From: an uncultured Chthonomonadaceae bacterium
GTDB lineage: Bacteria > Armatimonadota > Chthonomonadetes > Chthonomonadales > Chthonomonadaceae
DNA length: 64,000 nucleotides
Reading direction: 5' to 3'
Assembly (NCBI GenBank): GCA_963835065.1
Contig: CAWIEK010000002.1
Coordinates: forward strand, 1 to 64,000
This document shows positions 1-64,000 of the stretch, in pieces (the first letter of the stretch is position 1; every line of letters starts with the position of its first letter). The translations under genes and the position numbers were made by a program. The notes under the pieces were generated by a model that ran no database searches, was not told where the DNA came from, and saw nothing but the letters and a program-made list of their open reading frames with translations.

Positions 1-1274
1 GCCACTTCTGCACGTCGCTCTTGTGCTTGAACTGCGCTGCTTTTCCCGTGCCCTCAGCCGCGAAGAACTCGTTAAGGTCGAACTCATCGAACTCCCCGCC
101 ACTGGCGATTGCGAGCAGTTCGTCGGGCATCTGGTAGGTGAGCAGGCGAAGTTAGGGCAGCGCGCCATACGGGTTCCACTCGCCGGGATGCTCCTCGCCG
201 AACGCTTCCCTGGCGCGCTGCTCGTCGGTGTACGTCCAGTTGAAAATCTGCTCCTCAATGAACTCGCCGGTAGACAGCGCCCGAAACGGCGTGCCGGAAA
301 GATAAAGATACGCCCTGGTGGTGATGGGCAGGAACTCGGTCTCTTTCCCCGACAATTCGCCCAGGTCTTCATTTACCGTTTCCAGGCCGGGAGTGTATTC
401 AAGGCTGGTCTCCTTTTTTGAAACCGCCTCATCCTCGCCCTCGAACAATTCTTTCGCCGTTTCGCGCCACGCGCCAAAGTGGTACTCATCGAAAACTACC
501 AGATCCCAGTCCATGACGTGCAGCCATTCGTTCCTGGCCTTGATGTTGCCCGCGCTGTCCCGGCCCAGCAGATCCTGAAACGAGCCAAAGTAGACGAGCG
601 GGCGTTTCGGATCGGCATCATACGGGTCCTGGCCGGCGGATTTGGAAAGATACTGCCAGCCGTCGAAATCCGCGTGGATCGAGGTCGGTCTGCCACGCAT
701 CCTCTACGGCGGGCTTGAAGGTCAGCACGAGCAGCCGCTTCGCTCCCAATCTCTTCGCCAGTTGGTAAGCGGTGAAGGTCTTGCCGAAGCGCATCTTTGC
801 GTTCCAGAGGAAGCGCGGAACCGCGTTCTTGTCTTCCTTCCAGATGGAGTCGAAGTAGGCAGCCGTCTTGTTCACGGCCTCGGTTTGCTCCCGGCGCAGG
901 GGGAACGTCTCGTGGTGTGTGCCGGTGAGCGGTTTGCCCACGCGGAGTTCGGTAAGAACGGTCTGTACATCAGCGACCGAACACCGCATCCATTCCAATT
1001 CGGGGTTCGCAAAGCCTTTTCGGACGAGCGCGGCGCGCGCCTGATGATCGGTGAAAATCGTGCCGTCCGCGCGTTCCCCCAACTCGTCCAACTCAATCTT
1101 ATAATTCTTGATGGCGGCGGTCTTGAGCTGCTCCGCGACGCGCTGCTTGACGTTCCGCGTGGTTTGGCCGACCTTGAGAAGCCCTTTGTGCGCCACATCG
1201 TCAATCGAGTAGGCGTAGATGCGCGGCCTGGCTTCAGGCTTCGGCGTAAGGATTTCCTCAATGGTCTTACTCAT
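1..1274 (-). pseudogene. Restriction endonuclease/SF2 helicase subunit (N-terminal GIY-YIG/T5orf172-like domain + DEAD-like helicase), disrupted; runs off window
   Basis: Motifs IYAY..LLKVGQT, WNAKMRFGKT and VFDEYHFGAW. Frameshift near 680 and in-frame TAA at 152-154, after which the same frame continues LRLLTYQMPDELL..EFDLNEFF. Confidence 0.85.
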
Positions 1275-1593
1275 CCTCGGCTTCAGCCTCCTTGTTGCCG
1301 TGCTGCATAGGACGCACTATACTTTTGATAAACTTTATCTCCAGTTCTGTGATGCCAAAATGTTCGTAGAGGCTCTTGTCAGTCCATTCCCTGTCCATAG
1401 GTAAAGAAGGCACAAAAGCAAACCTATCTTGTGTGATGTCTTGTGTATTCTTTCTTAGAGCAACCAGGAAACGCGCAAAGCGCGAGCGCAAGTAGGTAGC
1501 GAGGTGTTGAGCTTCCGCCTCAGTAGGGTATGCGCCAACCACGATGTAGGTTTCCGTGCAAGCGCTTGGGGGAGATGCGACGATGGGCCTGCC
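1267..1593 (-). pseudogene. 3' remnant of an Eco57I-like adenine methyltransferase (target-recognition C-terminus), truncated by IS
   Basis: Reads PPSACTETYIVVGAY..YLRSRFARFLV..FAFVP..WTD..LYEHFGITE.EI.FI. The frame ends exactly at the left IS end, and its stop overlaps the helicase start. Confidence 0.75.
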
Positions 1594-3023
1594 GGGTGCA
1601 GTTCAAATTTCTACAAAGCCTTAAATGTTGCAGGCACATGGGGTAGCCCATGACGAATATAGCCCTATCAATAGTGTTGGAGGCTATTTTGTCCGTGGAA
1701 GACCCCATTCCCGCTGTGTCCGAACGCGAAGCGCAAATCCGCCGCTTGGTAGCGGCTTACGAACAACACCTGCGTCAAGGGCTGCCCACTGGCCCACAAA
1801 CCTTAGAACAAATCGAGCGTCAGGCTGAGGAAATCGGCGAAGCGGTCAAGCGCCGTATTCAACAAGACGTAGTAGACACCCAGGGCAGTGGCTATGGCGG
1901 CAAGCACCTCGCCTGTGCCTGTGGCAAGCCCGCCCGCTACATGAGCCAAGGTGTGCGGCAGGTCGTCACCGTGCATGGCGTCGTGCGTATGCAACGCGCC
2001 TACTATTATTGTCCGGCCTGCAAAGCGGGGTTTTGTCCGCTGGATGGGCAACTGCGCCTGGGGAGCGGCGTGTGCAGTGTCCTGGTTCAAGCCCTTGTCG
2101 CCCGCTTTGCCGCGTTTCTCCCCTTTGCCCAGGCGGCGCGCGAACTCAAGGCGATCTGCGGCATTGATCTGTCGGTGAGTACGCTGCGGCGACAGGCGCT
2201 GTTGTTGGGCGCACAAGTGCAGCAGCAGTGGGCACAGGAAGAAGCCGCCTTGTGGCAGGCTCCCGACAAGGAAGTGGCGGCGCGTCCCCAGCACCTCCAT
2301 CTCACCTGCGATGGCGTCCTGCTGCATGTGGGCGGGACATGGCGCGAAGCCAAGATCGGGTGTGCCTACCAAAAGGCAGAGGAAGCGGGCGTGGAACAAA
2401 CCGCCTACTATGCCACCCTGCACAACTCCCAAGCATTCGGCAAGCGGTTGCGCACCCTGGCGCATGGGCAAGGAGCGGACAACTGCTCCCAAGTCGGGAT
2501 TGTCGCCGACGGAGCCGAATGGATTTGGCAGGAAAGCGGCAAGTATTTTGCGCGTCGGGTGCAAATCCTGGACTTCTATCATGCCTGTCAGCACCTCTGG
2601 CAAGTGGCTGCCAGTCGCTATGGCGAGGGCAGCGAGGCCGCCAAAATGTGGATGCAACGTCAACAAGCACGTTTGCGCGCCAATCAGGTCGGTTGGGTGC
2701 TGCGCGACATAACCATCTGGCAACCCAAGACACAAGCGCAACAGGAAGTGCAGCGCAAAGTCTCTCAGTACCTGCGCACCCACTTACGCCGGATGCGCTA
2801 CCAGACGTTTGCCGAGGCGGGCTACCACATTGGCAGCGGTGTGGCCGAAGCCGCTTGCAAGAATGTCATTCAAGCGCGCTTCAAGCAAGCGGGCATGCGC
2901 TGGAAAGAACCAAGCGCAGAAGCGATGCTGCATCTACGTGCCGCTTGGTGCGGCACCCAACAAGCCGACTTTGTTCAAGTCGCAACAGCCGCTAATCGGC
3001 CTGTATAATTTTGAACTGCACCC
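1594..3023 (+). mobile_element. Insertion sequence, ISKra4/ISLre2-like, 1430 bp
   Basis: Terminal inverted repeats GGGTGCAGTTCAAA at 1594-1607 and its reverse complement at 3010-3023 enclose a single transposase. No target duplication visible. Confidence 0.9.
1650..3008 (+). CDS. ISKra4-family DDE transposase
   Basis: CxCG and CxxC Zn motifs, plus DGAEWIW, LDFYHA..HL and IGSGVAEAACK..R.K..GMRW. Confidence 0.9.
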   Translation: MTNIALSIVLEAILSVEDPIPAVSEREAQIRRLVAAYEQHLRQGLPTGPQTLEQIERQAEEIGEAVKRRIQQDVVDTQGSGYGGKHLACACGKPARYMSQGVRQVVTVHGVVRMQRAYYYCPACKAGFCPLDGQLRLGSGVCSVLVQALVARFAAFLPFAQAARELKAICGIDLSVSTLRRQALLLGAQVQQQWAQEEAALWQAPDKEVAARPQHLHLTCDGVLLHVGGTWREAKIGCAYQKAEEAGVEQTAYYATLHNSQAFGKRLRTLAHGQGADNCSQVGIVADGAEWIWQESGKYFARRVQILDFYHACQHLWQVAASRYGEGSEAAKMWMQRQQARLRANQVGWVLRDITIWQPKTQAQQEVQRKVSQYLRTHLRRMRYQTFAEAGYHIGSGVAEAACKNVIQARFKQAGMRWKEPSAEAMLHLRAAWCGTQQADFVQVATAANRPV

Positions 3024-3112
3024 CTTACTTCGGAACAGGCAGGAAATCCGCGCATGGCTGCTGAATTAGCATTTCAGAAGAGTTGGCAACGCAAATGACA
3101 GGGTAAAAGCCT

Positions 3113-3928
3113 ATGCTGGTGACGTTCCTGTTCTGGAACATGATGAAGCGTCCGCTGCAAGAGCGAATTGCGCGGATGGTGGCGGCACATTCTGTTGATA
3201 TTGTGATGCTGGCAGAGTGCAGTGAAAGCCCTGACGATGTGCTTGTCGCCTTGAACGCAAATGCGCCGCCCGTTTTCCACTATCCGCCGACACTGAGTAC
3301 AAAACTGCATGTGTTTACCCGCTACAATCGCGCGTCTGTTGCGGATGTTTTCAATGATCCTGTCGGCGGCCTGACAATACGCCGACTTGAATTTGATTCC
3401 AATCCTGCTGTGCTGTTAGCTCTCGTGCATTTTGCGAGTCGCGTCAATTACGATCAAGACGATCAAACGCTGGAAGCGACGAGCCTTGCAGCAGACATTC
3501 GAGGCGTGGAAGCAATTCAAGCCATTGACCGTACTATCGTAGTAGGCGACTTCAACATGAATCCATTTGAGCCAGGAATGGCGGGGGCGCAAGCACTTCA
3601 TGCAATGATGACAAAGAATCTGGCTCGAAGAGAGGAACGGGATGTTCGTGGCAGGCCATACTCGTTCTTTTACAATCCAATGTGGGGACATTTTGGTGAC
3701 AGAACCGATGGCCCGCCCGCAACGTACTATCTGCGGGCTTCTAAGCCTTACAACTTGTTCTGGCACATGTATGATCAGGTTCTGTTACGTCCGAGTTTGA
3801 TGGACAGCCTACGGGAACTGCACATTCTGGACACGGATGGTGTTGAACCTTTGCTTACACGCAATGATTTACCGAGTACCTCGTCAGGCTCGGATCATCT
3901 TCCCCTTCTCTTTTCCATAGAATTGTGA
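3113..3928 (+). CDS. Endonuclease/exonuclease/phosphatase (EEP) family protein
   Basis: FLFWN, LAE, VGDFNMNP, YDQVLL and SDHLP catalytic motifs. Confidence 0.85.
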   Translation: MLVTFLFWNMMKRPLQERIARMVAAHSVDIVMLAECSESPDDVLVALNANAPPVFHYPPTLSTKLHVFTRYNRASVADVFNDPVGGLTIRRLEFDSNPAVLLALVHFASRVNYDQDDQTLEATSLAADIRGVEAIQAIDRTIVVGDFNMNPFEPGMAGAQALHAMMTKNLARREERDVRGRPYSFFYNPMWGHFGDRTDGPPATYYLRASKPYNLFWHMYDQVLLRPSLMDSLRELHILDTDGVEPLLTRNDLPSTSSGSDHLPLLFSIEL

Positions 3929-3945
3929 ACGGAGGCATTACTGCT

Positions 3946-4395
3946 ATGGCAATCCAAATTCCTAATCTGTGGCCGGTGAAGCAGGTTCAAGTGGATGTAC
4001 TGACGCCACTGGCTATTCTGCGTACGCAGGCAAGCAACCTAAACCAATTGACACAGGGAATACTTGTCGGTAAAGTTAGTACATTAAGCAACGAAGAAAC
4101 CGTACAACATCATTTGGATGTGCTAGTGCCGGCTTTGAACAACTACACACATCGGCTGTTATCTGTAACGCATGCCAAAGATAGAGCCTATCCAGTAACG
4201 GTGCAGGCTGAATACTGCAATGATCCGCTTATGGCTCTAAGTAATGGCTGCCAATCTTTTACACAAGAACAGTTTATCGATTTGCTGAAAGACGTGTTAG
4301 AAAGTAAACACGTTATATCTATTTTGCAATCATTGATTGCACAAAGCAACGAAAGTCGCGATGAAAGCGACACGGGAATCCTTGAAGAAAGGTAG
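3946..4395 (+). CDS. Hypothetical protein paired with the EEP nuclease
   Basis: 149-aa ORF with GGAGG SD, low GC, N-terminal LWP..TP..IL..QA..L..T.G motif. Confidence 0.7.
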   Translation: MAIQIPNLWPVKQVQVDVLTPLAILRTQASNLNQLTQGILVGKVSTLSNEETVQHHLDVLVPALNNYTHRLLSVTHAKDRAYPVTVQAEYCNDPLMALSNGCQSFTQEQFIDLLKDVLESKHVISILQSLIAQSNESRDESDTGILEER

Positions 4396-4405
4396 CCCTC
4401 ACACA

Positions 4406-5227
4406 ATGCAGGATGCGAGGAACGACGAGATACAGGAAAAACAAGTACAGCGGGTGAGCGGCTTGTTTGCAGAAGAGCGGCAGCAGGCTATTCTGGAGCA
4501 GTTGCGGCAGCAGGGCAAGGTAACGGTGGAGGAGTTGACGGTCACGTTCCGCGTGTCTTCCCCGACTATCCGCACCGACCTGACCCGATTGGAGGAGCAG
4601 GGGCTGCTGCGGCGGACGCACGGCGGCGCGATTGCGGTGGGCAATACGCTGTACGAGCCGTCGTATGCCGAGCGCTCCGTACTGCGTCAGGCGGAAAAGC
4701 GGGCGATTGCGCAGGTCGCGGCGGGATTGGTGCAGGAAGGGGAAACGCTGCTGCTGGACGCGGGCACGACCACGTATGAAATCGCCCGCCTGCTGAAAGA
4801 ATTTCGCAGGCTCACCGTTGTGACGAACTCGCTCGTCTCCGCGCAGGTATTGGCGGAAAACGACAATCTGGAAACTATTCTCATCGGCGGTGTCGTGCAG
4901 GCGCGGCGGTGCGCGGCGTTGGGACCACTCGCCGCGCGCTTTCTCGACCCCATTCAATGCGACCGGGCGTTTGTGGGCATGAGCGGCGTCCATCCAACCG
5001 CAGGGTTTACCGTCACCGATTTCGACCTCGCCCTGATAAAACGCAAGATGCTGGAAAAGGCGCGGCAGGCGATTGTCGTTGCCGACAGCAGTAAAATCGG
5101 GCAGACCGCGTTTGCCTGTGTTGCCGGCCTGGACATCGCGGAGCTGCTGCTCACGGACGCGGGGATTGCGGCGGAAGATCGCTGCGCCCTGGAAGAAGCC
5201 GGCCTGCGCGTCCTTACCGCCGGATAG
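4406..5227 (+). CDS. DeoR/GlpR-family transcriptional regulator
   Basis: HTH VS.PTIR.DL..LE..G.L.RTHGGA; sensor domain LDAGTT, VVTNSL and VADSSK. Confidence 0.93.
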   Translation: MQDARNDEIQEKQVQRVSGLFAEERQQAILEQLRQQGKVTVEELTVTFRVSSPTIRTDLTRLEEQGLLRRTHGGAIAVGNTLYEPSYAERSVLRQAEKRAIAQVAAGLVQEGETLLLDAGTTTYEIARLLKEFRRLTVVTNSLVSAQVLAENDNLETILIGGVVQARRCAALGPLAARFLDPIQCDRAFVGMSGVHPTAGFTVTDFDLALIKRKMLEKARQAIVVADSSKIGQTAFACVAGLDIAELLLTDAGIAAEDRCALEEAGLRVLTAG

Positions 5228-5419
5228 CCGCGAAATTACAGGAATCCAATTTTTAGCCGCGAATGAACGCAAATACACGCGAATGGCTGCAGACCGCTTT
5301 AGGCGCTGCGCATTTTGCGAACAAATCCGCAATGTCCTTTTGTTTCTCGTCTTTCCTGTGTCTTTATGTCTTCTCTTCTCCTTTTCTTCTTTTCTTCTTT
5401 TCTTCCTCCGAGGTGTGGC

Positions 5420-6094
5420 ATGGATGTGGCGACGATGCGGGCGCAGTTGGAAGCGAAGTACCCCCTCGTGACGGTGGGAATAGCGGTGGACGAACGGGTT
5501 TGGAATGTGACCTGCGTACAGGATCAGGACGCGCTTCTGGATTTTGCCGAGGAGTTGGAGCATTTTCCTTACGGGTTTTTGCTGTGGGAAGCGTCTGTAG
5601 CATTGGCGCGGAAACTGGCGGCGAATCCCAATCTGGTGGCCGGCAAGCGGGTGCTGGAACTGGGCGCGGGCGTGGGGCTGCCGGGAATTGTGGCGCGTTC
5701 GCTGGGCGCGGAAGTCTGGCAGACGGATCATCAGGCGCACACGCTGTGGCTGGCGCAGGTCAACGCGGCGCAGAACGGCGTAAGCGGCATCACGACATTT
5801 GCCGCCGACTGGCAATCGTGGTCACATTCCCGCTCGTATGACGTGGTGCTGGGCGCGGACATTTTGTATGAGCGGGGGATGCACTTTTATTTGAACGATG
5901 TATTCCGGCGGGTTAAGGCTGCCAATGGAGTCTTGCTGTTGTCCGACCCCGGCAGACCGCAATCTATGGAGTTCATGGCGCAACTGGAAAAATACGGCTG
6001 GCAGATGACGCTGGAAACGCAAACGGTAGAATTGGAAGAAGCCGGGCAGGTGAACAAGCCCGTCGAAGTGGCCTTGTACACGCTGAAAACGTAA
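5420..6094 (+). CDS. Class I SAM-dependent methyltransferase (lysine/nicotinamide N-methyltransferase-like)
   Basis: PYG..LW.AS..LA, VLELGAGVGLPG, GADILYE and LSDPGR. Confidence 0.85.
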   Translation: MDVATMRAQLEAKYPLVTVGIAVDERVWNVTCVQDQDALLDFAEELEHFPYGFLLWEASVALARKLAANPNLVAGKRVLELGAGVGLPGIVARSLGAEVWQTDHQAHTLWLAQVNAAQNGVSGITTFAADWQSWSHSRSYDVVLGADILYERGMHFYLNDVFRRVKAANGVLLLSDPGRPQSMEFMAQLEKYGWQMTLETQTVELEEAGQVNKPVEVALYTLKT

Positions 6095-6178
6095 AACGGG
6101 GAAGTTAAACCACGGAGAACACGGAGGGGAGAGGGAAAGATAGGAAGAAAAGAAGGGGGTTTCCACTCACCTCTTCTT

Positions 6179-7276
6179 TTAATTCACCGTTGCGGAATAA
6201 TAGGCGTCCTTGTATTTGAACCACGCCGTTTTGCCGTCGGGCAGCCAGCCAGCCTCCTCAATTAAGTTGTCAGTGTCGCCTTTCTCTGCGTCGTCACCAT
6301 TGCCGGCAAGAGGAACTATGATGTGTCCGATTTCGCGCCAATCGCTGCCGTCCAAACGAGATGTCCATAATCCAACCCACGTTTGTTTACGTTGAGCCGA
6401 TTTAGGCATTACACGCTGAGGCCGGAGTTGTATCGGCGTTTCGCGGAACCCTTCCGTCGTCCACAGAATACGGTCGCCTGTGGGAGAGCAAACATGGTTT
6501 ATATATTTCAGACCTTTTGGTAATATGTCACGATAAATTTTCAGGCGCACAACCTTGCCCTGCTCCGGCTGCAAAGCGAACTCCTGAAGCGTCAAACCTG
6601 ATTGTCCCCATGTATCTGGATCAAATTCATAATGAGATGTGAGCATCCGACCCGTATTTGTGAGGACACCATTCATATAGATAAAGGAATGTTGCCCCTT
6701 TTGCAAAGGCGGCATGGTCATGCGGATGTTCATTTTGGGATTGGCAGTGTCATGGAGCGTCACTGAAAACGGCATGGTGACATATTCCAGCCAATGGCGA
6801 CTATCGGCAAGCCAGTAGTTTGTGAAATGACGGTAATCGTCACCGCCAGTCGGCCAACTTAAGCGTTGCCCCGTCGCCATGTTCCAGACATGGACGGTAT
6901 CTTGCGCATCCTCGTTATGCCACATTAACCACTTTCCATCAGGCGAGAGCGCAGGATTGGAATAGCGCCGCATGAAACCCTCTCCTAATCGCAACGGAAT
7001 AGTTGTGACCAAGCCTGTATGCAGGTTATGGCGGAGGAGGCTGAAGGCAGCAGGCTTGCGGCCCTGTTCGATATGAAATTCCAGCATTTCATTGTTCGGC
7101 GTCCACCAGTGCCCCCACAAATAGCTGCCCTCCGTCGTCTCTTCCTTTTGCGTTATTTTAAGCCGGACAGCGCGTTGCAGCAGCAGGCGCTCACTGCCGA
7201 CAACGGCGCGGACGCCACCGGCAAGCAGGGCGAAACAGCAAACAACAAGCAGAAACGTGAACACTCTGCGCTTCAT
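6179..7276 (-). CDS. Secreted/anchored TolB-like beta-propeller hypothetical protein
   Basis: N-terminal hydrophobic segment; LSPDGKWL, WLADS, SPTGDRI, SRLDGS and WLPDGK repeats. Paralogue of 57616-58695. Confidence 0.7.
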   Translation of the reverse strand: MKRRVFTFLLVVCCFALLAGGVRAVVGSERLLLQRAVRLKITQKEETTEGSYLWGHWWTPNNEMLEFHIEQGRKPAAFSLLRHNLHTGLVTTIPLRLGEGFMRRYSNPALSPDGKWLMWHNEDAQDTVHVWNMATGQRLSWPTGGDDYRHFTNYWLADSRHWLEYVTMPFSVTLHDTANPKMNIRMTMPPLQKGQHSFIYMNGVLTNTGRMLTSHYEFDPDTWGQSGLTLQEFALQPEQGKVVRLKIYRDILPKGLKYINHVCSPTGDRILWTTEGFRETPIQLRPQRVMPKSAQRKQTWVGLWTSRLDGSDWREIGHIIVPLAGNGDDAEKGDTDNLIEEAGWLPDGKTAWFKYKDAYYSATVN

Positions 7277-7507
7277 GAGTCTGTTCCTTGTGACCGTAAG
7301 CGAATGGGTTAAAGCAGTCTGTGTGAATGTGGGGAAGTTCGGACAGTATAGCATAAACCCGGAAGAAGGACAAGAGAAACTTATACCGCAAAGATGCTGC
7401 GGACGGGCTGCCTGAATACCCAACAACGCGCTGTCAAACAATCAAGCAGCATAGGGTTGGGCAGGGGGAAAAATACCGTTGAGCCACTATAAATGCCCCG
7501 CGCAGGA

Positions 7508-7536
7508 TTGACGCCGACTCGCAGACGCGCTATAAT
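7508..7536 (+). promoter_or_regulatory. sigma70-type promoter for herA
   Basis: TTGACG-N17-TATAAT. Confidence 0.7.
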
Positions 7537-7578
7537 GATACACCTATCCTTAAAATTCTAAACGCGCGGGAGACCTGC

Positions 7579-9288
<1,710 letters not shown>

Positions 9289-9298
9289 CGTTCATAAG

Positions 9299-9354
9299 CA
9301 AACGCAAGACCTTTCCTCACCCGCCTGCCGTTCGCGAGGAAAAGTCTTGCGTTT
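9299..9354. terminator. Long hairpin between convergent herA and purC
   Basis: AACGCAAGACCTTTCCTC ... GAGGAAAAGTCTTGCGTT inverted repeat. Confidence 0.5.
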
Positions 9355-9437
9355 GCGTACAGGCTGAGAAGCGTTCAACTCCGCGCCGATAGTGACGACC
9401 CCACTCTATAGGGACTTTCGACCTGCCAATTGTTCCA

Positions 9438-10373
9438 CTATTCCGGCAAAGGCGTCCCGACAATGCGGCGGTACGCTTCGCGGTATTTGTCCCGGGTTTT
9501 CGCCACAACGTCGTCGGGCAGGAGCGGGGCGGGCGGCTCTTTGTTCCAGCCGGACAATTCCAGCCAGTCGCGGACGAATTGCTTGTCGTAGGAGGGCTGC
9601 GCGTGTCCCGGCTCATAAACCGCCGCTTCCCAATAGCGGGAGGAGTCGGGGGTCAGGGCTTCGTCTATGAGGGTAATCGCGCCTCGATGCAGGCCGAACT
9701 CGAACTTGGTGTCCGCCAGAATCAAGCCGTTGTCTATAGCGCGTTCTGCCGCCGCCTCATATAAACGTATGCTGATGTCGGCAAGTTCGCGCGCCGTTTC
9801 CTCCCCGACGAGGGCGGCTGTTTCCTTCATGCCGATGTTTTCGTCATGGCCGGATTTGGCTTTGGTGGCCGGGCTGAACAGCGGCTGCGGCAAACGGTCG
9901 CACTCGCACAGATTTCCCGGCAATTTCAGCCCGTGCAGCGTGACAGCATGATTTTGCCCGCCCGCCTGCGAGTATTCCTTCCACAGCGAACCGGCCAGGT
10001 AGCCGCGCACCACGCACTCTATGGGAAACGCCTGCGCTTTCACGCCCAGCATCGCCCGCCCCGCCAATTGCCGCCGCAGTTCTTCTGACAGTTTCCCGCC
10101 TGCCTCCTCAATCCGCATCGCAATAAACGCATCGTCGCAGGTGACATAATGCGTTGCCGCGAGGGGGCGCAGGGCATGAAACCAGAAGCGCGATAACTGC
10201 GTCAGGACACGGCCTTTGTCGGGGATGCCGTTGGGCATGATTCCGTCGAAGGCGGAAATGCGATCCGTGGCGACAATCAGCAGCGTGTCGCCCAGATCGT
10301 ACACGTCGCGCACTTTGCCTGTCGCAAACCGGGTCAAGCCGGGTACATCCGTCGTCAGCAGGGGCACAGACAT
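9438..10373 (-). CDS. purC: SAICAR synthase
   Basis: GKVRDVY, TDRISAFD, ECVVRGYL.GS, ADTKFEFG, TPDSSR.W and DKQFVRDW. Confidence 0.97.
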   Translation of the reverse strand: MSVPLLTTDVPGLTRFATGKVRDVYDLGDTLLIVATDRISAFDGIMPNGIPDKGRVLTQLSRFWFHALRPLAATHYVTCDDAFIAMRIEEAGGKLSEELRRQLAGRAMLGVKAQAFPIECVVRGYLAGSLWKEYSQAGGQNHAVTLHGLKLPGNLCECDRLPQPLFSPATKAKSGHDENIGMKETAALVGEETARELADISIRLYEAAAERAIDNGLILADTKFEFGLHRGAITLIDEALTPDSSRYWEAAVYEPGHAQPSYDKQFVRDWLELSGWNKEPPAPLLPDDVVAKTRDKYREAYRRIVGTPLPE

Positions 10374-10396
10374 TCATAACCTCCAATGCGAAATGA

Positions 10397-10711
10397 AACC
10401 ACGGAGAACACGGAGGACACGGAGAGGAATCAGAGTGGGAACCGCGAAATATGCGAAACAAACGAAAGGAAGACAAAAACAAAAAAGAGAAACTAGACAG
10501 GATTACACAAGAGAAGGGCTGATCCTCTGCTGTTGTTTTTAATCCGTTTCTATCCGTGTCCTCCGTGGTTCGTATTTTTGTTATCGTTCTTTTTTCGTTT
10601 AGGGTCTGTAAATGTATAACTTCCCGAAACATGCGTAGGGGCGTGATTTATCACGCCCGCAATGCGGGAACTTATACTTTTACGAACCCTTAGTTCGTGT
10701 GTTTCGCGGTT
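10397..10711. repeat. Cluster of 9-nt-period inverted repeats enclosing a MITE-like/REP composite
   Basis: AACCACGGAGAACACGGAGGACACGGAG pairs with TCCGTGTCCTCCGTGGTT; AACCGCGAAA pairs with TTTCGCGGTT. An imperfect ~27-bp IR (10600-10626/10665-10692) surrounds GTAGGGGCGTGATTTATCACGCCC. Confidence 0.8.
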
Positions 10712-10839
10712 CCTCTTTCCTGTAAGCGCCTGTTTTTGTGGTTTGTACTGGATTCAAGTATACTCTGTGCAGGGATGAAGCGCACTCGTTCCAGCAAACT
10801 CGTTTTATCAAACTCGTTTTATCAAAAAGGAAGGTTATT

Positions 10840-11037
10840 ATGGAGGCAGGGCAGGATACGCAATTTCGACGCTCGGTTTTGAGCCAGATGCGGGCCAATG
10901 ACGGGCAAATAGAGTTTCGTCGGCTGTTGGTTTCCGAGTGTGAGGAATTGCGGCGCATGGAACAGGAAGGGCTTATCCGGCGCGTGGCTACCGAAAAACA
11001 CTTCCTGTTCACGCTGTTGGAACAAAACAAGAACTAA
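10840..11037 (+). CDS. Small hypothetical protein (65 aa)
   Basis: ATG after AAGGAAGG SD; stop overlaps the convergent rsmB-like stop. Confidence 0.5.
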   Translation: MEAGQDTQFRRSVLSQMRANDGQIEFRRLLVSECEELRRMEQEGLIRRVATEKHFLFTLLEQNKN

Positions 11038-12560
11038 ACGTTTTTGCGCTGCAAGCAGGCGGCGAAAAAGGCGTCCAGGCCGTGCCGGTGCGGCCAGGTG
11101 CGCAGGAACAGGCCGCTTGCCAATGACTCGTAATCGGCGGGCGCGCGTTCCGGTTCGGCTGTCGTTGTCGCGGAAGCGCCTACCTCGGATTGCGCCTGCT
11201 GTTCCTGTTCCTGCCGGTCGGCGAGTTTCTTTTGCGCTTTTTCGGTGCGCAGGAAGGGCGGGGTTCGCGCCAGCGTGTCGGCTCGCTCACAGGCGGCCTG
11301 CAAACGGGGCACGGCGGGCGCGACTTCATACTGTTGTCCCAACTCCGTTGCCAGAAAAGCGTTGACAATATCCTCGTTCTGTTCGCGCTCGAAGGCGCAT
11401 GTCACGTAAAACAGCATCCCGCCGGGACGAACGAGGGTAGCCGCCTGCTGAATTAAATTGGCCTGCAAGCCGGTCATGTGCGCTAAATCGAACTCGCGCC
11501 ACTTGGCATCGGGACTGCGCCGCAAAACGCCGCTTCCCGTACAGGGCGCGTCTACCAGAACCGCGTCCGCGACATTGCGCCACTGATTGATTTTGCGCCG
11601 CTTGCTGACGGTGGGCTGCCACTCGCCCGCGCTGTCCGCGTCAATCTGAATCGGTTCCACGCAGGTTACGCCCGCCCGCTCCGCCCGCTTTTGCAGTTCG
11701 TCCAATCGGTACTGGCTGGTGTCAATGGCGAAAATCGCGCCCTTGTTTTCCATCAGGGCCGCAAGCGCCAATGTTTTGCCGCCCGCGCCCGCGCCCACTT
11801 CCGCAATGCCCTGCCCCGGCTGCGCGTCTACGAGCAGGGACACCAGTTGGCTGGCTTCTTCCTGCACCTCGAACCAGCCCGTGCGATAGCCCGGCAGTTC
11901 AAAGATATTGACCCGGCGCGACAGTTCCAAGCCCCAGGGCGAATACCGCGTCGGGGTGGGATCGGGCAAGGACTTCCGTAAATGCGCCCAACTGACCCGC
12001 AGAGGATTAACGCGCAATGTCGTCGGAGCCTGCCGATTAAACGCCCGCGCCGCGTCCAGCGCTTCCGCCCCCAACAATCCTTCCAATGCCGCCGCCATCT
12101 CATCAGGAAACGAAAGCGTCACCCGCAGATACTCGCGGGGCTGATCAAGAGTAGGAAGGGTGTCGGGTGTTGGGTGTTGGGTGTTGGGTTCTTCTGTTCC
12201 CTGTTCCCTGTTCCCTGTTCCCTCCTCCGTCTTCTCTTCTTCTCTTCTTCTCTTCTTCTCTTCTTCCTCTTCCTCTGCCCACAGCCGCACGACATTCTCC
12301 GGCGTGGGTTCCTGGCCCCGCGCATTCAGCAGGTACACTTGCCGCCGCCAGAAGCGCGCGCAGCCATACACGGCTTCGGCGATCCAGCGCCGTTCGCCGG
12401 AATTGAGATACTTGCGCGTCCGAAATTCGCCCGACACGATACGGTCAAGCGGAATGTTCTTCTCATCGTTTTCCCAGAGCGTAAATAGCTCAATAGCCGC
12501 CCGCAGCGCGCGTTCGCTCACGCCCCGCTCCGGCTTCGGTTCCTTCTGTTCACTGTCCAC
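11034..12560 (-). CDS. RsmB/NOP2-family RNA m5C methyltransferase with in-frame repeat insert
   Basis: LRVNPL, VQEEASQ, AGAGGKT, VDAPCTGSG..RR.PD, YVTC and ENE. GTG start after GGAG. Confidence 0.9.
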   Translation of the reverse strand: MDSEQKEPKPERGVSERALRAAIELFTLWENDEKNIPLDRIVSGEFRTRKYLNSGERRWIAEAVYGCARFWRRQVYLLNARGQEPTPENVVRLWAEEEEEEKKRRREEEKTEEGTGNREQGTEEPNTQHPTPDTLPTLDQPREYLRVTLSFPDEMAAALEGLLGAEALDAARAFNRQAPTTLRVNPLRVSWAHLRKSLPDPTPTRYSPWGLELSRRVNIFELPGYRTGWFEVQEEASQLVSLLVDAQPGQGIAEVGAGAGGKTLALAALMENKGAIFAIDTSQYRLDELQKRAERAGVTCVEPIQIDADSAGEWQPTVSKRRKINQWRNVADAVLVDAPCTGSGVLRRSPDAKWREFDLAHMTGLQANLIQQAATLVRPGGMLFYVTCAFEREQNEDIVNAFLATELGQQYEVAPAVPRLQAACERADTLARTPPFLRTEKAQKKLADRQEQEQQAQSEVGASATTTAEPERAPADYESLASGLFLRTWPHRHGLDAFFAACLQRKNV

Positions 12561-12763
12561 AATGATGCTCCAATCCTGTATTAAACCGCGAAACGCGCGA
12601 ATCAAACGAAAAAAGAACAAAAAACAAACTGCAAACCACGGAGGGCGCGGAGGACACGGATACACGCGGATAAAATCATCAGCCGGTCAAATCTTCTTGT
12701 TCGTAATCCTGTTTAATCCTTCACTACCCTACAGAAAATAGGGGGAGTGTCGCATGAGGCGCT

Positions 12764-12838
12764 GTTTCGACCCTTCCGGGCATAAATTCTCGAAAGATAC
12801 AGGTTCAGTATAGCCAGAGCGATTCCCTATTGTCAAGG
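12764..12838 (-). promoter_or_regulatory. Repeat unit copy 1: sigma70 promoter + 33-nt hairpin unit
   Basis: Minus strand TTGACA-N18-TATACT followed by CTTTCGAGAATTTATGCCCGGAAGGGTCGAAAC. About 80% identical to 16025-16098. Confidence 0.75.
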
Positions 12839-12843
12839 CGTTA

Positions 12844-13049
12844 GTGTCCGGGAGAAAAACTGCGCGAGGCAGTGACCAGGCTTCGCAGCGCCGCGACAAC
12901 CAAAGACGACGCGCCTCTCGTCCTAATCGTCACCGAAGACAACGAACTGCCCTTCGAATTGGAACCGCCACAGGGCGTGACCCTCATTCGCAGCACGGCG
13001 TTAAGCATCAAAGATACGCTCTGCCGCGCCCTCATAACGAATTCTTGAC
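12844..13049 (+). pseudogene. Possible 3' gene fragment lacking a start
   Basis: Open frame PGEKLREAVTRLR..PLVLIVTEDNELPFELEPPQGVTLIRS..TNS* with coding-like codons, beginning right at the repeat unit. Confidence 0.4.
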
Positions 13050-13073
13050 AGGGCGTGGAAGATACGGTAGCAT
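13045..13073 (+). promoter_or_regulatory. sigma70-type promoter
   Basis: TTGACA-N17-TAGCAT upstream of 13142. Confidence 0.55.
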
Positions 13074-13141
13074 GGTAAGCGAAGATAGAGGCGGCAAATC
13101 TCTTCCTTACCCACTTCCCGCCTTGAGAAGAAAACAATCCA

Positions 13142-13771
13142 ATGGCCTATTCTACGTTTACCCTGAACCAGATAACCCGGCAATTCAGCATCCGTATAGA
13201 CGAAAAGAGCAACCTGTTCGGCAGCGTGCCGGAGGCGGGTTTGCGCCCGGAATTTCGCGCCCAACTGCATGAACTGGCTCCGCTTGCCCTCGCCGTCGGC
13301 ACGGAGAAAGCGCGTTCGGAACTGATTATCGCGCCGGTTCTGCTGGAATTGTGGCGCATGACCGGGCAGCAGATCGGCTTCTTTTCCGGCATCGCCTTCG
13401 ATGTGGACAAATTGCAGGGATTGGACGGTATTTGTGACTACATTCTCACCCGTACCCCGCGCCAACTGTATGTCGAGGCTCCGATTATCATGCTGGTGGA
13501 AGCCAAAAACGAGGACATGAAAAGCGGCTACGGGCAATGCCTTGCCGAAATGTTGGCGGCGCAACGCTTCAACGCCGCGCAAACACAGAGCGATGATACC
13601 GTCTATGGCGCGGTAACAACCGGAGACCGCTGGAAGTTTCTGGAACTGGCAGGCACAACAGCGCGGATAGACTCGGAAGACTACTATCTGGAATCTCTCA
13701 GCAAAATCATGGGTATTCTGCTGCATCTCCTCGGCAACCATTCTCTGACGGAGAGCGCAGCAAGGGTGTAG
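13142..13771 (+). CDS. Putative PD-(D/E)xK nuclease-fold protein (HsdR-N-like)
   Basis: TEKARSELIIAP.L, G.CDY, VEAK, GQC.AEM.AA and YG.VTTG..W.FL. Confidence 0.7.
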   Translation: MAYSTFTLNQITRQFSIRIDEKSNLFGSVPEAGLRPEFRAQLHELAPLALAVGTEKARSELIIAPVLLELWRMTGQQIGFFSGIAFDVDKLQGLDGICDYILTRTPRQLYVEAPIIMLVEAKNEDMKSGYGQCLAEMLAAQRFNAAQTQSDDTVYGAVTTGDRWKFLELAGTTARIDSEDYYLESLSKIMGILLHLLGNHSLTESAARV

Positions 13772-13812
13772 AGAGTAGGTATAGTGCGAAAGACAAGCGG
13801 CGTAGTAGTCCA

Positions 13813-13966
13813 TCAAGGTAGAATACAAGATATGTTGTAGGGGTTCTGCTTGCTGAACCCTCCTCAAACGAGACCTCCTCAAACGAGACCTCCTCAAACG
13901 AGACCTCCTCAAACGAGGGCGCAGCAAGCAAGCGCCCCTACAACATATCCTTGTATTCTACCTTGA
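13813..13966. repeat. REPIN-like element with internal 15-bp tandem x4
   Basis: ~31-bp IR (TCAAGGTAGAATACAAGATATGTTGTAGGGG and its complement), GTAG-type REP hairpins, and (CCTCCTCAAACGAGA)x4 at 13859-13917. Confidence 0.85.
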
Positions 13967-13989
13967 CGGTGTTAGGGTTGTTGAAATGC

Positions 13990-14134
13990 CGTCTACTACT
14001 CGCTTTCAGTTTCTCGTTCAAGAATGTGGTCAATGTCTCTGGCTCCGTGCAGCGCCCGTATGATTTCGATGCCTGTCGGATTCGTTGAAATCAAGTTTGG
14101 CCTGTGGCAGCATTTTTATGCGTTTAGTTGCCAC
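13990..14134 (-). pseudogene. parE: ParE/RelE toxin remnant (internal deletion)
   Basis: N-terminus MATKRIKMLPQAKLDFNE is joined out of frame to the C-terminal GIEIIRALHGARDIDHIL. Confidence 0.7.
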
Positions 14135-14340
14135 TGTTGGCTTCCTTTTGGATGCGTTCGATCAGTTCCGCGCATCTGCTGAATCGTCTCGGCTGTCAAT
14201 TCAATAGGCTCCCCGCTATCAAGTCCCTCCAACAGCAGTGTTTCTAACCGCTCCTCCGTTCGCCGCTTCTGGTCTTCCCGAATCAAGCCAGAAACGAACT
14301 TACTGGTATCGCGGTAGCCATCCTCATTGAGTTGGTCATC
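14116..14340 (-). pseudogene. parD: ParD-family antitoxin remnant, 5' end lost
   Basis: GY...S..V..LIREDQKR..EERLETLLLEGLDSGEP. Its N-terminus is replaced by the end of the UDG-like gene. Confidence 0.7.
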
Positions 14341-14341
14341 A

Positions 14342-14989
14342 TTAGGAGTTAGCATCTATATACGCCTTCGCTTTAGCCCATTCCAGCGGTATAGCATGCC
14401 ATTTTTCTGGATATGATGCGCGGACTCTAGACGCGGGATGGTAGGAACATATTATCTCATAGCCGAGATTATCAAGCAACGGTTTAGCGCGTTTTGCCTG
14501 ATTTCCAACGAGTACAATTACTTTTAGATCAGGTAACAGTTTGACCAGTTCACCTACGTGTCCAGTACCTTCACGCCGTTCAGCAGACGTTACCTTGATT
14601 GTTCCATTCCACCATGGGATCACGTTCCAAATGACGGTCTGCTTTCTTGGCAGTTCGGCCTGCCGCATGAAATTCCAAGTGGCTTCAGCAGTAGGATCAT
14701 CGTTATTACGGCTGATAAACCCTGAGCCGACCTTTACGCCGGAACGGTTAGCATCCGTCATTGGACCGGGCTTTTCTAGCAGGAATAAAACTTGCGCTTT
14801 AACACCCCCATCTAAAGGATCAAAATGAGGTATTTCTACGTTAGGACGCAGCAAGCGCATCTGCCTTACGCAGCCTGTCAGCGGCGCAATATGAGCATCT
14901 TCCAGCATGGCAATCCGCCGTTCTCGAACATCTTCATAACGCAAAGAGTGGAGATCATCATCGGGATAGGTAGAGGCTTCTGTGATCAT
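14342..14989 (-). CDS. Uracil-DNA glycosylase-like family protein
   Basis: P.FDP.DGG..A.VLFLLEKPGP, WNVIPWW, IVLVG and HPA. Confidence 0.8.
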   Translation of the reverse strand: MITEASTYPDDDLHSLRYEDVRERRIAMLEDAHIAPLTGCVRQMRLLRPNVEIPHFDPLDGGVKAQVLFLLEKPGPMTDANRSGVKVGSGFISRNNDDPTAEATWNFMRQAELPRKQTVIWNVIPWWNGTIKVTSAERREGTGHVGELVKLLPDLKVIVLVGNQAKRAKPLLDNLGYEIICSYHPASRVRASYPEKWHAIPLEWAKAKAYIDANS

Positions 14990-15076
14990 CTTCAAAGTAA
15001 ACCTTTCTCACGGTCAGGAGTCGCGGAACGTTCAATGGATGGTAGTTCAACAAAAGTATGTAAAATCCTGCCATAA

Positions 15077-15492
15077 TCAGGGTTCCTCTGGCCCATTTAA
15101 TGCCTTGCGCATCCATGCCGTTAGTTCCTCCTTGCTCATTTTGCCTGCGGCAACCTCCATTGTGACTTTTTCCAGTTCTTCCTGCGGAGGCAACTGCTCT
15201 ATGTCTACGCCGTTTTGATCCAGAAATACGAGGGCGGACAGAACGCCCGCGCGTTTGTTGCCGTCTGCAAAGGCGTGGTTGGCGGTGATGTGAAAGAGAT
15301 ACGCGGCGGCTTTTGCGGCCAGTCCGGGATGCAGCACAACGCCGCCCCATTGCTGCTGCGGCATGGCAACCGCCGACTCCAGCAATCCCATGTCGCGTAT
15401 TCCTGCCAGTCCGCCTTCCTTTTGTATGGTGTCGGCATGAATGGCAATCACGATGCTGTATCGAGAAAACGAATGGCGTGTTCGTCCGGCAT
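15077..15492 (-). CDS. doc: Doc/Fic toxin (frameshift near 15458, probably a sequencing error)
   Basis: G.RD.GLLESA..P and Fic motif HAFADGNKR. Likely true start MPDEHAIRFLD. Confidence 0.85.
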
Positions 15493-15515
15493 GTTCTGCT
15501 CGTCTCCCTGCACCT

Positions 15516-15743
15516 TCATTTGGCAAGGTTTTCAAGCATCTGCTTGTAGCGAGGCCGTAAGCGGTTCAGCGAGGCCGTGACTTCTTCGGGCGCAATCTCC
15601 CGGTTGACGGGCGTGACAATCAGCGAACCGTTGCTGACGCTAACCTGTAGCGGCGTGTCGGCGTCTATGTTCAGCATCTCCATAATCGTCTTATCCAACA
15701 CCAACGCCTGACTGTCCCCATGCTTTTGCAATGTTTTTATCAT
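15516..15743 (-). CDS. AbrB/MazE-family antitoxin
   Basis: KTLQKHGDSQALVLDK..L.I..DTPL..S...LIVTP; directly upstream of doc. Confidence 0.85.
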   Translation of the reverse strand: MIKTLQKHGDSQALVLDKTIMEMLNIDADTPLQVSVSNGSLIVTPVNREIAPEEVTASLNRLRPRYKQMLENLAK

Positions 15744-16024
15744 CGGGTTTCCCTCCGGTTCCTTTGCTTCTTAATCAACGTTTGGCAGGGTAGGAGACAA
15801 ATGATTCTCTTTCCTCTTCCAGCAAAGCGTCCCAATCCTCTATCTTCAGGTCAGGAAAAGACAGCGCCTGTATGCCATCCTCGTCAACGATCTGGAAATG
15901 AGCAGACTGCTCGCCGGAAGTATCAGGGGCAGAGGTAACTATCCCTTCCTTTGGTTTATTGAAGGCAGGCCCATTCGATTGTGTTAGGGTTGAAGCGGGT
16001 TGAATACCCTCAAAGAGAGCCATC

Positions 16025-16098
16025 GTTTCGATCCTCATGGGCATAAACACACGAAAGCTATAGGTTCAGTATAGCCAGCGGATTTCCTGTTGTCAAGG
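16025..16098 (-). promoter_or_regulatory. Repeat unit copy 2: sigma70 promoter + 33-nt hairpin unit
   Basis: Minus strand TTGACA-N17-TATACT followed by CTTTCGTGTGTTTATGCCCATGAGGATCGAAAC. Confidence 0.75.
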
Positions 16099-16260
16099 AT
16101 TTCACCGCGAAAGTCAGAGCCGGCACATCTAAAATGCGCAACTCCTGTCCCGTCGTGGTAAATTCGCCACCAGTCTGCGCCTGCTCCTTCCCCATGATTG
16201 CCAAAGCCAGAAAGAATACGCAAAAAAGTGAAAACAATCTGGTGAAAAAGCAGTAAAATA

Positions 16261-16288
16261 TGAACCTTCTCTGCGTTTGCGTCGTCTA
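16261..16288 (+). promoter_or_regulatory. ECF sigma-type promoter
   Basis: TGAACC-N16-CGTCTA, matching the AAC/CGT ECF consensus (B. subtilis SigW/SigM/SigX type). Confidence 0.7.
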
Positions 16289-16370
16289 AAATGTATACAT
16301 ACGTCTACTAATCAGCCAGGTGGCGGGACGTTGAGAGTTAGGAGTTCCTAACAACCTGACAATCTAACCC

Positions 16371-16535
16371 GGAAGGGAGGTGCTGGAAGATGCCTGTACC
16401 CTCTCCCCGTTCGCCCTGACGCTTACGAGGCCGCGACGCCTCTCTCCTACAACCAGACACAACGAGACATCGGGCTGGAAGCGCTGCATTGCCAAGATTT
16501 CGACGATGACTCTACATATTTCTTTTCCTTTTTAG
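16371..16535 (+). ncRNA. Candidate structured RNA/leader, copy 1
   Basis: 114-nt core (16407-16520) has 6 mismatches to 40776-40889. SD plus micro-ORF MPVPSPRSP*, hairpins and a pyrimidine tail. Confidence 0.55.
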
Positions 16536-16657
16536 ACCGCCTCTGCCCTGAAAGTGTGGCAGCAGTGCGCCGTATGCGGTAAGATGAAAATAGCAACATC
16601 GGCGGGAACAGAGCGTCACAAGGCAGTGACATGGGCGATGAGGAGCAAAGCGGAATT

Positions 16658-19600
16658 ATGCCAGTTCGTAAGCAGGGAAAAGTTCTGATGTTTCTGATGG
16701 GCGCGACGCTTGCCGGAATGATGGGAAGCGGCGCGGCGCAAAATGCCGTTCGGAAACCGGAACTCAATTCAAAACAAAGCGTGGCTACTGTTCGCGGCGT
16801 GGATTACAACCGCGATGTGCGGCCTATTTTGTCGCAGCATTGTTTCAAGTGTCACGGGCCGGATGAAGGGCAACGGCAGGCGAAGTTGCGTTTGGATCAG
16901 CGGACAGGCGCACTCGCGCTGTTGAGCAGCAGTCGGCGGGCGGTTGTGCCGGGAAAGCCGGAAGAAAGTACCCTCGTGACGCGCGTTTTCTCGCATGGCG
17001 CGGACATCATGCCGCCCGCGTATGCCAACAAGCCGCTTTCCGACAAAGAAAAAGATACGCTGAAGCAGTGGATTGCGAACGGCGCGGCGTACAGTCCGCA
17101 TTGGGCGTTCGTGCCACCCCACGCCGTTTCCCTGCCCCGCGTCAAGAACACCGCATGGCCGCGCAATCCGATTGACTATTTCGTTCTTGCCCGTTTGGAA
17201 CAGCAGGGTTTGAAACCCTCCCCGCCCGCTGACCGCTACACGCTTGTTCGCCGCGTGTATCTGGACCTCATCGGCCTGCCGCCCACGCCCGCAGAAGCCG
17301 ACGCTTTCCTGAAAGACACGCTCTCCGAACGCTTACGAAAAACTGGTAGACCGATTGCTTGCCAGTCCGCATTATGGCGAAAAGTGGGCGCGGAAGTGGC
17401 TGGATCGTGGCCCGCTACGCCGATACAAACGGCTACGAGAAAGATCGTCCGCGCTCCGTATGGCCGTACCGGGATTGGGTTATCAACGCCCTGAACCATG
17501 ACATGCCGTTCAATCAGTTCACGATTGAGCAGATCGCGGGCGACATGCTGCCCAACGCCACCCTCGACCAGAAAATCGCAACCGGCTTTCACCGCAACAC
17601 GATGCTCAACGAGGAGGGCGGCATTGACCCCCTCGAATACCGCTTTTACTCCCTTGTTGACCGCACAGCCACAACCGGAACCGCGTGGCTCGGCCTGACG
17701 GTGGGCTGCGCCCAGTGCCACACCCACAAGTTCGACCCGATCACGCAAAAAGAGTATTACCGCTTCATGGCGTGTCTGGACAACACGGAAGAGCCGACGC
17801 ATGGACGTGACCACGCCGGACATAACGGCCAAACGCAACGCAATCGAAGCGCAGGCGCAGGCGCGAACCGCGAAACTGGCCGAACAGTTCCCGCCCGAAA
17901 GCGATGTGCAATGGTCTGCCGCGCCCACTTCCACAATCACAACCGCGTCCGGCGCAACCGGAGAACGGCTGCCGGACAATTCGCTGCGCTTGTCGGGCAT
18001 AAACCCGGATACGGACACCTACACGGTCACGCTGGACAGCAACCAGTCGGAAGTCAGTCAGGTAAAACTGGAAGTTCTGCCCGATGCTTCGCTTGGCAAT
18101 GGCGGGCCGGGACGAACGCCGCACGGCAATTTTGTTCTGACGGAATTCAGCGCGAACGTTGCGCCCAAAGAGGCTCCTGACAAAACCGTTCCGGTGAAAT
18201 TTGTTCGCGCGGCTGCCGATTTCGCGCAGGACGGCTTTCCCGCCCAAAACGCGATTGACGGCGACAGTCATACGGGTTGGGCGATTGCAGGGCAGGGCAA
18301 TTGGAACGTAGCGCGAACCGCCACCTTCACGCTCGACAAGCCCCTGCATTTCGCAAAAGGCGGCAAATGGACGTTCCGCCTGGAACAAAACTACGGCGGG
18401 CATCACACGATTGGACGCTTCCGGCTCAGTTTGGGACATGACACAGCGGATTCGCGCCCGCTGGAACTCCGGCGGCGCGAACATCTGGATAAGAAGTTTG
18501 GCGCGTGGCTGAATCAGACGCAGGCCAATGCCGTTCACTGGCGCGTCCTGCGTCCCATCAAGGCCACGAGCAACCTGCCCCTGCTGACGGTGCAGGACGA
18601 CAATTCCATCTTCGTCAGCGGCGACATGACCAAGCGCGACGTGTACGACCTTGACTTCCGCAATCCTGTCAACGCGCCCATCACCGCCATCCGGCTGGAA
18701 GTTCTGCCGGATGAGCGCCTGCCGCAGCATGGGCCGGGGCGCGTGTTTTACGAGGGCGGCGCGGGTGATTTCTTCCTGAGCGAACTGACCGCAAGCGCCA
18801 ACGGCAAAGCCGGTTTCGTTCCGCGACGCCACGCAAAACGGCGGCAATGCGGCGCAATCCGCGATTGACGGCGAACCCCTGACGGGCTGGAGCATCGGCG
18901 GACGGCAGGGCGAGCCAACGGTTGCTGTTTTCCGCCTGTCTTCCCCGCTCAACGCAAGCGCGTTTTCCCTCCGCATGGTGTTTGAGCGCTACTTTGCCGC
19001 CGCTTTGGGCCGCTTCCGCATTTCCGTCACGTCTGACACGCCGCCTAACCTGCAAGCCCTGCCGCCCGAAGTGGAATCCGCCCTGCTCCTCTCCACTCCG
19101 CAACGCCCGCCTGCGCAACAGACAACATTACGCAATTACTTCTTGTCCATCGCGCCGGAATTGCAGCCGGAGCGCGAAGCAAATCGCCCAACTGCGCCGA
19201 ACCATGCCCGCGTATCCCACCGCGCTTGTCTTTGCCGAACGCCCGACGAACAATCCGCGCGTTACGACGGTGCATCACCGGGGCGAGTACCTGCAGCCCA
19301 AAGAAGCCGTGACGCCCGGCGTACCCGCGATTCTCCCCTCCCTCCCTGCCAACGCGCCCGCCAACCGCCTGACGTTCGCCAAGTGGATCGCCTCGCCCGA
19401 AAACCCGCTCACCGCCCGCGTCGTCGTCAACCGCCAATGGGCCGCCCTGTTCGGCAAAGGTCTGGTCAAAAGCGTAGACGATTTCGGCTATCAGGGCGAC
19501 CCGCCCACGCACCCGGAATTGCTGGACTGGCTGGCGAACCGCTTCGCTGCAAAGGATGAAGGCGGAAGGATGAAGGATGAAGCCAATCCTCATTCATCCT

Positions 19601-20358
19601 TCATCCTTCATCCTTCATCCTTTTCTTGTGGCTGGCGTCTGAAAGCGCTGCACCGCCTTCTCGTGACGAGCGCGACGTATCGGCAATCTTCGCAGCTGAC
19701 GCCCGACTTGATGCAGCGCGACCCGGAAAACAAATGGCTGGCGCGGAGTTCGCGCGTTCGCCTGGACGCGGAACTGGTGCGCGATTGCGTTTTGACGGCG
19801 AGCGGGCTGCTTTCGCCCAAAATCGGCGGACCGAGCGTGTTTCCGCCGCAGCCGCCCGGCGTTACGTCTGAGGGCACGTATGGCCCACTCGCATGGAACG
19901 TCAGCATGGGCGAGGATCGGTATCGGCGCGGCCTGTACACGTTCAGCAAGCGCACCGCCCCGTATGCCATGTTCACGACGTTCGACGCTCCGAGCGGCGA
20001 AGCGTGTGTCGCCCGACGCGAAGTTTCCAACACGCCCCTGCAAGCCCTCACGCTGCTCAACGATCAGGTTTTTGTGGAAGCGGCGCAGGCGTTGGGCAAA
20101 CAAATGGCCGCGCAGCCGGGAACCGAAACCGAGCGCATAACCCTGCTGTTCCGACGCTGCCTGACGCGCCCGCCCACAACTGAAGAAACCAATCTGCTGC
20201 TCAAGTTCATCAATGCGCAGAAGGAACGGCTTGCAAAGAAAGAACTGGATGCGGCTAGGATTGCCGGGCCGGGTGACGGTGACATAAACGCCCGCGCCGC
20301 CTGGACGTTACTTGCCCGCTCTCTCCTGAACCTGGATGAGACGATTACGAAGCATTAG
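16658..20358 (+). CDS. Planctomycete cytochrome c + DUF1549 (PSCyt2) + DUF1553 (PSD1) protein; several frameshifts
   Basis: [67 protein letters not shown] and NTPLQAL.LLN, spread over frames. Confidence 0.9.
19552..19622. repeat. In-frame heptamer inverted repeat inside the DUF1553 domain
   Basis: (GGATGAA)n ... (TTCATCC)n encodes [24 protein letters not shown]. Confidence 0.85.
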
Positions 20359-20488
20359 CTTTAAAGCAGAGCCTTCATGTTCATGTTGCATGACGTTAGT
20401 TGTCCTCTGGTACTGGCGGCAGCGTTGCTGATGGCGTTTGCAGCGGGTTTTTAGGGGGCGGACGAGCCGTTGGCGGAAGCTGTGTAAA

Positions 20489-21511
20489 ATGGATGAAGAA
20501 AAGAAATGGCGGAGTAGTATTGCTATCTCGTGCGTTATATGGCAATCTTTTCATGACGCTTGCCCTCAAAAATGGGTTCATCCCGACACTGTTGACCACA
20601 AACTTTGGTACGCGCTGGTTCGGAGTCGAAAAGTTGAATATACTTATGACGGAGAGGACATAGAGAATCTTGACAACCTGCCGGTTCGCTTAGAACCCTA
20701 TCAGTATTACTATACTTTGCCTTATAAGCTATATCACACTGTCACACGGCAAAGAGTTTATGTAGACAACGAGAGATATGATTCTTATCTGAAGTTGATC
20801 TGTAAATTCCTGGATAACGAGAATGTCATCTTGGATCGTCTTCCAGATGCATTGTGGTTTCCAAAATACTATATATTGCGCGACTCAGCGCGTGGTCACT
20901 CTACTACGTCGGCAGGAACAGCAAAGACCTGGTTTTGCAGCTTACTAGCTCATGGCTTACATCTGGCTTATCTGTTTTGCAGCGGTTTTTCAGGCGTATA
21001 CAAATTTCTCCTTTATCAAAAGCCGCAGCCATTGCCGCAACGTTTAATGAGAGATATACGCCGACGAAAGAACATAGATGCCGTACGATTGCTGGAGCAG
21101 GGCGCTGATTCGAATAGTGCCACAAATGAAAACTGGACTTGTCTGATGGCAGCATGTATGTATGGAAACACTGAGGCGGTGAAATTGCTTCTGTCGCGTG
21201 GAGCCGCACCAGATGCGACCACAAGAAGTGGACTAACCGCGTTAATAGTCGCGGTTATCTTCGGTAATTATGACTGCGTAGAGGAGCTTGTGACCTCCGG
21301 GGCAGACGTGAATTCTAAAGAAGCCATGGGTTATACGGCCTTGATGGTTGCGGCATCCACCTGTCAATTAAACACAGTGCGCTATCTTCTCGATCATGAC
21401 GCAGATCACAGCAATCTTAGCAAAGACTTGCTGACTGCGCTCCGTTGTGCCGAAAAATATGGCTGTACCTCCGTGGCAAATTTGCTCCATCAGTTCGATA
21501 CAACAGAGTAA
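20489..21511 (+). CDS. Ankyrin-repeat protein, low GC
   Basis: C-terminal T.LM.A...G..E.VK.LL..GA repeats. Confidence 0.8.
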   Translation: MDEEKKWRSSIAISCVIWQSFHDACPQKWVHPDTVDHKLWYALVRSRKVEYTYDGEDIENLDNLPVRLEPYQYYYTLPYKLYHTVTRQRVYVDNERYDSYLKLICKFLDNENVILDRLPDALWFPKYYILRDSARGHSTTSAGTAKTWFCSLLAHGLHLAYLFCSGFSGVYKFLLYQKPQPLPQRLMRDIRRRKNIDAVRLLEQGADSNSATNENWTCLMAACMYGNTEAVKLLLSRGAAPDATTRSGLTALIVAVIFGNYDCVEELVTSGADVNSKEAMGYTALMVAASTCQLNTVRYLLDHDADHSNLSKDLLTALRCAEKYGCTSVANLLHQFDTTE

Positions 21512-21649
21512 ATACGCTACATCCGTAAGTTCCTGTGTGGTAACGACGGAAGAAATACGTCCGTCGTGCAAGGTTATGGGTAACGAAGAGATTTGGTCAA
21601 AGTTTATATGCTTTGCGCCAAGCAATAGGCAAAGCAAGAAGAGAAACAG

Positions 21650-23099
21650 ATGGAAAACAAGAAACTACAAATAGCGCGGCGGCACTTCTTTCGGGAGTGC
21701 GGCGTCGGGTTGGGCAAAATGGCGCTGGCTTCCTTATTAACGGACGCCTTCACCGCGCAAAACGCTTTCGCCGGGAACACCACGCCTAATACCCAACACC
21801 CGACACCCAACACCCGCTCCCCTCACTTTGCCCCGAAAGCCAAGCGCGTTATCCACCTGTTTATGGCGGGAGCGCCGAGTCAGTTGGATTTGTTCGACTA
21901 CAAGCCGGAACTGGCGCGTATGGAAGGCAAGCCGATCCCGCCTTCCGTTATCAATGGACAACGGTATGCGTTTATACGCCCGGACGCGGCAGTCTTAGGG
22001 CCGCAATTCAAATTTAGTCGAGCATGGGCAGTGCGGCATGGAACTTTCTGAAATGCTGCCGCATCTGGCAACCGTCGCGGACGATATTTGCCTGATTAAG
22101 TCCGTCAAAACCGATCAGTTCAACCATGCGCCCGCGCAAATTTTGTTCAATACGGGCTTTGGACAGCCGGGACGCCCAAGCATGGGATCGTGGGTGACAT
22201 ACGGATTGGGCGCGGAAACCAGAGACCTGCCCGCGTTTGTCGTGATGTCAACCGGGGCGGGAATCAGCGGGGGCGCGGCGAACTGGTCAAGCGGGTTTCT
22301 GCCTTCCGTATATTCGGGAACGCGCCTGCGCAGTCAGGGCGATGCCATTTTGGATGTGAGCCGTCCGCAGGGAATGGATGACCGCTTGCAGCGCGACACG
22401 CTTGATCTTGTCGGGGAAATGAACCGAAAGCAACTGGAAACGCAGCACGACCCGGAAATCGCCGCTCGCATCGCCGCGTATGAAATGTCGTACCGCCTGC
22501 AAACGTCCGCGCCCGAACTGATGGATTTGCGCTCCGAGTCGAAAGCCACGCTGGAAATGTACGGAGCCGACCCGGACAAGCCTTCGTTTGCCCGCGCCTG
22601 CCTCCTTGCGCGACGCTTGATTGAGCGCGGCGTCCGCTTTGTCAACATCTATCACGAGGGATGGGACGCGCACTCCGATGTTGTCGGCAACCTCAAAGGC
22701 AACTGCGGCGCAACCGACAAAGCAAGCGCGGCGCTAATTAAAGATTTGAAGCAGCGCGGCCTGCTCGACGATACGCTCGTAATCTGGGGCGGCGAGTTCG
22801 GGCGGACGCCGATGGTAGAATCCAACGCCGCGTTGGGCCGAAGTCAGGGGCGCGACCATCACCCGTCCGCGTATACGATGTGGCTGGCGGGCGGCGGCAT
22901 CAAGCCCGGCCTGACGTACGGCCAAACCGACGACCTGGGCTTCAACGTCGTGGAAAACCCCGTGCATGTCCACGACTTGCAGGCGACCATTCTACACCTG
23001 CTTGGCCTGGACCACACGCGCCTGACCTACCACTACGCAGGCCGCGATTACCGCCTGACCGATGTGTACGGCAATGTGGTGAAAGAGATACTTGCTTAG
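21650..23099 (+). CDS. DUF1501 protein (frameshift near 22020)
   Basis: RRHFF Tat-like start, [36 protein letters not shown] and RLTDV.G. Confidence 0.92.
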
Positions 23100-23190
23100 G
23101 CATCAGGCATCAGGCATCAGGCATTAGAACAATGCGCGAGTTGAACAAGACTCTTCCTAATATCTAATGCCTAATGCCTGATGCCTATTC
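23096..23190. repeat. Heptamer inverted repeat
   Basis: (AGGCATC/T)n ... (TAATGCC)n. Confidence 0.8.
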
Positions 23191-23206
23191 AAAGGAGAAA
23201 CCTACC

Positions 23207-24007
23207 ATGAAACTGTCCTGTCAGGAAGGGCTGATACCCGGCGATACATTCGCCGAGAAACTGCGCAATTTGGAGCGCTACGGGTTTGAGGGCGTGGAAT
23301 TGAACGGCGGGAAGCTGACTGACCCGGCGGGTTTTGCCGAGCGCAAGGCAGCGCTACTGGACAGTCCCATACGGGCGTCTTCCATCTGCGGTGGAGCGCC
23401 GGCGGAACTGGTGCATCGGGACCCGGCGAAGCGGCAGGCGTGCGCGGACGCGCTGAAAAAGCAGTTGGATTACGCAGCGGAACTGGGCGCGGTAGGCTAC
23501 ATCACGGTTCCCATCTTCAACAGCAATGACCGCCTGCCCGATATGTCGCCGTGGAAAACGCGCGGGGAACTGGAACGGGAAATGCTGGTCGCCATGCTGC
23601 AAACGCTCGTGCCGTATGCGGAAAAAGCGGGCGCGGCGATCCTGCTGGAGCCGCTCAATCGCTACGAGTCCAACAGCCTGCCCAAACAAAAGGACGGCGC
23701 AAGCGTGGTTCGTACCCTCAACAGCCGCGCCGTGCGCTTGATGTCGGACACGTTTCACATGCACATTGAGGAAACGGACAGTCCGGCCACTTTGCGCGAA
23801 GTGGGGGATGCGATTGGACATGTCCATCTGGCCGACAACACGCGCCTGGAACCGGGCACGGGCGACATAGATTTCCGCGCCATCTTCGCCGCCCTGAAAG
23901 CCGTCAACTTCGGCGGCTACATGGCCTTCGAGTGCGGACTGTCCGGCAAAGCCGACGACGTTCTGCCCCGCAGCGTCGCGTTTTTGAACGAGCGCATGGC
24001 AGGTTAA
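23207..24007 (+). CDS. Sugar phosphate isomerase/epimerase (xylose-isomerase-like TIM barrel)
   Basis: LEPLNRYE, D.FHMHIEE, HVHLADN.R..PG.G and FEC. Confidence 0.9.
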   Translation: MKLSCQEGLIPGDTFAEKLRNLERYGFEGVELNGGKLTDPAGFAERKAALLDSPIRASSICGGAPAELVHRDPAKRQACADALKKQLDYAAELGAVGYITVPIFNSNDRLPDMSPWKTRGELEREMLVAMLQTLVPYAEKAGAAILLEPLNRYESNSLPKQKDGASVVRTLNSRAVRLMSDTFHMHIEETDSPATLREVGDAIGHVHLADNTRLEPGTGDIDFRAIFAALKAVNFGGYMAFECGLSGKADDVLPRSVAFLNERMAG

Positions 24008-24334
24008 GGCAGGCAAATCCTGCCACAACATTTTCCTGCAATTCGCGCCATTATACGGTATAAAATAGGTGACAATGGGAAATTGGACGCGCTGACACTT
24101 GCGTTCACCGGTGAACGCGGCGTAACATCGTGTCCGAAACCGTGTCCTATCGTTTGACCGCCGCTTGCCGGAACAATCCATTATGGAGCGGTCACAGTCT
24201 CGTAACTTTTGCGTTCTTTTGAAATACGCCTTTGCACAGGCACTGCTCCGGTTTGGGCTTGCAGAACTCTTTTCGGGGTTCGCAGCCGCACCGGAGCCGA
24301 TCTTACAACATTGCATCCAAAGGAGAACCGTTTG

Positions 24335-25064
24335 ATGAAAGCTACGTCCCGGAACGCGCGCCCTGCGCGGAAACTGACCTTGAAAACGTTCGTGTGCAGC
24401 CTCGCGCTTGATGGCCGGAATTGCCGGCCTGCATCCCGTTCTGGCGCAGGGTGGCGACAAAGTGCCCCTGCCTATCAAACTGCCGCGAGCGGTTTTTGCG
24501 GGCACGGCCAGCAACAAGGGCATTGATCCCAAAGTGGAGCCGCTTTCCAAAACGCCCCGCGCCGTCCCGATGGTTCCCAAAGGCACGGTAAACCTCGCCC
24601 TGCACAAGAAAGTGACCAGCAGTTCCGTGCCGTTTAGCGGCAATATGAGCGAGTTAGACCTGGTTACAGACGGCGACAAGGAAGCGCGCGAAGACGCCGC
24701 CGTGGAACTCAAGCCCAAACCACAGTGGATACAAATTGATCTGGGCGAATCGGCTCCCCTGTCCTACATCGCCGTCTGGCACACGCACCTGGAACCCATC
24801 GTGTACCATAGCGTTGTCGTGCAGGTGTCCAACGATCCGAAGTTTTTGGAAGGCGTGACCACGCTGTTCAACAACGATCAGGAGAATGCGGTCAATCAGG
24901 GCATCGGCAAGGATCGCGAGTACGTCGAATCCAACGAAGGCAAATTGATTGACGCCAAAGGGACGAAAGCGCGTTACGTCCGGCTGTGGAGCAAGGGCAG
25001 CACGTTCCGCGACCAACTGAACCGCTACACCGAAGTAGAAGTGTACGGCGTTCCTTCCAAGTAG
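24335..25064 (+). CDS. Secreted discoidin/F5-8 type C-like protein (frameshift near 24405)
   Basis: Signal peptide, NLALHKKVT.S, TDGD, WIQIDLG, ARYVRL and EVEVYG. Confidence 0.8.
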
Positions 25065-25075
25065 GACTTTAGCCC

Positions 25076-25230
25076 CAATACCGTTCAAATAAGCGTTGGT
25101 AGGGACACAACTTGTTGTGTCCTCTTCCGGTAGATGTGTCCTCTTCCGGTAGATGAGAGCGCGGACACAACAAGTTGTGTCCCTACAATGTTCTTTTTGA
25201 GGGGAAGATTGCCTTATTTGAACGGTATTG
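25076..25230. repeat. MITE-like 18-bp perfect IR enclosing a REPIN
   Basis: CAATACCGTTCAAATAAG at 25076-25093 and its complement at 25213-25230. Inner GTAGGGACACAACTTGTTGTGTCC pair at 25099-25186 with an 18-bp tandem duplication. Confidence 0.85.
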
Positions 25231-25285
25231 CTTCTTGCCACAACCCCTTTTCCCATGTTGGGAGAAGGGGCGGCATCCGTAAAGA

Positions 25286-26887
25286 ATGCTTATGCGGGAT
25301 CGCGCCCCGTTCCAACCATTTACTATTCTGCTTTGCCTGCTTGCGCTTGGCGCGTTGTGGTTTCGGCTATATGCGCCGGGCAATCGCGCGTTTCATGGCG
25401 ATGAAGCCGTTCACGCCTTCAAGTTCCTCGATTTGTGGCAAAAGGGAGAGTACCGCTACGACCCAAATGAGTATCACGGACCGACGCTGTATTACGCCGC
25501 GTTGCCTTCCATCTGGCTGCATCATCGGCACACGTTTGCGGAAACGCAGGAGGGCGATTACCGCCTGCCTATTATCATATTCGGGGCGGCAATGCTGCTG
25601 CTTCTCGCGCCCCTTGCGGACGGTTTGGGCAAGCGCGCGGTTTTGTGCGCCGCCGTTCTGACCGCGCTTTCTCCCGCCTTCGTTTTTTACAGTCGTTACT
25701 TCATTCAGGAAGTTCCGCTTGTCTTCTTTACGCTCGGCATGATTGCGTGTGGCTGGCGGTATGCGCGTGGCCGTAAAACCGGTTGGCTCGTAGGCGCGGG
25801 CGTATGCGCCGGCCTTATGATCGCTTCCAAAGAAACGGCAGTTCTCGCGTTCGTTTCTGCCGCCGCTTCCTGCGGATTAACCGCGTGGTGGACGCGCCGC
25901 GTGGACAAGCGCAGCCTGAATCTACGCGCCTTGTGGCAAACCAAACCCGTCCTGCTTTCCCTCGCCGCCTGCCTGCTTATTGCCTGCCTGTTCCTGTCCG
26001 GATTCGGCTCCAACCTGCGCGGGCCGCTGGACTATCTGCGCGCCTATACGCCCTGGCTCAATCGCGCCGGGGGCACAAGCCTGCACAAGCACGAGTTCTT
26101 CTACTATCTGCATCTTCTCGCCTGGAACCACAACGCGCCCGGACAGACTTGGAGCGAGGGGCTGATTGTCGGCCTGGCCCTTATCGGCCTGATTGTCGCG
26201 CTCCTGCCCGCCCGCAAAAACCTGCTGGAAGGCAGTCCCGTGTTTGCCCGCTTCGCCGCCTTTTACACGCTGCTGCTCACGCTCATTTACAGCCTCATCC
26301 CCTACAAAACGCCCTGGTGCGTGTTGAGTTTTCTCAACGGCATGATTTTGCTGGCAGGCATTGGCGTGGTTGCGCTGGTCAAAATTGTGCCCGGTAAAAT
26401 CGGCAAGGCGATAACGGCGATTCTGCTTCTGTCAGCAACCGTACAACTTGGTATGCAGTCGTACCGCGCGAGTTATGTGGAGGAGAACAACCCCGCGAAC
26501 CCGTATTGCTATGCGCAGCCCGCGCCCGATGTGGCGAGATTGGGCGAGTACATCGAAAAGATAACGCGCCCCTATCCGCAGGGCGACCAAACTGTTATTC
26601 AGATTATCTGGATAGACAACTACTATTGGCCCCTGCCCTGGTATCTGCGCCGCTTCCCCAACATCGGCTACTACAATCAGGTTCCCCCGGATGCCGTCGC
26701 GCCCATCATCCTCGCCTCGCAGGAGTTTGACGAGCAGTTGACCAAAAAACTGGATGCCACGCACCTGATGAACAAACTCTTCAATCTGCGCAGTGATACG
26801 TTCGTGGAAGTGTGGCCGAGCCTGGAATTGTGGAGCGCGTACCTGAAGTACAAAAAAGCCCACGAACCGCCGGAACCGGATGAGTAA
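25286..26887 (+). CDS. TIGR03663-like membrane protein (GT-C/PMT-like glycosyltransferase)
   Basis: H.DEAVH, Y.YDP..YHGP.L, YSRYFI.E, SKE, YKTPW and WPLPWYLR; multiple TM segments. Confidence 0.85.
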   Translation: MLMRDRAPFQPFTILLCLLALGALWFRLYAPGNRAFHGDEAVHAFKFLDLWQKGEYRYDPNEYHGPTLYYAALPSIWLHHRHTFAETQEGDYRLPIIIFGAAMLLLLAPLADGLGKRAVLCAAVLTALSPAFVFYSRYFIQEVPLVFFTLGMIACGWRYARGRKTGWLVGAGVCAGLMIASKETAVLAFVSAAASCGLTAWWTRRVDKRSLNLRALWQTKPVLLSLAACLLIACLFLSGFGSNLRGPLDYLRAYTPWLNRAGGTSLHKHEFFYYLHLLAWNHNAPGQTWSEGLIVGLALIGLIVALLPARKNLLEGSPVFARFAAFYTLLLTLIYSLIPYKTPWCVLSFLNGMILLAGIGVVALVKIVPGKIGKAITAILLLSATVQLGMQSYRASYVEENNPANPYCYAQPAPDVARLGEYIEKITRPYPQGDQTVIQIIWIDNYYWPLPWYLRRFPNIGYYNQVPPDAVAPIILASQEFDEQLTKKLDATHLMNKLFNLRSDTFVEVWPSLELWSAYLKYKKAHEPPEPDE

Positions 26888-26960
26888 TTGCTTACGAATA
26901 ACTCCTTTACTGTAAACAGGGGGTGCTGCGTTAAAATCGCTTTGCCGCGCCTACAAAAAC

Positions 26961-26987
26961 TGAACTTTCGCCGGCCGTTATCGTCTG
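26961..26987 (+). promoter_or_regulatory. Possible ECF promoter variant
   Basis: TGAACT-N15-CGTCTG upstream of a small secreted protein. Confidence 0.4.
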
Positions 26988-27073
26988 TAATCCTGTTGCG
27001 AACAAACGCAGCCCTTTCAACTTAAAATCGTATGAAGTCGAAGCCCGGACGCTTCGATGGATTGGACACTCTG

Positions 27074-27421
27074 ATGAAAACTTTAAAATCAACTCAATGG
27101 ATAGCCTGCCTTGCTCCCGTCGCGCTGTTTGTCGCCGTCGCGCTTCCCGCTTCCGCGCAAACGCCGACGCACCCGCATGACGTCAACTCACGCTTGAAAG
27201 AACAGCATCAGCGCATCCAGCAGGGCGTGAAAAGCGGCCAACTGACGCGGCGCGAAGCTAACCGTATGCGGCTGCGCGATGCCCGCATCCGCTACCATCA
27301 ATCTCGTGACCGTGTGACCGGCGGCCATATCAGCCGCGCCGAACACCAGCGACTGGAACATCAGCTCAATCGAACGAGCCATGCCATTCACAGCCAGAAG
27401 CATGACGCGCAGCAGCGTTAG
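27074..27421 (+). CDS. Small secreted helical protein
   Basis: Signal peptide (ASA-Q); Q..RI.QG..SGQLT.RE motif. Confidence 0.75.
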   Translation: MKTLKSTQWIACLAPVALFVAVALPASAQTPTHPHDVNSRLKEQHQRIQQGVKSGQLTRREANRMRLRDARIRYHQSRDRVTGGHISRAEHQRLEHQLNRTSHAIHSQKHDAQQR

Positions 27422-27468
27422 TCTCGCGGTTTAACCGCAATGTCTGGAGTACAGACAACCGCAACAGC

Positions 27469-27504
27469 AAAACAGGGACGCCATTCATTGGCATCCCTGT
27501 TTTT
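27469..27504 (+). terminator. Intrinsic terminator
   Basis: AAAACAGGGACGCCA-loop-TGGCATCCCTGTTTTT. Confidence 0.75.
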
Positions 27505-27657
27505 GTTCTTCCTTTTTGTCCATCTTTCCCTATGCACAAAGCAGGGGATTGCGCGGTGTGTGTCGAATAGTCCTGTATAACTCGCTCTAGACAGCTACAC
27601 GCGCCTTGCGGAACATCCCGACGTGGAGATGCCGCGAGTCAGAATACAGGAAAACCC

Positions 27658-28368
27658 ATGAAAGAAAAGCTACTGGCTTTGTACGAATTACAGCAGGTTG
27701 ACAGCGCCCTCGATGCCCTCAAGCGCCAGTACGCCGCAATGGACAGGGGACAGGAAGAGCGGACGCGCTACGACGCGGCCAAAGCCGCCCATGAGGAAAC
27801 CCTGGCCGCGCTCAAAGCCGCCGAAACCGACCACAATGACACCAAACTGGAACTGGAAGGCGTCGTTACCAAGCACAAGGAAGTGGAAACCAAACTGTAC
27901 AGCGGCAGCGTCCGCAATCCCAAAGACCTCCAATTCATGCAGGAAGAGGTGGAGATGCTGGGCCGCAACCGCGAACGCCTGGAAGAAAAACTCGCCACGC
28001 TGGCGGCAGACGTGGAAGCCTGCCGCGCCCGCGAGAAGGCTGCGAAAAAGATTCTTTCCGAAGCCATCAAAGCGTACAACGTGAAAGCAAGCGCGGCGCA
28101 GGAACAGTCCGCCACCTTCAAAGCGCAGGCGGAAGCCCTGACCGCGCAGCGAAAAACTCAGGAAACAGACATCACCCCCGACCTGATCAAGCGCTACAAC
28201 ACGCTGCGCGCGTCCAAACAGGGCATCGCGATTGTGATTTTGCAGGACGGCAACGCCTGCGGCGGCTGTAAAATGGGCCTGTCCCGCGACACCGTGCAGC
28301 GCGTCCGCGAAGGCAAAGTGGTCGTCATCTGCGAAAACTGTGAGCGGATGGTGGCGGATAAGAAGTAA
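27658..28368 (+). CDS. Coiled-coil + C4 zinc-ribbon protein (DUF164-like)
   Basis: LQ.VDS, long coiled coil, CGGC..CENC.R; precedes RNase H. Confidence 0.9.
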   Translation: MKEKLLALYELQQVDSALDALKRQYAAMDRGQEERTRYDAAKAAHEETLAALKAAETDHNDTKLELEGVVTKHKEVETKLYSGSVRNPKDLQFMQEEVEMLGRNRERLEEKLATLAADVEACRAREKAAKKILSEAIKAYNVKASAAQEQSATFKAQAEALTAQRKTQETDITPDLIKRYNTLRASKQGIAIVILQDGNACGGCKMGLSRDTVQRVREGKVVVICENCERMVADKK

Positions 28369-28369
28369 G

Positions 28370-28460
28370 GAAGGCATTAGGCATTAGGCATTAGGAAATA
28401 CGTCTGCAAACGTGTTCGCCGCCGCGATGCGGAACTAATGCCTAATGCCTAATGCCTAAT
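28370..28460. repeat. Heptamer inverted repeat
   Basis: (AGGCATT)x3 ... (TAATGCC)x3. Confidence 0.8.
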
Positions 28461-28482
28461 ATCTTCCCCGAAGGAGACAACC

Positions 28483-28893
28483 GTGAGCAAATGGAAAGCG
28501 CATGTGGATGGCGCGGCGCGGGGTAATCCCGGACCGGCGGGCATCGGCGTGAGTATTGAGGATGGCGAGGGGAATGTTGTTAAGGAAGTGGGCGAACCGT
28601 TGGGACGGACGACCAACAACGTAGCCGAATACACCGCGCTGATTCGCGCCCTGGAAGAAGCCCGCGCCCTGGGCTGTGACGACCTGGCCGTGTACACCGA
28701 CAGCGAACTGATGGCGCACCAACTGAACGGCAAATACGCCGTGAAAGCCGCGCACTTGCTGCCCCTGTATCAGCGCGCCCGCCTGCTGATGGGCAAGTTC
28801 GAGACCATCAGCGTCACCCACGTTCGCCGCGAATTCAACAAACGCGCCGACGCGCTTTCCAACATCGGCGCGGATCAAGTAGGAATGAACTAA
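28483..28893 (+). CDS. rnhA: Ribonuclease HI
   Basis: DGAARGNPGPAG, TNNVAEY.AL, DSEL and REFNKRAD.L. Confidence 0.92.
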   Translation: MSKWKAHVDGAARGNPGPAGIGVSIEDGEGNVVKEVGEPLGRTTNNVAEYTALIRALEEARALGCDDLAVYTDSELMAHQLNGKYAVKAAHLLPLYQRARLLMGKFETISVTHVRREFNKRADALSNIGADQVGMN

Positions 28894-29078
28894 CCACCCG
28901 CTTCGCTAGAGACACAGAGACACAGAGGGGGAACACAGAGGAAGAAAAGGAGAAAAGAAGAGAGTAACTCCTTTGCTTCCTTTGCCTCTTTGCGGTTCCT
29001 TTTTCCACTCCTTGTTCTCTTTTGTTTTTCTCGTATTGGCCTTTCCTCTGTGTCTCTGGTCTAGCGAAGCGGGTGGTG
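28893..29078. repeat. Long inverted-repeat element between convergent genes
   Basis: ACCACCCGCTTCGCTAGAGACACAGAG ... CTAGCGAAGCGGGTGGT; same family as 43318-43650. Confidence 0.85.
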
Positions 29079-29091
29079 AGTTTCTTCGTAT

Positions 29092-29412
29092 TTACGGGTC
29101 AGGGCGAGGGCCGGGGGTAATGCCTTCGAGGTGGGCGCGTTTGGCGACGCGGACGGTCAGGTCGTTTTCCACATAGATTTGGCAGGACAGGCGGAACTTT
29201 GCAATCAAGTCCGGCTCTTCCAGCGCTTCGATCTCGGCCTCGCTTTGCGGGGGCACATTGCCCGACACGATTTCGACCCGGCAGGTGGTGCAGCGCGCGT
29301 TGCCGCCGCAGCGGTGCAGCACGTCAATGCCGTTGTCTTCCAATCCGAGAACCAGCTTTTTGCCGGCCTCCACTTCAAACGTCGTTTCACCTTCCACGGT
29401 GACTTGGGGCAT
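29092..29412 (-). CDS. 2Fe-2S ferredoxin
   Basis: CGGNARCTTC ... RLSCQ. Confidence 0.9.
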   Translation of the reverse strand: MPQVTVEGETTFEVEAGKKLVLGLEDNGIDVLHRCGGNARCTTCRVEIVSGNVPPQSEAEIEALEEPDLIAKFRLSCQIYVENDLTVRVAKRAHLEGITPGPRPDP

Positions 29413-29877
29413 TTTCGTCTCCTTCTTGTTCGTCTTTGCAGGTCAGACTGTAAGCGTTGACTTTCACTCTCCCCCTTCTTACGAAACACGGACAAAGAGG
29501 TTCTGCCTTATCAGGTGAATTTGTCGGTGCGTGTGGTTCCAATGAAGCAAAGGACTGTTTACACTGCGGGATTTTTCCGCTTTTGGCAGGAGTTATTGAG
29601 CGCGGCGTGGAATTCAGCACCCATCTGCTGCCAGCGTTGGCAACTTAGGGCCTCTCCCAAAAGCGCGGCATTTGCGTCTGGAAGACGCTTGACCTTTCCT
29701 GCCGGGTACTTTCAGTGTCCGGCCTATTGCAACAGGCTCTAAGCCACGCATCGGCAGACGCGATTGAGAATACATGGAGATGTGACCCCGCTTCCTCCCT
29801 TGACGGCATTGCTGCCGTTCACAGCAGGGCAGAGCGTGGCAAACTGTGGTTCCTACTCTGGTTCAAAGGAGAACATC

Positions 29878-30660
29878 ATGTCTCGGAGGCAACGTGGCTT
29901 CGCGTGGAATGAATTGCAGCGCAAAGAAGAAGTAAGCGCAAGTAAACGGAACAAAAATAAACTGCCGTTGGTGGCGGCGGCGATGCTGCCAATGCTGCTG
30001 ACATCCCGCGCCCACGCGCAGGTGACAAAAGTGGGCGAAGCGTACCAACTGCGCGTGAAATACGCGGCGGGAACCAAACTGACGTATGCCATGAAAACCA
30101 CCGTCACGCCGATGGGGGGAGCAACGATGTCGATAGCGCCGGGCGGCAATACCCTTGCCGGCCCGATTGTGGTCAATGTGCAGAGCGTAAAAGACGCCAA
30201 CGCCACGCTCAAAGTCACTCTCGGTCCTTGCAACCCCACTTCCAAAACGCCCGTCGCGGAGCAGGCGGAAACCATTCAGGTGGATGCGCAAAACAAGCTG
30301 CTGGACACGGGCACGGGAACCACGCGCATTGACATCAGTATGCCCGTCTTCTCCCCCGACCCCATGACGGTGGGAGAGCGCTACACGACCACACAGAAAT
30401 TGCTGCGCGGCGGGCGCGTGCTGGAAGTCATCAGCACCTACTACCTGCGCGGCCTCAAAACCGTCGGCGGGCAGCAGGTGGCGGAACTGGAAGCCTCCGT
30501 AACCGGCAAAGGCGATGTGCAATACACCAATCATGGCACGGTTTACGTAACGGTGAGCGACGGCATCCTGTTCCGGTCCGACATGAAACAGGCCATTCGC
30601 ATCGGAAACGCGCAGCGCTCCGTTTATCTCGAAGCCGAAACCGTCATCACGCGCAAGTAG
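29878..30660 (+). CDS. Secreted hypothetical protein
   Basis: AAGGAG SD, signal-like segment ending AHA-Q, beta-rich sequence. Confidence 0.65.
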   Translation: MSRRQRGFAWNELQRKEEVSASKRNKNKLPLVAAAMLPMLLTSRAHAQVTKVGEAYQLRVKYAAGTKLTYAMKTTVTPMGGATMSIAPGGNTLAGPIVVNVQSVKDANATLKVTLGPCNPTSKTPVAEQAETIQVDAQNKLLDTGTGTTRIDISMPVFSPDPMTVGERYTTTQKLLRGGRVLEVISTYYLRGLKTVGGQQVAELEASVTGKGDVQYTNHGTVYVTVSDGILFRSDMKQAIRIGNAQRSVYLEAETVITRK

Positions 30661-30698
30661 CTAACCGATACGAACAACGGCCAGACAGAAGAAAAATC

Positions 30699-32018
30699 AT
30701 GTATGTATCACCCACTCTATCTCAAAAACGCTTCAACAAACGCTTTCAAGCGCCACACGTCGCGCTGGCCGCGTTCCTGTTCCTGTCGGCGGCAGCGGCT
30801 TCGGTTCGCGCGGCGGAGAAACTGCCCATGATTACGGTTCATGCCAAAAACCACGCCTATCACAACGCGCTTGTCACCGTTGCCCTGCCGCCCGACGCAA
30901 AGCCGAACCTTGCGCCGGGTTCCCAACTTGTTGTGGAAGGCGAGGACAGACGCAGCGCCGTAACGCAGATGAGTGAGCAGGACGGACACACGATACTGAC
31001 GTTCCTCGTGGAAGATTTGCCGATGGGAGCAACCCGCGCATATCATCTGAAAACGGCGCAAGGCATTGTCAGCAGACCGGGTTCGGGCGTTCGGGTTCAG
31101 GCGCATGGCGATGATCTTGATGTGCTGATGGGCGCGAGCGACAAAGAATTGTTCACGCGCTACACAACGCACAGCGGCCCCAACAAGCCGTTCTTCTACC
31201 CCATTCTCACCTCAGACGGCAAGCCGCTCACCAGGCGCTGGCCGCTGGAAGAGAATACTTCAGAAAGTCACGACCATCCGCACCATCGCGGCCTGTGGTT
31301 CACGCATGGCGACATCAACGGCGTGGATTTTTGGACGGAAGTGCCCGGCCCGAAAACCAAGTTGGGCAAAACCATTGCCAAAGGCTATGAGAACGTGACG
31401 AGCGGCCCGCTGTTCGGCGCGTTTCAAACCCGCACGGAATGGCGCGGGCCGGACGACAAGCTGATGGCAACCGACGTTCGCAATATCCGCATTTATCGCG
31501 TCGGGCAAACCCGCATCCTGGACTTCGATATTGTCATCAAGCCGAGCAGTGAAGCCCTGGTTTTCGGCGACACCAAAGAAGGCATGTTCGGCCTGCGCGT
31601 TCCCGATTCATTTGCGCCCAATCCCGGCAAGGACGCGCATATTGACCCACCCACCGGACATATCGAATCCGCGTCCGGCCTGAAAGACGGCAAGGTATGG
31701 GGCAAGCCCAACGAGTGGGTAGACAACTACGGCCCAATTGATGGCAAAACATGGGGCGTCGCCATTTTCGACCATCCGCAAAACCTGCGCCACCCGCAAA
31801 CCTGGCATGCCCGCGATTATGGCCTGTTTACGGTCAACCCCTTCGGCCTGCACGACTTCGGCCTGGGCGCAAAGGGCGCAGGCGATTACACCCTTCCCGC
31901 CGACAAAACCCTGACACTGCGCTACCGCGTCGTCTTCCACGAGGGCGACACCACTGCCGCCCAAATCGCCGAACAGTACCAAGCCTACGCCGACCCACCG
32001 GAAGTAACTGTAAAATAA
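30699..32018 (+). CDS. DUF6807/PmoA-family secreted protein
   Basis: KPF.YP, DHPHHRGLWF.HG..NG.DFW, FGDTKEG.F..R and WH.R.YGLF..NPFG. Confidence 0.85.
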   Translation: MYVSPTLSQKRFNKRFQAPHVALAAFLFLSAAAASVRAAEKLPMITVHAKNHAYHNALVTVALPPDAKPNLAPGSQLVVEGEDRRSAVTQMSEQDGHTILTFLVEDLPMGATRAYHLKTAQGIVSRPGSGVRVQAHGDDLDVLMGASDKELFTRYTTHSGPNKPFFYPILTSDGKPLTRRWPLEENTSESHDHPHHRGLWFTHGDINGVDFWTEVPGPKTKLGKTIAKGYENVTSGPLFGAFQTRTEWRGPDDKLMATDVRNIRIYRVGQTRILDFDIVIKPSSEALVFGDTKEGMFGLRVPDSFAPNPGKDAHIDPPTGHIESASGLKDGKVWGKPNEWVDNYGPIDGKTWGVAIFDHPQNLRHPQTWHARDYGLFTVNPFGLHDFGLGAKGAGDYTLPADKTLTLRYRVVFHEGDTTAAQIAEQYQAYADPPEVTVK

Positions 32019-32340
32019 CACCACAGAGGCACAGAGACACAGAGGAATCACAGAGAAAAGCAGAAAAAGAGAGGAGAGAGGGGAACCGCGAAACACACGA
32101 AATAAACGAAAAAAGAAGAAAAGAAAGACAAAAAGAACACGGGGAAATCTCCAGATGCCGCCCAACACTCGGATCAAACAGGCTTTCCTTTTCTGTACGT
32201 AATCCTGCTTAATCCTAAAAATCCCGTTAATCCTGTCTATTTCCTTTTGTTTTTCCTTTTTCGTCTTGGTTCGCGTGTTTCGCGGTTCTTCCCTCTGGAA
32301 TTCCTCTGTGACCCCTCTGTGTCTCTGTGCCTCTGTGGTG
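32017..32340. repeat. Nested inverted-repeat cluster
   Basis: Outer CACCACAGAGGCACAGAGACACAGAG pair, inner AACCGCGAAACAC pair, and an AATCCTG-type half in the loop. Confidence 0.85.
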
Positions 32341-32352
32341 AAGGAAAAAATT

Positions 32353-33121
32353 ATGGACGCTGAACACATTCAATCTTTGGCCGATGAGATTCGCATGAAC
32401 GGCTACGTCGTTTTGGAACAGGCGTATTCGCGGGACAAGACAGCAGCGATGCTGGAACACTTCGACGCGCTTGTTGGAAGCGAAACGCGCGGCAGAGCCT
32501 TCCAACCGGGGTTCGAACCGTTTCCAGATGCACCTGCCGTTTACGCTGCCGTATGCCGACCCCGACCTTTACCAGAACCCGACCGTGCTTGCCATTCTGG
32601 AGAACCTGTTCGGCAAGGACATGATCTGCACCTACTTCGCGTCCGACACGCCGTTCCCCGGCTCCGACTATCAGCCCGTGCATTTAGATACGCGCCTGCC
32701 GTTTCCCGAAGCCGCGTATGGCGTTCCGGTTTACAGTTGTGTGCTGAACCTGCCGCTTGTGGATTACACCGTTGAAAACGGGCCGCTGGAAATGTGGCCG
32801 GGCGGAACACACCTCATCGGGCAGTCCCGCGATATGGAGCGCATGGCCGCCCACATGCCGTCCATCAAGCCCCTGCTCAAAGCGGGCGATTTGCTGCTGC
32901 GGGATGCGCGGATGTGGCACAGGGGTACGCCGAACCGGGGCGAGCGCTCGCGCCCCAACGTCGCCCTCGTGTATTCGCGCGGCTGGTTCCGCTTTGAAGG
33001 CCAGCCCTACCGCATGAAAATCCCCCGCGCCACCTTTGAACAATTCGATCCCACCACCAAAAAGATGTTCCGCTACTGCGCCATCCTCAACCCCGACGGC
33101 ACAATCAGCGACGCGGATTAA
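32353..33121 (+). CDS. Phytanoyl-CoA dioxygenase (PhyH) family (frameshift near 32475)
   Basis: Q..H.D, PLVD.T.ENGP.E.WPG.H and WHRG..N....R. Confidence 0.85.
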
Positions 33122-33125
33122 ATCA

Positions 33126-33326
33126 AACCACGGAGAACACGGAGGACACGGAGAGGAGAAGACAAAAGAGAATAGACAGGATTAACAGGATTTGAAGGAT
33201 TAAACAGGATTACCAACAGGCAGGACTTGCCTTATGACGGTTTTATCCGTATTTCTCCGTGTCCTCCGTGTTCTCCGTGGTTTGTATCTTTAGTTTTTTT
33301 CGTTTATTTCGTGTGTTTCGCGGTTT
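33126..33326. repeat. 9-nt-period inverted-repeat cluster
   Basis: AACCACGGAGAACACGGAGGACACGGAG pairs with CTCCGTGTCCTCCGTGTTCTCCGTGGTT; ACAGGATT and TTTCGCGGTT halves also present. Confidence 0.85.
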
Positions 33327-33359
33327 TATCTCCTCTCCTGACCCCGGAGGTTCCTGTTC

Positions 33360-36034
33360 ATGTCGCTGCCCGAAGGACCGATTACCTGTCTGTTCACCGA
33401 TATTGTCGGCTCCACGCAGATGAGCCGCCATCTGTCCGACGCCGAATACAAGCGCGTCATCGGGGAGCATGACAAACGCCTCCGCGCCTCCATCCTCGCA
33501 AAGCAGGGACACGAGGTTGATACGGCAGGCGACAGTTTCTTCGCCACATTTCAACATACCCGCCACGCGCTGGAATGTGCCGTCGCCATGCAAACCACGC
33601 TGCGCGACGATCCCATTGTCGGCATGAGCGTGGATGACGAGGGCAATCCAGAGCAATGGCCCACCCGCATACGTATCGGCGTGTACAGGGCGGGGCGCGA
33701 GGTGTTTCTGAATGGGGAGGGGAAGTACCGGGACCGCGAAATCAATCTCGCCTCGCGCATCGGGGCTATCGGTGAAGGCGGGCAGATTCTCGTGTCGCAA
33801 TCCGCGCATCAGGGATTGGAAGGCGAGTACAACTGGCAGGAGTGGCCGGGCCGTTACCTCAAAGACTTCGATACGCCCCAGGACATCTACGAGCTGCTGT
33901 GGGATGGGCGTTCGCGCAGCGCGCCCGGCGCGCGTTTTCTGCCGGACTGGTATCGCCGCGAACTCAATCAGTTTGTGGGCCGCAAAGACATGCTGGCGCA
34001 AATTCGGGACTGGCTGCGCGAAAGCCGTTACCCATTATACACGCTGCAAGGCTTCGGCGGCATCGGCAAAACGCGCCTTGCGGTAGAAACGGTTCTGACA
34101 GTCGGCAGCCTGTTTCCCGGCGGTTCCGTCTTCGTCGCCCTCGACCGCGAGATAATGGGCACTGACGCGCAGTCCATCACCCCCGCCCTGCTTGCCGCCG
34201 CCATTGCCCGCGCCGCCAATGCCCCCAAAGAAGTGCAGATAGACCCCGAAAAGCATCTTGCGGCCTGGTTCGCCACGCGCAAATCCACCCTCTTCATTCT
34301 CGACAACTGGGAAAGCGCGGCCAACACTCTGGCTACCGCATGGCTTGGGCGGTTCCTGAACGAAACGCCCGCTGTGCGTTGCCTGGCAACAAGCCGCGTC
34401 GTCATGGGACTGACCACGATGGGGCAAAACAGGCATATTCCCGCCCTGCCCATTCCCGCCGCCACCTCGCAACTGGAAAACTTCGACGCTTATAACCTCT
34501 TCGTCACCCGCGCCCAACAGCGCGACCCGGAATGTTCCCTGCGCGACGGCGATGCTCTCCTGCGTATCCTGTGCGCCACATCGGGAATCCCGCTTGGCAT
34601 CGAACTCGCCGCCGCCCGCATCGTAGACTATCCCCTGGACGCCATTGCCGGTGGATTGGAACAGAGCCTGCTGGACTGGCAGCGCACCCGTGACGATTTG
34701 GGCGACGTGCGCCCGGACGCCGAACGCCATTCCAGCCTCGACGCCAGCCTGAACTGGTCGCTCAACCTGCTGCCTCCAGACGAACGACTGGCGTTCCCGC
34801 GCCTGGGCCTCTTCGCGCACGACTTCGACGCGGCGACGGCGCAGGCAATGGGGGATATTCCCGAAGATTGGCTCCTGCGCTGGCATCGCGCCTCCCTGCT
34901 GGAACGCACCGCTGACCGTATGCGTTACCAACTTCTTCCCGTCGTCCACGAATATGCCCTCCGTCACCTGTCCAACGCCAACATCTGGCGCAATCGGCAC
35001 ATCGCCTATTACCAAATCCTCGCCACAGAAAACGGGGGTGACATCCTTAACCTGAGCAATGCCCACAAACGCCGCGTTCTGGACGCCGAATGGCGCAACA
35101 TCGTGGGAGCCATCGAGGAGGCCGAACGCTTGCAGAAGTGGCATGTCGTACAAAACATGGCAGCGAACCTGACGAACTACTGCGACTTGCGGAGCCTCTG
35201 GTCGGAGCGCGTACAGATTGGCCTCCGCGCTCTCGCAGCCGCCCGCGCCGACAAGGATAAAAGAAATGAAGGCACAGCGCTCAACAACCTGGGCATGGTC
35301 TACAACGCTCAAGGGCGTTGGGAGGAAGCGATTGCCTGTTACGAACTGAGCATTGGAAATTTACCGTGATTTCGGCGACCTGCATTGGCAAAGGACAGAC
35401 GCTCAATAACCTGGGCGTGGTCTACAACAATCAGGGGCGATGGGAGGAAGCAATTGCCTGTTACAAACAGAGTTTACCTGTTTTTAGAGAGTTAAAGGCC
35501 CGGAGGGAAGAAGGAGCCACACTCAGCAACTTGGGCATCGTTTATCGTAAACAGGGCCATTGGGACGAGGCGCTGACCTGCTACAAGGAGAGTCTGGAAA
35601 TCACGCATGAGTTTGGCGACCGGATACGTGAGATATTGTCACTTATGGGGTTAGGCAATGTGTATCAGGCGCAGGAGCTTTGGGAGGAAGCAATTCCTTG
35701 TTACGAGCAGAGTTTAGTCATCCAGCGTGAGTTCGGCGACCGGGTTGGCGAAGGCGCAACGCTCACCAATCTGGGCAATGTGTATGAGGCGCAGGGACGA
35801 TGGGAAGAGGCGATTGCCTGTTACGAACAAAGCCTTGCAATCCTTCGTGAATTCGGCGACCACGTAAACGAAGGAAAGACGCTGGAAAATGTAGCGTTGC
35901 TCCATTACGCGCAGGGCGATACGGCAATGGCGTTACACTGGGAGCGGCAGGCGCTTCGAGTGCTGGAAACCACGCAGGACACACGCGCCATTGCCAAAGC
36001 GCATCGTTTGATTGCAAAGTGGGAACAAGCATAG
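33360..36034 (+). CDS. Class III nucleotide cyclase - STAND (NB-ARC-type) ATPase - TPR protein 1 (frameshift near 35350-35390)
   Basis: LFTDIVGST, AGDSFF and INLASRI; P-loop GFGGIGKT, LDNWE and GIPL.IELAAAR; 40-aa TPR units LNNLG.VY..QG.WEEA..CY. Confidence 0.9.
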
Positions 36035-36218
36035 ACGAAGCCCACACGTCTTCTTCTCTTCTTCTTTTCTTTCTCTTGGTGTCCTTTGCGTCTTGGTGGT
36101 GCAATCTCCTCGTTTTTCCCTTTTCCTCCCTCCGTGTCCTCCGTGTTCTCCGTGGTTTAATCCTACCTGTGTTATACTATATCAACACCCGCAGTCGTAA
36201 TCCCGGAGGTTCTCGCCC

Positions 36219-38839
36219 ATGACGCCCACGCTCCCACAGGGCCATGTCACCATTCTCTTCACCGATATGGAGGAATCGTCGCGCATCAACGATCCTCTCG
36301 GCAACGACATTTACGCCAGAGAGTTGCGGGACCCGCACTTTACCCGGCTGCGCGAATGTATCCTCGCGCATCACGGGCACGAGTGCGGCACACCGGCGGG
36401 CGAAGAGGTCAGCCTCATGGCCGTGTTCCAGAACCCCAATGACGCGCTTGCCTGCGCCAAAAGGATGCAGGAACAACTGGCGTCCCCTCCCATCTCCTGC
36501 ATGTTCAAAAACACGCTCTACACGGTGCGGGTACGAATTGGCATCCACACATCCAGCGCCTATCTTACTCCCAACGACGCGAACGGCTACAGCGGCACGG
36601 ATACCAACTTCGCCAAACGCATCGAATCGCTCGGCGCGGGCGAACAAATCATCGTCCATGAATCCGTGCAGGGCGCGAATACGTGGAACCGCTACACGTG
36701 GAAAGAATGGCCCAACCGCCGCCTGAAAAGTTTCGACCATCCCGAAACCGTGTACGAACTGCTGTGGGACGAAGCCGAAACGCGCGGCGAACCGGGGGCG
36801 CGTTGGCTGCCGGACTGGTACGGGGGCGAACGCAACCGCTATATTCCCCGCGCCGACAAGGAACAGGAGATACTCGCCCACTTCGCCACCAGATTTCCCG
36901 ACGGCAGCCCCGTGCGTCTCGTCACGCTCAAAGGCTTCGGCGGCATGGGCAAAACCCGGCTCGGACTCGCCTGCGCCCTCCAATGCGTCGGCCTGTTCAA
37001 CGGAAACGTGCATTTCGTCCGGCTGGAAGACCGCGAAAAATCGCCCGAAGCCGTTGCCGAAGCCATCGGAACCGCGCTCGGATGGCAAGGCGAAGCGCGT
37101 CTGCCCGCCAACCTCATCACTTCCCTGCGCGAAATGGATGCCCTGTTCCTGCTCGACAACTACGAAAGCGTCCATTGCCCCGACGTGCAAAAATTCCTCC
37201 GCGACCTCCTGCACAGAACCAAAAAACTGCGCTGCCTCCTCACCGGGCGCGAGGCCGTCAAAATCGCCAATCTCGAACAGCCCGTAGACGTGGAAGGGCT
37301 GACCGACCCCGAAGCCCGCGACCTGTTCCTCGCCCGCGCCCAACTCGTCCGCCCCGGCTGGCAGCCCGTCACGTCTGCCGAACACGCCGCCCTCACTGCC
37401 ATCCTCCGCGACACCGAACGCATCCCCCTCGCCCTCGAACTCGTCGCCGCAGGCATGGGCGACGACGCCTACGGCTCCATCGAACTCGTCGCCCAATCCC
37501 TAGCCGACACGCCCCTGCCCGCCCTTCCCGACGGCTACATTTCCGCCGACCCCAGCGACCGCCACGAGTCCCTGACCCGCTGCCTCGACTGGTCCTACAA
37601 CCTCCTCGATGCCGCCACGCAGGACGGCTTCGCCCGACTCGGCCTGTTCGCCGACACCATCACGCCCGAAACCGCCCACGACGCGGCAGGCGTTCCCGAC
37701 GGCAGCAAACTCCTCACGCGACTGGCGCAGGCGTCCCTCCTCAAGCGCGTGGAACCCCGCACCGAAGTTCGCTACACCCTCCTCCGTCCCACCCGCGCCT
37801 ACGCCCACAACAAACTCACCGCGCATCCCCGCCGCCAACCTGCGCCACGCCTGCATCGCCTACTACCAAAACCTTGCCAAAGAAAACGGCGGTTGGGACG
37901 GGCGCAACCTCAACAACGCCGCCAAACGCCGCGTTCTGGACGCCGAATGGCGCAACATAGTGGGAGCCATTGAGGACGCTGAACGTTTGCAGGAGTGGTT
38001 TGCCGTACAGGACATGGCGGCCAACATCGCACACCTTCTTCGACCTGCGCGGCCTCTGGTCAGAGCGCGTACAGATTGGCCTCCGCGCCCTTGCTGCCGC
38101 CCGCGCTTACAATGACAGACAAAATGAAGGCATAGCCCTCAACAACTTGGGATTGGTCTACGAAATGCAGGGGCGTTGGGACGAGGCTATTGATTTTTTC
38201 AATGCAAGCTTACTTATTTCCCGCGAACTCAGCGAACCTAGCTACGAAGGAGCAAATCTCAACAACTTGGGCAACGTTTACGCAAAGCAAGGCAGATGGT
38301 GCGAAGCCACTACTTGTTACAAGCAAGACCTTGCAATTTGTCAGGGGCAGGGCAACCGCAGGAGCGAAAGCATATCACTCAACAACTTAGGCAATGTCTG
38401 TGGTAGGCAAGATCAATGGGATGAAGCCATTGCCTACTTCAACGGCAGTTTAACAATCTACAAAGAAATTTGTGACCGCATAAGTGAGGGCGGGACACTT
38501 AACAACTTAGGCAATCTTTACCGCAGGCAAGGGAATTGGAACGAGGCTATTACCTGTTTTGAACAGAGTCTGGAGATAGAGCGCGAACAGGGCGACCGCA
38601 TGGGTGAAGGTGGGACACTAGGAAATATGGCTCTGCTTCGATACGAACAAAGCGATATTCCCGGTGCATTAAACTACGCGCGGCAGGCATTGGAAATTCT
38701 GGAAACCATGCAGGATGTAAGACTTACAGAAATGGTTCGTTCGTGGGTACAGAAGTGGGAAGCTACTGCACAGAGAGCTGATATAGGACGACGCCAGAGT
38801 ATTTTTGCGCGAAAGCGCACTGGCAGAAAAGAGTTATAA
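36219..38839 (+). CDS. Class III nucleotide cyclase - STAND ATPase - TPR protein 2 (frameshifts near 37825 and 38035)
   Basis: LFTDMEESS and TNFAKRI; GFGGMGKT, LDNYE and IPLALELVAA; TPR units as in the paralogue. Confidence 0.9.
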
Positions 38840-38875
38840 TCTTACATCAGCAGGGGAACAGTTATTGTCAGGGAC

Positions 38876-39011
38876 GCGCCGGAATGAATTCCTGCACTGC
38901 AAAGGTTGAATGTCCTGCGGACATAACCTGTTGCGCGGGCATTCTCCGTTATCCAGAGAATTGTGTCCGCAGGACACTTGTTTTGTCCAGCGCAGGTATT
39001 TATTCCGGCGT
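38876..39011. repeat. REP-like long inverted repeat
   Basis: CGCCGGAATGAATTCCTGC..TGTCCTGCGGACA ... TGTCCGCAGGACA..GCAGGTATTTATTCCGGCG. Confidence 0.75.
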
Positions 39012-39124
39012 GACTTAACCCCGGCATATCAGGAGAGAACGAAAACGTTTCCGGTTCTGTGCTTTTTAGTTGCCCGTTTTCTCTTGGTGTACTTGGCGTC
39101 CTGGTGGTGAAAAGTTACACAACT

Positions 39125-39526
39125 TTATGGGTACAAGTTCAAACGCTTCCATTGCATTCGCGCTCGAAGTTGAAACGCCGAATTTAGCTTCAGTCGCTTT
39201 ATCGTAGCGCGTCCTGTTGCCGTCAGACCGTGCAATTCGGACGTGTCACTGTTGAAATGGAAGTGTTCTGCCCACAAGTTACGGCGTGGATGAAAAAGCG
39301 CAACGCTCTGCGCTTCCATTTCATCCCAACCTGTTATGGCAGTCGCTTTGTGTAAATTGCAGGATTCGCAGGCAAGCGCAAGATTATCCAGCGCATCGCT
39401 GCCGTCCAATGCGCGCGGCAGAATATGCTCTACTTCAAAGGCAAAGTTGAACACCTGCTCAGGGGCGCGGCAGTATTCACAACGATTATCAGCGCGTTCG
39501 GCAACAGCAGGGTAAAGCGGGTTCAA
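39125..39526 (-). CDS. HNH endonuclease
   Basis: RA..RCEYC, EHI.P...G.D...NLALAC..CN..K, LFHPR..W..HF and GRATI..L.LN. Confidence 0.9.
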   Translation of the reverse strand: MNPLYPAVAERADNRCEYCRAPEQVFNFAFEVEHILPRALDGSDALDNLALACESCNLHKATAITGWDEMEAQSVALFHPRRNLWAEHFHFNSDTSELHGLTATGRATIKRLKLNSAFQLRARMQWKRLNLYP

Positions 39527-39834
39527 GATTTCACCACTGGCATAGCCTGCGTTCGGGCAATGGTGGCATCAAACGACGCCTCCACCAACTGCTCCCATTC
39601 CTCTTTCTCAGCTTCAGTCAGCGTGTCACGACGGCTTTTCAACTCCTGCAAACGCGCTTGCTGCGCATCGGTAAAGAAGGCATCGGCGCGGTTGAAAGGC
39701 CAAATCACTATTGGCGTCAGCGGCGCAGCCGTCAAGCGTGACATCAGCGCCGTCAGGGCGTCTTGCGGCGTCACGCCAAACCCTTGTTCCTTATCTGCAA
39801 CGGCGCGAAATTGTGTGTTTTCCTGTGGGTTCAT
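39523..39834 (-). CDS. Small protein translationally coupled to HNH (putative antitoxin)
   Basis: QQARLQEL....TLT..E.EE.E.LV motif; 4-nt overlap with the HNH start. Confidence 0.7.
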   Translation of the reverse strand: MNPQENTQFRAVADKEQGFGVTPQDALTALMSRLTAAPLTPIVIWPFNRADAFFTDAQQARLQELKSRRDTLTEAEKEEWEQLVEASFDATIARTQAMPVVKS

Positions 39835-40026
39835 CGGTTTCCTTTCTGGCGCAGGAGCGCGGAAAAAGGTTCTTGTGGGCAATGTTACTCTCATTATAGC
39901 AAACTTTCTTGAGAGCGTTCAAGAATTTGCATCAGGCATCTGCACAGCATTGCCGGGTCAGACAAGTTTATGTTACAATGGGTTTATGAACGAGATTGCT
40001 AAAAACCATCTGAACAGGAGAAAACC

Positions 40027-40251
40027 ATGACAGATTTTTCGACAATGCCAACAGCGTCTCAGACCGACGCAGAGTATCAGGCCGCTTTATCTGCCTGCGT
40101 CAACGAGATTCAGTCTCTTCTGAATGAGATGAAGACCGACCAGATTGAGATTGATCGTCTCAAACACAGCAGCGAGATAACCTGGGCTGAAATTGACCTG
40201 TTAAGAAACCAAACGCGGGAAATCCTGCAACGAGTTGAGGCGGTGGTATAA
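40027..40251 (+). CDS. Small coiled-coil protein
   Basis: AGGAG SD, 74 aa. Confidence 0.65.
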   Translation: MTDFSTMPTASQTDAEYQAALSACVNEIQSLLNEMKTDQIEIDRLKHSSEITWAEIDLLRNQTREILQRVEAVV

Positions 40252-40254
40252 TCC

Positions 40255-40563
40255 ATTTGGAAAAACATCGTTGACATCGGCAAGCAGGTCGTCAATCTGG
40301 CGCGAGAAATCCGCCAGAACAAAGACGAAATCAAAGAAATGCGCGAACGTGAGAAAAAGCAGGAAAACGAAATCAAAGAATTGCGGCAGGAGATGCGGCG
40401 GATGGCCGAAGCCATGCAGCGTCTTGCTTATGAGTACCAGCGGCAAAACGACAGGACGGAAAGAGAACGCGAAATACTCCTGAAAGATATGGAAATCATG
40501 ATTTTGCGTTACAATCGCGGGTTGCCTCCCCCTGATAAGCCACAGCAAAATACACCGGAGTGA
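40255..40563 (+). CDS. Coiled-coil hypothetical protein, start uncertain (ATT at 40255 or ATG at 40339)
   Basis: Open frame IWKNIVDIGKQVVNLAREIRQNKDEIKEMRE..LRYNRGLPPP. Confidence 0.55.
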   Translation: MWKNIVDIGKQVVNLAREIRQNKDEIKEMREREKKQENEIKELRQEMRRMAEAMQRLAYEYQRQNDRTEREREILLKDMEIMILRYNRGLPPPDKPQQNTPE

Positions 40564-40675
40564 AAGGGAATTATGTCCGAAGGACATTCGGCGGAACGCC
40601 ATACAGCGAAGCACTTCAGTGCGTCGCCCCAACGCACAAAAATACTGAAAAAAAGCCAAACAACGCGAAAAACAT

Positions 40676-40703
40676 TGAACCCTTTGCCCAACGCAATCGT
40701 CTA
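40676..40703 (+). promoter_or_regulatory. ECF sigma-type promoter
   Basis: TGAACC-N16-CGTCTA. Confidence 0.7.
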
Positions 40704-40743
40704 AACAGTAGAACAACGTCTGCTATACAGATGTTACACACAA

Positions 40744-40904
40744 GAAGGGAGGTGCAGAGCCATGTTTCACCCCTCCCGTTCGCCCTGACGCTGCGGAGGT
40801 CACGACGCCTCTCTCCTACAACCAGACACAACGAGACATCGGGCTGGAAGCGCTGTATTGCCAAGATTTCGACGATGACTCTACATATTCTCTTTCTTTT
40901 TTAG
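40744..40904 (+). ncRNA. Candidate structured RNA/leader, copy 2
   Basis: See copy 1; micro-ORF MFHPSRSP* at 40762-40788. Confidence 0.55.
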
Positions 40905-41095
40905 GGCGCTCTCAGGACTTACAGGCCAACAATCACCCGCCGCCAACCACCAATCACCAACCAAAAGAGGAACCTTTCCTGCTAACGGCGAACGTTAGGG
41001 AACGTCTATCGTATAGATTGTTTCCGCACACGACCTGAATCCCATGCCCGTTGTTCTCATGCGTTCCGCCCGATGCGCCGAAAGGAAAGACCCGA

Positions 41096-43318
41096 ATGTG
41101 CTGTAAGTTCGGTTATCTGCTAACCGCTGCTCTTTTGTTTGTCCTCGCGGGCCGCGTTCCGGCCCAAAACGCGCCACCAACCGATGCCGAGAACTTTACG
41201 TTTCTCGACATCACCGATCTGCATGTGAACGCGCAGGGCAGCGTGGACGCCTTGCGCAAACTGACCGACGAAGCCCTGCAAATGTCGCCCAAACCCGCCT
41301 TTGTCGTGGCGAACGGCGACCTGACCGAAACCGGAACGCCTGCGGAAATCGCCAAACTGAAAGAAGCCATTGCGCCCTTAGAGCAGGCGGGCATCAAATT
41401 CCATGCCATACCCGGCAATTACGACGTGCGCTGGTCTCCCGACGGCAAGGAGAGTTTCGAGCGCGCGTTCGGCAAAACGTACCAGTCGTTCGATCACGGC
41501 GGGGCGCATTTCATCCTGCTGGACACCACCGTTCCCCTCGAACACTGGGGGCATCTGGACAAGGCGGAACTGGAATGGCTCAAAAAAGACCTGGCGAAAG
41601 TGAAGCCGCAAACGCCCCTGTTCGTGTTCATGCACCACTGGATCGGGCGTGACCGTCCGAGTGTGCGCGTGGTAGACAACGAGTTCGATTTGGTTCCGAT
41701 TTTGCGCTCCCGCAACGTGATCGCCATTTTCACCGGGCACGGGCGGCAGGATTTGGCCTGGCAAACCAACGGCGTCCGCACCTTCATGTCGGAAGGGCTG
41801 TTTCAGACACACGGCTCGTACTACCGCGTCAACGTTTCCAAACTGCTCGTCACGCTGGATCGGCAGTTCCTCAGCGCGACCGGCGAACCGTACCACGCCA
41901 CGATTCCCATCGCCAACAAGTCGCACCCCTCCATTCTCAAAGCCGAGTGGGACGACCCCGACAATGCGTTTCTGTCCCGCCGCCGCCCGCAGGCCAGCCT
42001 GAACCCCCGCGCCGTGACCGACAACCCCGACAAGGAAACGGCGGAATACCGCATTGACGACGGCCCGTACAAGCCCCTGCTCAAAGACAAGCGCGACCTG
42101 TGGCGGCAGCAGTTCGAGACCAAAGACATTGCCATTGGCGTTCATACCGCCGACGTGCGCCTGACGACCAGCAACAACATCACGTATGAAGACGAACTGA
42201 TCTTTGAACTGGAGCGCAACAACACCGAACCCACGCAAAAATGGGCCATCAATCTGGACGGCCCGATACAATCCACGCCGCTCCTGCTCAATGACCTGCT
42301 GATCGTCGGTTCCAGCGATGGCAAATGCTACGGCCTGGAACTGATGCGGGGCCGCAAAAAATGGACGTTCCCCACCAAAGGCCAGTTTATCGCCTCCCCC
42401 GTCCTTGACGGCAATACGGTTTATTTAGGTTCTACCGATCACTACTTGTACGCGCTGGAATCGGGCAGTGGGCGTCAAAAATGGCGGTACGACACGGGCG
42501 GGCCAATCTTTGCCACCGCCGCCGTCGCGCAGAACACGGTCTGCATCGGCGCGAAGGGCAAAATCATCGGCGTGGACGCGAATACGGGCAAATTCAAGTG
42601 GTCGGTTCCCACAACCGCCCTCTTCCAATCCCGCGCCACAACAGACGGCAGCGCGTTCTACCTGGGCGGATGGGACAACACCCTGTATGCCATTGATGCC
42701 GCAAACGGCGCGACGCGCTGGACGGTTCGCATGGGCGTTGACAAAAACAAGCAGTTGACGTCTACGTATTCCCCCGCGATTGCCGCGCCCACCCTCGCCA
42801 ACAACCGCGTCTACATCTGCTCCAACGACGGCGTTCTCCACGTCCTGAACGCGCAAACCGGCAAGGAAGCCTGGATCGCCGCCGCGCCCACCGCGTCTGA
42901 TCCCTTCGGCTATTCCACGCCCGCCGTTGTCGGTCCGAACGTGTACCTTGCCGGGCTGGGCAAAAACGGCGACGTGTACTGCCTGGATGCGGGCACGGGC
43001 AGCATCCAATGGCGCGAGTCAACCGGACAGACCATCTACGACTCTTCCCCGCGTCTCGCTCCCGACGGCAAAACCCTCGCCATCATGGGCGTTCGTGGTC
43101 GCGTCTCCGTTCTGGACACCCACACAGGCAAGCGCGTCTGGGGCTACGAACTCGGACCCGGCAACATCTTCTCCACCCCGGAATACGACGGCCAGCACGT
43201 CTACACCACCACGATGGCAAATGACGTACAGTGCATCAACGCGCCAGGTGTGGGCGGAATCGAGCGCCGCCAGCCTCGCACACCTGCCACCGATACACCG
43301 GGAACAACAGCGAAGTAA
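41096..43318 (+). CDS. Secreted metallophosphoesterase + PQQ-like (BamB-type) beta-propeller protein
   Basis: DLH, GDL, GN(Y)D, HH and GH motifs; repeated LYA.D..TG..KW. Confidence 0.88.
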   Translation: MCCKFGYLLTAALLFVLAGRVPAQNAPPTDAENFTFLDITDLHVNAQGSVDALRKLTDEALQMSPKPAFVVANGDLTETGTPAEIAKLKEAIAPLEQAGIKFHAIPGNYDVRWSPDGKESFERAFGKTYQSFDHGGAHFILLDTTVPLEHWGHLDKAELEWLKKDLAKVKPQTPLFVFMHHWIGRDRPSVRVVDNEFDLVPILRSRNVIAIFTGHGRQDLAWQTNGVRTFMSEGLFQTHGSYYRVNVSKLLVTLDRQFLSATGEPYHATIPIANKSHPSILKAEWDDPDNAFLSRRRPQASLNPRAVTDNPDKETAEYRIDDGPYKPLLKDKRDLWRQQFETKDIAIGVHTADVRLTTSNNITYEDELIFELERNNTEPTQKWAINLDGPIQSTPLLLNDLLIVGSSDGKCYGLELMRGRKKWTFPTKGQFIASPVLDGNTVYLGSTDHYLYALESGSGRQKWRYDTGGPIFATAAVAQNTVCIGAKGKIIGVDANTGKFKWSVPTTALFQSRATTDGSAFYLGGWDNTLYAIDAANGATRWTVRMGVDKNKQLTSTYSPAIAAPTLANNRVYICSNDGVLHVLNAQTGKEAWIAAAPTASDPFGYSTPAVVGPNVYLAGLGKNGDVYCLDAGTGSIQWRESTGQTIYDSSPRLAPDGKTLAIMGVRGRVSVLDTHTGKRVWGYELGPGNIFSTPEYDGQHVYTTTMANDVQCINAPGVGGIERRQPRTPATDTPGTTAK

Positions 43319-43650
43319 ACCACCCGCTTCGCTAGAGACACAGAGGCACAGAGGAAAAGCCAATGCGAGAAAAACAAAGGAGAACAAGAAGAGGAGAGAT
43401 AAGAAACCGCGAAACAAACGAAACAAACGAAAAAGAACATGCGGAAAGCATTGTCAAAGAAAAGATTGGGAAGCGTCTTACAAATGGCCTTCTCTTCTTT
43501 GTCACCTGTGCCTCTTTGCGGTTCATTTTGTTTTCTCTTTTGTGTTTCCTTTTTTTCGTCTTGGTTCGCGTCTTTCGCGGTTCCCCTCTCCTGATTTTCT
43601 CGTATTGGCTTTTCCTCTGTGCCTCTGTGTCTCTAGCGAAGCGGGTGGTT
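43318..43650. repeat. Nested inverted-repeat element between convergent genes
   Basis: Outer ACCACCCGCTTCGCTAGAGACACAGAGGCACAGAGGAAAAGCCAAT pair; inner AACCGCGAAA pair. Confidence 0.85.
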
Positions 43651-44396
43651 CATTTATTCTTCAGGTTTGCGGCGGCGGCCTGGTCGAGGAACCATGTCAG
43701 TGTGCCGTTCGTCGGCTGCACGGCCTGGGCGGGGAGGGCGTCGAAGTCCGCTTGGCCTTCCAAAATGGCGGCCACTTTGTCGGCTTTGTCGGCCTTGTCT
43801 ACGAGGAACAGGACATTGGCGGCGTTGTTCAGAACCGGGTAGGTCAGGGTGACGCGGGTTACGTAGGGCTGCATACCGGGTTCTGTGGCGACGGCGAGGC
43901 GGTGCTGCTCATGCAGGGCGGGTTTGTGCGGGAACAGGGAAGCGGTATGTCCGTCCGGCCCCATGCCTAACAGAATCAGGTCGAAGCGGGGCAATTGTCC
44001 CGGCTGTAGTTTGAAAAAGCGCTGAAGGTCTTCGGCGTACTGCTGCGCGGCAAGGTCGTGGTCGGGCAGGTCGGCAGGGATGCGATGCACGTTGTGGATG
44101 GGGTTAGGCGTTTTGGACAGCAGGGAAGTTTGCAGCATCTGGAAGTTGCTGTCGCTGCTGTCGGGCGCAACGCAGCGCTCATCCCCGAAGAACAGATGAA
44201 TGGCCTCCCAATCCAAAGTGGTATAGGGCGGTTCAGCCAGCAGGCCGTACATCACCGCCGGGGTGCGTCCACCGGCCAGCGCGACAGTGAACGGCTCCCC
44301 GGCTGAGTGTTTTTGTTCATACAGTTCCAAAAAGCGGTCAGCTGCGGCGCGGGCAAGATCGTCGGGCGTCTCGAAGATGCGAATAGCGCGGGTCAT
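43650..44396 (-). CDS. pgl: 6-phosphogluconolactonase
   Basis: LAGG.TP, FGDERCV..DSN, LLGMG.DGHTASLFP and R.TLT.P.LN.A. Confidence 0.95.
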   Translation of the reverse strand: MTRAIRIFETPDDLARAAADRFLELYEQKHSAGEPFTVALAGGRTPAVMYGLLAEPPYTTLDWEAIHLFFGDERCVAPDSSDSNFQMLQTSLLSKTPNPIHNVHRIPADLPDHDLAAQQYAEDLQRFFKLQPGQLPRFDLILLGMGPDGHTASLFPHKPALHEQHRLAVATEPGMQPYVTRVTLTYPVLNNAANVLFLVDKADKADKVAAILEGQADFDALPAQAVQPTNGTLTWFLDQAAAANLKNK

Positions 44397-44562
44397 GTCC
44401 TTCTTCCTTCCTTCGGTTACGTTGCTGTTGCTTTCGTGTCGTACTGTTGTTACGCTACAGGCGCAGGCATTTCAAACACAATGATACCCAATACTTGCCC
44501 GCCTGAATCTCGCTTGTTCCATTCACGATTGTATTTTCTACGCTTTGTTTAAGGAAAGTTCT

Positions 44563-45336
44563 ATGCTTGGAGCCATTGCCGGGGACATCATTGGAAGCGT
44601 GTACGAAGGCCGCAACATTCGTACTACAGATTTCCCCCTGTTTATCTCCCATTCGCGGTTTACGGACGATACCGTCCAATCCGTTGCCCTTGCGCACAGC
44701 CTGCTTTACAACGAGGATTTTACGCTGCTGCTCAAAACGTATTACGATCACTACCCGCATGTGGGCTACGGCGGCACATTCAAGGAATGGGCCAAATCCG
44801 ACAGCATGGAGCCGTATAACAGTTGGGGCAACGGATCGGCCATGCGCGTCAGCCCGATTGGTTGGGCGTTCGATACCATAGAAGACGTGCTGGAACAGGC
44901 AAGGCGCAGCGCGGAAGTGACGCACAACCACCCGGAAGGCATCCGAGGGGCGCAGGCGATTGCTTCGGCTATCTTTCTGGCGCGGCAAAGCCAGAGCAAG
45001 GAAGCGATTCGCGCCTATATAGAGGATACCTTCGGCTACGCGCTCGATGATACGGTTGAAAACCTCCAACAAACCTACGTATTTGATGTTTCCTGTCAGG
45101 GTTCCGTGCCGCAGGCCATTATCGCGTTTATCGCATCGGACGACTACGAAGATTGTGTCCGCAAAGCCGTTTCCATCGGCGGCGACAGCGATACGATTGC
45201 CTGTATGGCCGGCGGCATAGCCCATGCCTTTTACGGCGGCGTACCGGACAAAATCAAGCGCGAAATGTATTCCCGCCTCGACGAACCACTCATAGAAATC
45301 GCCTACTGGTTTTGCGAGAAGTTCGATTGCGGGTGA
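44563..45336 (+). CDS. ADP-ribosylglycohydrolase family protein
   Basis: GAIAGDIIGS.YE, FTDDT, GNGSAMRVSP, THNHPEG and GGDSDTIA. Confidence 0.92.
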   Translation: MLGAIAGDIIGSVYEGRNIRTTDFPLFISHSRFTDDTVQSVALAHSLLYNEDFTLLLKTYYDHYPHVGYGGTFKEWAKSDSMEPYNSWGNGSAMRVSPIGWAFDTIEDVLEQARRSAEVTHNHPEGIRGAQAIASAIFLARQSQSKEAIRAYIEDTFGYALDDTVENLQQTYVFDVSCQGSVPQAIIAFIASDDYEDCVRKAVSIGGDSDTIACMAGGIAHAFYGGVPDKIKREMYSRLDEPLIEIAYWFCEKFDCG

Positions 45337-45339
45337 CGG

Positions 45340-45445
45340 TCGGGTATTCGGTATTCAGGTGTTCAGGTGTTCAAATTATAGAGTTGTCACACTAAAGTAA
45401 ACTCTGGCACTTTTGTATTTCCCGAACACCGAACACCGAACACGA
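45340..45445. repeat. Heptamer inverted repeat
   Basis: (GGT[AG]TTC[A])n ... (GAACACC)n. Confidence 0.75.
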
Positions 45446-45453
45446 AGTTCCAT

Positions 45454-45553
45454 TTGACTTCCCTTCGTTCGTTGCGTATCATTATAATAGTGGTAGTCCA
45501 TCTGCTGCATCGCAAGGGACGCGGTTGAAACAACCGCCTGCTTCTGGCGTCTA
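45454..45553 (+). promoter_or_regulatory. Tandem sigma70 and ECF promoters
   Basis: TTGACT-N17-TATCAT at 45454-45482; TGAAAC-N16-CGTCTA at 45526-45553. Confidence 0.65.
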
Positions 45554-45645
45554 CAACAATAGCGCGAAGCGTTTTGCCTTGCGTGATTTCGCCTGTCTTC
45601 TTCTGATACTTGAATTCTCTCATTATATTTCGCGAGGAGTGTGTA

Positions 45646-46611
45646 ATGCTCGTTTGTTCTTCGTTGCGCGATTCGTTGCTGAAGCGCTGTGTTCGTGCCG
45701 CTTCGCTGCTTGGTTTGGGGTTGGCGGCTTGCGTGGTGGGCGCTCGTCCGGCACAGGCGGATGGCAAATCCGCGCTGCCGATGGGCGTGGACACGTTTAA
45801 GATGACCAAGCCCGTGCAGACGTTTTCGCCCGGTACGCTGGAAAACCACATTGACGGGCAGGCCGAATCGGTGAAAAAGTACGACTTCAAGCAGTGCGAT
45901 TATGCCGAGTACGCGCCGGGCGGCAAGGGTACGCAGTTAATTACGGTTGACGTGTACACGATGGGCAGCCCGCTCGACAGCTACGGGTATTACAGCTACC
46001 AGTTGTACCCAAGCGCGAACCGCGTGAAGTTTGTCAAGTTGGGCAATGTGGAAGGCTACCAGACTTCCGACAGCGTGAACTTTTGGAAGGGGCCGTATTA
46101 TGTGGTCGTGACTATCACCGCCGCCAATTCGCCGCCCAATTATCAGGCCGAAGCGCCCAAAATCGCGGCTGCCATCGCCGCCAAACTGACGGGCGGGCAA
46201 ACGCCCCCGCCGATGCTGGCCTTGCTGCCGCCGGGTCGGATACTCCATTCCGAACACTATCAACGCGCCGACATTTTCTCGCAGGCGTTTTTGAAAAACG
46301 GCGTTGTGGCGAATTATCCCACCGTCGGCCCGCAGGGGGAATTGTTTGTGGCGCAGTATCCGTCCGCCGATGCCGCAAAGCAGGCCTACGGGCAGTATCA
46401 AGCCTATCTCACCAAGCCCGCAACCGCGGCGGCGGGAGCCAAAGCCGAAATGCCGAAAGGCTTGGGCGACAGCGCGGTAGCCGTAAAAACCAAGTTCGGC
46501 GGTCAGGTGGTAGCGGCAATTAAGGGTAAAACCATCGTCGGCGTCCGCAAAGCCAACAATCCCGCCGGCGCTCAATCCCTCGTCAAAGCCGCCATCGCCA
46601 AAGCCCAATAA
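45646..46611 (+). CDS. DUF6599-like secreted protein
   Basis: L...IDG.AE....Y.F, VY.MG.P..YG.YS and FWKG.YYV; precedes DUF362. Confidence 0.7.
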   Translation: MLVCSSLRDSLLKRCVRAASLLGLGLAACVVGARPAQADGKSALPMGVDTFKMTKPVQTFSPGTLENHIDGQAESVKKYDFKQCDYAEYAPGGKGTQLITVDVYTMGSPLDSYGYYSYQLYPSANRVKFVKLGNVEGYQTSDSVNFWKGPYYVVVTITAANSPPNYQAEAPKIAAAIAAKLTGGQTPPPMLALLPPGRILHSEHYQRADIFSQAFLKNGVVANYPTVGPQGELFVAQYPSADAAKQAYGQYQAYLTKPATAAAGAKAEMPKGLGDSAVAVKTKFGGQVVAAIKGKTIVGVRKANNPAGAQSLVKAAIAKAQ

Positions 46612-46629
46612 CATTTACCGAGGACGCTA

Positions 46630-47190
46630 ATGTCGGCCATGACAACGAAAATGAAAGCCACAATTGATGACTTGTACCGTGTGCCGGAACATGGCAAAGC
46701 GGAACTGGTCAATGGAGAGTTGGTTCTTATGCCGCCCACAGGAGCCTTTCCCGGACGCGCGGGAGGAGAAATTTACGTCAGTTTACGCCAGCATGAGCGA
46801 AATGTTGGCGGTGGCCGCGCTTATCCTGATAACGTCGGTTTTGCCGTTAATCTGCCGCATCGGGAGTCATTCAGCCCGGACGCGGCCTGGCATACAGGAC
46901 AAAGCACAGGCCTGAAATTTTTGCAGGGAGCGCCGGTATTTGCGGCAGAGATACGCAGTGAAAACGATTATGGCCCGGCGGCGGAACGCGCAATGGCAGA
47001 CAAACGCGCCGACTACTTTGCTACCGGAACGCTGGTTGTGTGGGATGTAAATTTAACTAGCGCGGATGTAATCAAGAAGTACAGCGCCAGTGCCCCGAAC
47101 GATCCAATCGTTTTTCGGCGTGGCGAACGGGCAGAAGCAGAGCCTGCCGTTCCCGGTTGGATCATGCTTGTGAATGATCTGTTCACGTAG
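46630..47190 (+). CDS. Uma2-family endonuclease
   Basis: ELVNGELV.M.P, SPDAA, P..A.EI.S, K..DYF..G..VVW and P.VPGW. Confidence 0.9.
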   Translation: MSAMTTKMKATIDDLYRVPEHGKAELVNGELVLMPPTGAFPGRAGGEIYVSLRQHERNVGGGRAYPDNVGFAVNLPHRESFSPDAAWHTGQSTGLKFLQGAPVFAAEIRSENDYGPAAERAMADKRADYFATGTLVVWDVNLTSADVIKKYSASAPNDPIVFRRGERAEAEPAVPGWIMLVNDLFT

Positions 47191-47269
47191 CCACAAGTGA
47201 GCAGTTTCTACACGATGCTGAAATTGTAAATCTGCTTTGACGCTGTTTCTTGGAGGGCAGGAGCGACCC

Positions 47270-47572
47270 GTGAACGATACAATTACCTGTGAAGAGTTAG
47301 AGCGCTTTTTTGAGGATTTTGCGACGGAACTGGAAAAAGGCCAGACGGTTCCGTATGCCCTGCAAACCCTGTCCAATCAAGAAGGTAATACGTTTTTTCG
47401 GTGCATCATTGATGAAGTGTATGAAAGCGTCACCTATGGCATGACGCTTACGGACGCGCTGATGCGGCATCCCAGCGTGTTCGACAATGATATTGTGGAC
47501 GCCGTCCGTGAGGGCGAAGAAAGCGGAACCCTTACGGAAACGCTGTGTCGGCTTGGCGAAAGCGGCAACTAA
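47270..47572 (+). CDS. Stand-alone T2SS-F/PilC-domain small protein
   Basis: G..L.DAL..HP.VF......V..GEESG.L...L.RL. Confidence 0.75.
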   Translation: MNDTITCEELERFFEDFATELEKGQTVPYALQTLSNQEGNTFFRCIIDEVYESVTYGMTLTDALMRHPSVFDNDIVDAVREGEESGTLTETLCRLGESGN

Positions 47573-47715
47573 ACAGTTGATAGTTGATAGTTGATAGGGA
47601 TACAAGAATTATTAACTATCCACTGTCAACTTTCAAACCTTATCCTCAACGGAAGAGCGCTGAAAGTTCGTCGCTCGTGCATCCCTATCAACTATCAACT
47701 ATCAACTATCAACTG
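47572..47715. repeat. Heptamer inverted repeat
   Basis: (AGTTGAT)x3 ... (ATCAACT)x4. Confidence 0.8.
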
Positions 47716-47771
47716 TTTAGACGCGCCGGACGCGCTTTGTGTCCGCTGGATAACGGCAGGAGAACAAGAAC

Positions 47772-48869
47772 ATGGCAGAAGACAAAACAACGGGCAAGCA
47801 GGACGAGGTTAAAGTTGCGCCCAAAGCAGACGATACGCTCAGTCCCGAAGAGAAAGCCGCCAATCGCCGCAAGTTTCTGGAAATCGCAGGCGGAACCGCG
47901 CTGCTCGGCGGTTTGTACGGGCTGACCTTCTTCAATCACGAGGACGCCGCCAAGCCCCGCAACATCCGCAAGCCGGAAAAAGCGACGCCGACCACGCCCG
48001 ACATTGTGGCCGTGGAAGGCAACCCCGAATCCTACGGCGACATTACCGAACGCGCCATCAACGAACTCGGCGGCATTGAAAAGTTCGTCAAAAAGGGCGA
48101 CAAAGTCGTGATTACGCCCAACATGGGCTGGATGCGGACGCCCGAACAGGCGGCGGCCACGCATCCCGATGTGCTGCGCCGTCTGGTGCAGTTGTGCGAA
48201 CGGGCGGGCGCGTCGCGCATTACGTGCATTGATTATACGCTCGACGACTGGAAACTCGCCTTTGAAATCTGCGGCGCGAACAAAGCCGTGCTGGGAACCA
48301 AAGCCAAACTGCTGTCGCCCACCGAACAAACGATGTACAAGCAGGTGGACATTCCCAGCGCCGTGCCGCGCATGACAGCGGAAGGCTTGGCCTACGATCC
48401 CAAACACCACTTCAACCAGATCGAACAGCACATCCCGCATGACATCATCGAAGCGGACTGCTTCATCGTGAACCCGGTTGTCAAAGATCACGAAGCCGCT
48501 GTCATTACGATTGCCATGAAGAAACTGATGGGCTGCATCTGGAACCGCAAGGACTACCATCGCTACGGCCTGCACGACTGCATTGCCGAACTGAACATGT
48601 TCATCAAGCCCACGCTGATTGTCACGGACGCGACTCGCGCCCTGCAAACGCGCGGCCCCAAAGGTCCCGGCGAAGTGACCACGCCGCATAAAGTGATCGC
48701 GGGCATTGACCCGGTGGCTTTGGACAGCTACTGCTGCCAGTTCCTCACGGTCAAGGGCATCACGCCGGACCAGGTGAACCATCTCGTCCTTGCCAACAGC
48801 CTGGGACGCGGCCAGATTGACACCAGCCAACTCATTCTCAAGGAAATATCCGGCGCAAAGGGCGCGTAA
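47772..48869 (+). CDS. DUF362 protein with Tat-like segment
   Basis: RRKFL, LGG..KFVKKGD.V.I.PN, T.P, K.H, MK.LMG and D.VA.D. Confidence 0.88.
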   Translation: MAEDKTTGKQDEVKVAPKADDTLSPEEKAANRRKFLEIAGGTALLGGLYGLTFFNHEDAAKPRNIRKPEKATPTTPDIVAVEGNPESYGDITERAINELGGIEKFVKKGDKVVITPNMGWMRTPEQAAATHPDVLRRLVQLCERAGASRITCIDYTLDDWKLAFEICGANKAVLGTKAKLLSPTEQTMYKQVDIPSAVPRMTAEGLAYDPKHHFNQIEQHIPHDIIEADCFIVNPVVKDHEAAVITIAMKKLMGCIWNRKDYHRYGLHDCIAELNMFIKPTLIVTDATRALQTRGPKGPGEVTTPHKVIAGIDPVALDSYCCQFLTVKGITPDQVNHLVLANSLGRGQIDTSQLILKEISGAKGA

Positions 48870-49282
48870 TGAACGCTTCCGAGTTTATGTTTCTGGATGC
48901 GCCCAACTGCCGACTGGAACTCCGGCGCGGCGTTATCTGCGAACGCGAGTTTTTGGGCGCGGCGGGTGGCAGCGCAACGTGCCGGTTGTTATGCGCCCTT
49001 ACTGCGCCCTATCTGGAAGATACCAGCGTCACTGTTCTGGCGGGCGGCACAGGTTTTCTCATTGAACAAACCCCGGACACCGTAATCGCCCCAAATGGAG
49101 CCGTGTTCGTCCATCGTGACCTGAGTTCGTGTCCCGAAGACGAGTACCTAACCGTTCCGCCGGACATAGTACTCGAAACGTGGACGCCGCCGGCAGTGAT
49201 GTTTTGCCTGGCTTCACTTTGCCGGTACACAGGTTATTTCGCGATGCAATCCGAAAATGCTCTTGAACTCGCCTATCGCTAG
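48869..49282 (+). pseudogene. Truncated Uma2-like endonuclease
   Basis: LEL.RG, GF.I...PDTV.AP, PPD.V.E..P, then loses similarity. Confidence 0.65.
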
Positions 49283-49315
49283 GAATTTGGTAGATGAGTA
49301 CAAGTAACAGGGATA

Positions 49316-49783
49316 GTGGAGCGTGATTTCTACATGGCTGACGTTGAATTTACCGCGGAAAGTTACCATGACGCTGCATTGCAACATCTGCGCTTCGCCG
49401 GAACCTCGCATAGCGCAGGAGCATACTTCTACGCGCACTATTTTTCCGGGCTGGCGGTTGAATGTATTCTCAGAGCCTATAGACTTAAAATCAGCAAAGC
49501 GTTCGATGCGCGGCATGACCTGTATGAGCTTGCCAAATCTGCAGAGTTCTTCGATTTGGTTTCTCCTGAACTTCAGGTGGAGTACGGCGCTAAGTTCATT
49601 ACGCTGAATTTACGCTGGCGCAGTAATCAACGCTATATGTCAGAGGAACAACTAAAGAAATACTTGCGTGGCTTACGCGCTGACTTCGACAAAAAGGGCG
49701 AACGCTTCAAAAACAACAGTTCGACGGTCTATCAGCTTGCTTATAACATTGTGAACTTAGGAGATCGGAAATGGACACCTTAG
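49316..49783 (+). CDS. HEPN-like protein
   Basis: A.Y..GLAVEC.L.A, RHDL..L and W....RY. Confidence 0.7.
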   Translation: MERDFYMADVEFTAESYHDAALQHLRFAGTSHSAGAYFYAHYFSGLAVECILRAYRLKISKAFDARHDLYELAKSAEFFDLVSPELQVEYGAKFITLNLRWRSNQRYMSEEQLKKYLRGLRADFDKKGERFKNNSSTVYQLAYNIVNLGDRKWTP

Positions 49784-50043
49784 AAAAGACAACGATTGAG
49801 GCGCAAGTCTACCGCGCATTACAACAGCTTTTTCCGGGTGCGCAAATCGAAGTAGATATGTCAAAGGGCGCGAAAAAAGTGAGCGGCTACGTTGTATGGG
49901 ACGGATTTGGCGATGAAAGCATTCTGGAGCGGCAGACCGCGCTATACCAACGCCTCAATGACGCTCTTGGGGAGCAGGCGCGGCGAGTTTCGTTGATTTT
50001 CACCTATACGCCCAAAGAGTTCGCGCTTATGAACTCTGTTTAA
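49771..50043 (+). CDS. BolA-like small protein overlapping the HEPN gene
   Basis: FP.A, VV..GF...S.LERQ..LY..L...L and S...YTP.E. Confidence 0.6.
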   Translation: MDTLEKTTIEAQVYRALQQLFPGAQIEVDMSKGAKKVSGYVVWDGFGDESILERQTALYQRLNDALGEQARRVSLIFTYTPKEFALMNSV

Positions 50044-50087
50044 CTTGTTTTTGAGGCAGCAAGCGCCTGACGTAAACTGTTCTCGAG

Positions 50088-52169
50088 ATGCCGATGCGTA
50101 ACTTTCTGTTGGTAGCCTGCCTGCTGATACTGTGTTCACGAGTGATAGCCGACCCTATCCATGACGCGGCGGCGAACGGCGATGTGGCCGGTGTACAGCG
50201 TTTGCTCACCTCTGATACGAAGTTGGTCAATGCCCGCGCTGCGAATGGAGCCACGCCGTTGCTGTGGGCGTGTATTCGCGGGCAGTTGGAAGTGGCGCGT
50301 TTGCTTGTGGAGCGGGGCGCGGATGTGAATCTGGCGCAGGGAGATGGCTGGACGCCCCTTCACGCGGCGGTATGTGATGGCAACGACGCCGCGCACATTG
50401 GCATTACGCGCCTGCTACTGGAACATGGCGCGAAACTGGAAGCGCGAAATGGAATAGGCTGGACGGCGCTTCATGCCGCCGCGCTCAAAGGTAATACCGC
50501 TACTATGGGCGTCCTGCTGGAACAGAAAGCCGATGTTGGCGCGAAGGACAATACGGGCGGAACAGCCCTGCACATAGCGGCGGAACAGGGACGCATCGAA
50601 GCCGTTGCCCTGTTGCTGGACAAAGGCGCGGACGCGGGAGTAAAAGACAAAACGGGCAAATCCCCTGCGGAACGCGCGCTTGCCAATGCCTACGTGCCTG
50701 TCGTGGAACGTCTGCTCGCGTCCAAACAAGTCAGCCTGCAAATAGAGAACGTGGCCTTTGCGGACGCTTTGCATCAGGTGTTTGCGGCGGCTGGCATGAC
50801 GCAGGGCGTGAAGTCCGACATTGCGGTTGCCGTAAGTTTGCATTTGGACAATGTGCCCTTTCCGGTTGCCCTCCGAGCCGTGCTGCAAGCGGCAGGAGGC
50901 CGGGACGCGCTGACATTTGCAGGCGGGAATGGCGCATTGCGGGTGACGCGAACGGAAACAGAGCAAACCCCGGAAGCGGTTGCCGAACCCGTTGTTACCG
51001 CCGACCCGCGCTATCGCTTTTACAAGACGATTTCGCTGTCGGTTCTCAACAACTATCTGGCGCGAAGCGTGACGCATTTGGGGCTGTGTTCCAGTTGGCC
51101 GGAGCCGGCGAGCAGTACGCTGGACGATGATATTCGGATGCTGGTCAACATCGGCGCGAAATTTGTGGGCGAGGCGTCGTATGCATGGGGAGCGCCGCAG
51201 GACAACGAGGGACATTTTCGCCGCGCAAAGGAAGCCGCAATGCGCGTCCACAAAGCCGACCCCGAAATCGTCTTGCAGGCGTGTGTTTTCGAGGCAATTT
51301 ACAAGGCGCATGTGGAGCAAATCGCTGTTCCCGGCTGGCTGTTTCAGGAGTTTGGGCTGCCGGTTACAAAGCGCAATTTCGACTATACCGCCATGCTTTA
51401 CGACAACGGGGAACTGCGCAATCACTGGACGCAGGACAGTTCCGTACCCGATATGAGCAAGCTGGAAACCCGGATGTTCTTCACCTACTGCGCCTGCCGC
51501 TACATTGACGCCGGTTTTGAAGCAATCCATTTCGGGCAGGTGCATCTCATGGATCACAAAGACCCGGAGCATCGCTGCTGGCTGGGCATGCTCACGCGGG
51601 TACGGAAATACGCGGCGCAAAAAGCAAGACGCAGGTTTGTCTTATGCGACGTGAACACGCATGGCGTCGTATGCAACGGACGGCTGCTCTTCGACTTTCA
51701 TTCCTATCCCCTGCGCATGAAAGAAGTGAAAGGAACGCCGCAGCAGGCGCAATTGGCGGTGGGATACGGCGACAGTTTGTATTATCAGAGCGCGGGTGGC
51801 ATTGCGCCGAGCGGATGGGCTTGCAATCAGCTTCCCTACATGGTAGGATTTGATAACACCGGCACAAGCGGCAAGCCCGGACAGCCGGGACAGGGCATTC
51901 CCTGGGTGTGGGGCTACGATGAAATCAGTTGGTTTGCGCATCAAAGCGAACCGTACCGCAACAGTTGGCTGCCGTATGCCTTGAAATGGGTAGCTGCGCT
52001 GCATCAAAACGGCTGGGTGCAGATGCCCACGCGCAAAGTGCTGGCCGAGCCGGTAAACGGCGTTGCCATGTATCAGGCGAACACGAGAAGCAAAGCCTGT
52101 CCCAATGGCTTCAGTCAGGAAGAAACCATCAAAGCAATCTGGGCAACTAGTATTCCGGCGCGTCCCTGA
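50088..52169 (+). CDS. Secreted ankyrin repeats + STN-like + unknown C-terminal (possibly glycoside-hydrolase-like) domain
   Basis: Signal peptide; G.TPLH.AA repeats; VSL.L.NVPF..AL..VL; aromatic-rich C-terminal domain. Confidence 0.75.
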   Translation: MPMRNFLLVACLLILCSRVIADPIHDAAANGDVAGVQRLLTSDTKLVNARAANGATPLLWACIRGQLEVARLLVERGADVNLAQGDGWTPLHAAVCDGNDAAHIGITRLLLEHGAKLEARNGIGWTALHAAALKGNTATMGVLLEQKADVGAKDNTGGTALHIAAEQGRIEAVALLLDKGADAGVKDKTGKSPAERALANAYVPVVERLLASKQVSLQIENVAFADALHQVFAAAGMTQGVKSDIAVAVSLHLDNVPFPVALRAVLQAAGGRDALTFAGGNGALRVTRTETEQTPEAVAEPVVTADPRYRFYKTISLSVLNNYLARSVTHLGLCSSWPEPASSTLDDDIRMLVNIGAKFVGEASYAWGAPQDNEGHFRRAKEAAMRVHKADPEIVLQACVFEAIYKAHVEQIAVPGWLFQEFGLPVTKRNFDYTAMLYDNGELRNHWTQDSSVPDMSKLETRMFFTYCACRYIDAGFEAIHFGQVHLMDHKDPEHRCWLGMLTRVRKYAAQKARRRFVLCDVNTHGVVCNGRLLFDFHSYPLRMKEVKGTPQQAQLAVGYGDSLYYQSAGGIAPSGWACNQLPYMVGFDNTGTSGKPGQPGQGIPWVWGYDEISWFAHQSEPYRNSWLPYALKWVAALHQNGWVQMPTRKVLAEPVNGVAMYQANTRSKACPNGFSQEETIKAIWATSIPARP

Positions 52170-52272
52170 CACCTCTTTACAATAACATCTCAATGATTGC
52201 GGCAGCAACCCGCATTTGTACGCAGCATGAGGGCGCAATCGCGCCCCATCAGCAATACAGGAGACAGGCATC

Positions 52273-54532
52273 ATGGCGGATATACCGCAGCAAGGTTTTG
52301 GATTGGGCGGCATCCAACCGCGCCGCAGCAGTGGCGGCGGGTGTGGAAGCGGGTGCGGCTGTGGCAGCGGCGGTGGCGGATGTGGCAGTAACACACAGGG
52401 AAAAGGGAAAAGGGAAAAGGGAAAAGATTCCCCCTCCCTTATCCGCATGGCTGATATTGAGGGGGTTTTACCAGCCACCAGTCACCAGCCGCCAATCACC
52501 AACATCAAACTCGCGGCGGAAACCATCGGGGCGGGCGAAGTGGCGGCGAGTGGCGGCGGGGCGGCGTATTCGCGGTTTTCCGCCGAGCAGAAGCGGAAGA
52601 TGCGGGCGGAACCGGGCAACAAGGCCGCGCATAACATCGTGCGCGTTCGGCGGGCGACGCAGATATTTTTGTTCGGGCTGTTCGTTGTGTTCTTCTTCCT
52701 GACGACTGCCAACAGCCAGATGATGTGGGGCGTCCCGAAGAACCTGTTCATGACGATGGACTTTCTGAACACGCTCAAGAACGGGATCGCCGCGCATAAG
52801 TTCGCCGTGTACGCAATTGGGCCGGGACTGTTCATTTTGTTCCTGACGCTGTGGGGCGGGCGTATTTTCTGCGGCTGGATTTGCCCGCTTGGAACGGCTA
52901 TTGACATCGGCGACACCTTGCTGTACCGCAAGGGCAAGTTGTTCTATTCCAAAAAGCGCAGCGACACCCGCCGCTACCGCAACTGGAAGTACATTTATCT
53001 GCTCGTCGGGCTGGGCGCGTTGGTTTTCAGCGTGGACATTTTGACGTTCGGCGACCCGATTTCTTTGATTACGCGCACCTTCACGTTCTGCTTCTACGCG
53101 CCCGTCGCGTATATCTGGAACGGCCTGCTGAACGTTGTTTCTGCCATCCCTGCCGGGCATACGGCAAACGGCGACATCAAGCACCTGAGCAGCACGATCT
53201 ATGATATGGGCGGCAACATAGACGGCCTGCACATGCAGAACATGCACTTTTGGAACGGCGTACCCGTGCTGCTGATGTTCGTCGGCATCATCGCCCTGTC
53301 GGGCTATCAGGAGCGGTTCTGGTGCCGTAACCTGTGTCCGTATGGCGGCCTGCTCGCCCTGATTTCCCGCGTGTCGTGGCTGCGGCACTACATCAAGATG
53401 GACGGCTGCATCCACTGCAAAAAGTGCGAAATTCAGTCCCGCATGGGCTGCTACGACAATCTGGACAAGAACGCCAAGCAGGAAGCCATGCACAGCATCA
53501 GCGAGTGTATCCAGTGCTTCCGGTGCGAGACCATCTGCCCCACCGACGTGATTCAAATCCAGGCCAAAGTGCCGGCAAGCATCAAGGAAGCGCTGGGAGC
53601 GGCCAAGCGGGGAACCGCGCCCCGTCCCGAACCGCAAACCGAAATTGACTTGGGCAAGCGCCGGGTTGTGGCGGCAGTGGGCGCGGGCATGTTGTGGGGA
53701 ACCGCAACCAAAGCCAGCGCCAGCGAGTATCAGGGCACGATGCGGCGCTACAACAAAAACCGCCGCGCCATGCGCCCGCCCGGAGCCTTGCCGGAAGATG
53801 CGTTTTTGGCCGCGTGTACGCGCTGCGCCGAGTGCATGAAAGTATGCCCGACGAACGCGCTCCAGCCCGCAACCTTTGAAACAGGCTTGCAGGGACTTGT
53901 GGACTCCGCTTCTGGTTCCGTCCAGCGGGCCGTGCGCGGAAAAGTGTACCAGTTGCGGCGATGTGTGCCCGACCGGCGCGCTGCGTCCGTTTACGTGGCA
54001 GGACAAGCGCTACAAACTGAAAATGGGACTGGCGAACGTGGATCGGTCAACGTGCGTGGCCTACAACGGCGGGCGCGACTGCATCGTGTGCGCCGAAGTG
54101 TGCCCGTATTCCGCCGTGATCTTCAAGGATACGTTCGACGATACGCTGCCCAAAGACCCGACGCTTGCCATTGACCACAAGGACGAAACCGGCAAGGAAA
54201 CCAACCGGGGGAGGATGAAGCGCGTTCCGACCGTTGATGAAAAACTGTGTACGGGTTGCGGCCTATGCGAGTACCACTGCCCCGTCCTGCCGGATCACTC
54301 CATCGTGGTCTACACGTTCCAGGAGGATAGGGTGTACAACGAGCCGAAGGAGCGCCCGCTCGACGGCTTCCTGCGCAGCGGTTGGGAAGGCCGCAAAGAA
54401 TCGGGCAAGGATCAGGAATACGCGGCAACGGTAGAGCAGTTCAACAAAATCACCGGCATGAACAGTTCGCCAAGCCCCGGCACGGGTGGCGGCGGCACAT
54501 CCTACAACCCCAACCCGACCCCCGGCCAATAA
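52273..54532 (+). CDS. Membrane polyferredoxin (NapH/MauN-like fused to NapG/MauM-like; frameshift near 53895)
   Basis: GRIFCGWICPLG, RFWCRNLCPYG, multiple CxxCxxCxxxCP and RPPGA..E..F...C.RC. Confidence 0.9.
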
Positions 54533-54628
54533 CTTGCTTAATCCATACTCAAGATAACGCCCAACACGGCTGCACGTTGTGTTGGGCGCGGCTTGTTTAT
54601 GGACGAACAGTAGACTTGGAGCAAACAC

Positions 54629-54850
54629 ATGTACGAAGAAATTACAAAACAAATCAAGTTGGCAGAACTACAAGGCCAGAAAATAGCAATGTTTCATCTG
54701 CAAGTTCTGAAAAACGCGGAGCAGCTCGACGGGGTAGATGCAGTTGAATTTTGCCGAAAAGTAGGTATGAAGGATAGTTTTGCAACTGAGTATCGAAAGA
54801 TGGTAAGCCTTGCAAAGCTGATGAAGCAACAAGGTATACAATTGACCTGA
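54629..54850 (+). CDS. Small HTH-like protein, low GC
   Basis: K.AMFHL..LK.A..L......EFC..VG...SF.TE..KM..LA. Confidence 0.65.
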   Translation: MYEEITKQIKLAELQGQKIAMFHLQVLKNAEQLDGVDAVEFCRKVGMKDSFATEYRKMVSLAKLMKQQGIQLT

Positions 54851-54920
54851 GTGCATACTTTTCAATGCTCGACAACAAGGTGGCAGGGGATAACTCTACA
54901 TAACTCGCGAGGAAATTGAT

Positions 54921-55337
54921 TTGCCTGCAAAAGACGTTTACCACGAAACTGTAAAGAACGCCCTTGTCAAAGACGGATGGGTGATTACGCGCGACCCATT
55001 ATCCTTTCGGGTGGGCAAACGGGATATGCACATTGATCTTGGCGCAGAGGAACTGGTCAGCGCAGATAAAGAAGGACGCAAAATCGCTGTAGAAATCAAA
55101 AGTTTCTCCGGCGCTTCTCTGATGCGCGAGTTAGAGCAGGCGATGGGACAGTATACGTTGTATAAATCAGTGTTGGCGCGGCGCGAACCTGAGCGCGTCC
55201 TGTATATAGCCATCCGGCGGGAAGTGTATGAGGAAGCATTTGCGGATGAACTCGGTACGATCCTGCAAGCGGATTACAATTTGAGGTTGATTATATTCGA
55301 CGCCACAGAGGAGACCATAACTCAATGGATACCCTGA
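54921..55337 (+). CDS. xisH: XisH-family protein
   Basis: AKD.YH..VK.AL.KDGW.IT.DP, IDLGAE, IAVEIKSF and A.GQY..Y. Confidence 0.92.
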   Translation: MPAKDVYHETVKNALVKDGWVITRDPLSFRVGKRDMHIDLGAEELVSADKEGRKIAVEIKSFSGASLMRELEQAMGQYTLYKSVLARREPERVLYIAIRREVYEEAFADELGTILQADYNLRLIIFDATEETITQWIP

Positions 55338-55666
55338 ATGAGTACCGCTGTACAATAAAACGAATTTTGCGTGAGTACGCTGCCATTCCTTACGCCTATG
55401 ATGATGTAAAGCGGCTAACCGTGTTCGACGATGAAAATGGACATTACATGATTGTATTGGACGGATGGGAACACAGTGGCAAGCGCCGCGTACACGGCGC
55501 ATTGGTGCATCTGGACATTATAGACGGCAAAATATGGGTTCAGCGGGACGGCACGGAGTACGGCATGGCTCAGGAACTTGTAGACGCGGGTATCCCTAAA
55601 AATCAGATTGTGCTTGGGTTCCAGCCATCTTACATGCGTCCGCACACGGAGTTTGCCGTCGCCTGA
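55325..55666 (+). CDS. xisI: XisI-family protein
   Basis: FD....HY....GW....RVHG..VH.DI.DGKIW.Q.DGTE.G.A.EL...GIP...IVLGF. Confidence 0.92.
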   Translation: MDTLNEYRCTIKRILREYAAIPYAYDDVKRLTVFDDENGHYMIVLDGWEHSGKRRVHGALVHLDIIDGKIWVQRDGTEYGMAQELVDAGIPKNQIVLGFQPSYMRPHTEFAVA

Positions 55667-55765
55667 TCCCTTCAAGGCAGGTGTTCGGTGTTCAGGTGTT
55701 CAGGTGTACGGGTATGTCAAGCGATCTTTCACGATTTCTCAATACCAAAATAGGAAAGAAGCAGC

Positions 55766-56709
55766 ATGGCGACAATTCGGGAGGAAGGCAAACGACTGCT
55801 GATTGAGACGACGCATTTTCAAGCAGCCATACAAACCGAAGGCTACGTCAGCGGCGTGGCGGAAGGCAGCTTTGTGGATCGCAAAACAGGGGCGCGCGAT
55901 CCCGGTTACGGCCTGCTGATTGCCGATTTTCTGCTGTCTCCCGGTCAGGACGCGCCGGATACGCCGCCCGAACGCCGCTATCGTTTACGGTGACGGCTAT
56001 CACGGCAACATTCCCAAACACTATGTCGCGTTGCCGCAAATCTGTACGCAGGCCAAAACGCTGCCGCATGAGATTACGCAAGGGGCTGGATTTTGTTGCC
56101 GTCCGGCAATGGCATACGTGGGATGTAGCCTGCCCGCCCTATCAGGCCGGCTCCAAATGGGAACAAACGCTGCTGTTTCCCGATGGCAAGCGTTGGTTTT
56201 TGGGGTGGGATCGCTTTGCCTGCGCGGATGATGCCGAACGGGTGATGATGCGGATAGATATGCCGGGGCACATCAAGCATCGGGGCGGCGATGTGTTCAA
56301 GCAAGTCTATCTGAGTTATCACGGCGCAATTCCGCAGTACGCTTTTCATCAGAACTTCGCGCCGGATACCCATTACCTGTATCAGCGCAATGACAGGCAT
56401 GTTCCCAAACGCTTTATTCGCGCCTATCAACTCGAAAATGGCGTGTGGCTGGCGGGAATGGCGCTCGATCCCGCTGCCGTTTTCGAAGCGTGGTGTCATC
56501 AGCGCGATTACGTGTGCTTTATCGAGGAGTTCGGCGGGCAAAATGTAAAAGCGGGAGAATGGATTGGAGCCGTACATCTGGTAGGATATTTCGACAGCAT
56601 TGCCGAAATGGAACACACGTATGACGCTTACAGGAGCGCAGCCGGTATGCAAATCAACTCGCAAGGCTGGTCCCTAACAATATCTGCACCGTCTACAGCC
56701 TCAAAATAA
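55766..56709 (+). CDS. Hypothetical protein (two frameshifts near 55985 and 56085)
   Basis: Coding-like frames GYVSGV..SF.D.KTG.RD.G.GL, YHGNIPK.YV..PQICTQA and RIDMPGHIKH join into one gene. Confidence 0.7.
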
Positions 56710-56733
56710 ACGGCTCATTCAAAGGAGAATGAC

Positions 56734-57507
56734 ATGCGGCCTTGTTACACATGCGGCGCACCGAACCCGGACGATAAAACGGCCTGCTACTCATGCGGGC
56801 AATCGCTTGTTTCGCCCTCACCTGCGCCGGGACAAGTTCCTCCTGCCGCCAATCCTTACCCGCAACAACACGCTCCACAGCAGCCTTATCCTCCGCAGCC
56901 CTACGCGCCGCAGCAACATGCGCCGCAACAGTATCAGCCTCAACAGCCTGCGCAACAGTATCCTCCACAAGCGTATGCGCCACAAGCGCCCATGCCCCCC
57001 ATGCCGCAGGGATACGCGCCACAACAGCCATATCCGCCACAACCCGGCGCTGCGCCATACGCGCAAGCGCAGTACCCTGCGCAGCCGCATATTCAGCCGA
57101 ACTATCCGCCACAGGCTTACGGACAGCCGCCCTATCCGCCGGGCTATGCGCAGCCGTTTGCGCCCGGCATGGCTCCACAACAGATGGCTGCCGCGCCGCC
57201 GGGGTTCAATCCGGCGGAACAGGTACGGGCGGCGCAAATCAAAACGGAGTATCGCGCCATTACCCGACGCTTGCTGTTGACTGTACTGGTGACAATCGTT
57301 GCCGGGACCGCTATCGCCTACGGCTTGAAAGGGCATCAAGCCGTACTCGGCATCCCGACCATGTTCTGGTGCTGCGCCCCCGTTCTTGGCATGATGGCGT
57401 ATGCTGTCGCTATCTGCCGCTGCCCCGGCTGCAAAGCCTCCCTGATGATGCGCAACGACGTCAACGAAACGGGACAATGCCCCTTCTGCGACGCGCAGTT
57501 GAAGTAG
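56734..57507 (+). CDS. Zn-ribbon / P-Q-Y-rich linker / 2TM / Zn-ribbon protein
   Basis: CxxC..CxxC at both ends, low-complexity middle, two hydrophobic segments. Confidence 0.75.
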   Translation: MRPCYTCGAPNPDDKTACYSCGQSLVSPSPAPGQVPPAANPYPQQHAPQQPYPPQPYAPQQHAPQQYQPQQPAQQYPPQAYAPQAPMPPMPQGYAPQQPYPPQPGAAPYAQAQYPAQPHIQPNYPPQAYGQPPYPPGYAQPFAPGMAPQQMAAAPPGFNPAEQVRAAQIKTEYRAITRRLLLTVLVTIVAGTAIAYGLKGHQAVLGIPTMFWCCAPVLGMMAYAVAICRCPGCKASLMMRNDVNETGQCPFCDAQLK

Positions 57508-57615
57508 GAGCGCAGCCATGCTGTAAACATCGTTCGTTGCGGCCTGTAAATGTTCCGTATCATACAAGCGCTGAAGACTGCCGGAGGCAGAGTGGCCTCT
57601 GAAGGAGTTGTTGTT

Positions 57616-58695
57616 ATGAGAACCACGCGAAAAATCAGCCGGGGCGTTTTCTGCGTACTGCTGACGCTTTTCAGTTTAGGTGCCCTTCTGCTGCTGTGGC
57701 CCCACGAGTCGCTGATGCGGCAGGCAACGCGAATTGCCGGGTGGCAGCCGCGTCAGGAGGCCGCATGGCAGAATGACGACTCGTACTGGTGGCTTTCCGA
57801 TCATGAAATACTGTTCCTGTCCATACAAAGGGCAAGCGAGAACCTGGGAGACTATACGGCGGTTCGCTATGACACGCGAACCGGTATCCAAACGGATCTC
57901 ACCGCGCTGGAACAAACCCTGTTCGCGCACCGGTGTAACATGCACACGTCCGCCTGGCAGGTATCGCCGGATGGCAAATATCTGCTCTGGAACGGCTCAG
58001 ATACGATTGCCGGAACCGACCCGGCAACGCAGCAGCCGGCACTGCTGCTAAAAGAGCGTTGGTACGTCACGTCACTGGATGGTAAACAGACGCAGACGTG
58101 GCCGCGAGTGACAAGCGACCATCCCTGCGCGTTCTGGCTGTCTGACAGCCACCAATGGGTCGAGTGGCACGATCACTACAGCAACAATGGCGCTCAATTG
58201 CGCATGGAAATCCATACAATAGGCAAGGACGCCGTGACATTTCTTAACTCCGCTCTGGATCCACGGAGCTACATGCCGATTGGACTGACGGGGCCGGAAA
58301 ATGGCTTATGCGTTTCTCCCCGTGTCGGGGATGGCGACGTGACGCTGGTACGGTGGGCTATGACGCCCGGTTTTGTTTCTCATTCGGGCACATTCCTGCC
58401 CACGCCCGGTAAAACCGGCCCTATAGAGGCCATCGTCTCGCCGCAAGGGGATCGCATAGCGTGGAAGTTCGGCGCGACGCCCGGCCCCCGGTTCCTGAGC
58501 GGCACACGTTTTATGCGGCATCTCCATCCTTCGGAAGCCGGATTATACGTCAGCCGGTCTGACGGCAGTGATATGCGACTGCTTGGCGCGTTCCACACGC
58601 CGCCCGATGAACTGATTCATCTGCGCTGGACGCCGGATGGCAGACGGCTGAGTTTCGCGTGTCGCGGCAGTCTGTACACCGTGCCTGCGCCTTGA
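57616..58695 (+). CDS. TolB-like beta-propeller hypothetical protein
   Basis: N-terminal TM, YWWLSD, SPDGKYL, SPQGDRIAW, SRSDGS and WTPDGRRLSF. Confidence 0.7.
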   Translation: MRTTRKISRGVFCVLLTLFSLGALLLLWPHESLMRQATRIAGWQPRQEAAWQNDDSYWWLSDHEILFLSIQRASENLGDYTAVRYDTRTGIQTDLTALEQTLFAHRCNMHTSAWQVSPDGKYLLWNGSDTIAGTDPATQQPALLLKERWYVTSLDGKQTQTWPRVTSDHPCAFWLSDSHQWVEWHDHYSNNGAQLRMEIHTIGKDAVTFLNSALDPRSYMPIGLTGPENGLCVSPRVGDGDVTLVRWAMTPGFVSHSGTFLPTPGKTGPIEAIVSPQGDRIAWKFGATPGPRFLSGTRFMRHLHPSEAGLYVSRSDGSDMRLLGAFHTPPDELIHLRWTPDGRRLSFACRGSLYTVPAP

Positions 58696-58748
58696 TAAAC
58701 TTGGCGCGAACTGTTTTGAGTAAGCATGAAGAAATGGAAGCGACCTCT

Positions 58749-59048
58749 ATGGCAAGCTCAAACTATGACCGCTTTCTTGCCGATGTGCTGCGTAAGGAGA
58801 AAGCGGCGTTTGGCTTTGCCGCCAACCCGGATTACCTCGCGCAATTGCCGGGCGAATTGGTATGGGTGCTGATACGCGCCCTTGTCCGCGAAAAGCAATT
58901 GACGCTCAATCAAGCGGCGCGCGTTGTTTTGGACTTCACGGAACGTAAAGGTAAACTCATCCCGTCTCTGTTGGGAGGGCGAAATCTTATTGTTGAGTTG
59001 GAAGTCGCTGAACAGGAAGATAAACAGTGTAACCGATTTCTACATTGA
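58749..59048 (+). CDS. Hypothetical protein
   Basis: 99-aa ORF filling the gap on the operon strand. Confidence 0.5.
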   Translation: MASSNYDRFLADVLRKEKAAFGFAANPDYLAQLPGELVWVLIRALVREKQLTLNQAARVVLDFTERKGKLIPSLLGGRNLIVELEVAEQEDKQCNRFLH

Positions 59049-59143
59049 TGCTGCCTGCTTGGTTCATCGTAGATAAAATTTGACTGCCTCATAATTGCAT
59101 TGACAACTTCAATGTTACGCGCCTGTAGATGGGAGCATTTGTA

Positions 59144-59890
59144 ATGTCAACCATGAAGTTCATCCTGCTGATGCTGTCGGGCGTAACGTGCCTGCCGCTT
59201 GCTTGCGCTCGCCCAAACCCCTCTCTGCTTCATCAACAAAACGCGATTGCTCTGGCGCAGAATCATCAATATACAGAAGCTGAAAACGAATTTCGGGCTG
59301 CGCTGCAAACTGCTCCTAATTCAGCACAATTGCATTTTGGCCTCGGAAACGCGCTGTATTGCCAAAAAAACTTTGAGGCGGCGGTGCTGGAGATACGAAA
59401 GTCCACAGAGTTGGAACCAAACACGCCATTTTTCCATGATAGCCTGGGAGATGCTTTATATGCCATGGGCGACACAGTTGCCGCAGAAAGTGAGTACGAA
59501 ACCGCAGCGCACTGCGATGCAAACTTTGCCGAAGCGCATAACCACATTGCTCAGGCAGCTATTCAGTTACAGCAGTATGACAAAGCCGTAATGGAAGCTC
59601 AAAAAGCAGTCGCGCTGAACCCGAATGAGGATGACTATCATTTCCATTTAGGTACAGCACTGACCTATACACGTCAGTACAAACAGGCCATTCCCGAATT
59701 ACAATCGGCTATCCGTCTCAACAAAAGAGACGATGCCGCGCTTTCCCATTACTTTCTCGGTAAGGCGTTTTATTATACCGGACAGAAGAAACAGGCGCGC
59801 GATCAGTGGGGAATTGCTGCATCAAGCGCATCAGGGCAGGCAGCAACACTTGCCCATCATGCCATGGAGGTGTACTTCCCTGAGCAGTGA
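59144..59890 (+). CDS. TPR (lipo)protein
   Basis: Signal/lipobox-like LAC; 34-aa TPRs (H..LG.AL). Confidence 0.8.
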   Translation: MSTMKFILLMLSGVTCLPLACARPNPSLLHQQNAIALAQNHQYTEAENEFRAALQTAPNSAQLHFGLGNALYCQKNFEAAVLEIRKSTELEPNTPFFHDSLGDALYAMGDTVAAESEYETAAHCDANFAEAHNHIAQAAIQLQQYDKAVMEAQKAVALNPNEDDYHFHLGTALTYTRQYKQAIPELQSAIRLNKRDDAALSHYFLGKAFYYTGQKKQARDQWGIAASSASGQAATLAHHAMEVYFPEQ

Positions 59891-59955
59891 TGCAAGTTTC
59901 ATTGCAGTCGGCAATGCAGGGAGACAACTCCATGCCTATAGAAAGGTGAGTAAAA

Positions 59956-60945
59956 GTGGAGTATCGAAAGGTTGGGCGGACGGGCTTGAAAGTGTCGGAA
60001 CTGTGCTTGGGAACCATGCAGTTCGGATGGACGAGCGACGAGGCGACGAGTCGGCAGGTCATGGACACGTTTTGGGAAGCGGGCGGAAATTTCATTGATA
60101 CCGCCGACATCTACACGAACTGGGCGGGCGACGTTTCCTATGGCGGCAAGTCCGAAGAATTTATCGGGCGCTGGATCAAGGACAAGGGCATCCGGCGCGA
60201 CTGCATACTGGCAACCAAAGTGCGCGGGCGCATGTGGCCGGGTCCGAACGGCGAAGGACTGTCGCGCTCACACATCGTGCAGGCGTGTGAGGACAGCCTG
60301 CGGCGATTGCAAACCGATTATTTAGACTTGTACCAGTGCCATTGGGCGGATTTGAACACGCCCATTGAGGAAACCCTGACGGCGCTGGATGATCTGGTCA
60401 AAGCGGGCAAGGTGCGCTATCTGGGCGCGTCGAATTATCCCGCATGGCGGCTGATGGAAGCGGCAGGCGTGGCGGACAAACGGAATTTGGCGCGTTTCGA
60501 CTGCTATCAGCCGGAATACTCCCTCATGGAGCGGCAGTTGTTCGAGTACGAAGCCCTGCCGTTCTGCAAGCATTATGGCGTGGGCGTGATTCCCTACTCG
60601 CCGCTTGCCGGAGGCTTCCTGACCGGCAAATACCGCCGCGACACGCCCAAACCCGACAGCGTACGCGCCGGAGGCATTCTGGATAAGTACGGCAACGATC
60701 AGGGGTACGGCGTCATTGAAGCGCTGGAGGCCATCGGCAAGGAACACGACAAGACGGTCGCGCAAACCGCCCTTGCGTGGCAGTTGTCCAATCCGGTCAT
60801 CACGGCTCCCATCATCGGCGCGAACACGCCCGACCAATTGAAGGATCTGCTCGGCGTGTCCGGCTACCGCTTGTCAGCGGAAGAAGTAACGCGCCTCAAC
60901 GAAGCCACCAAATGGCCGCGCAACTGGCGTCCGATATGGGACTAA
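59956..60945 (+). CDS. Aldo/keto reductase
   Basis: [41 protein letters not shown] and [13 protein letters not shown]. Confidence 0.95.
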
Positions 60946-61004
60946 ATAGTGGATAGTTCTTAGTTGATAGTTGATAGAGAGGAAGGAGAGGGTTGTGCCA
61001 TAAA

Positions 61005-61156
61005 TAGCTCCTCTCTCAGCGAGTAAGAAGCGGCCAGGAGGGGAGTAAGCGCGAACAGCCCCTCCCCGGCAACGCAGGAGCGGCCAGGAGAGGGGAACAC
61101 AACATAGCCCCTCTCCTAGCGAGGAACGAGCGGCCAGGAGAGGGGTTGGGGTGAGG
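61005..61156. repeat. Three tandem CCCCTCTCC...GGAGAGGGG hairpin repeats
   Basis: Each unit contains GCGGCCAGGAG; the last ends GGTTGGGGTGAGG. Confidence 0.75.
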
Positions 61157-61158
61157 TC

Positions 61159-61527
61159 ATGATTGCCGAATGGACGCCGCCAGGATGGGTGTATAATTGT
61201 TTTCCCCTGCCTGCGCCTGATACGGAAGTGGTCACGCTGGATTATATTGTGGCTGCCATGTACGCAGAAATAGACCGGTGTACGGAGTGGGACAGCGCGC
61301 CGCTTGGAAGAGTGCTGCACGTCGCCCACATGCTGGTCAGTTATCAAGGGGCGGATGGACTATGGGCGGCGGCGCTGAACCTGCGCACAGGCGAAGAAAA
61401 AACATTGGCGCGCAGCCATGCTCCACGCGATTTCATGCGCCGTTTGAACGAAATTCTTGATTCAACAGAGTTCGATATTCCAATTCGCCGTATCGAAGCA
61501 GGAATATCCGCGCAGAAAACAGAATAA
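61159..61527 (+). CDS. Hypothetical protein
   Basis: 122-aa ORF whose SD (GAGG) comes from the repeat end. Confidence 0.55.
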   Translation: MIAEWTPPGWVYNCFPLPAPDTEVVTLDYIVAAMYAEIDRCTEWDSAPLGRVLHVAHMLVSYQGADGLWAAALNLRTGEEKTLARSHAPRDFMRRLNEILDSTEFDIPIRRIEAGISAQKTE

Positions 61528-61672
61528 CCATTCAGAACAATTTAACAACTGCGGTGTCAAAGGGAATGAACACCCTGATTGACCCATGTTTTCTCTGAAG
61601 GTTCTTTTCTGGATTCTTTCCTACGGAGTGTTTTGTAAGCCGCGCCTGAAAGCGCAAAAGGAGTGTACGCAG

Positions 61673-62734
61673 ATGCAATTCGACGATCAACTCAACCACT
61701 TCAAGCAGCAAAGCAAAGAGTCGCCGCTTTCCCGCCGCGATTTTGTACGCGCGCTTTCCATTGCCGGCGCGGCGGGGCCGGGACTTGTGGCCGCCGGCCT
61801 GACGGGGCTTGCCCTCACGCCTGCACAGCGCGCCGAAGCCGCGGAAGCTATGGCCGAGGGGTTGGGCAAACTTCCCAAAGTGAAATTCGGGACGCGCATG
61901 GGCAACATGATGGTCGCGCCCATCTGCATTTCGCAGGACTGGAGCCGCGAACTGCTGGCTCCCGCCATTGACATCGGCATCAACTTCATTCACAAAGCCG
62001 GGTACTGGAACAACCTGCCCGAAGACATCAAGAAGCTGCCGCGCGAATCCTACTACACCGACATCACGGTAGACACCACCAGCCCCAACCGCGACCCCGA
62101 TAACTTTGACGAAGCCTACAATCAGGTCAAGTCCACGCTGGACAAGAATGGCCTGAAATACTACGATGTGTACCGCGCGCACTATGGCTGGCGCTCGCCC
62201 GACAAGGTGATGAAGGACAACAATACGTCGTACAAGGCGTTCCTGAAACTGAAGAAAGAGGGACTGGTCAAATACTTCGGCGTGTCCCAGCATCCGTATC
62301 ACGGCGGCGTGGATCGCGAATCTCCCATTCCCAGCTACCCGGAAATGATTAACGCCTGTGTCGATTCGGGCATCATTGACTGTATGCAGGTATGGTTCAG
62401 CTACAATGACGACTATACCAAAGAGGTGCAGGACGCCTTTGCCAGAGCCAGCAAAGCCGGCATCGGCATGACCGCCATGAAGATGAACGCGCATGGCCGG
62501 GGCAAGATGGGCAAGGACGTTGAAAAGCAGAAGGAACTCAAAGCGGACGGCATGGTAGGGCGTTCCCTGGTGCGCTACGTCATGACCGCCAAGCGTCCTG
62601 ACGGCAAGCCCATCTTCCATACCTGCGTGTCCGCCCTGCGCAACGAGCAGAACTTCGAGGAAAATGTCGGCGGCGTCAGCGCGAAGGTTGCCATGCTCGA
62701 TGGCTTCAACGGCTACGCGCAAGGGCTTGCCTGA
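61673..62734 (+). CDS. Tat-exported aldo/keto-reductase-like protein
   Basis: SRRDF, LPKV.FG, GIN..H.A..Y, LKKEG.V.YFGVS.H and GIG..AMK. Confidence 0.8.
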   Translation: MQFDDQLNHFKQQSKESPLSRRDFVRALSIAGAAGPGLVAAGLTGLALTPAQRAEAAEAMAEGLGKLPKVKFGTRMGNMMVAPICISQDWSRELLAPAIDIGINFIHKAGYWNNLPEDIKKLPRESYYTDITVDTTSPNRDPDNFDEAYNQVKSTLDKNGLKYYDVYRAHYGWRSPDKVMKDNNTSYKAFLKLKKEGLVKYFGVSQHPYHGGVDRESPIPSYPEMINACVDSGIIDCMQVWFSYNDDYTKEVQDAFARASKAGIGMTAMKMNAHGRGKMGKDVEKQKELKADGMVGRSLVRYVMTAKRPDGKPIFHTCVSALRNEQNFEENVGGVSAKVAMLDGFNGYAQGLA

Positions 62735-62744
62735 TCCTCCAGTA

Positions 62745-62910
62745 TAGGCATTAGGCATTAGGCACTAGGCATTAGATAGTAGGCATTAGGAAGCGGGCAC
62801 AACACTTGTGCCCGCTCCTTTTCGTCTGCTGCAATGCGTACAACAGGCATTAGGCACTAGGGAATGGGCAGCAGTTGCAGTCCTTCTAATGCCTAATGCC
62901 TAATGCCTAA
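62745..62910. repeat. Heptamer inverted repeats enclosing a terminator
   Basis: (AGGCATT)n ... (TAATGCC)n; hairpin AGCGGGCACAA/TTGTGCCCGCT + T run at 62792-62822. Confidence 0.8.
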
Positions 62911-62920
62911 TATCTACCAC

Positions 62921-64000
62921 CTACACCGGTCGTCCGGTCTTGTCGTCAACGTGGTTGCCCGTGATGGTGTCAGCAGCCTTTTCCATGATGCCGCGCGTGT
63001 CGGGAGCGCCGGAGCCGTCTACGGCGTGGCCGCCCGTTTGTACGCCGGGGATGCTGCCTTCAGTGCTTTGCACCGCGCCGGAAGCCGTAGCCGCGATGTC
63101 GCGGGCGGTGTGCCCTGCCGTTGTTCCGGCAGTGCCGAACGTCGTACCCGTTGTAGTGGTCTGTCCGGCGATCTGCTCCACTTCCACATCAGTGCGGCGA
63201 ACGGTGTCGTGAACCGTTTCGGTGCGCTCCGTTGCCTGCTTGCCGACAACCACTTCCTCGACAACGCGGGCTTCTTTGGCGACAACCGGCACTTCCGCCG
63301 TTTCCGTCACTTCAATCACGCCGTCGCGCAGGTTGTTCATTGTTGCCGCGTCTACCGGGCGGTCTACCGCATGGCGCTCCACCGTGACATGCTCTTCGCG
63401 CAGGTTGATGCTTTCCTGAACCGGCGTTTCCGTGACATGGCTGTACACGCGGACGCCGCCGCTCTGCACTTCGCGCTTGCCCAGCGCGATCTGCTCTTCC
63501 ACAACCGGGAGAACCGTTTCGCCTGCCGTGTTTACCGTCTGCGTGGCAATGGGCGCGGTGGCAGTTGTGGTGGTGTTCATGGTTGCGGCAGTGGCAGTGG
63601 TGGCAGCGGCGGCAGCGCCGGGAACATAGCCCTGGCTGCGATACTGCTCTACGCGCTCGTCAATGTTGACCGCGCCATCTTCGCCCAAAATCTCCGCCAC
63701 GCGCTGCGCCTGCTCATCCTGTGAGCGCACGGCCAACAGAATTCCGCCGCGCCGCACGGCCTCGGTATAGTGCTGCGCATCTTCTTCGGGAACGCCGACC
63801 GACGTGAACGCGCCGACAAGTCCGCCGACCGCCGCGCCCGTCGCCGCGCCAAGCAGCATGCCGCCGAGCCAGCCTGCCGTAGCGATCCAGCCAAGTCCGG
63901 GAATAGCAAGCCCGGTCAGGCCAAGCAGCAGTCCCGCGACGCCGCCGATTTCCGCGCCCGCAACCGCGTCGTGGCCGATGGCATGACCGGATACGGACGG
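62921..64000 (-). CDS. YsnF/AvaK (DUF2382) general-stress protein, 5' end outside window
   Basis: IPG.G...AG, GVPEEDA..Y...VRRGG, LPVVEE...GKREV..G.VRV, LREEHV.VER and DTVRRTDVEVE. Confidence 0.88.
   Translation of the reverse strand, partial: PSVSGHAIGHDAVAGAEIGGVAGLLLGLTGLAIPGLGWIATAGWLGGMLLGAATGAAVGGLVGAFTSVGVPEEDAQHYTEAVRRGGILLAVRSQDEQAQRVAEILGEDGAVNIDERVEQYRSQGYVPGAAAAATTATAATMNTTTTATAPIATQTVNTAGETVLPVVEEQIALGKREVQSGGVRVYSHVTETPVQESINLREEHVTVERHAVDRPVDAATMNNLRDGVIEVTETAEVPVVAKEARVVEEVVVGKQATERTETVHDTVRRTDVEVEQIAGQTTTTGTTFGTAGTTAGHTARDIAATASGAVQSTEGSIPGVQTGGHAVDGSGAPDTRGIMEKAADTITGNHVDDKTGRPV

Follow-up and report, generated by a model that had tools for sequence, protein, structure and literature searches.

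The window, that is, the whole stretch of DNA analysed here, comprises 64,000 nucleotides (positions 1 to 64,000 of contig CAWIEK010000002.1, assembly GCA_963835065.1) from an uncultured Chthonomonadaceae bacterium. Its genome is referred to as G000, and two congeners, belonging to the same genus, as G001 and G002. The window contains two copies, A and B, of a compact unit consisting of a promoter motif, a mini-ORF, a hairpin and a conserved 3' domain, with the following features.

16115 to 16550, plus strand: ISAs1-type MITE shell of 436 bp enclosing copy A, the target duplication no longer being recognisable here
16115 to 16134, plus strand: left terminal inverted repeat of the shell
16531 to 16550, minus strand: degenerate terminal inverted repeat at the right end of the shell
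16261 to 16288, plus strand: copy A promoter motif TGAACC-N16-CGTCTA, which we take to be of ECF type, with phased A-tracts just upstream
16302 to 16308, plus strand: second -10-like motif of copy A, just inside the predicted transcript
16373 to 16382, plus strand: copy A Shine-Dalgarno sequence AAGGGAGGTG
16390 to 16419, plus strand: copy A mini-ORF, MPVPSPRSP-stop
16427 to 16442, plus strand: copy A hairpin, beginning 7 nt past the stop
16464 to 16512, plus strand: copy A 3' domain, with an outer stem (16464-16472 / 16504-16512) around the conserved loop
16480 to 16494, plus strand: invariant 15-mer AGCGCTGYATTGCCA of copy A
16513 to 16533, plus strand: conserved YATA of copy A, then a pyrimidine/U tract, the likely 3' end; no canonical terminator called
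40676 to 40703, plus strand: copy B promoter motif, presumably of the same ECF type
40745 to 40754, plus strand: copy B Shine-Dalgarno sequence
40762 to 40788, plus strand: copy B mini-ORF, MFHPSRSP-stop
40796 to 40811, plus strand: copy B hairpin
40833 to 40902, plus strand: copy B 3' domain and pyrimidine tail, with stem 40833-40841 / 40873-40881 and 15-mer 40849-40863

An earlier note, made from the letters of this DNA alone, had singled out both copies, and the six features it listed agree with our own inspection. The motif TGAACC-N16-CGTCTA is present in A and B, and in each the arrangement AAGGGAGGTG-N7-ATG opens the mini-ORF given above. The 114-nt core differs at exactly 6 positions between them, the hairpin reads GAGGC/GCCTC in copy A and GAGGT/GCCTC, a G-U variant, in copy B, and the longer stem GAGACATCG/CGATGACTC is present with one A-A mismatch and a pyrimidine tract next to it. 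The proposed pairing of the Shine-Dalgarno sequence with a C-rich tract is possible in both copies, but the fold is no better than that of shuffled sequences (z -0.66 and -1.04), and the pairing partner in the predicted occlusion is not the same between species. No intrinsic terminator was called at copy A, where the U tract starts about 6 nt past a weak stem.

Downstream of copy A lies a planctomycete-cytochrome (PSCyt1/PSCyt2) gene (16631-20358, plus strand) with its ORFs in alternating frames, reflecting either a broken gene or assembly frameshifts. A small antitoxin-like gene, presumably of AbrB type, and a Fic/Doc gene are also found beside copy A (15077-15743, minus strand) and likely constitute a toxin-antitoxin pair. 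A second repeat, of 75 bp, occurs at 16024-16098 and 12764-12838; on its minus strand, the former copy contains an 11/12 match to a sigma-70 promoter. A palindromic REP-like repeat with 27 genomic sites directly precedes copy B (40570-40635), and at 40969-41012 (plus strand) a GAACC and a GTCTA box are placed a 29-nt hairpin apart, upstream of a phosphoesterase/PQQ-repeat gene.

The earlier note had spoken of a duplicated element. Both copies are real, far beyond chance, but they are not the products of a duplication: a profile search of the genome revealed 162 full-length copies in G000 (E<=1.8e-14) on 57 of the 71 contigs. The next match had an E-value of 4.5, and half-decayed copies are therefore lacking. 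Of the 162 cores 159 are distinct. Beyond G000, 46 full and 2 partial copies were found in G002 and 13 copies in G001. The sole broken copies seen are L152 and L153 of G002; one is without its 5' half, where another repeat is found, and the other is degenerate. A near-identical tandem duplication that includes the flank accounts for two copies 1.1 kb apart at G000:C30:36858-38063, and variable runs of heptamers are seen in many G000 copies: CTATCAA within the leader, TTCATCC past the core.

The distribution is narrow. BLAST identified 3 real carriers among 41 genomes, two more weak matches being unconfirmed, and a covariance model found the family in 3 of 42 family-level genomes and nothing in the other 39. 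A second covariance model gave matches in 2/67 class-level genomes and 1/5, with nothing in the 65 other class genomes. In 299 other genomes of the phylum the 15-mer had 6 single matches, the same number as its reversed control; the 3 matches in genomes outside the genus and the 12 in metagenomes comprised the motif only, and viral contigs, phages and plasmids gave no family match. No member of the RNA family was thus seen outside the genus in the genomes searched, many of which are incomplete. The earlier note had not recognised a known riboswitch, 6S RNA, tmRNA or ribozyme, and in agreement with this no Rfam 15 family matched the window at its gathering threshold. The best match around copy A was at chance level (E 0.87), and nothing was found over the element at four G001 loci. 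Being self-contained, with an ECF-type promoter, a conserved mini-ORF and no Rfam match, the unit bears out the suggestion of an undescribed RNA family; no description of it was found in the main texts of the open-access literature searched.

The mini-ORF is a regular part of the unit. A GGAGG is found in 156 of the 162 G000 copies and a Shine-Dalgarno sequence together with an ATG in 154, and the 3' end of the G000 16S rRNA reads CACCTCCTTT. The distance from ATG to stop is 24, 27, 30 or 33 nt in 155/162 copies, five others being out of frame and two without ATG; the mini-ORF encodes 7-10 residues and ends in proline. The peptide of copy B, MFHPSRSP-stop, is the commonest (51 of 162 copies). 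In 199 of 204 parsed copies (of 206) the stop is located exactly 7 nt before the hairpin. TGA, TAA and TAG all occur as stops, and a selenocysteine signal was rejected for this reason. The last residue is a proline in 157/157 in-register copies of G000, 34/36 of G002 and 13/13 of G001, specified by all four proline codons, compared with 417 of 4955 ordinary genes (8.4%). The peptides commonly end in x-Pro-stop, as RSP, RPP, HPP, RAP or LPP.

Judged from this pattern of conservation, the mini-ORF is under selection. The earlier note had opposed a conserved protein frame to conserved base pairs. The frame of the mini-ORF is kept in 155/162 copies, and both helices show compensatory changes with divergent copies included. 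No long protein frame is conserved, because the indels in the core are not multiples of three, and a longer frame through the core was likewise rejected, the distance from stop to core being 59-62 nt and the indels past the stop ignoring frame.

According to the sections of PMC7246954 cited here, PP-stop and DP-stop are the strongest contexts for stalling and SsrA-tagging in E. coli, and C-terminal proline is more depleted in clades without RF3; the same sections report little effect of a terminal proline on expression in the authors' own Mycoplasma assay. RAP in the P site as well as the RxPP and R-HxPP motifs are given as stalling motifs in the portion of PMC10951233 used here. No match to prfC, encoding RF3, reached the cut-off in any of five genomes. 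As C-terminal proline is not depleted among the ordinary genes of G000, a Pro-stop may not be slow in this organism.

The promoter motif was identified in 153 of the 162 G000 copies. Strict matches to it in the genome number 125, of which 89 are inside copies and 36 outside, against 65 for the reversed control, and a scan with the promoter matrix gave 11 other genes at a score of at least 15, compared with 4 in controls. The sigma factor therefore seems to be largely devoted to this family. The search of G000 for the driving ECF sigma factor named none, and no autoregulated ECF was found among 50 region-4.2 matches over the cut-off. That the RNA may be stress-induced, as the earlier note proposed, is suggested by the likeness of the promoter to ECF motifs. 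The matrix scan also gave a match of score 19.4 at G000:C41:170487, at what we take to be a glycogen-phosphorylase-like gene, and a weak one of score 13.6 at G000:C49:85282-85866, presumably an EF-P-like gene. Most type I copies of G001 and a few copies of G002 are without the ECF motif. A second upstream class, with a ACCTTCTA motif and no GAACC box in front of the same core, is represented by L020, L014, L017 and L008 in G001 and by L037 and L044 in G002; those of G001 show a long hairpin leader and non-ATG starts.

The second -10-like motif is present in 136 of 154 parsed copies, in 117 of them 17-20 nt past the first. It recalls sigma-dependent pausing and is a candidate for such a pause. 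The predicted RNA is 146-318 nt long (median 219), and a run of at least 5 T follows in 114/162 copies.

Folding energy sets the core apart from shuffled sequences in none of the three genomes (mean z 0.44, 0.17 and -0.34), and within the type I copies alone no covariation was detected. Both helices gain compensatory pairs once divergent copies are added. In seven divergent G001 copies a hairpin A-U pair has changed to U-A in five and to C-G in two, and an outer-stem C-G pair to A-U in all seven. Compensatory changes fill 29 cells against 9.6 in shuffles (0/500; 36 sequences), a signal made up of few independent changes between related subfamilies. The 15-mer AGCGCTGYATTGCCA is exact in 162/162 copies of G000 and in 13/13 of G001.

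A partner for this 15-mer did not emerge. Pairing of the core with 16S rRNA, 23S rRNA and tmRNA was no better than that of shuffles. The 15-mer shares 13 of its 15 bases with tRNA-Gly(GCC) of G000, an in-register match spanning the D stem to the anticodon loop. Mimicry of this tRNA is not supported, the match being not significant, given that 27 of 400 shuffles reach 13 matches and 32-224 of 300 shuffles score as well. In the domain of the 15-mer the anticodon stem cannot form, and there is no T arm and no conserved CCA. ARAGORN predicts 76 tRNA/tmRNA genes in G000, a normal tmRNA among them, and not 162 further ones. A type II copy in G001 (L145, G001:C2:4140678-4140804) is arranged head-to-head with a tRNA-Gly(GCC) gene about 470 nt apart, and a cluster of atypical tRNA genes is found at G000:C49, approximately 430500-431800. 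Sites complementary to the 15-mer are not enriched at start regions (45 per 2000, against 66 mid-CDS); an excess of mRNA targets that was first apparent disappeared with proper controls. Codons 3-7 of secY contain a 12-nt complement to the 15-mer which is kept in G000 and G002. As a target secY is not supported: the site is not kept in G001, and one scoring as well occurs in a genome without the RNA. Hfq is encoded in all five genomes.

Sequence divergence is distributed unevenly over the unit. Among the 149 of 162 copies that could be parsed, the per-site difference to the nearest copy is 0.012 (-35 box), 0.030 (-10 box), 0.001 (hairpin stem) and 0.000 (15-mer), as opposed to 0.40 (promoter spacer), 0.29 (7-nt spacer) and 0.58 (3' flank). 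Neither recent spread nor conversion, taken alone, would produce such a contrast between boxes and spacers, which argues for selection copy by copy.

By the motif test an ISAs1-type shell with both ends surrounds 15 copies, of which one is a doubtful case; among these the 10-bp target duplication matches at 10/10 positions in 5 and at 9/10 in 3. Per-site differences within the 15 shell copies are 0-0.05 for the functional parts and 0.10-0.19 for the MITE ends and interior, the shell thus diverging three to five times more than its cargo. Over its first 21 nt, the consensus of the shell is identical to the ends of two PF13808 elements in G002 (L214 and L225); ISAs1-transposase elements of G002 that have the terminal repeat of the shell are without the core, and no ISAs1 transposase was found in G000 (92% complete). 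A second terminal repeat is located near 41 copies and also flanks DDE transposases, presumably of the IS5 and ISAzo13 families. The remaining 92 of the 162 copies have neither shell.

For 8 of the 29 G002 copies examined (of 46), the adjacent gene has a counterpart in G000 that is likewise accompanied by a copy, identically oriented. As matches to the G000 cores at the same loci, however, the cores of these eight rank only 9th to 111th of 162; old loci therefore remain in place while sequence is exchanged at them. The cores follow the genome and not the locus. The promoter travels along with the unit although it lies outside the predicted transcript, which makes retro-mobility unlikely; the two reverse transcriptase genes of G000 are not adjacent to copies. 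They are found at G000:C49:681456-682613, beside genes we take to be cas1/cas2-like, and at C50:52482-53912.

The copies have no fixed genetic context. The earlier note had placed both copies upstream of genes, and A and B do precede co-oriented genes. This is atypical of the family, in which the next gene is co-oriented in 60/161 cases and on the opposite strand in 101/161 (own gene calls), so the family is not a leader. The 316 neighbours fall into 250 unrelated clusters, and co-orientation with both neighbours is depleted (24 observed against 53 expected, chi-square P 7e-7). Copy A is absent from two contigs of related organisms, in which the flanking genes are joined by approximately 100-125 letters instead of approximately 800; as the missing stretch exceeds the shell, the site does not qualify as cleanly empty. 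One further related contig extends into the promoter of copy A. Copy B appears to be shared, since contigs enter it from both flanks. There was no replication-strand bias (31 to 31), and an action of copies as rearrangement breakpoints found no firm support (3/14 syntenic, against 11/23 control gaps, P 0.17).

Along the chromosome the copies are spaced more evenly than expected. Only 4 of 105 gaps in G000 are shorter than 10 kb, compared with 22 expected, and the coefficient of variation of the gaps is 0.74 against 0.96 (0/1000 draws). Short gaps are depleted in both orientations, and a control repeat with 100 sites shows no such depletion. G002 agrees weakly, with 0 of 34 gaps below 13 kb against 3.1 expected (P ~0.03). 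Contig breaks fall near copies somewhat often (of 142 contig ends, 12 lie within 2 kb of a copy, where 5.7 would be expected) and may hide a few close pairs. Any one of insertion immunity, local redundancy and harm done by closely placed copies could account for the even spacing. With genomes of 13, 46 or 162 copies in the same genus, there is no set dose or spacing.

Taken together, the findings make a translated, stand-alone RNA gene the most likely identity of the unit, with selection locus by locus, transport by IS ends and homogenisation through recombination. We consider it quite probable that there is such an RNA at all, under selection, transcribed and translated. The fixed distance between stop and hairpin and the terminal proline point to a ribosome paused on the RNA; granted such an RNA, the balance tips slightly in favour of this mechanism. 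Each copy would be a gene for an RNA of about 220 nt, presumably transcribed from its ECF-sigma promoter under stress, with a single ribosome loading on the mini-ORF. This ribosome may pause at x-Pro-stop, where release could be slow with RF3 missing from these genomes. A hairpin that begins 7 nt past the A-site codon sits at the mRNA entry channel by the general geometry of the ribosome, and the hairpin of the unit would thus be placed there. The invariant 3' domain would then be held beside the paused ribosome. A paused ribosome with the invariant domain next to it is our best reading overall, held tentatively and at slightly less than an even chance. Its purpose might be reversible parking of ribosomes, or bringing a factor bound to the 3' loop to ribosomes, under the condition sensed by the ECF system. 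The high copy number would provide dose, and the even spacing suggests that each copy may serve its own stretch of the chromosome. The MITE shells would carry the unit as cargo, and recombination between copies would keep the cores species-specific. In its boldest form this amounts to a new class of bacterial RNA, an evenly spaced ribosome trap with an ECF devoted almost only to some 160 genes, which we regard as doubtful. Such an RNA would stop the ribosome at the Pro-stop against the hairpin, and possibly a tRNA-anticodon-like loop would lock or mark it. If true, ribosome hibernation would here be RNA-based and dispersed across the nucleoid, captured IS ends having spread it.

Other explanations seem less likely. 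The unit could be a trans-acting sRNA or a protein sponge with the 15-mer loop as its active part, the ribosome on the mini-ORF serving decay protection or transcription coupling. The conservation of the 15-mer as sequence rather than as pairs, its one variable base that toggles between C and U as expected opposite a G, the presence of Hfq in five of five genomes and the T run of at least 5 in 114/162 copies are consistent with this. Complementary sites, however, are not enriched at starts, secY is not supported, and the fixed 7-nt spacer and the even spacing are left unexplained; we consider the sRNA or sponge unlikely. Rather than acting in trans, the unit might be a chromosome landmark with local action, as a boundary formed by a paused RNA polymerase and ribosome or as a protein-binding site. 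Mutual exclusion within 10 kb in both orientations (weakly also in G002), selection on every copy and the second -10-like motif fit such a role; against it, the genus shows a roughly tenfold range of mean spacing, tolerance of G-U pairs and conservation at the level of codons are characteristic of RNA, and contig breaks may hide close pairs or insertion immunity give the same spacing. We would give the landmark a small chance of being correct. A far smaller one remains for the earlier note's proposal of a translation-coupled attenuator, or a leader serving the gene downstream. The Shine-Dalgarno sequence, mini-ORF, hairpin and U tract are attenuator parts, and A and B precede co-oriented genes. 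The proposal largely fails in the wider comparison, as copies avoid co-orientation with the next gene, their neighbours are of 250 kinds, and related contigs keep the downstream gene without copy A.

The association with IS ends raises the question of whether the host gains at all. A selfish cargo, which helps the MITE, promotes conversion or acts as a CreT-like toxic minigene, is improbable in our view. Two kinds of IS ends carry the unit (15 and 41 copies), copy A is absent from two related contigs, and cores follow genome rather than locus, all as expected of a selfish element. On the other hand, functional parts outlast transposon ends at the same loci, 92/162 copies are without a shell, and the G002 ISAs1 elements are without the core; there are no CreT-type tandem rare codons, promoter-dead copies do not accumulate, and addiction cannot act on one of 162 copies. 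A repeat with no function, uniform through recent spread and gene conversion, would also ride in MITE shells and show concerted evolution. Conversion would, however, homogenise the spacers too, and these differ by 0.3-0.4 per site compared with 0-0.03 in the boxes. Frame-keeping indels, compensatory pairs and the lack of decayed copies in G000 further speak against a functionless repeat, which we find hardly credible.

The paused-ribosome reading can be compared with several known systems. Sibling sRNAs such as Qrr, LhrC and Csr/Rsm, and the ECF-driven RybB and MicA, are encoded by stand-alone copies under one sigma factor or regulator. The unit shares with them a U-rich 3' end and Hfq in the genome, but its copy number is more than 10 times higher, the RNA looks translated and no target signal was found, the conserved complementarity to start regions of an Hfq-type sRNA being absent. 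It is also without the cloverleaf of a tRNA, or a TLD with T arm and CCA end as in tmRNA.

A closer likeness is found in the CreT toxic RNAs of type I CRISPR-Cas, which, in the parts of PMC8501985 referred to here, have a strong Shine-Dalgarno sequence, a start, an ORF of few codons and a downstream stem-loop. CreT acts through translation and not through its peptide (PMC8501985, same parts), as is proposed here. CreT has two consecutive rare codons and is single-copy in cas loci, where it is repressed by CreA (PMC8501985, as above), whereas the unit has a terminal proline and an ECF-type promoter, possesses a second invariant domain and is dispersed in 13-162 copies. CreT is toxic through the sequestration of tRNA. 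The last codons of the unit are mostly CGT TCG CCC, with usage of 0.11, 0.21 and 0.39 among the codons for the respective amino acids; tandem rare codons as in CreT are lacking, and synonymous codons are exchanged at mini-ORF ends. Furthermore, the copies on 57 contigs are beside unrelated genes, with no cas operon or CreA.

The ends of the mini-ORFs, R/H-x-P or PP, resemble those of arrest peptides such as ApdA/ApdP (RAPP-type), RxPP and R/HxPP, as far as these are covered by the cited portion of PMC10951233. In the unit R-x-P is followed by a stop and not by a Pro/Gly codon, and LPP variants exist. The termination-arrest peptides PepNL (PMC11890864, in part) and TnaC likewise have a short ORF, and the end residues of the mini-ORF could slow the peptidyl-transferase centre at the stop. 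Promoter- or sRNA-bearing MITEs, such as Correia and QMITE1/2 of Coxiella, also have a non-autonomous IS shell, terminal repeats and a target duplication (PMC10969869, in the excerpt considered). Unlike in these, the cargo here has diverged less than its shell and includes a selected mini-ORF; IS ends of two kinds accompany it, and most copies have none. With 92/162 copies outside either shell, the family as a whole is not a MITE.

The unit thus belongs neither to an Rfam family nor to the attenuators, CreT, the RAPP peptides, the Hfq-type sRNAs or the plain MITEs. Among the families tested, nothing corresponds to a bacterial RNA gene of which about 160 intact copies persist, dispersed, selected and spaced apart, and its natural set of more than 200 variants shows which bases matter. 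The unit would also exemplify the use of transposon ends to raise the dose of a host-selected RNA and, if ribosomes are held, represent an RNA counterpart of hibernation factors. By analogy, it seems to work most like CreT or a termination-arrest peptide.
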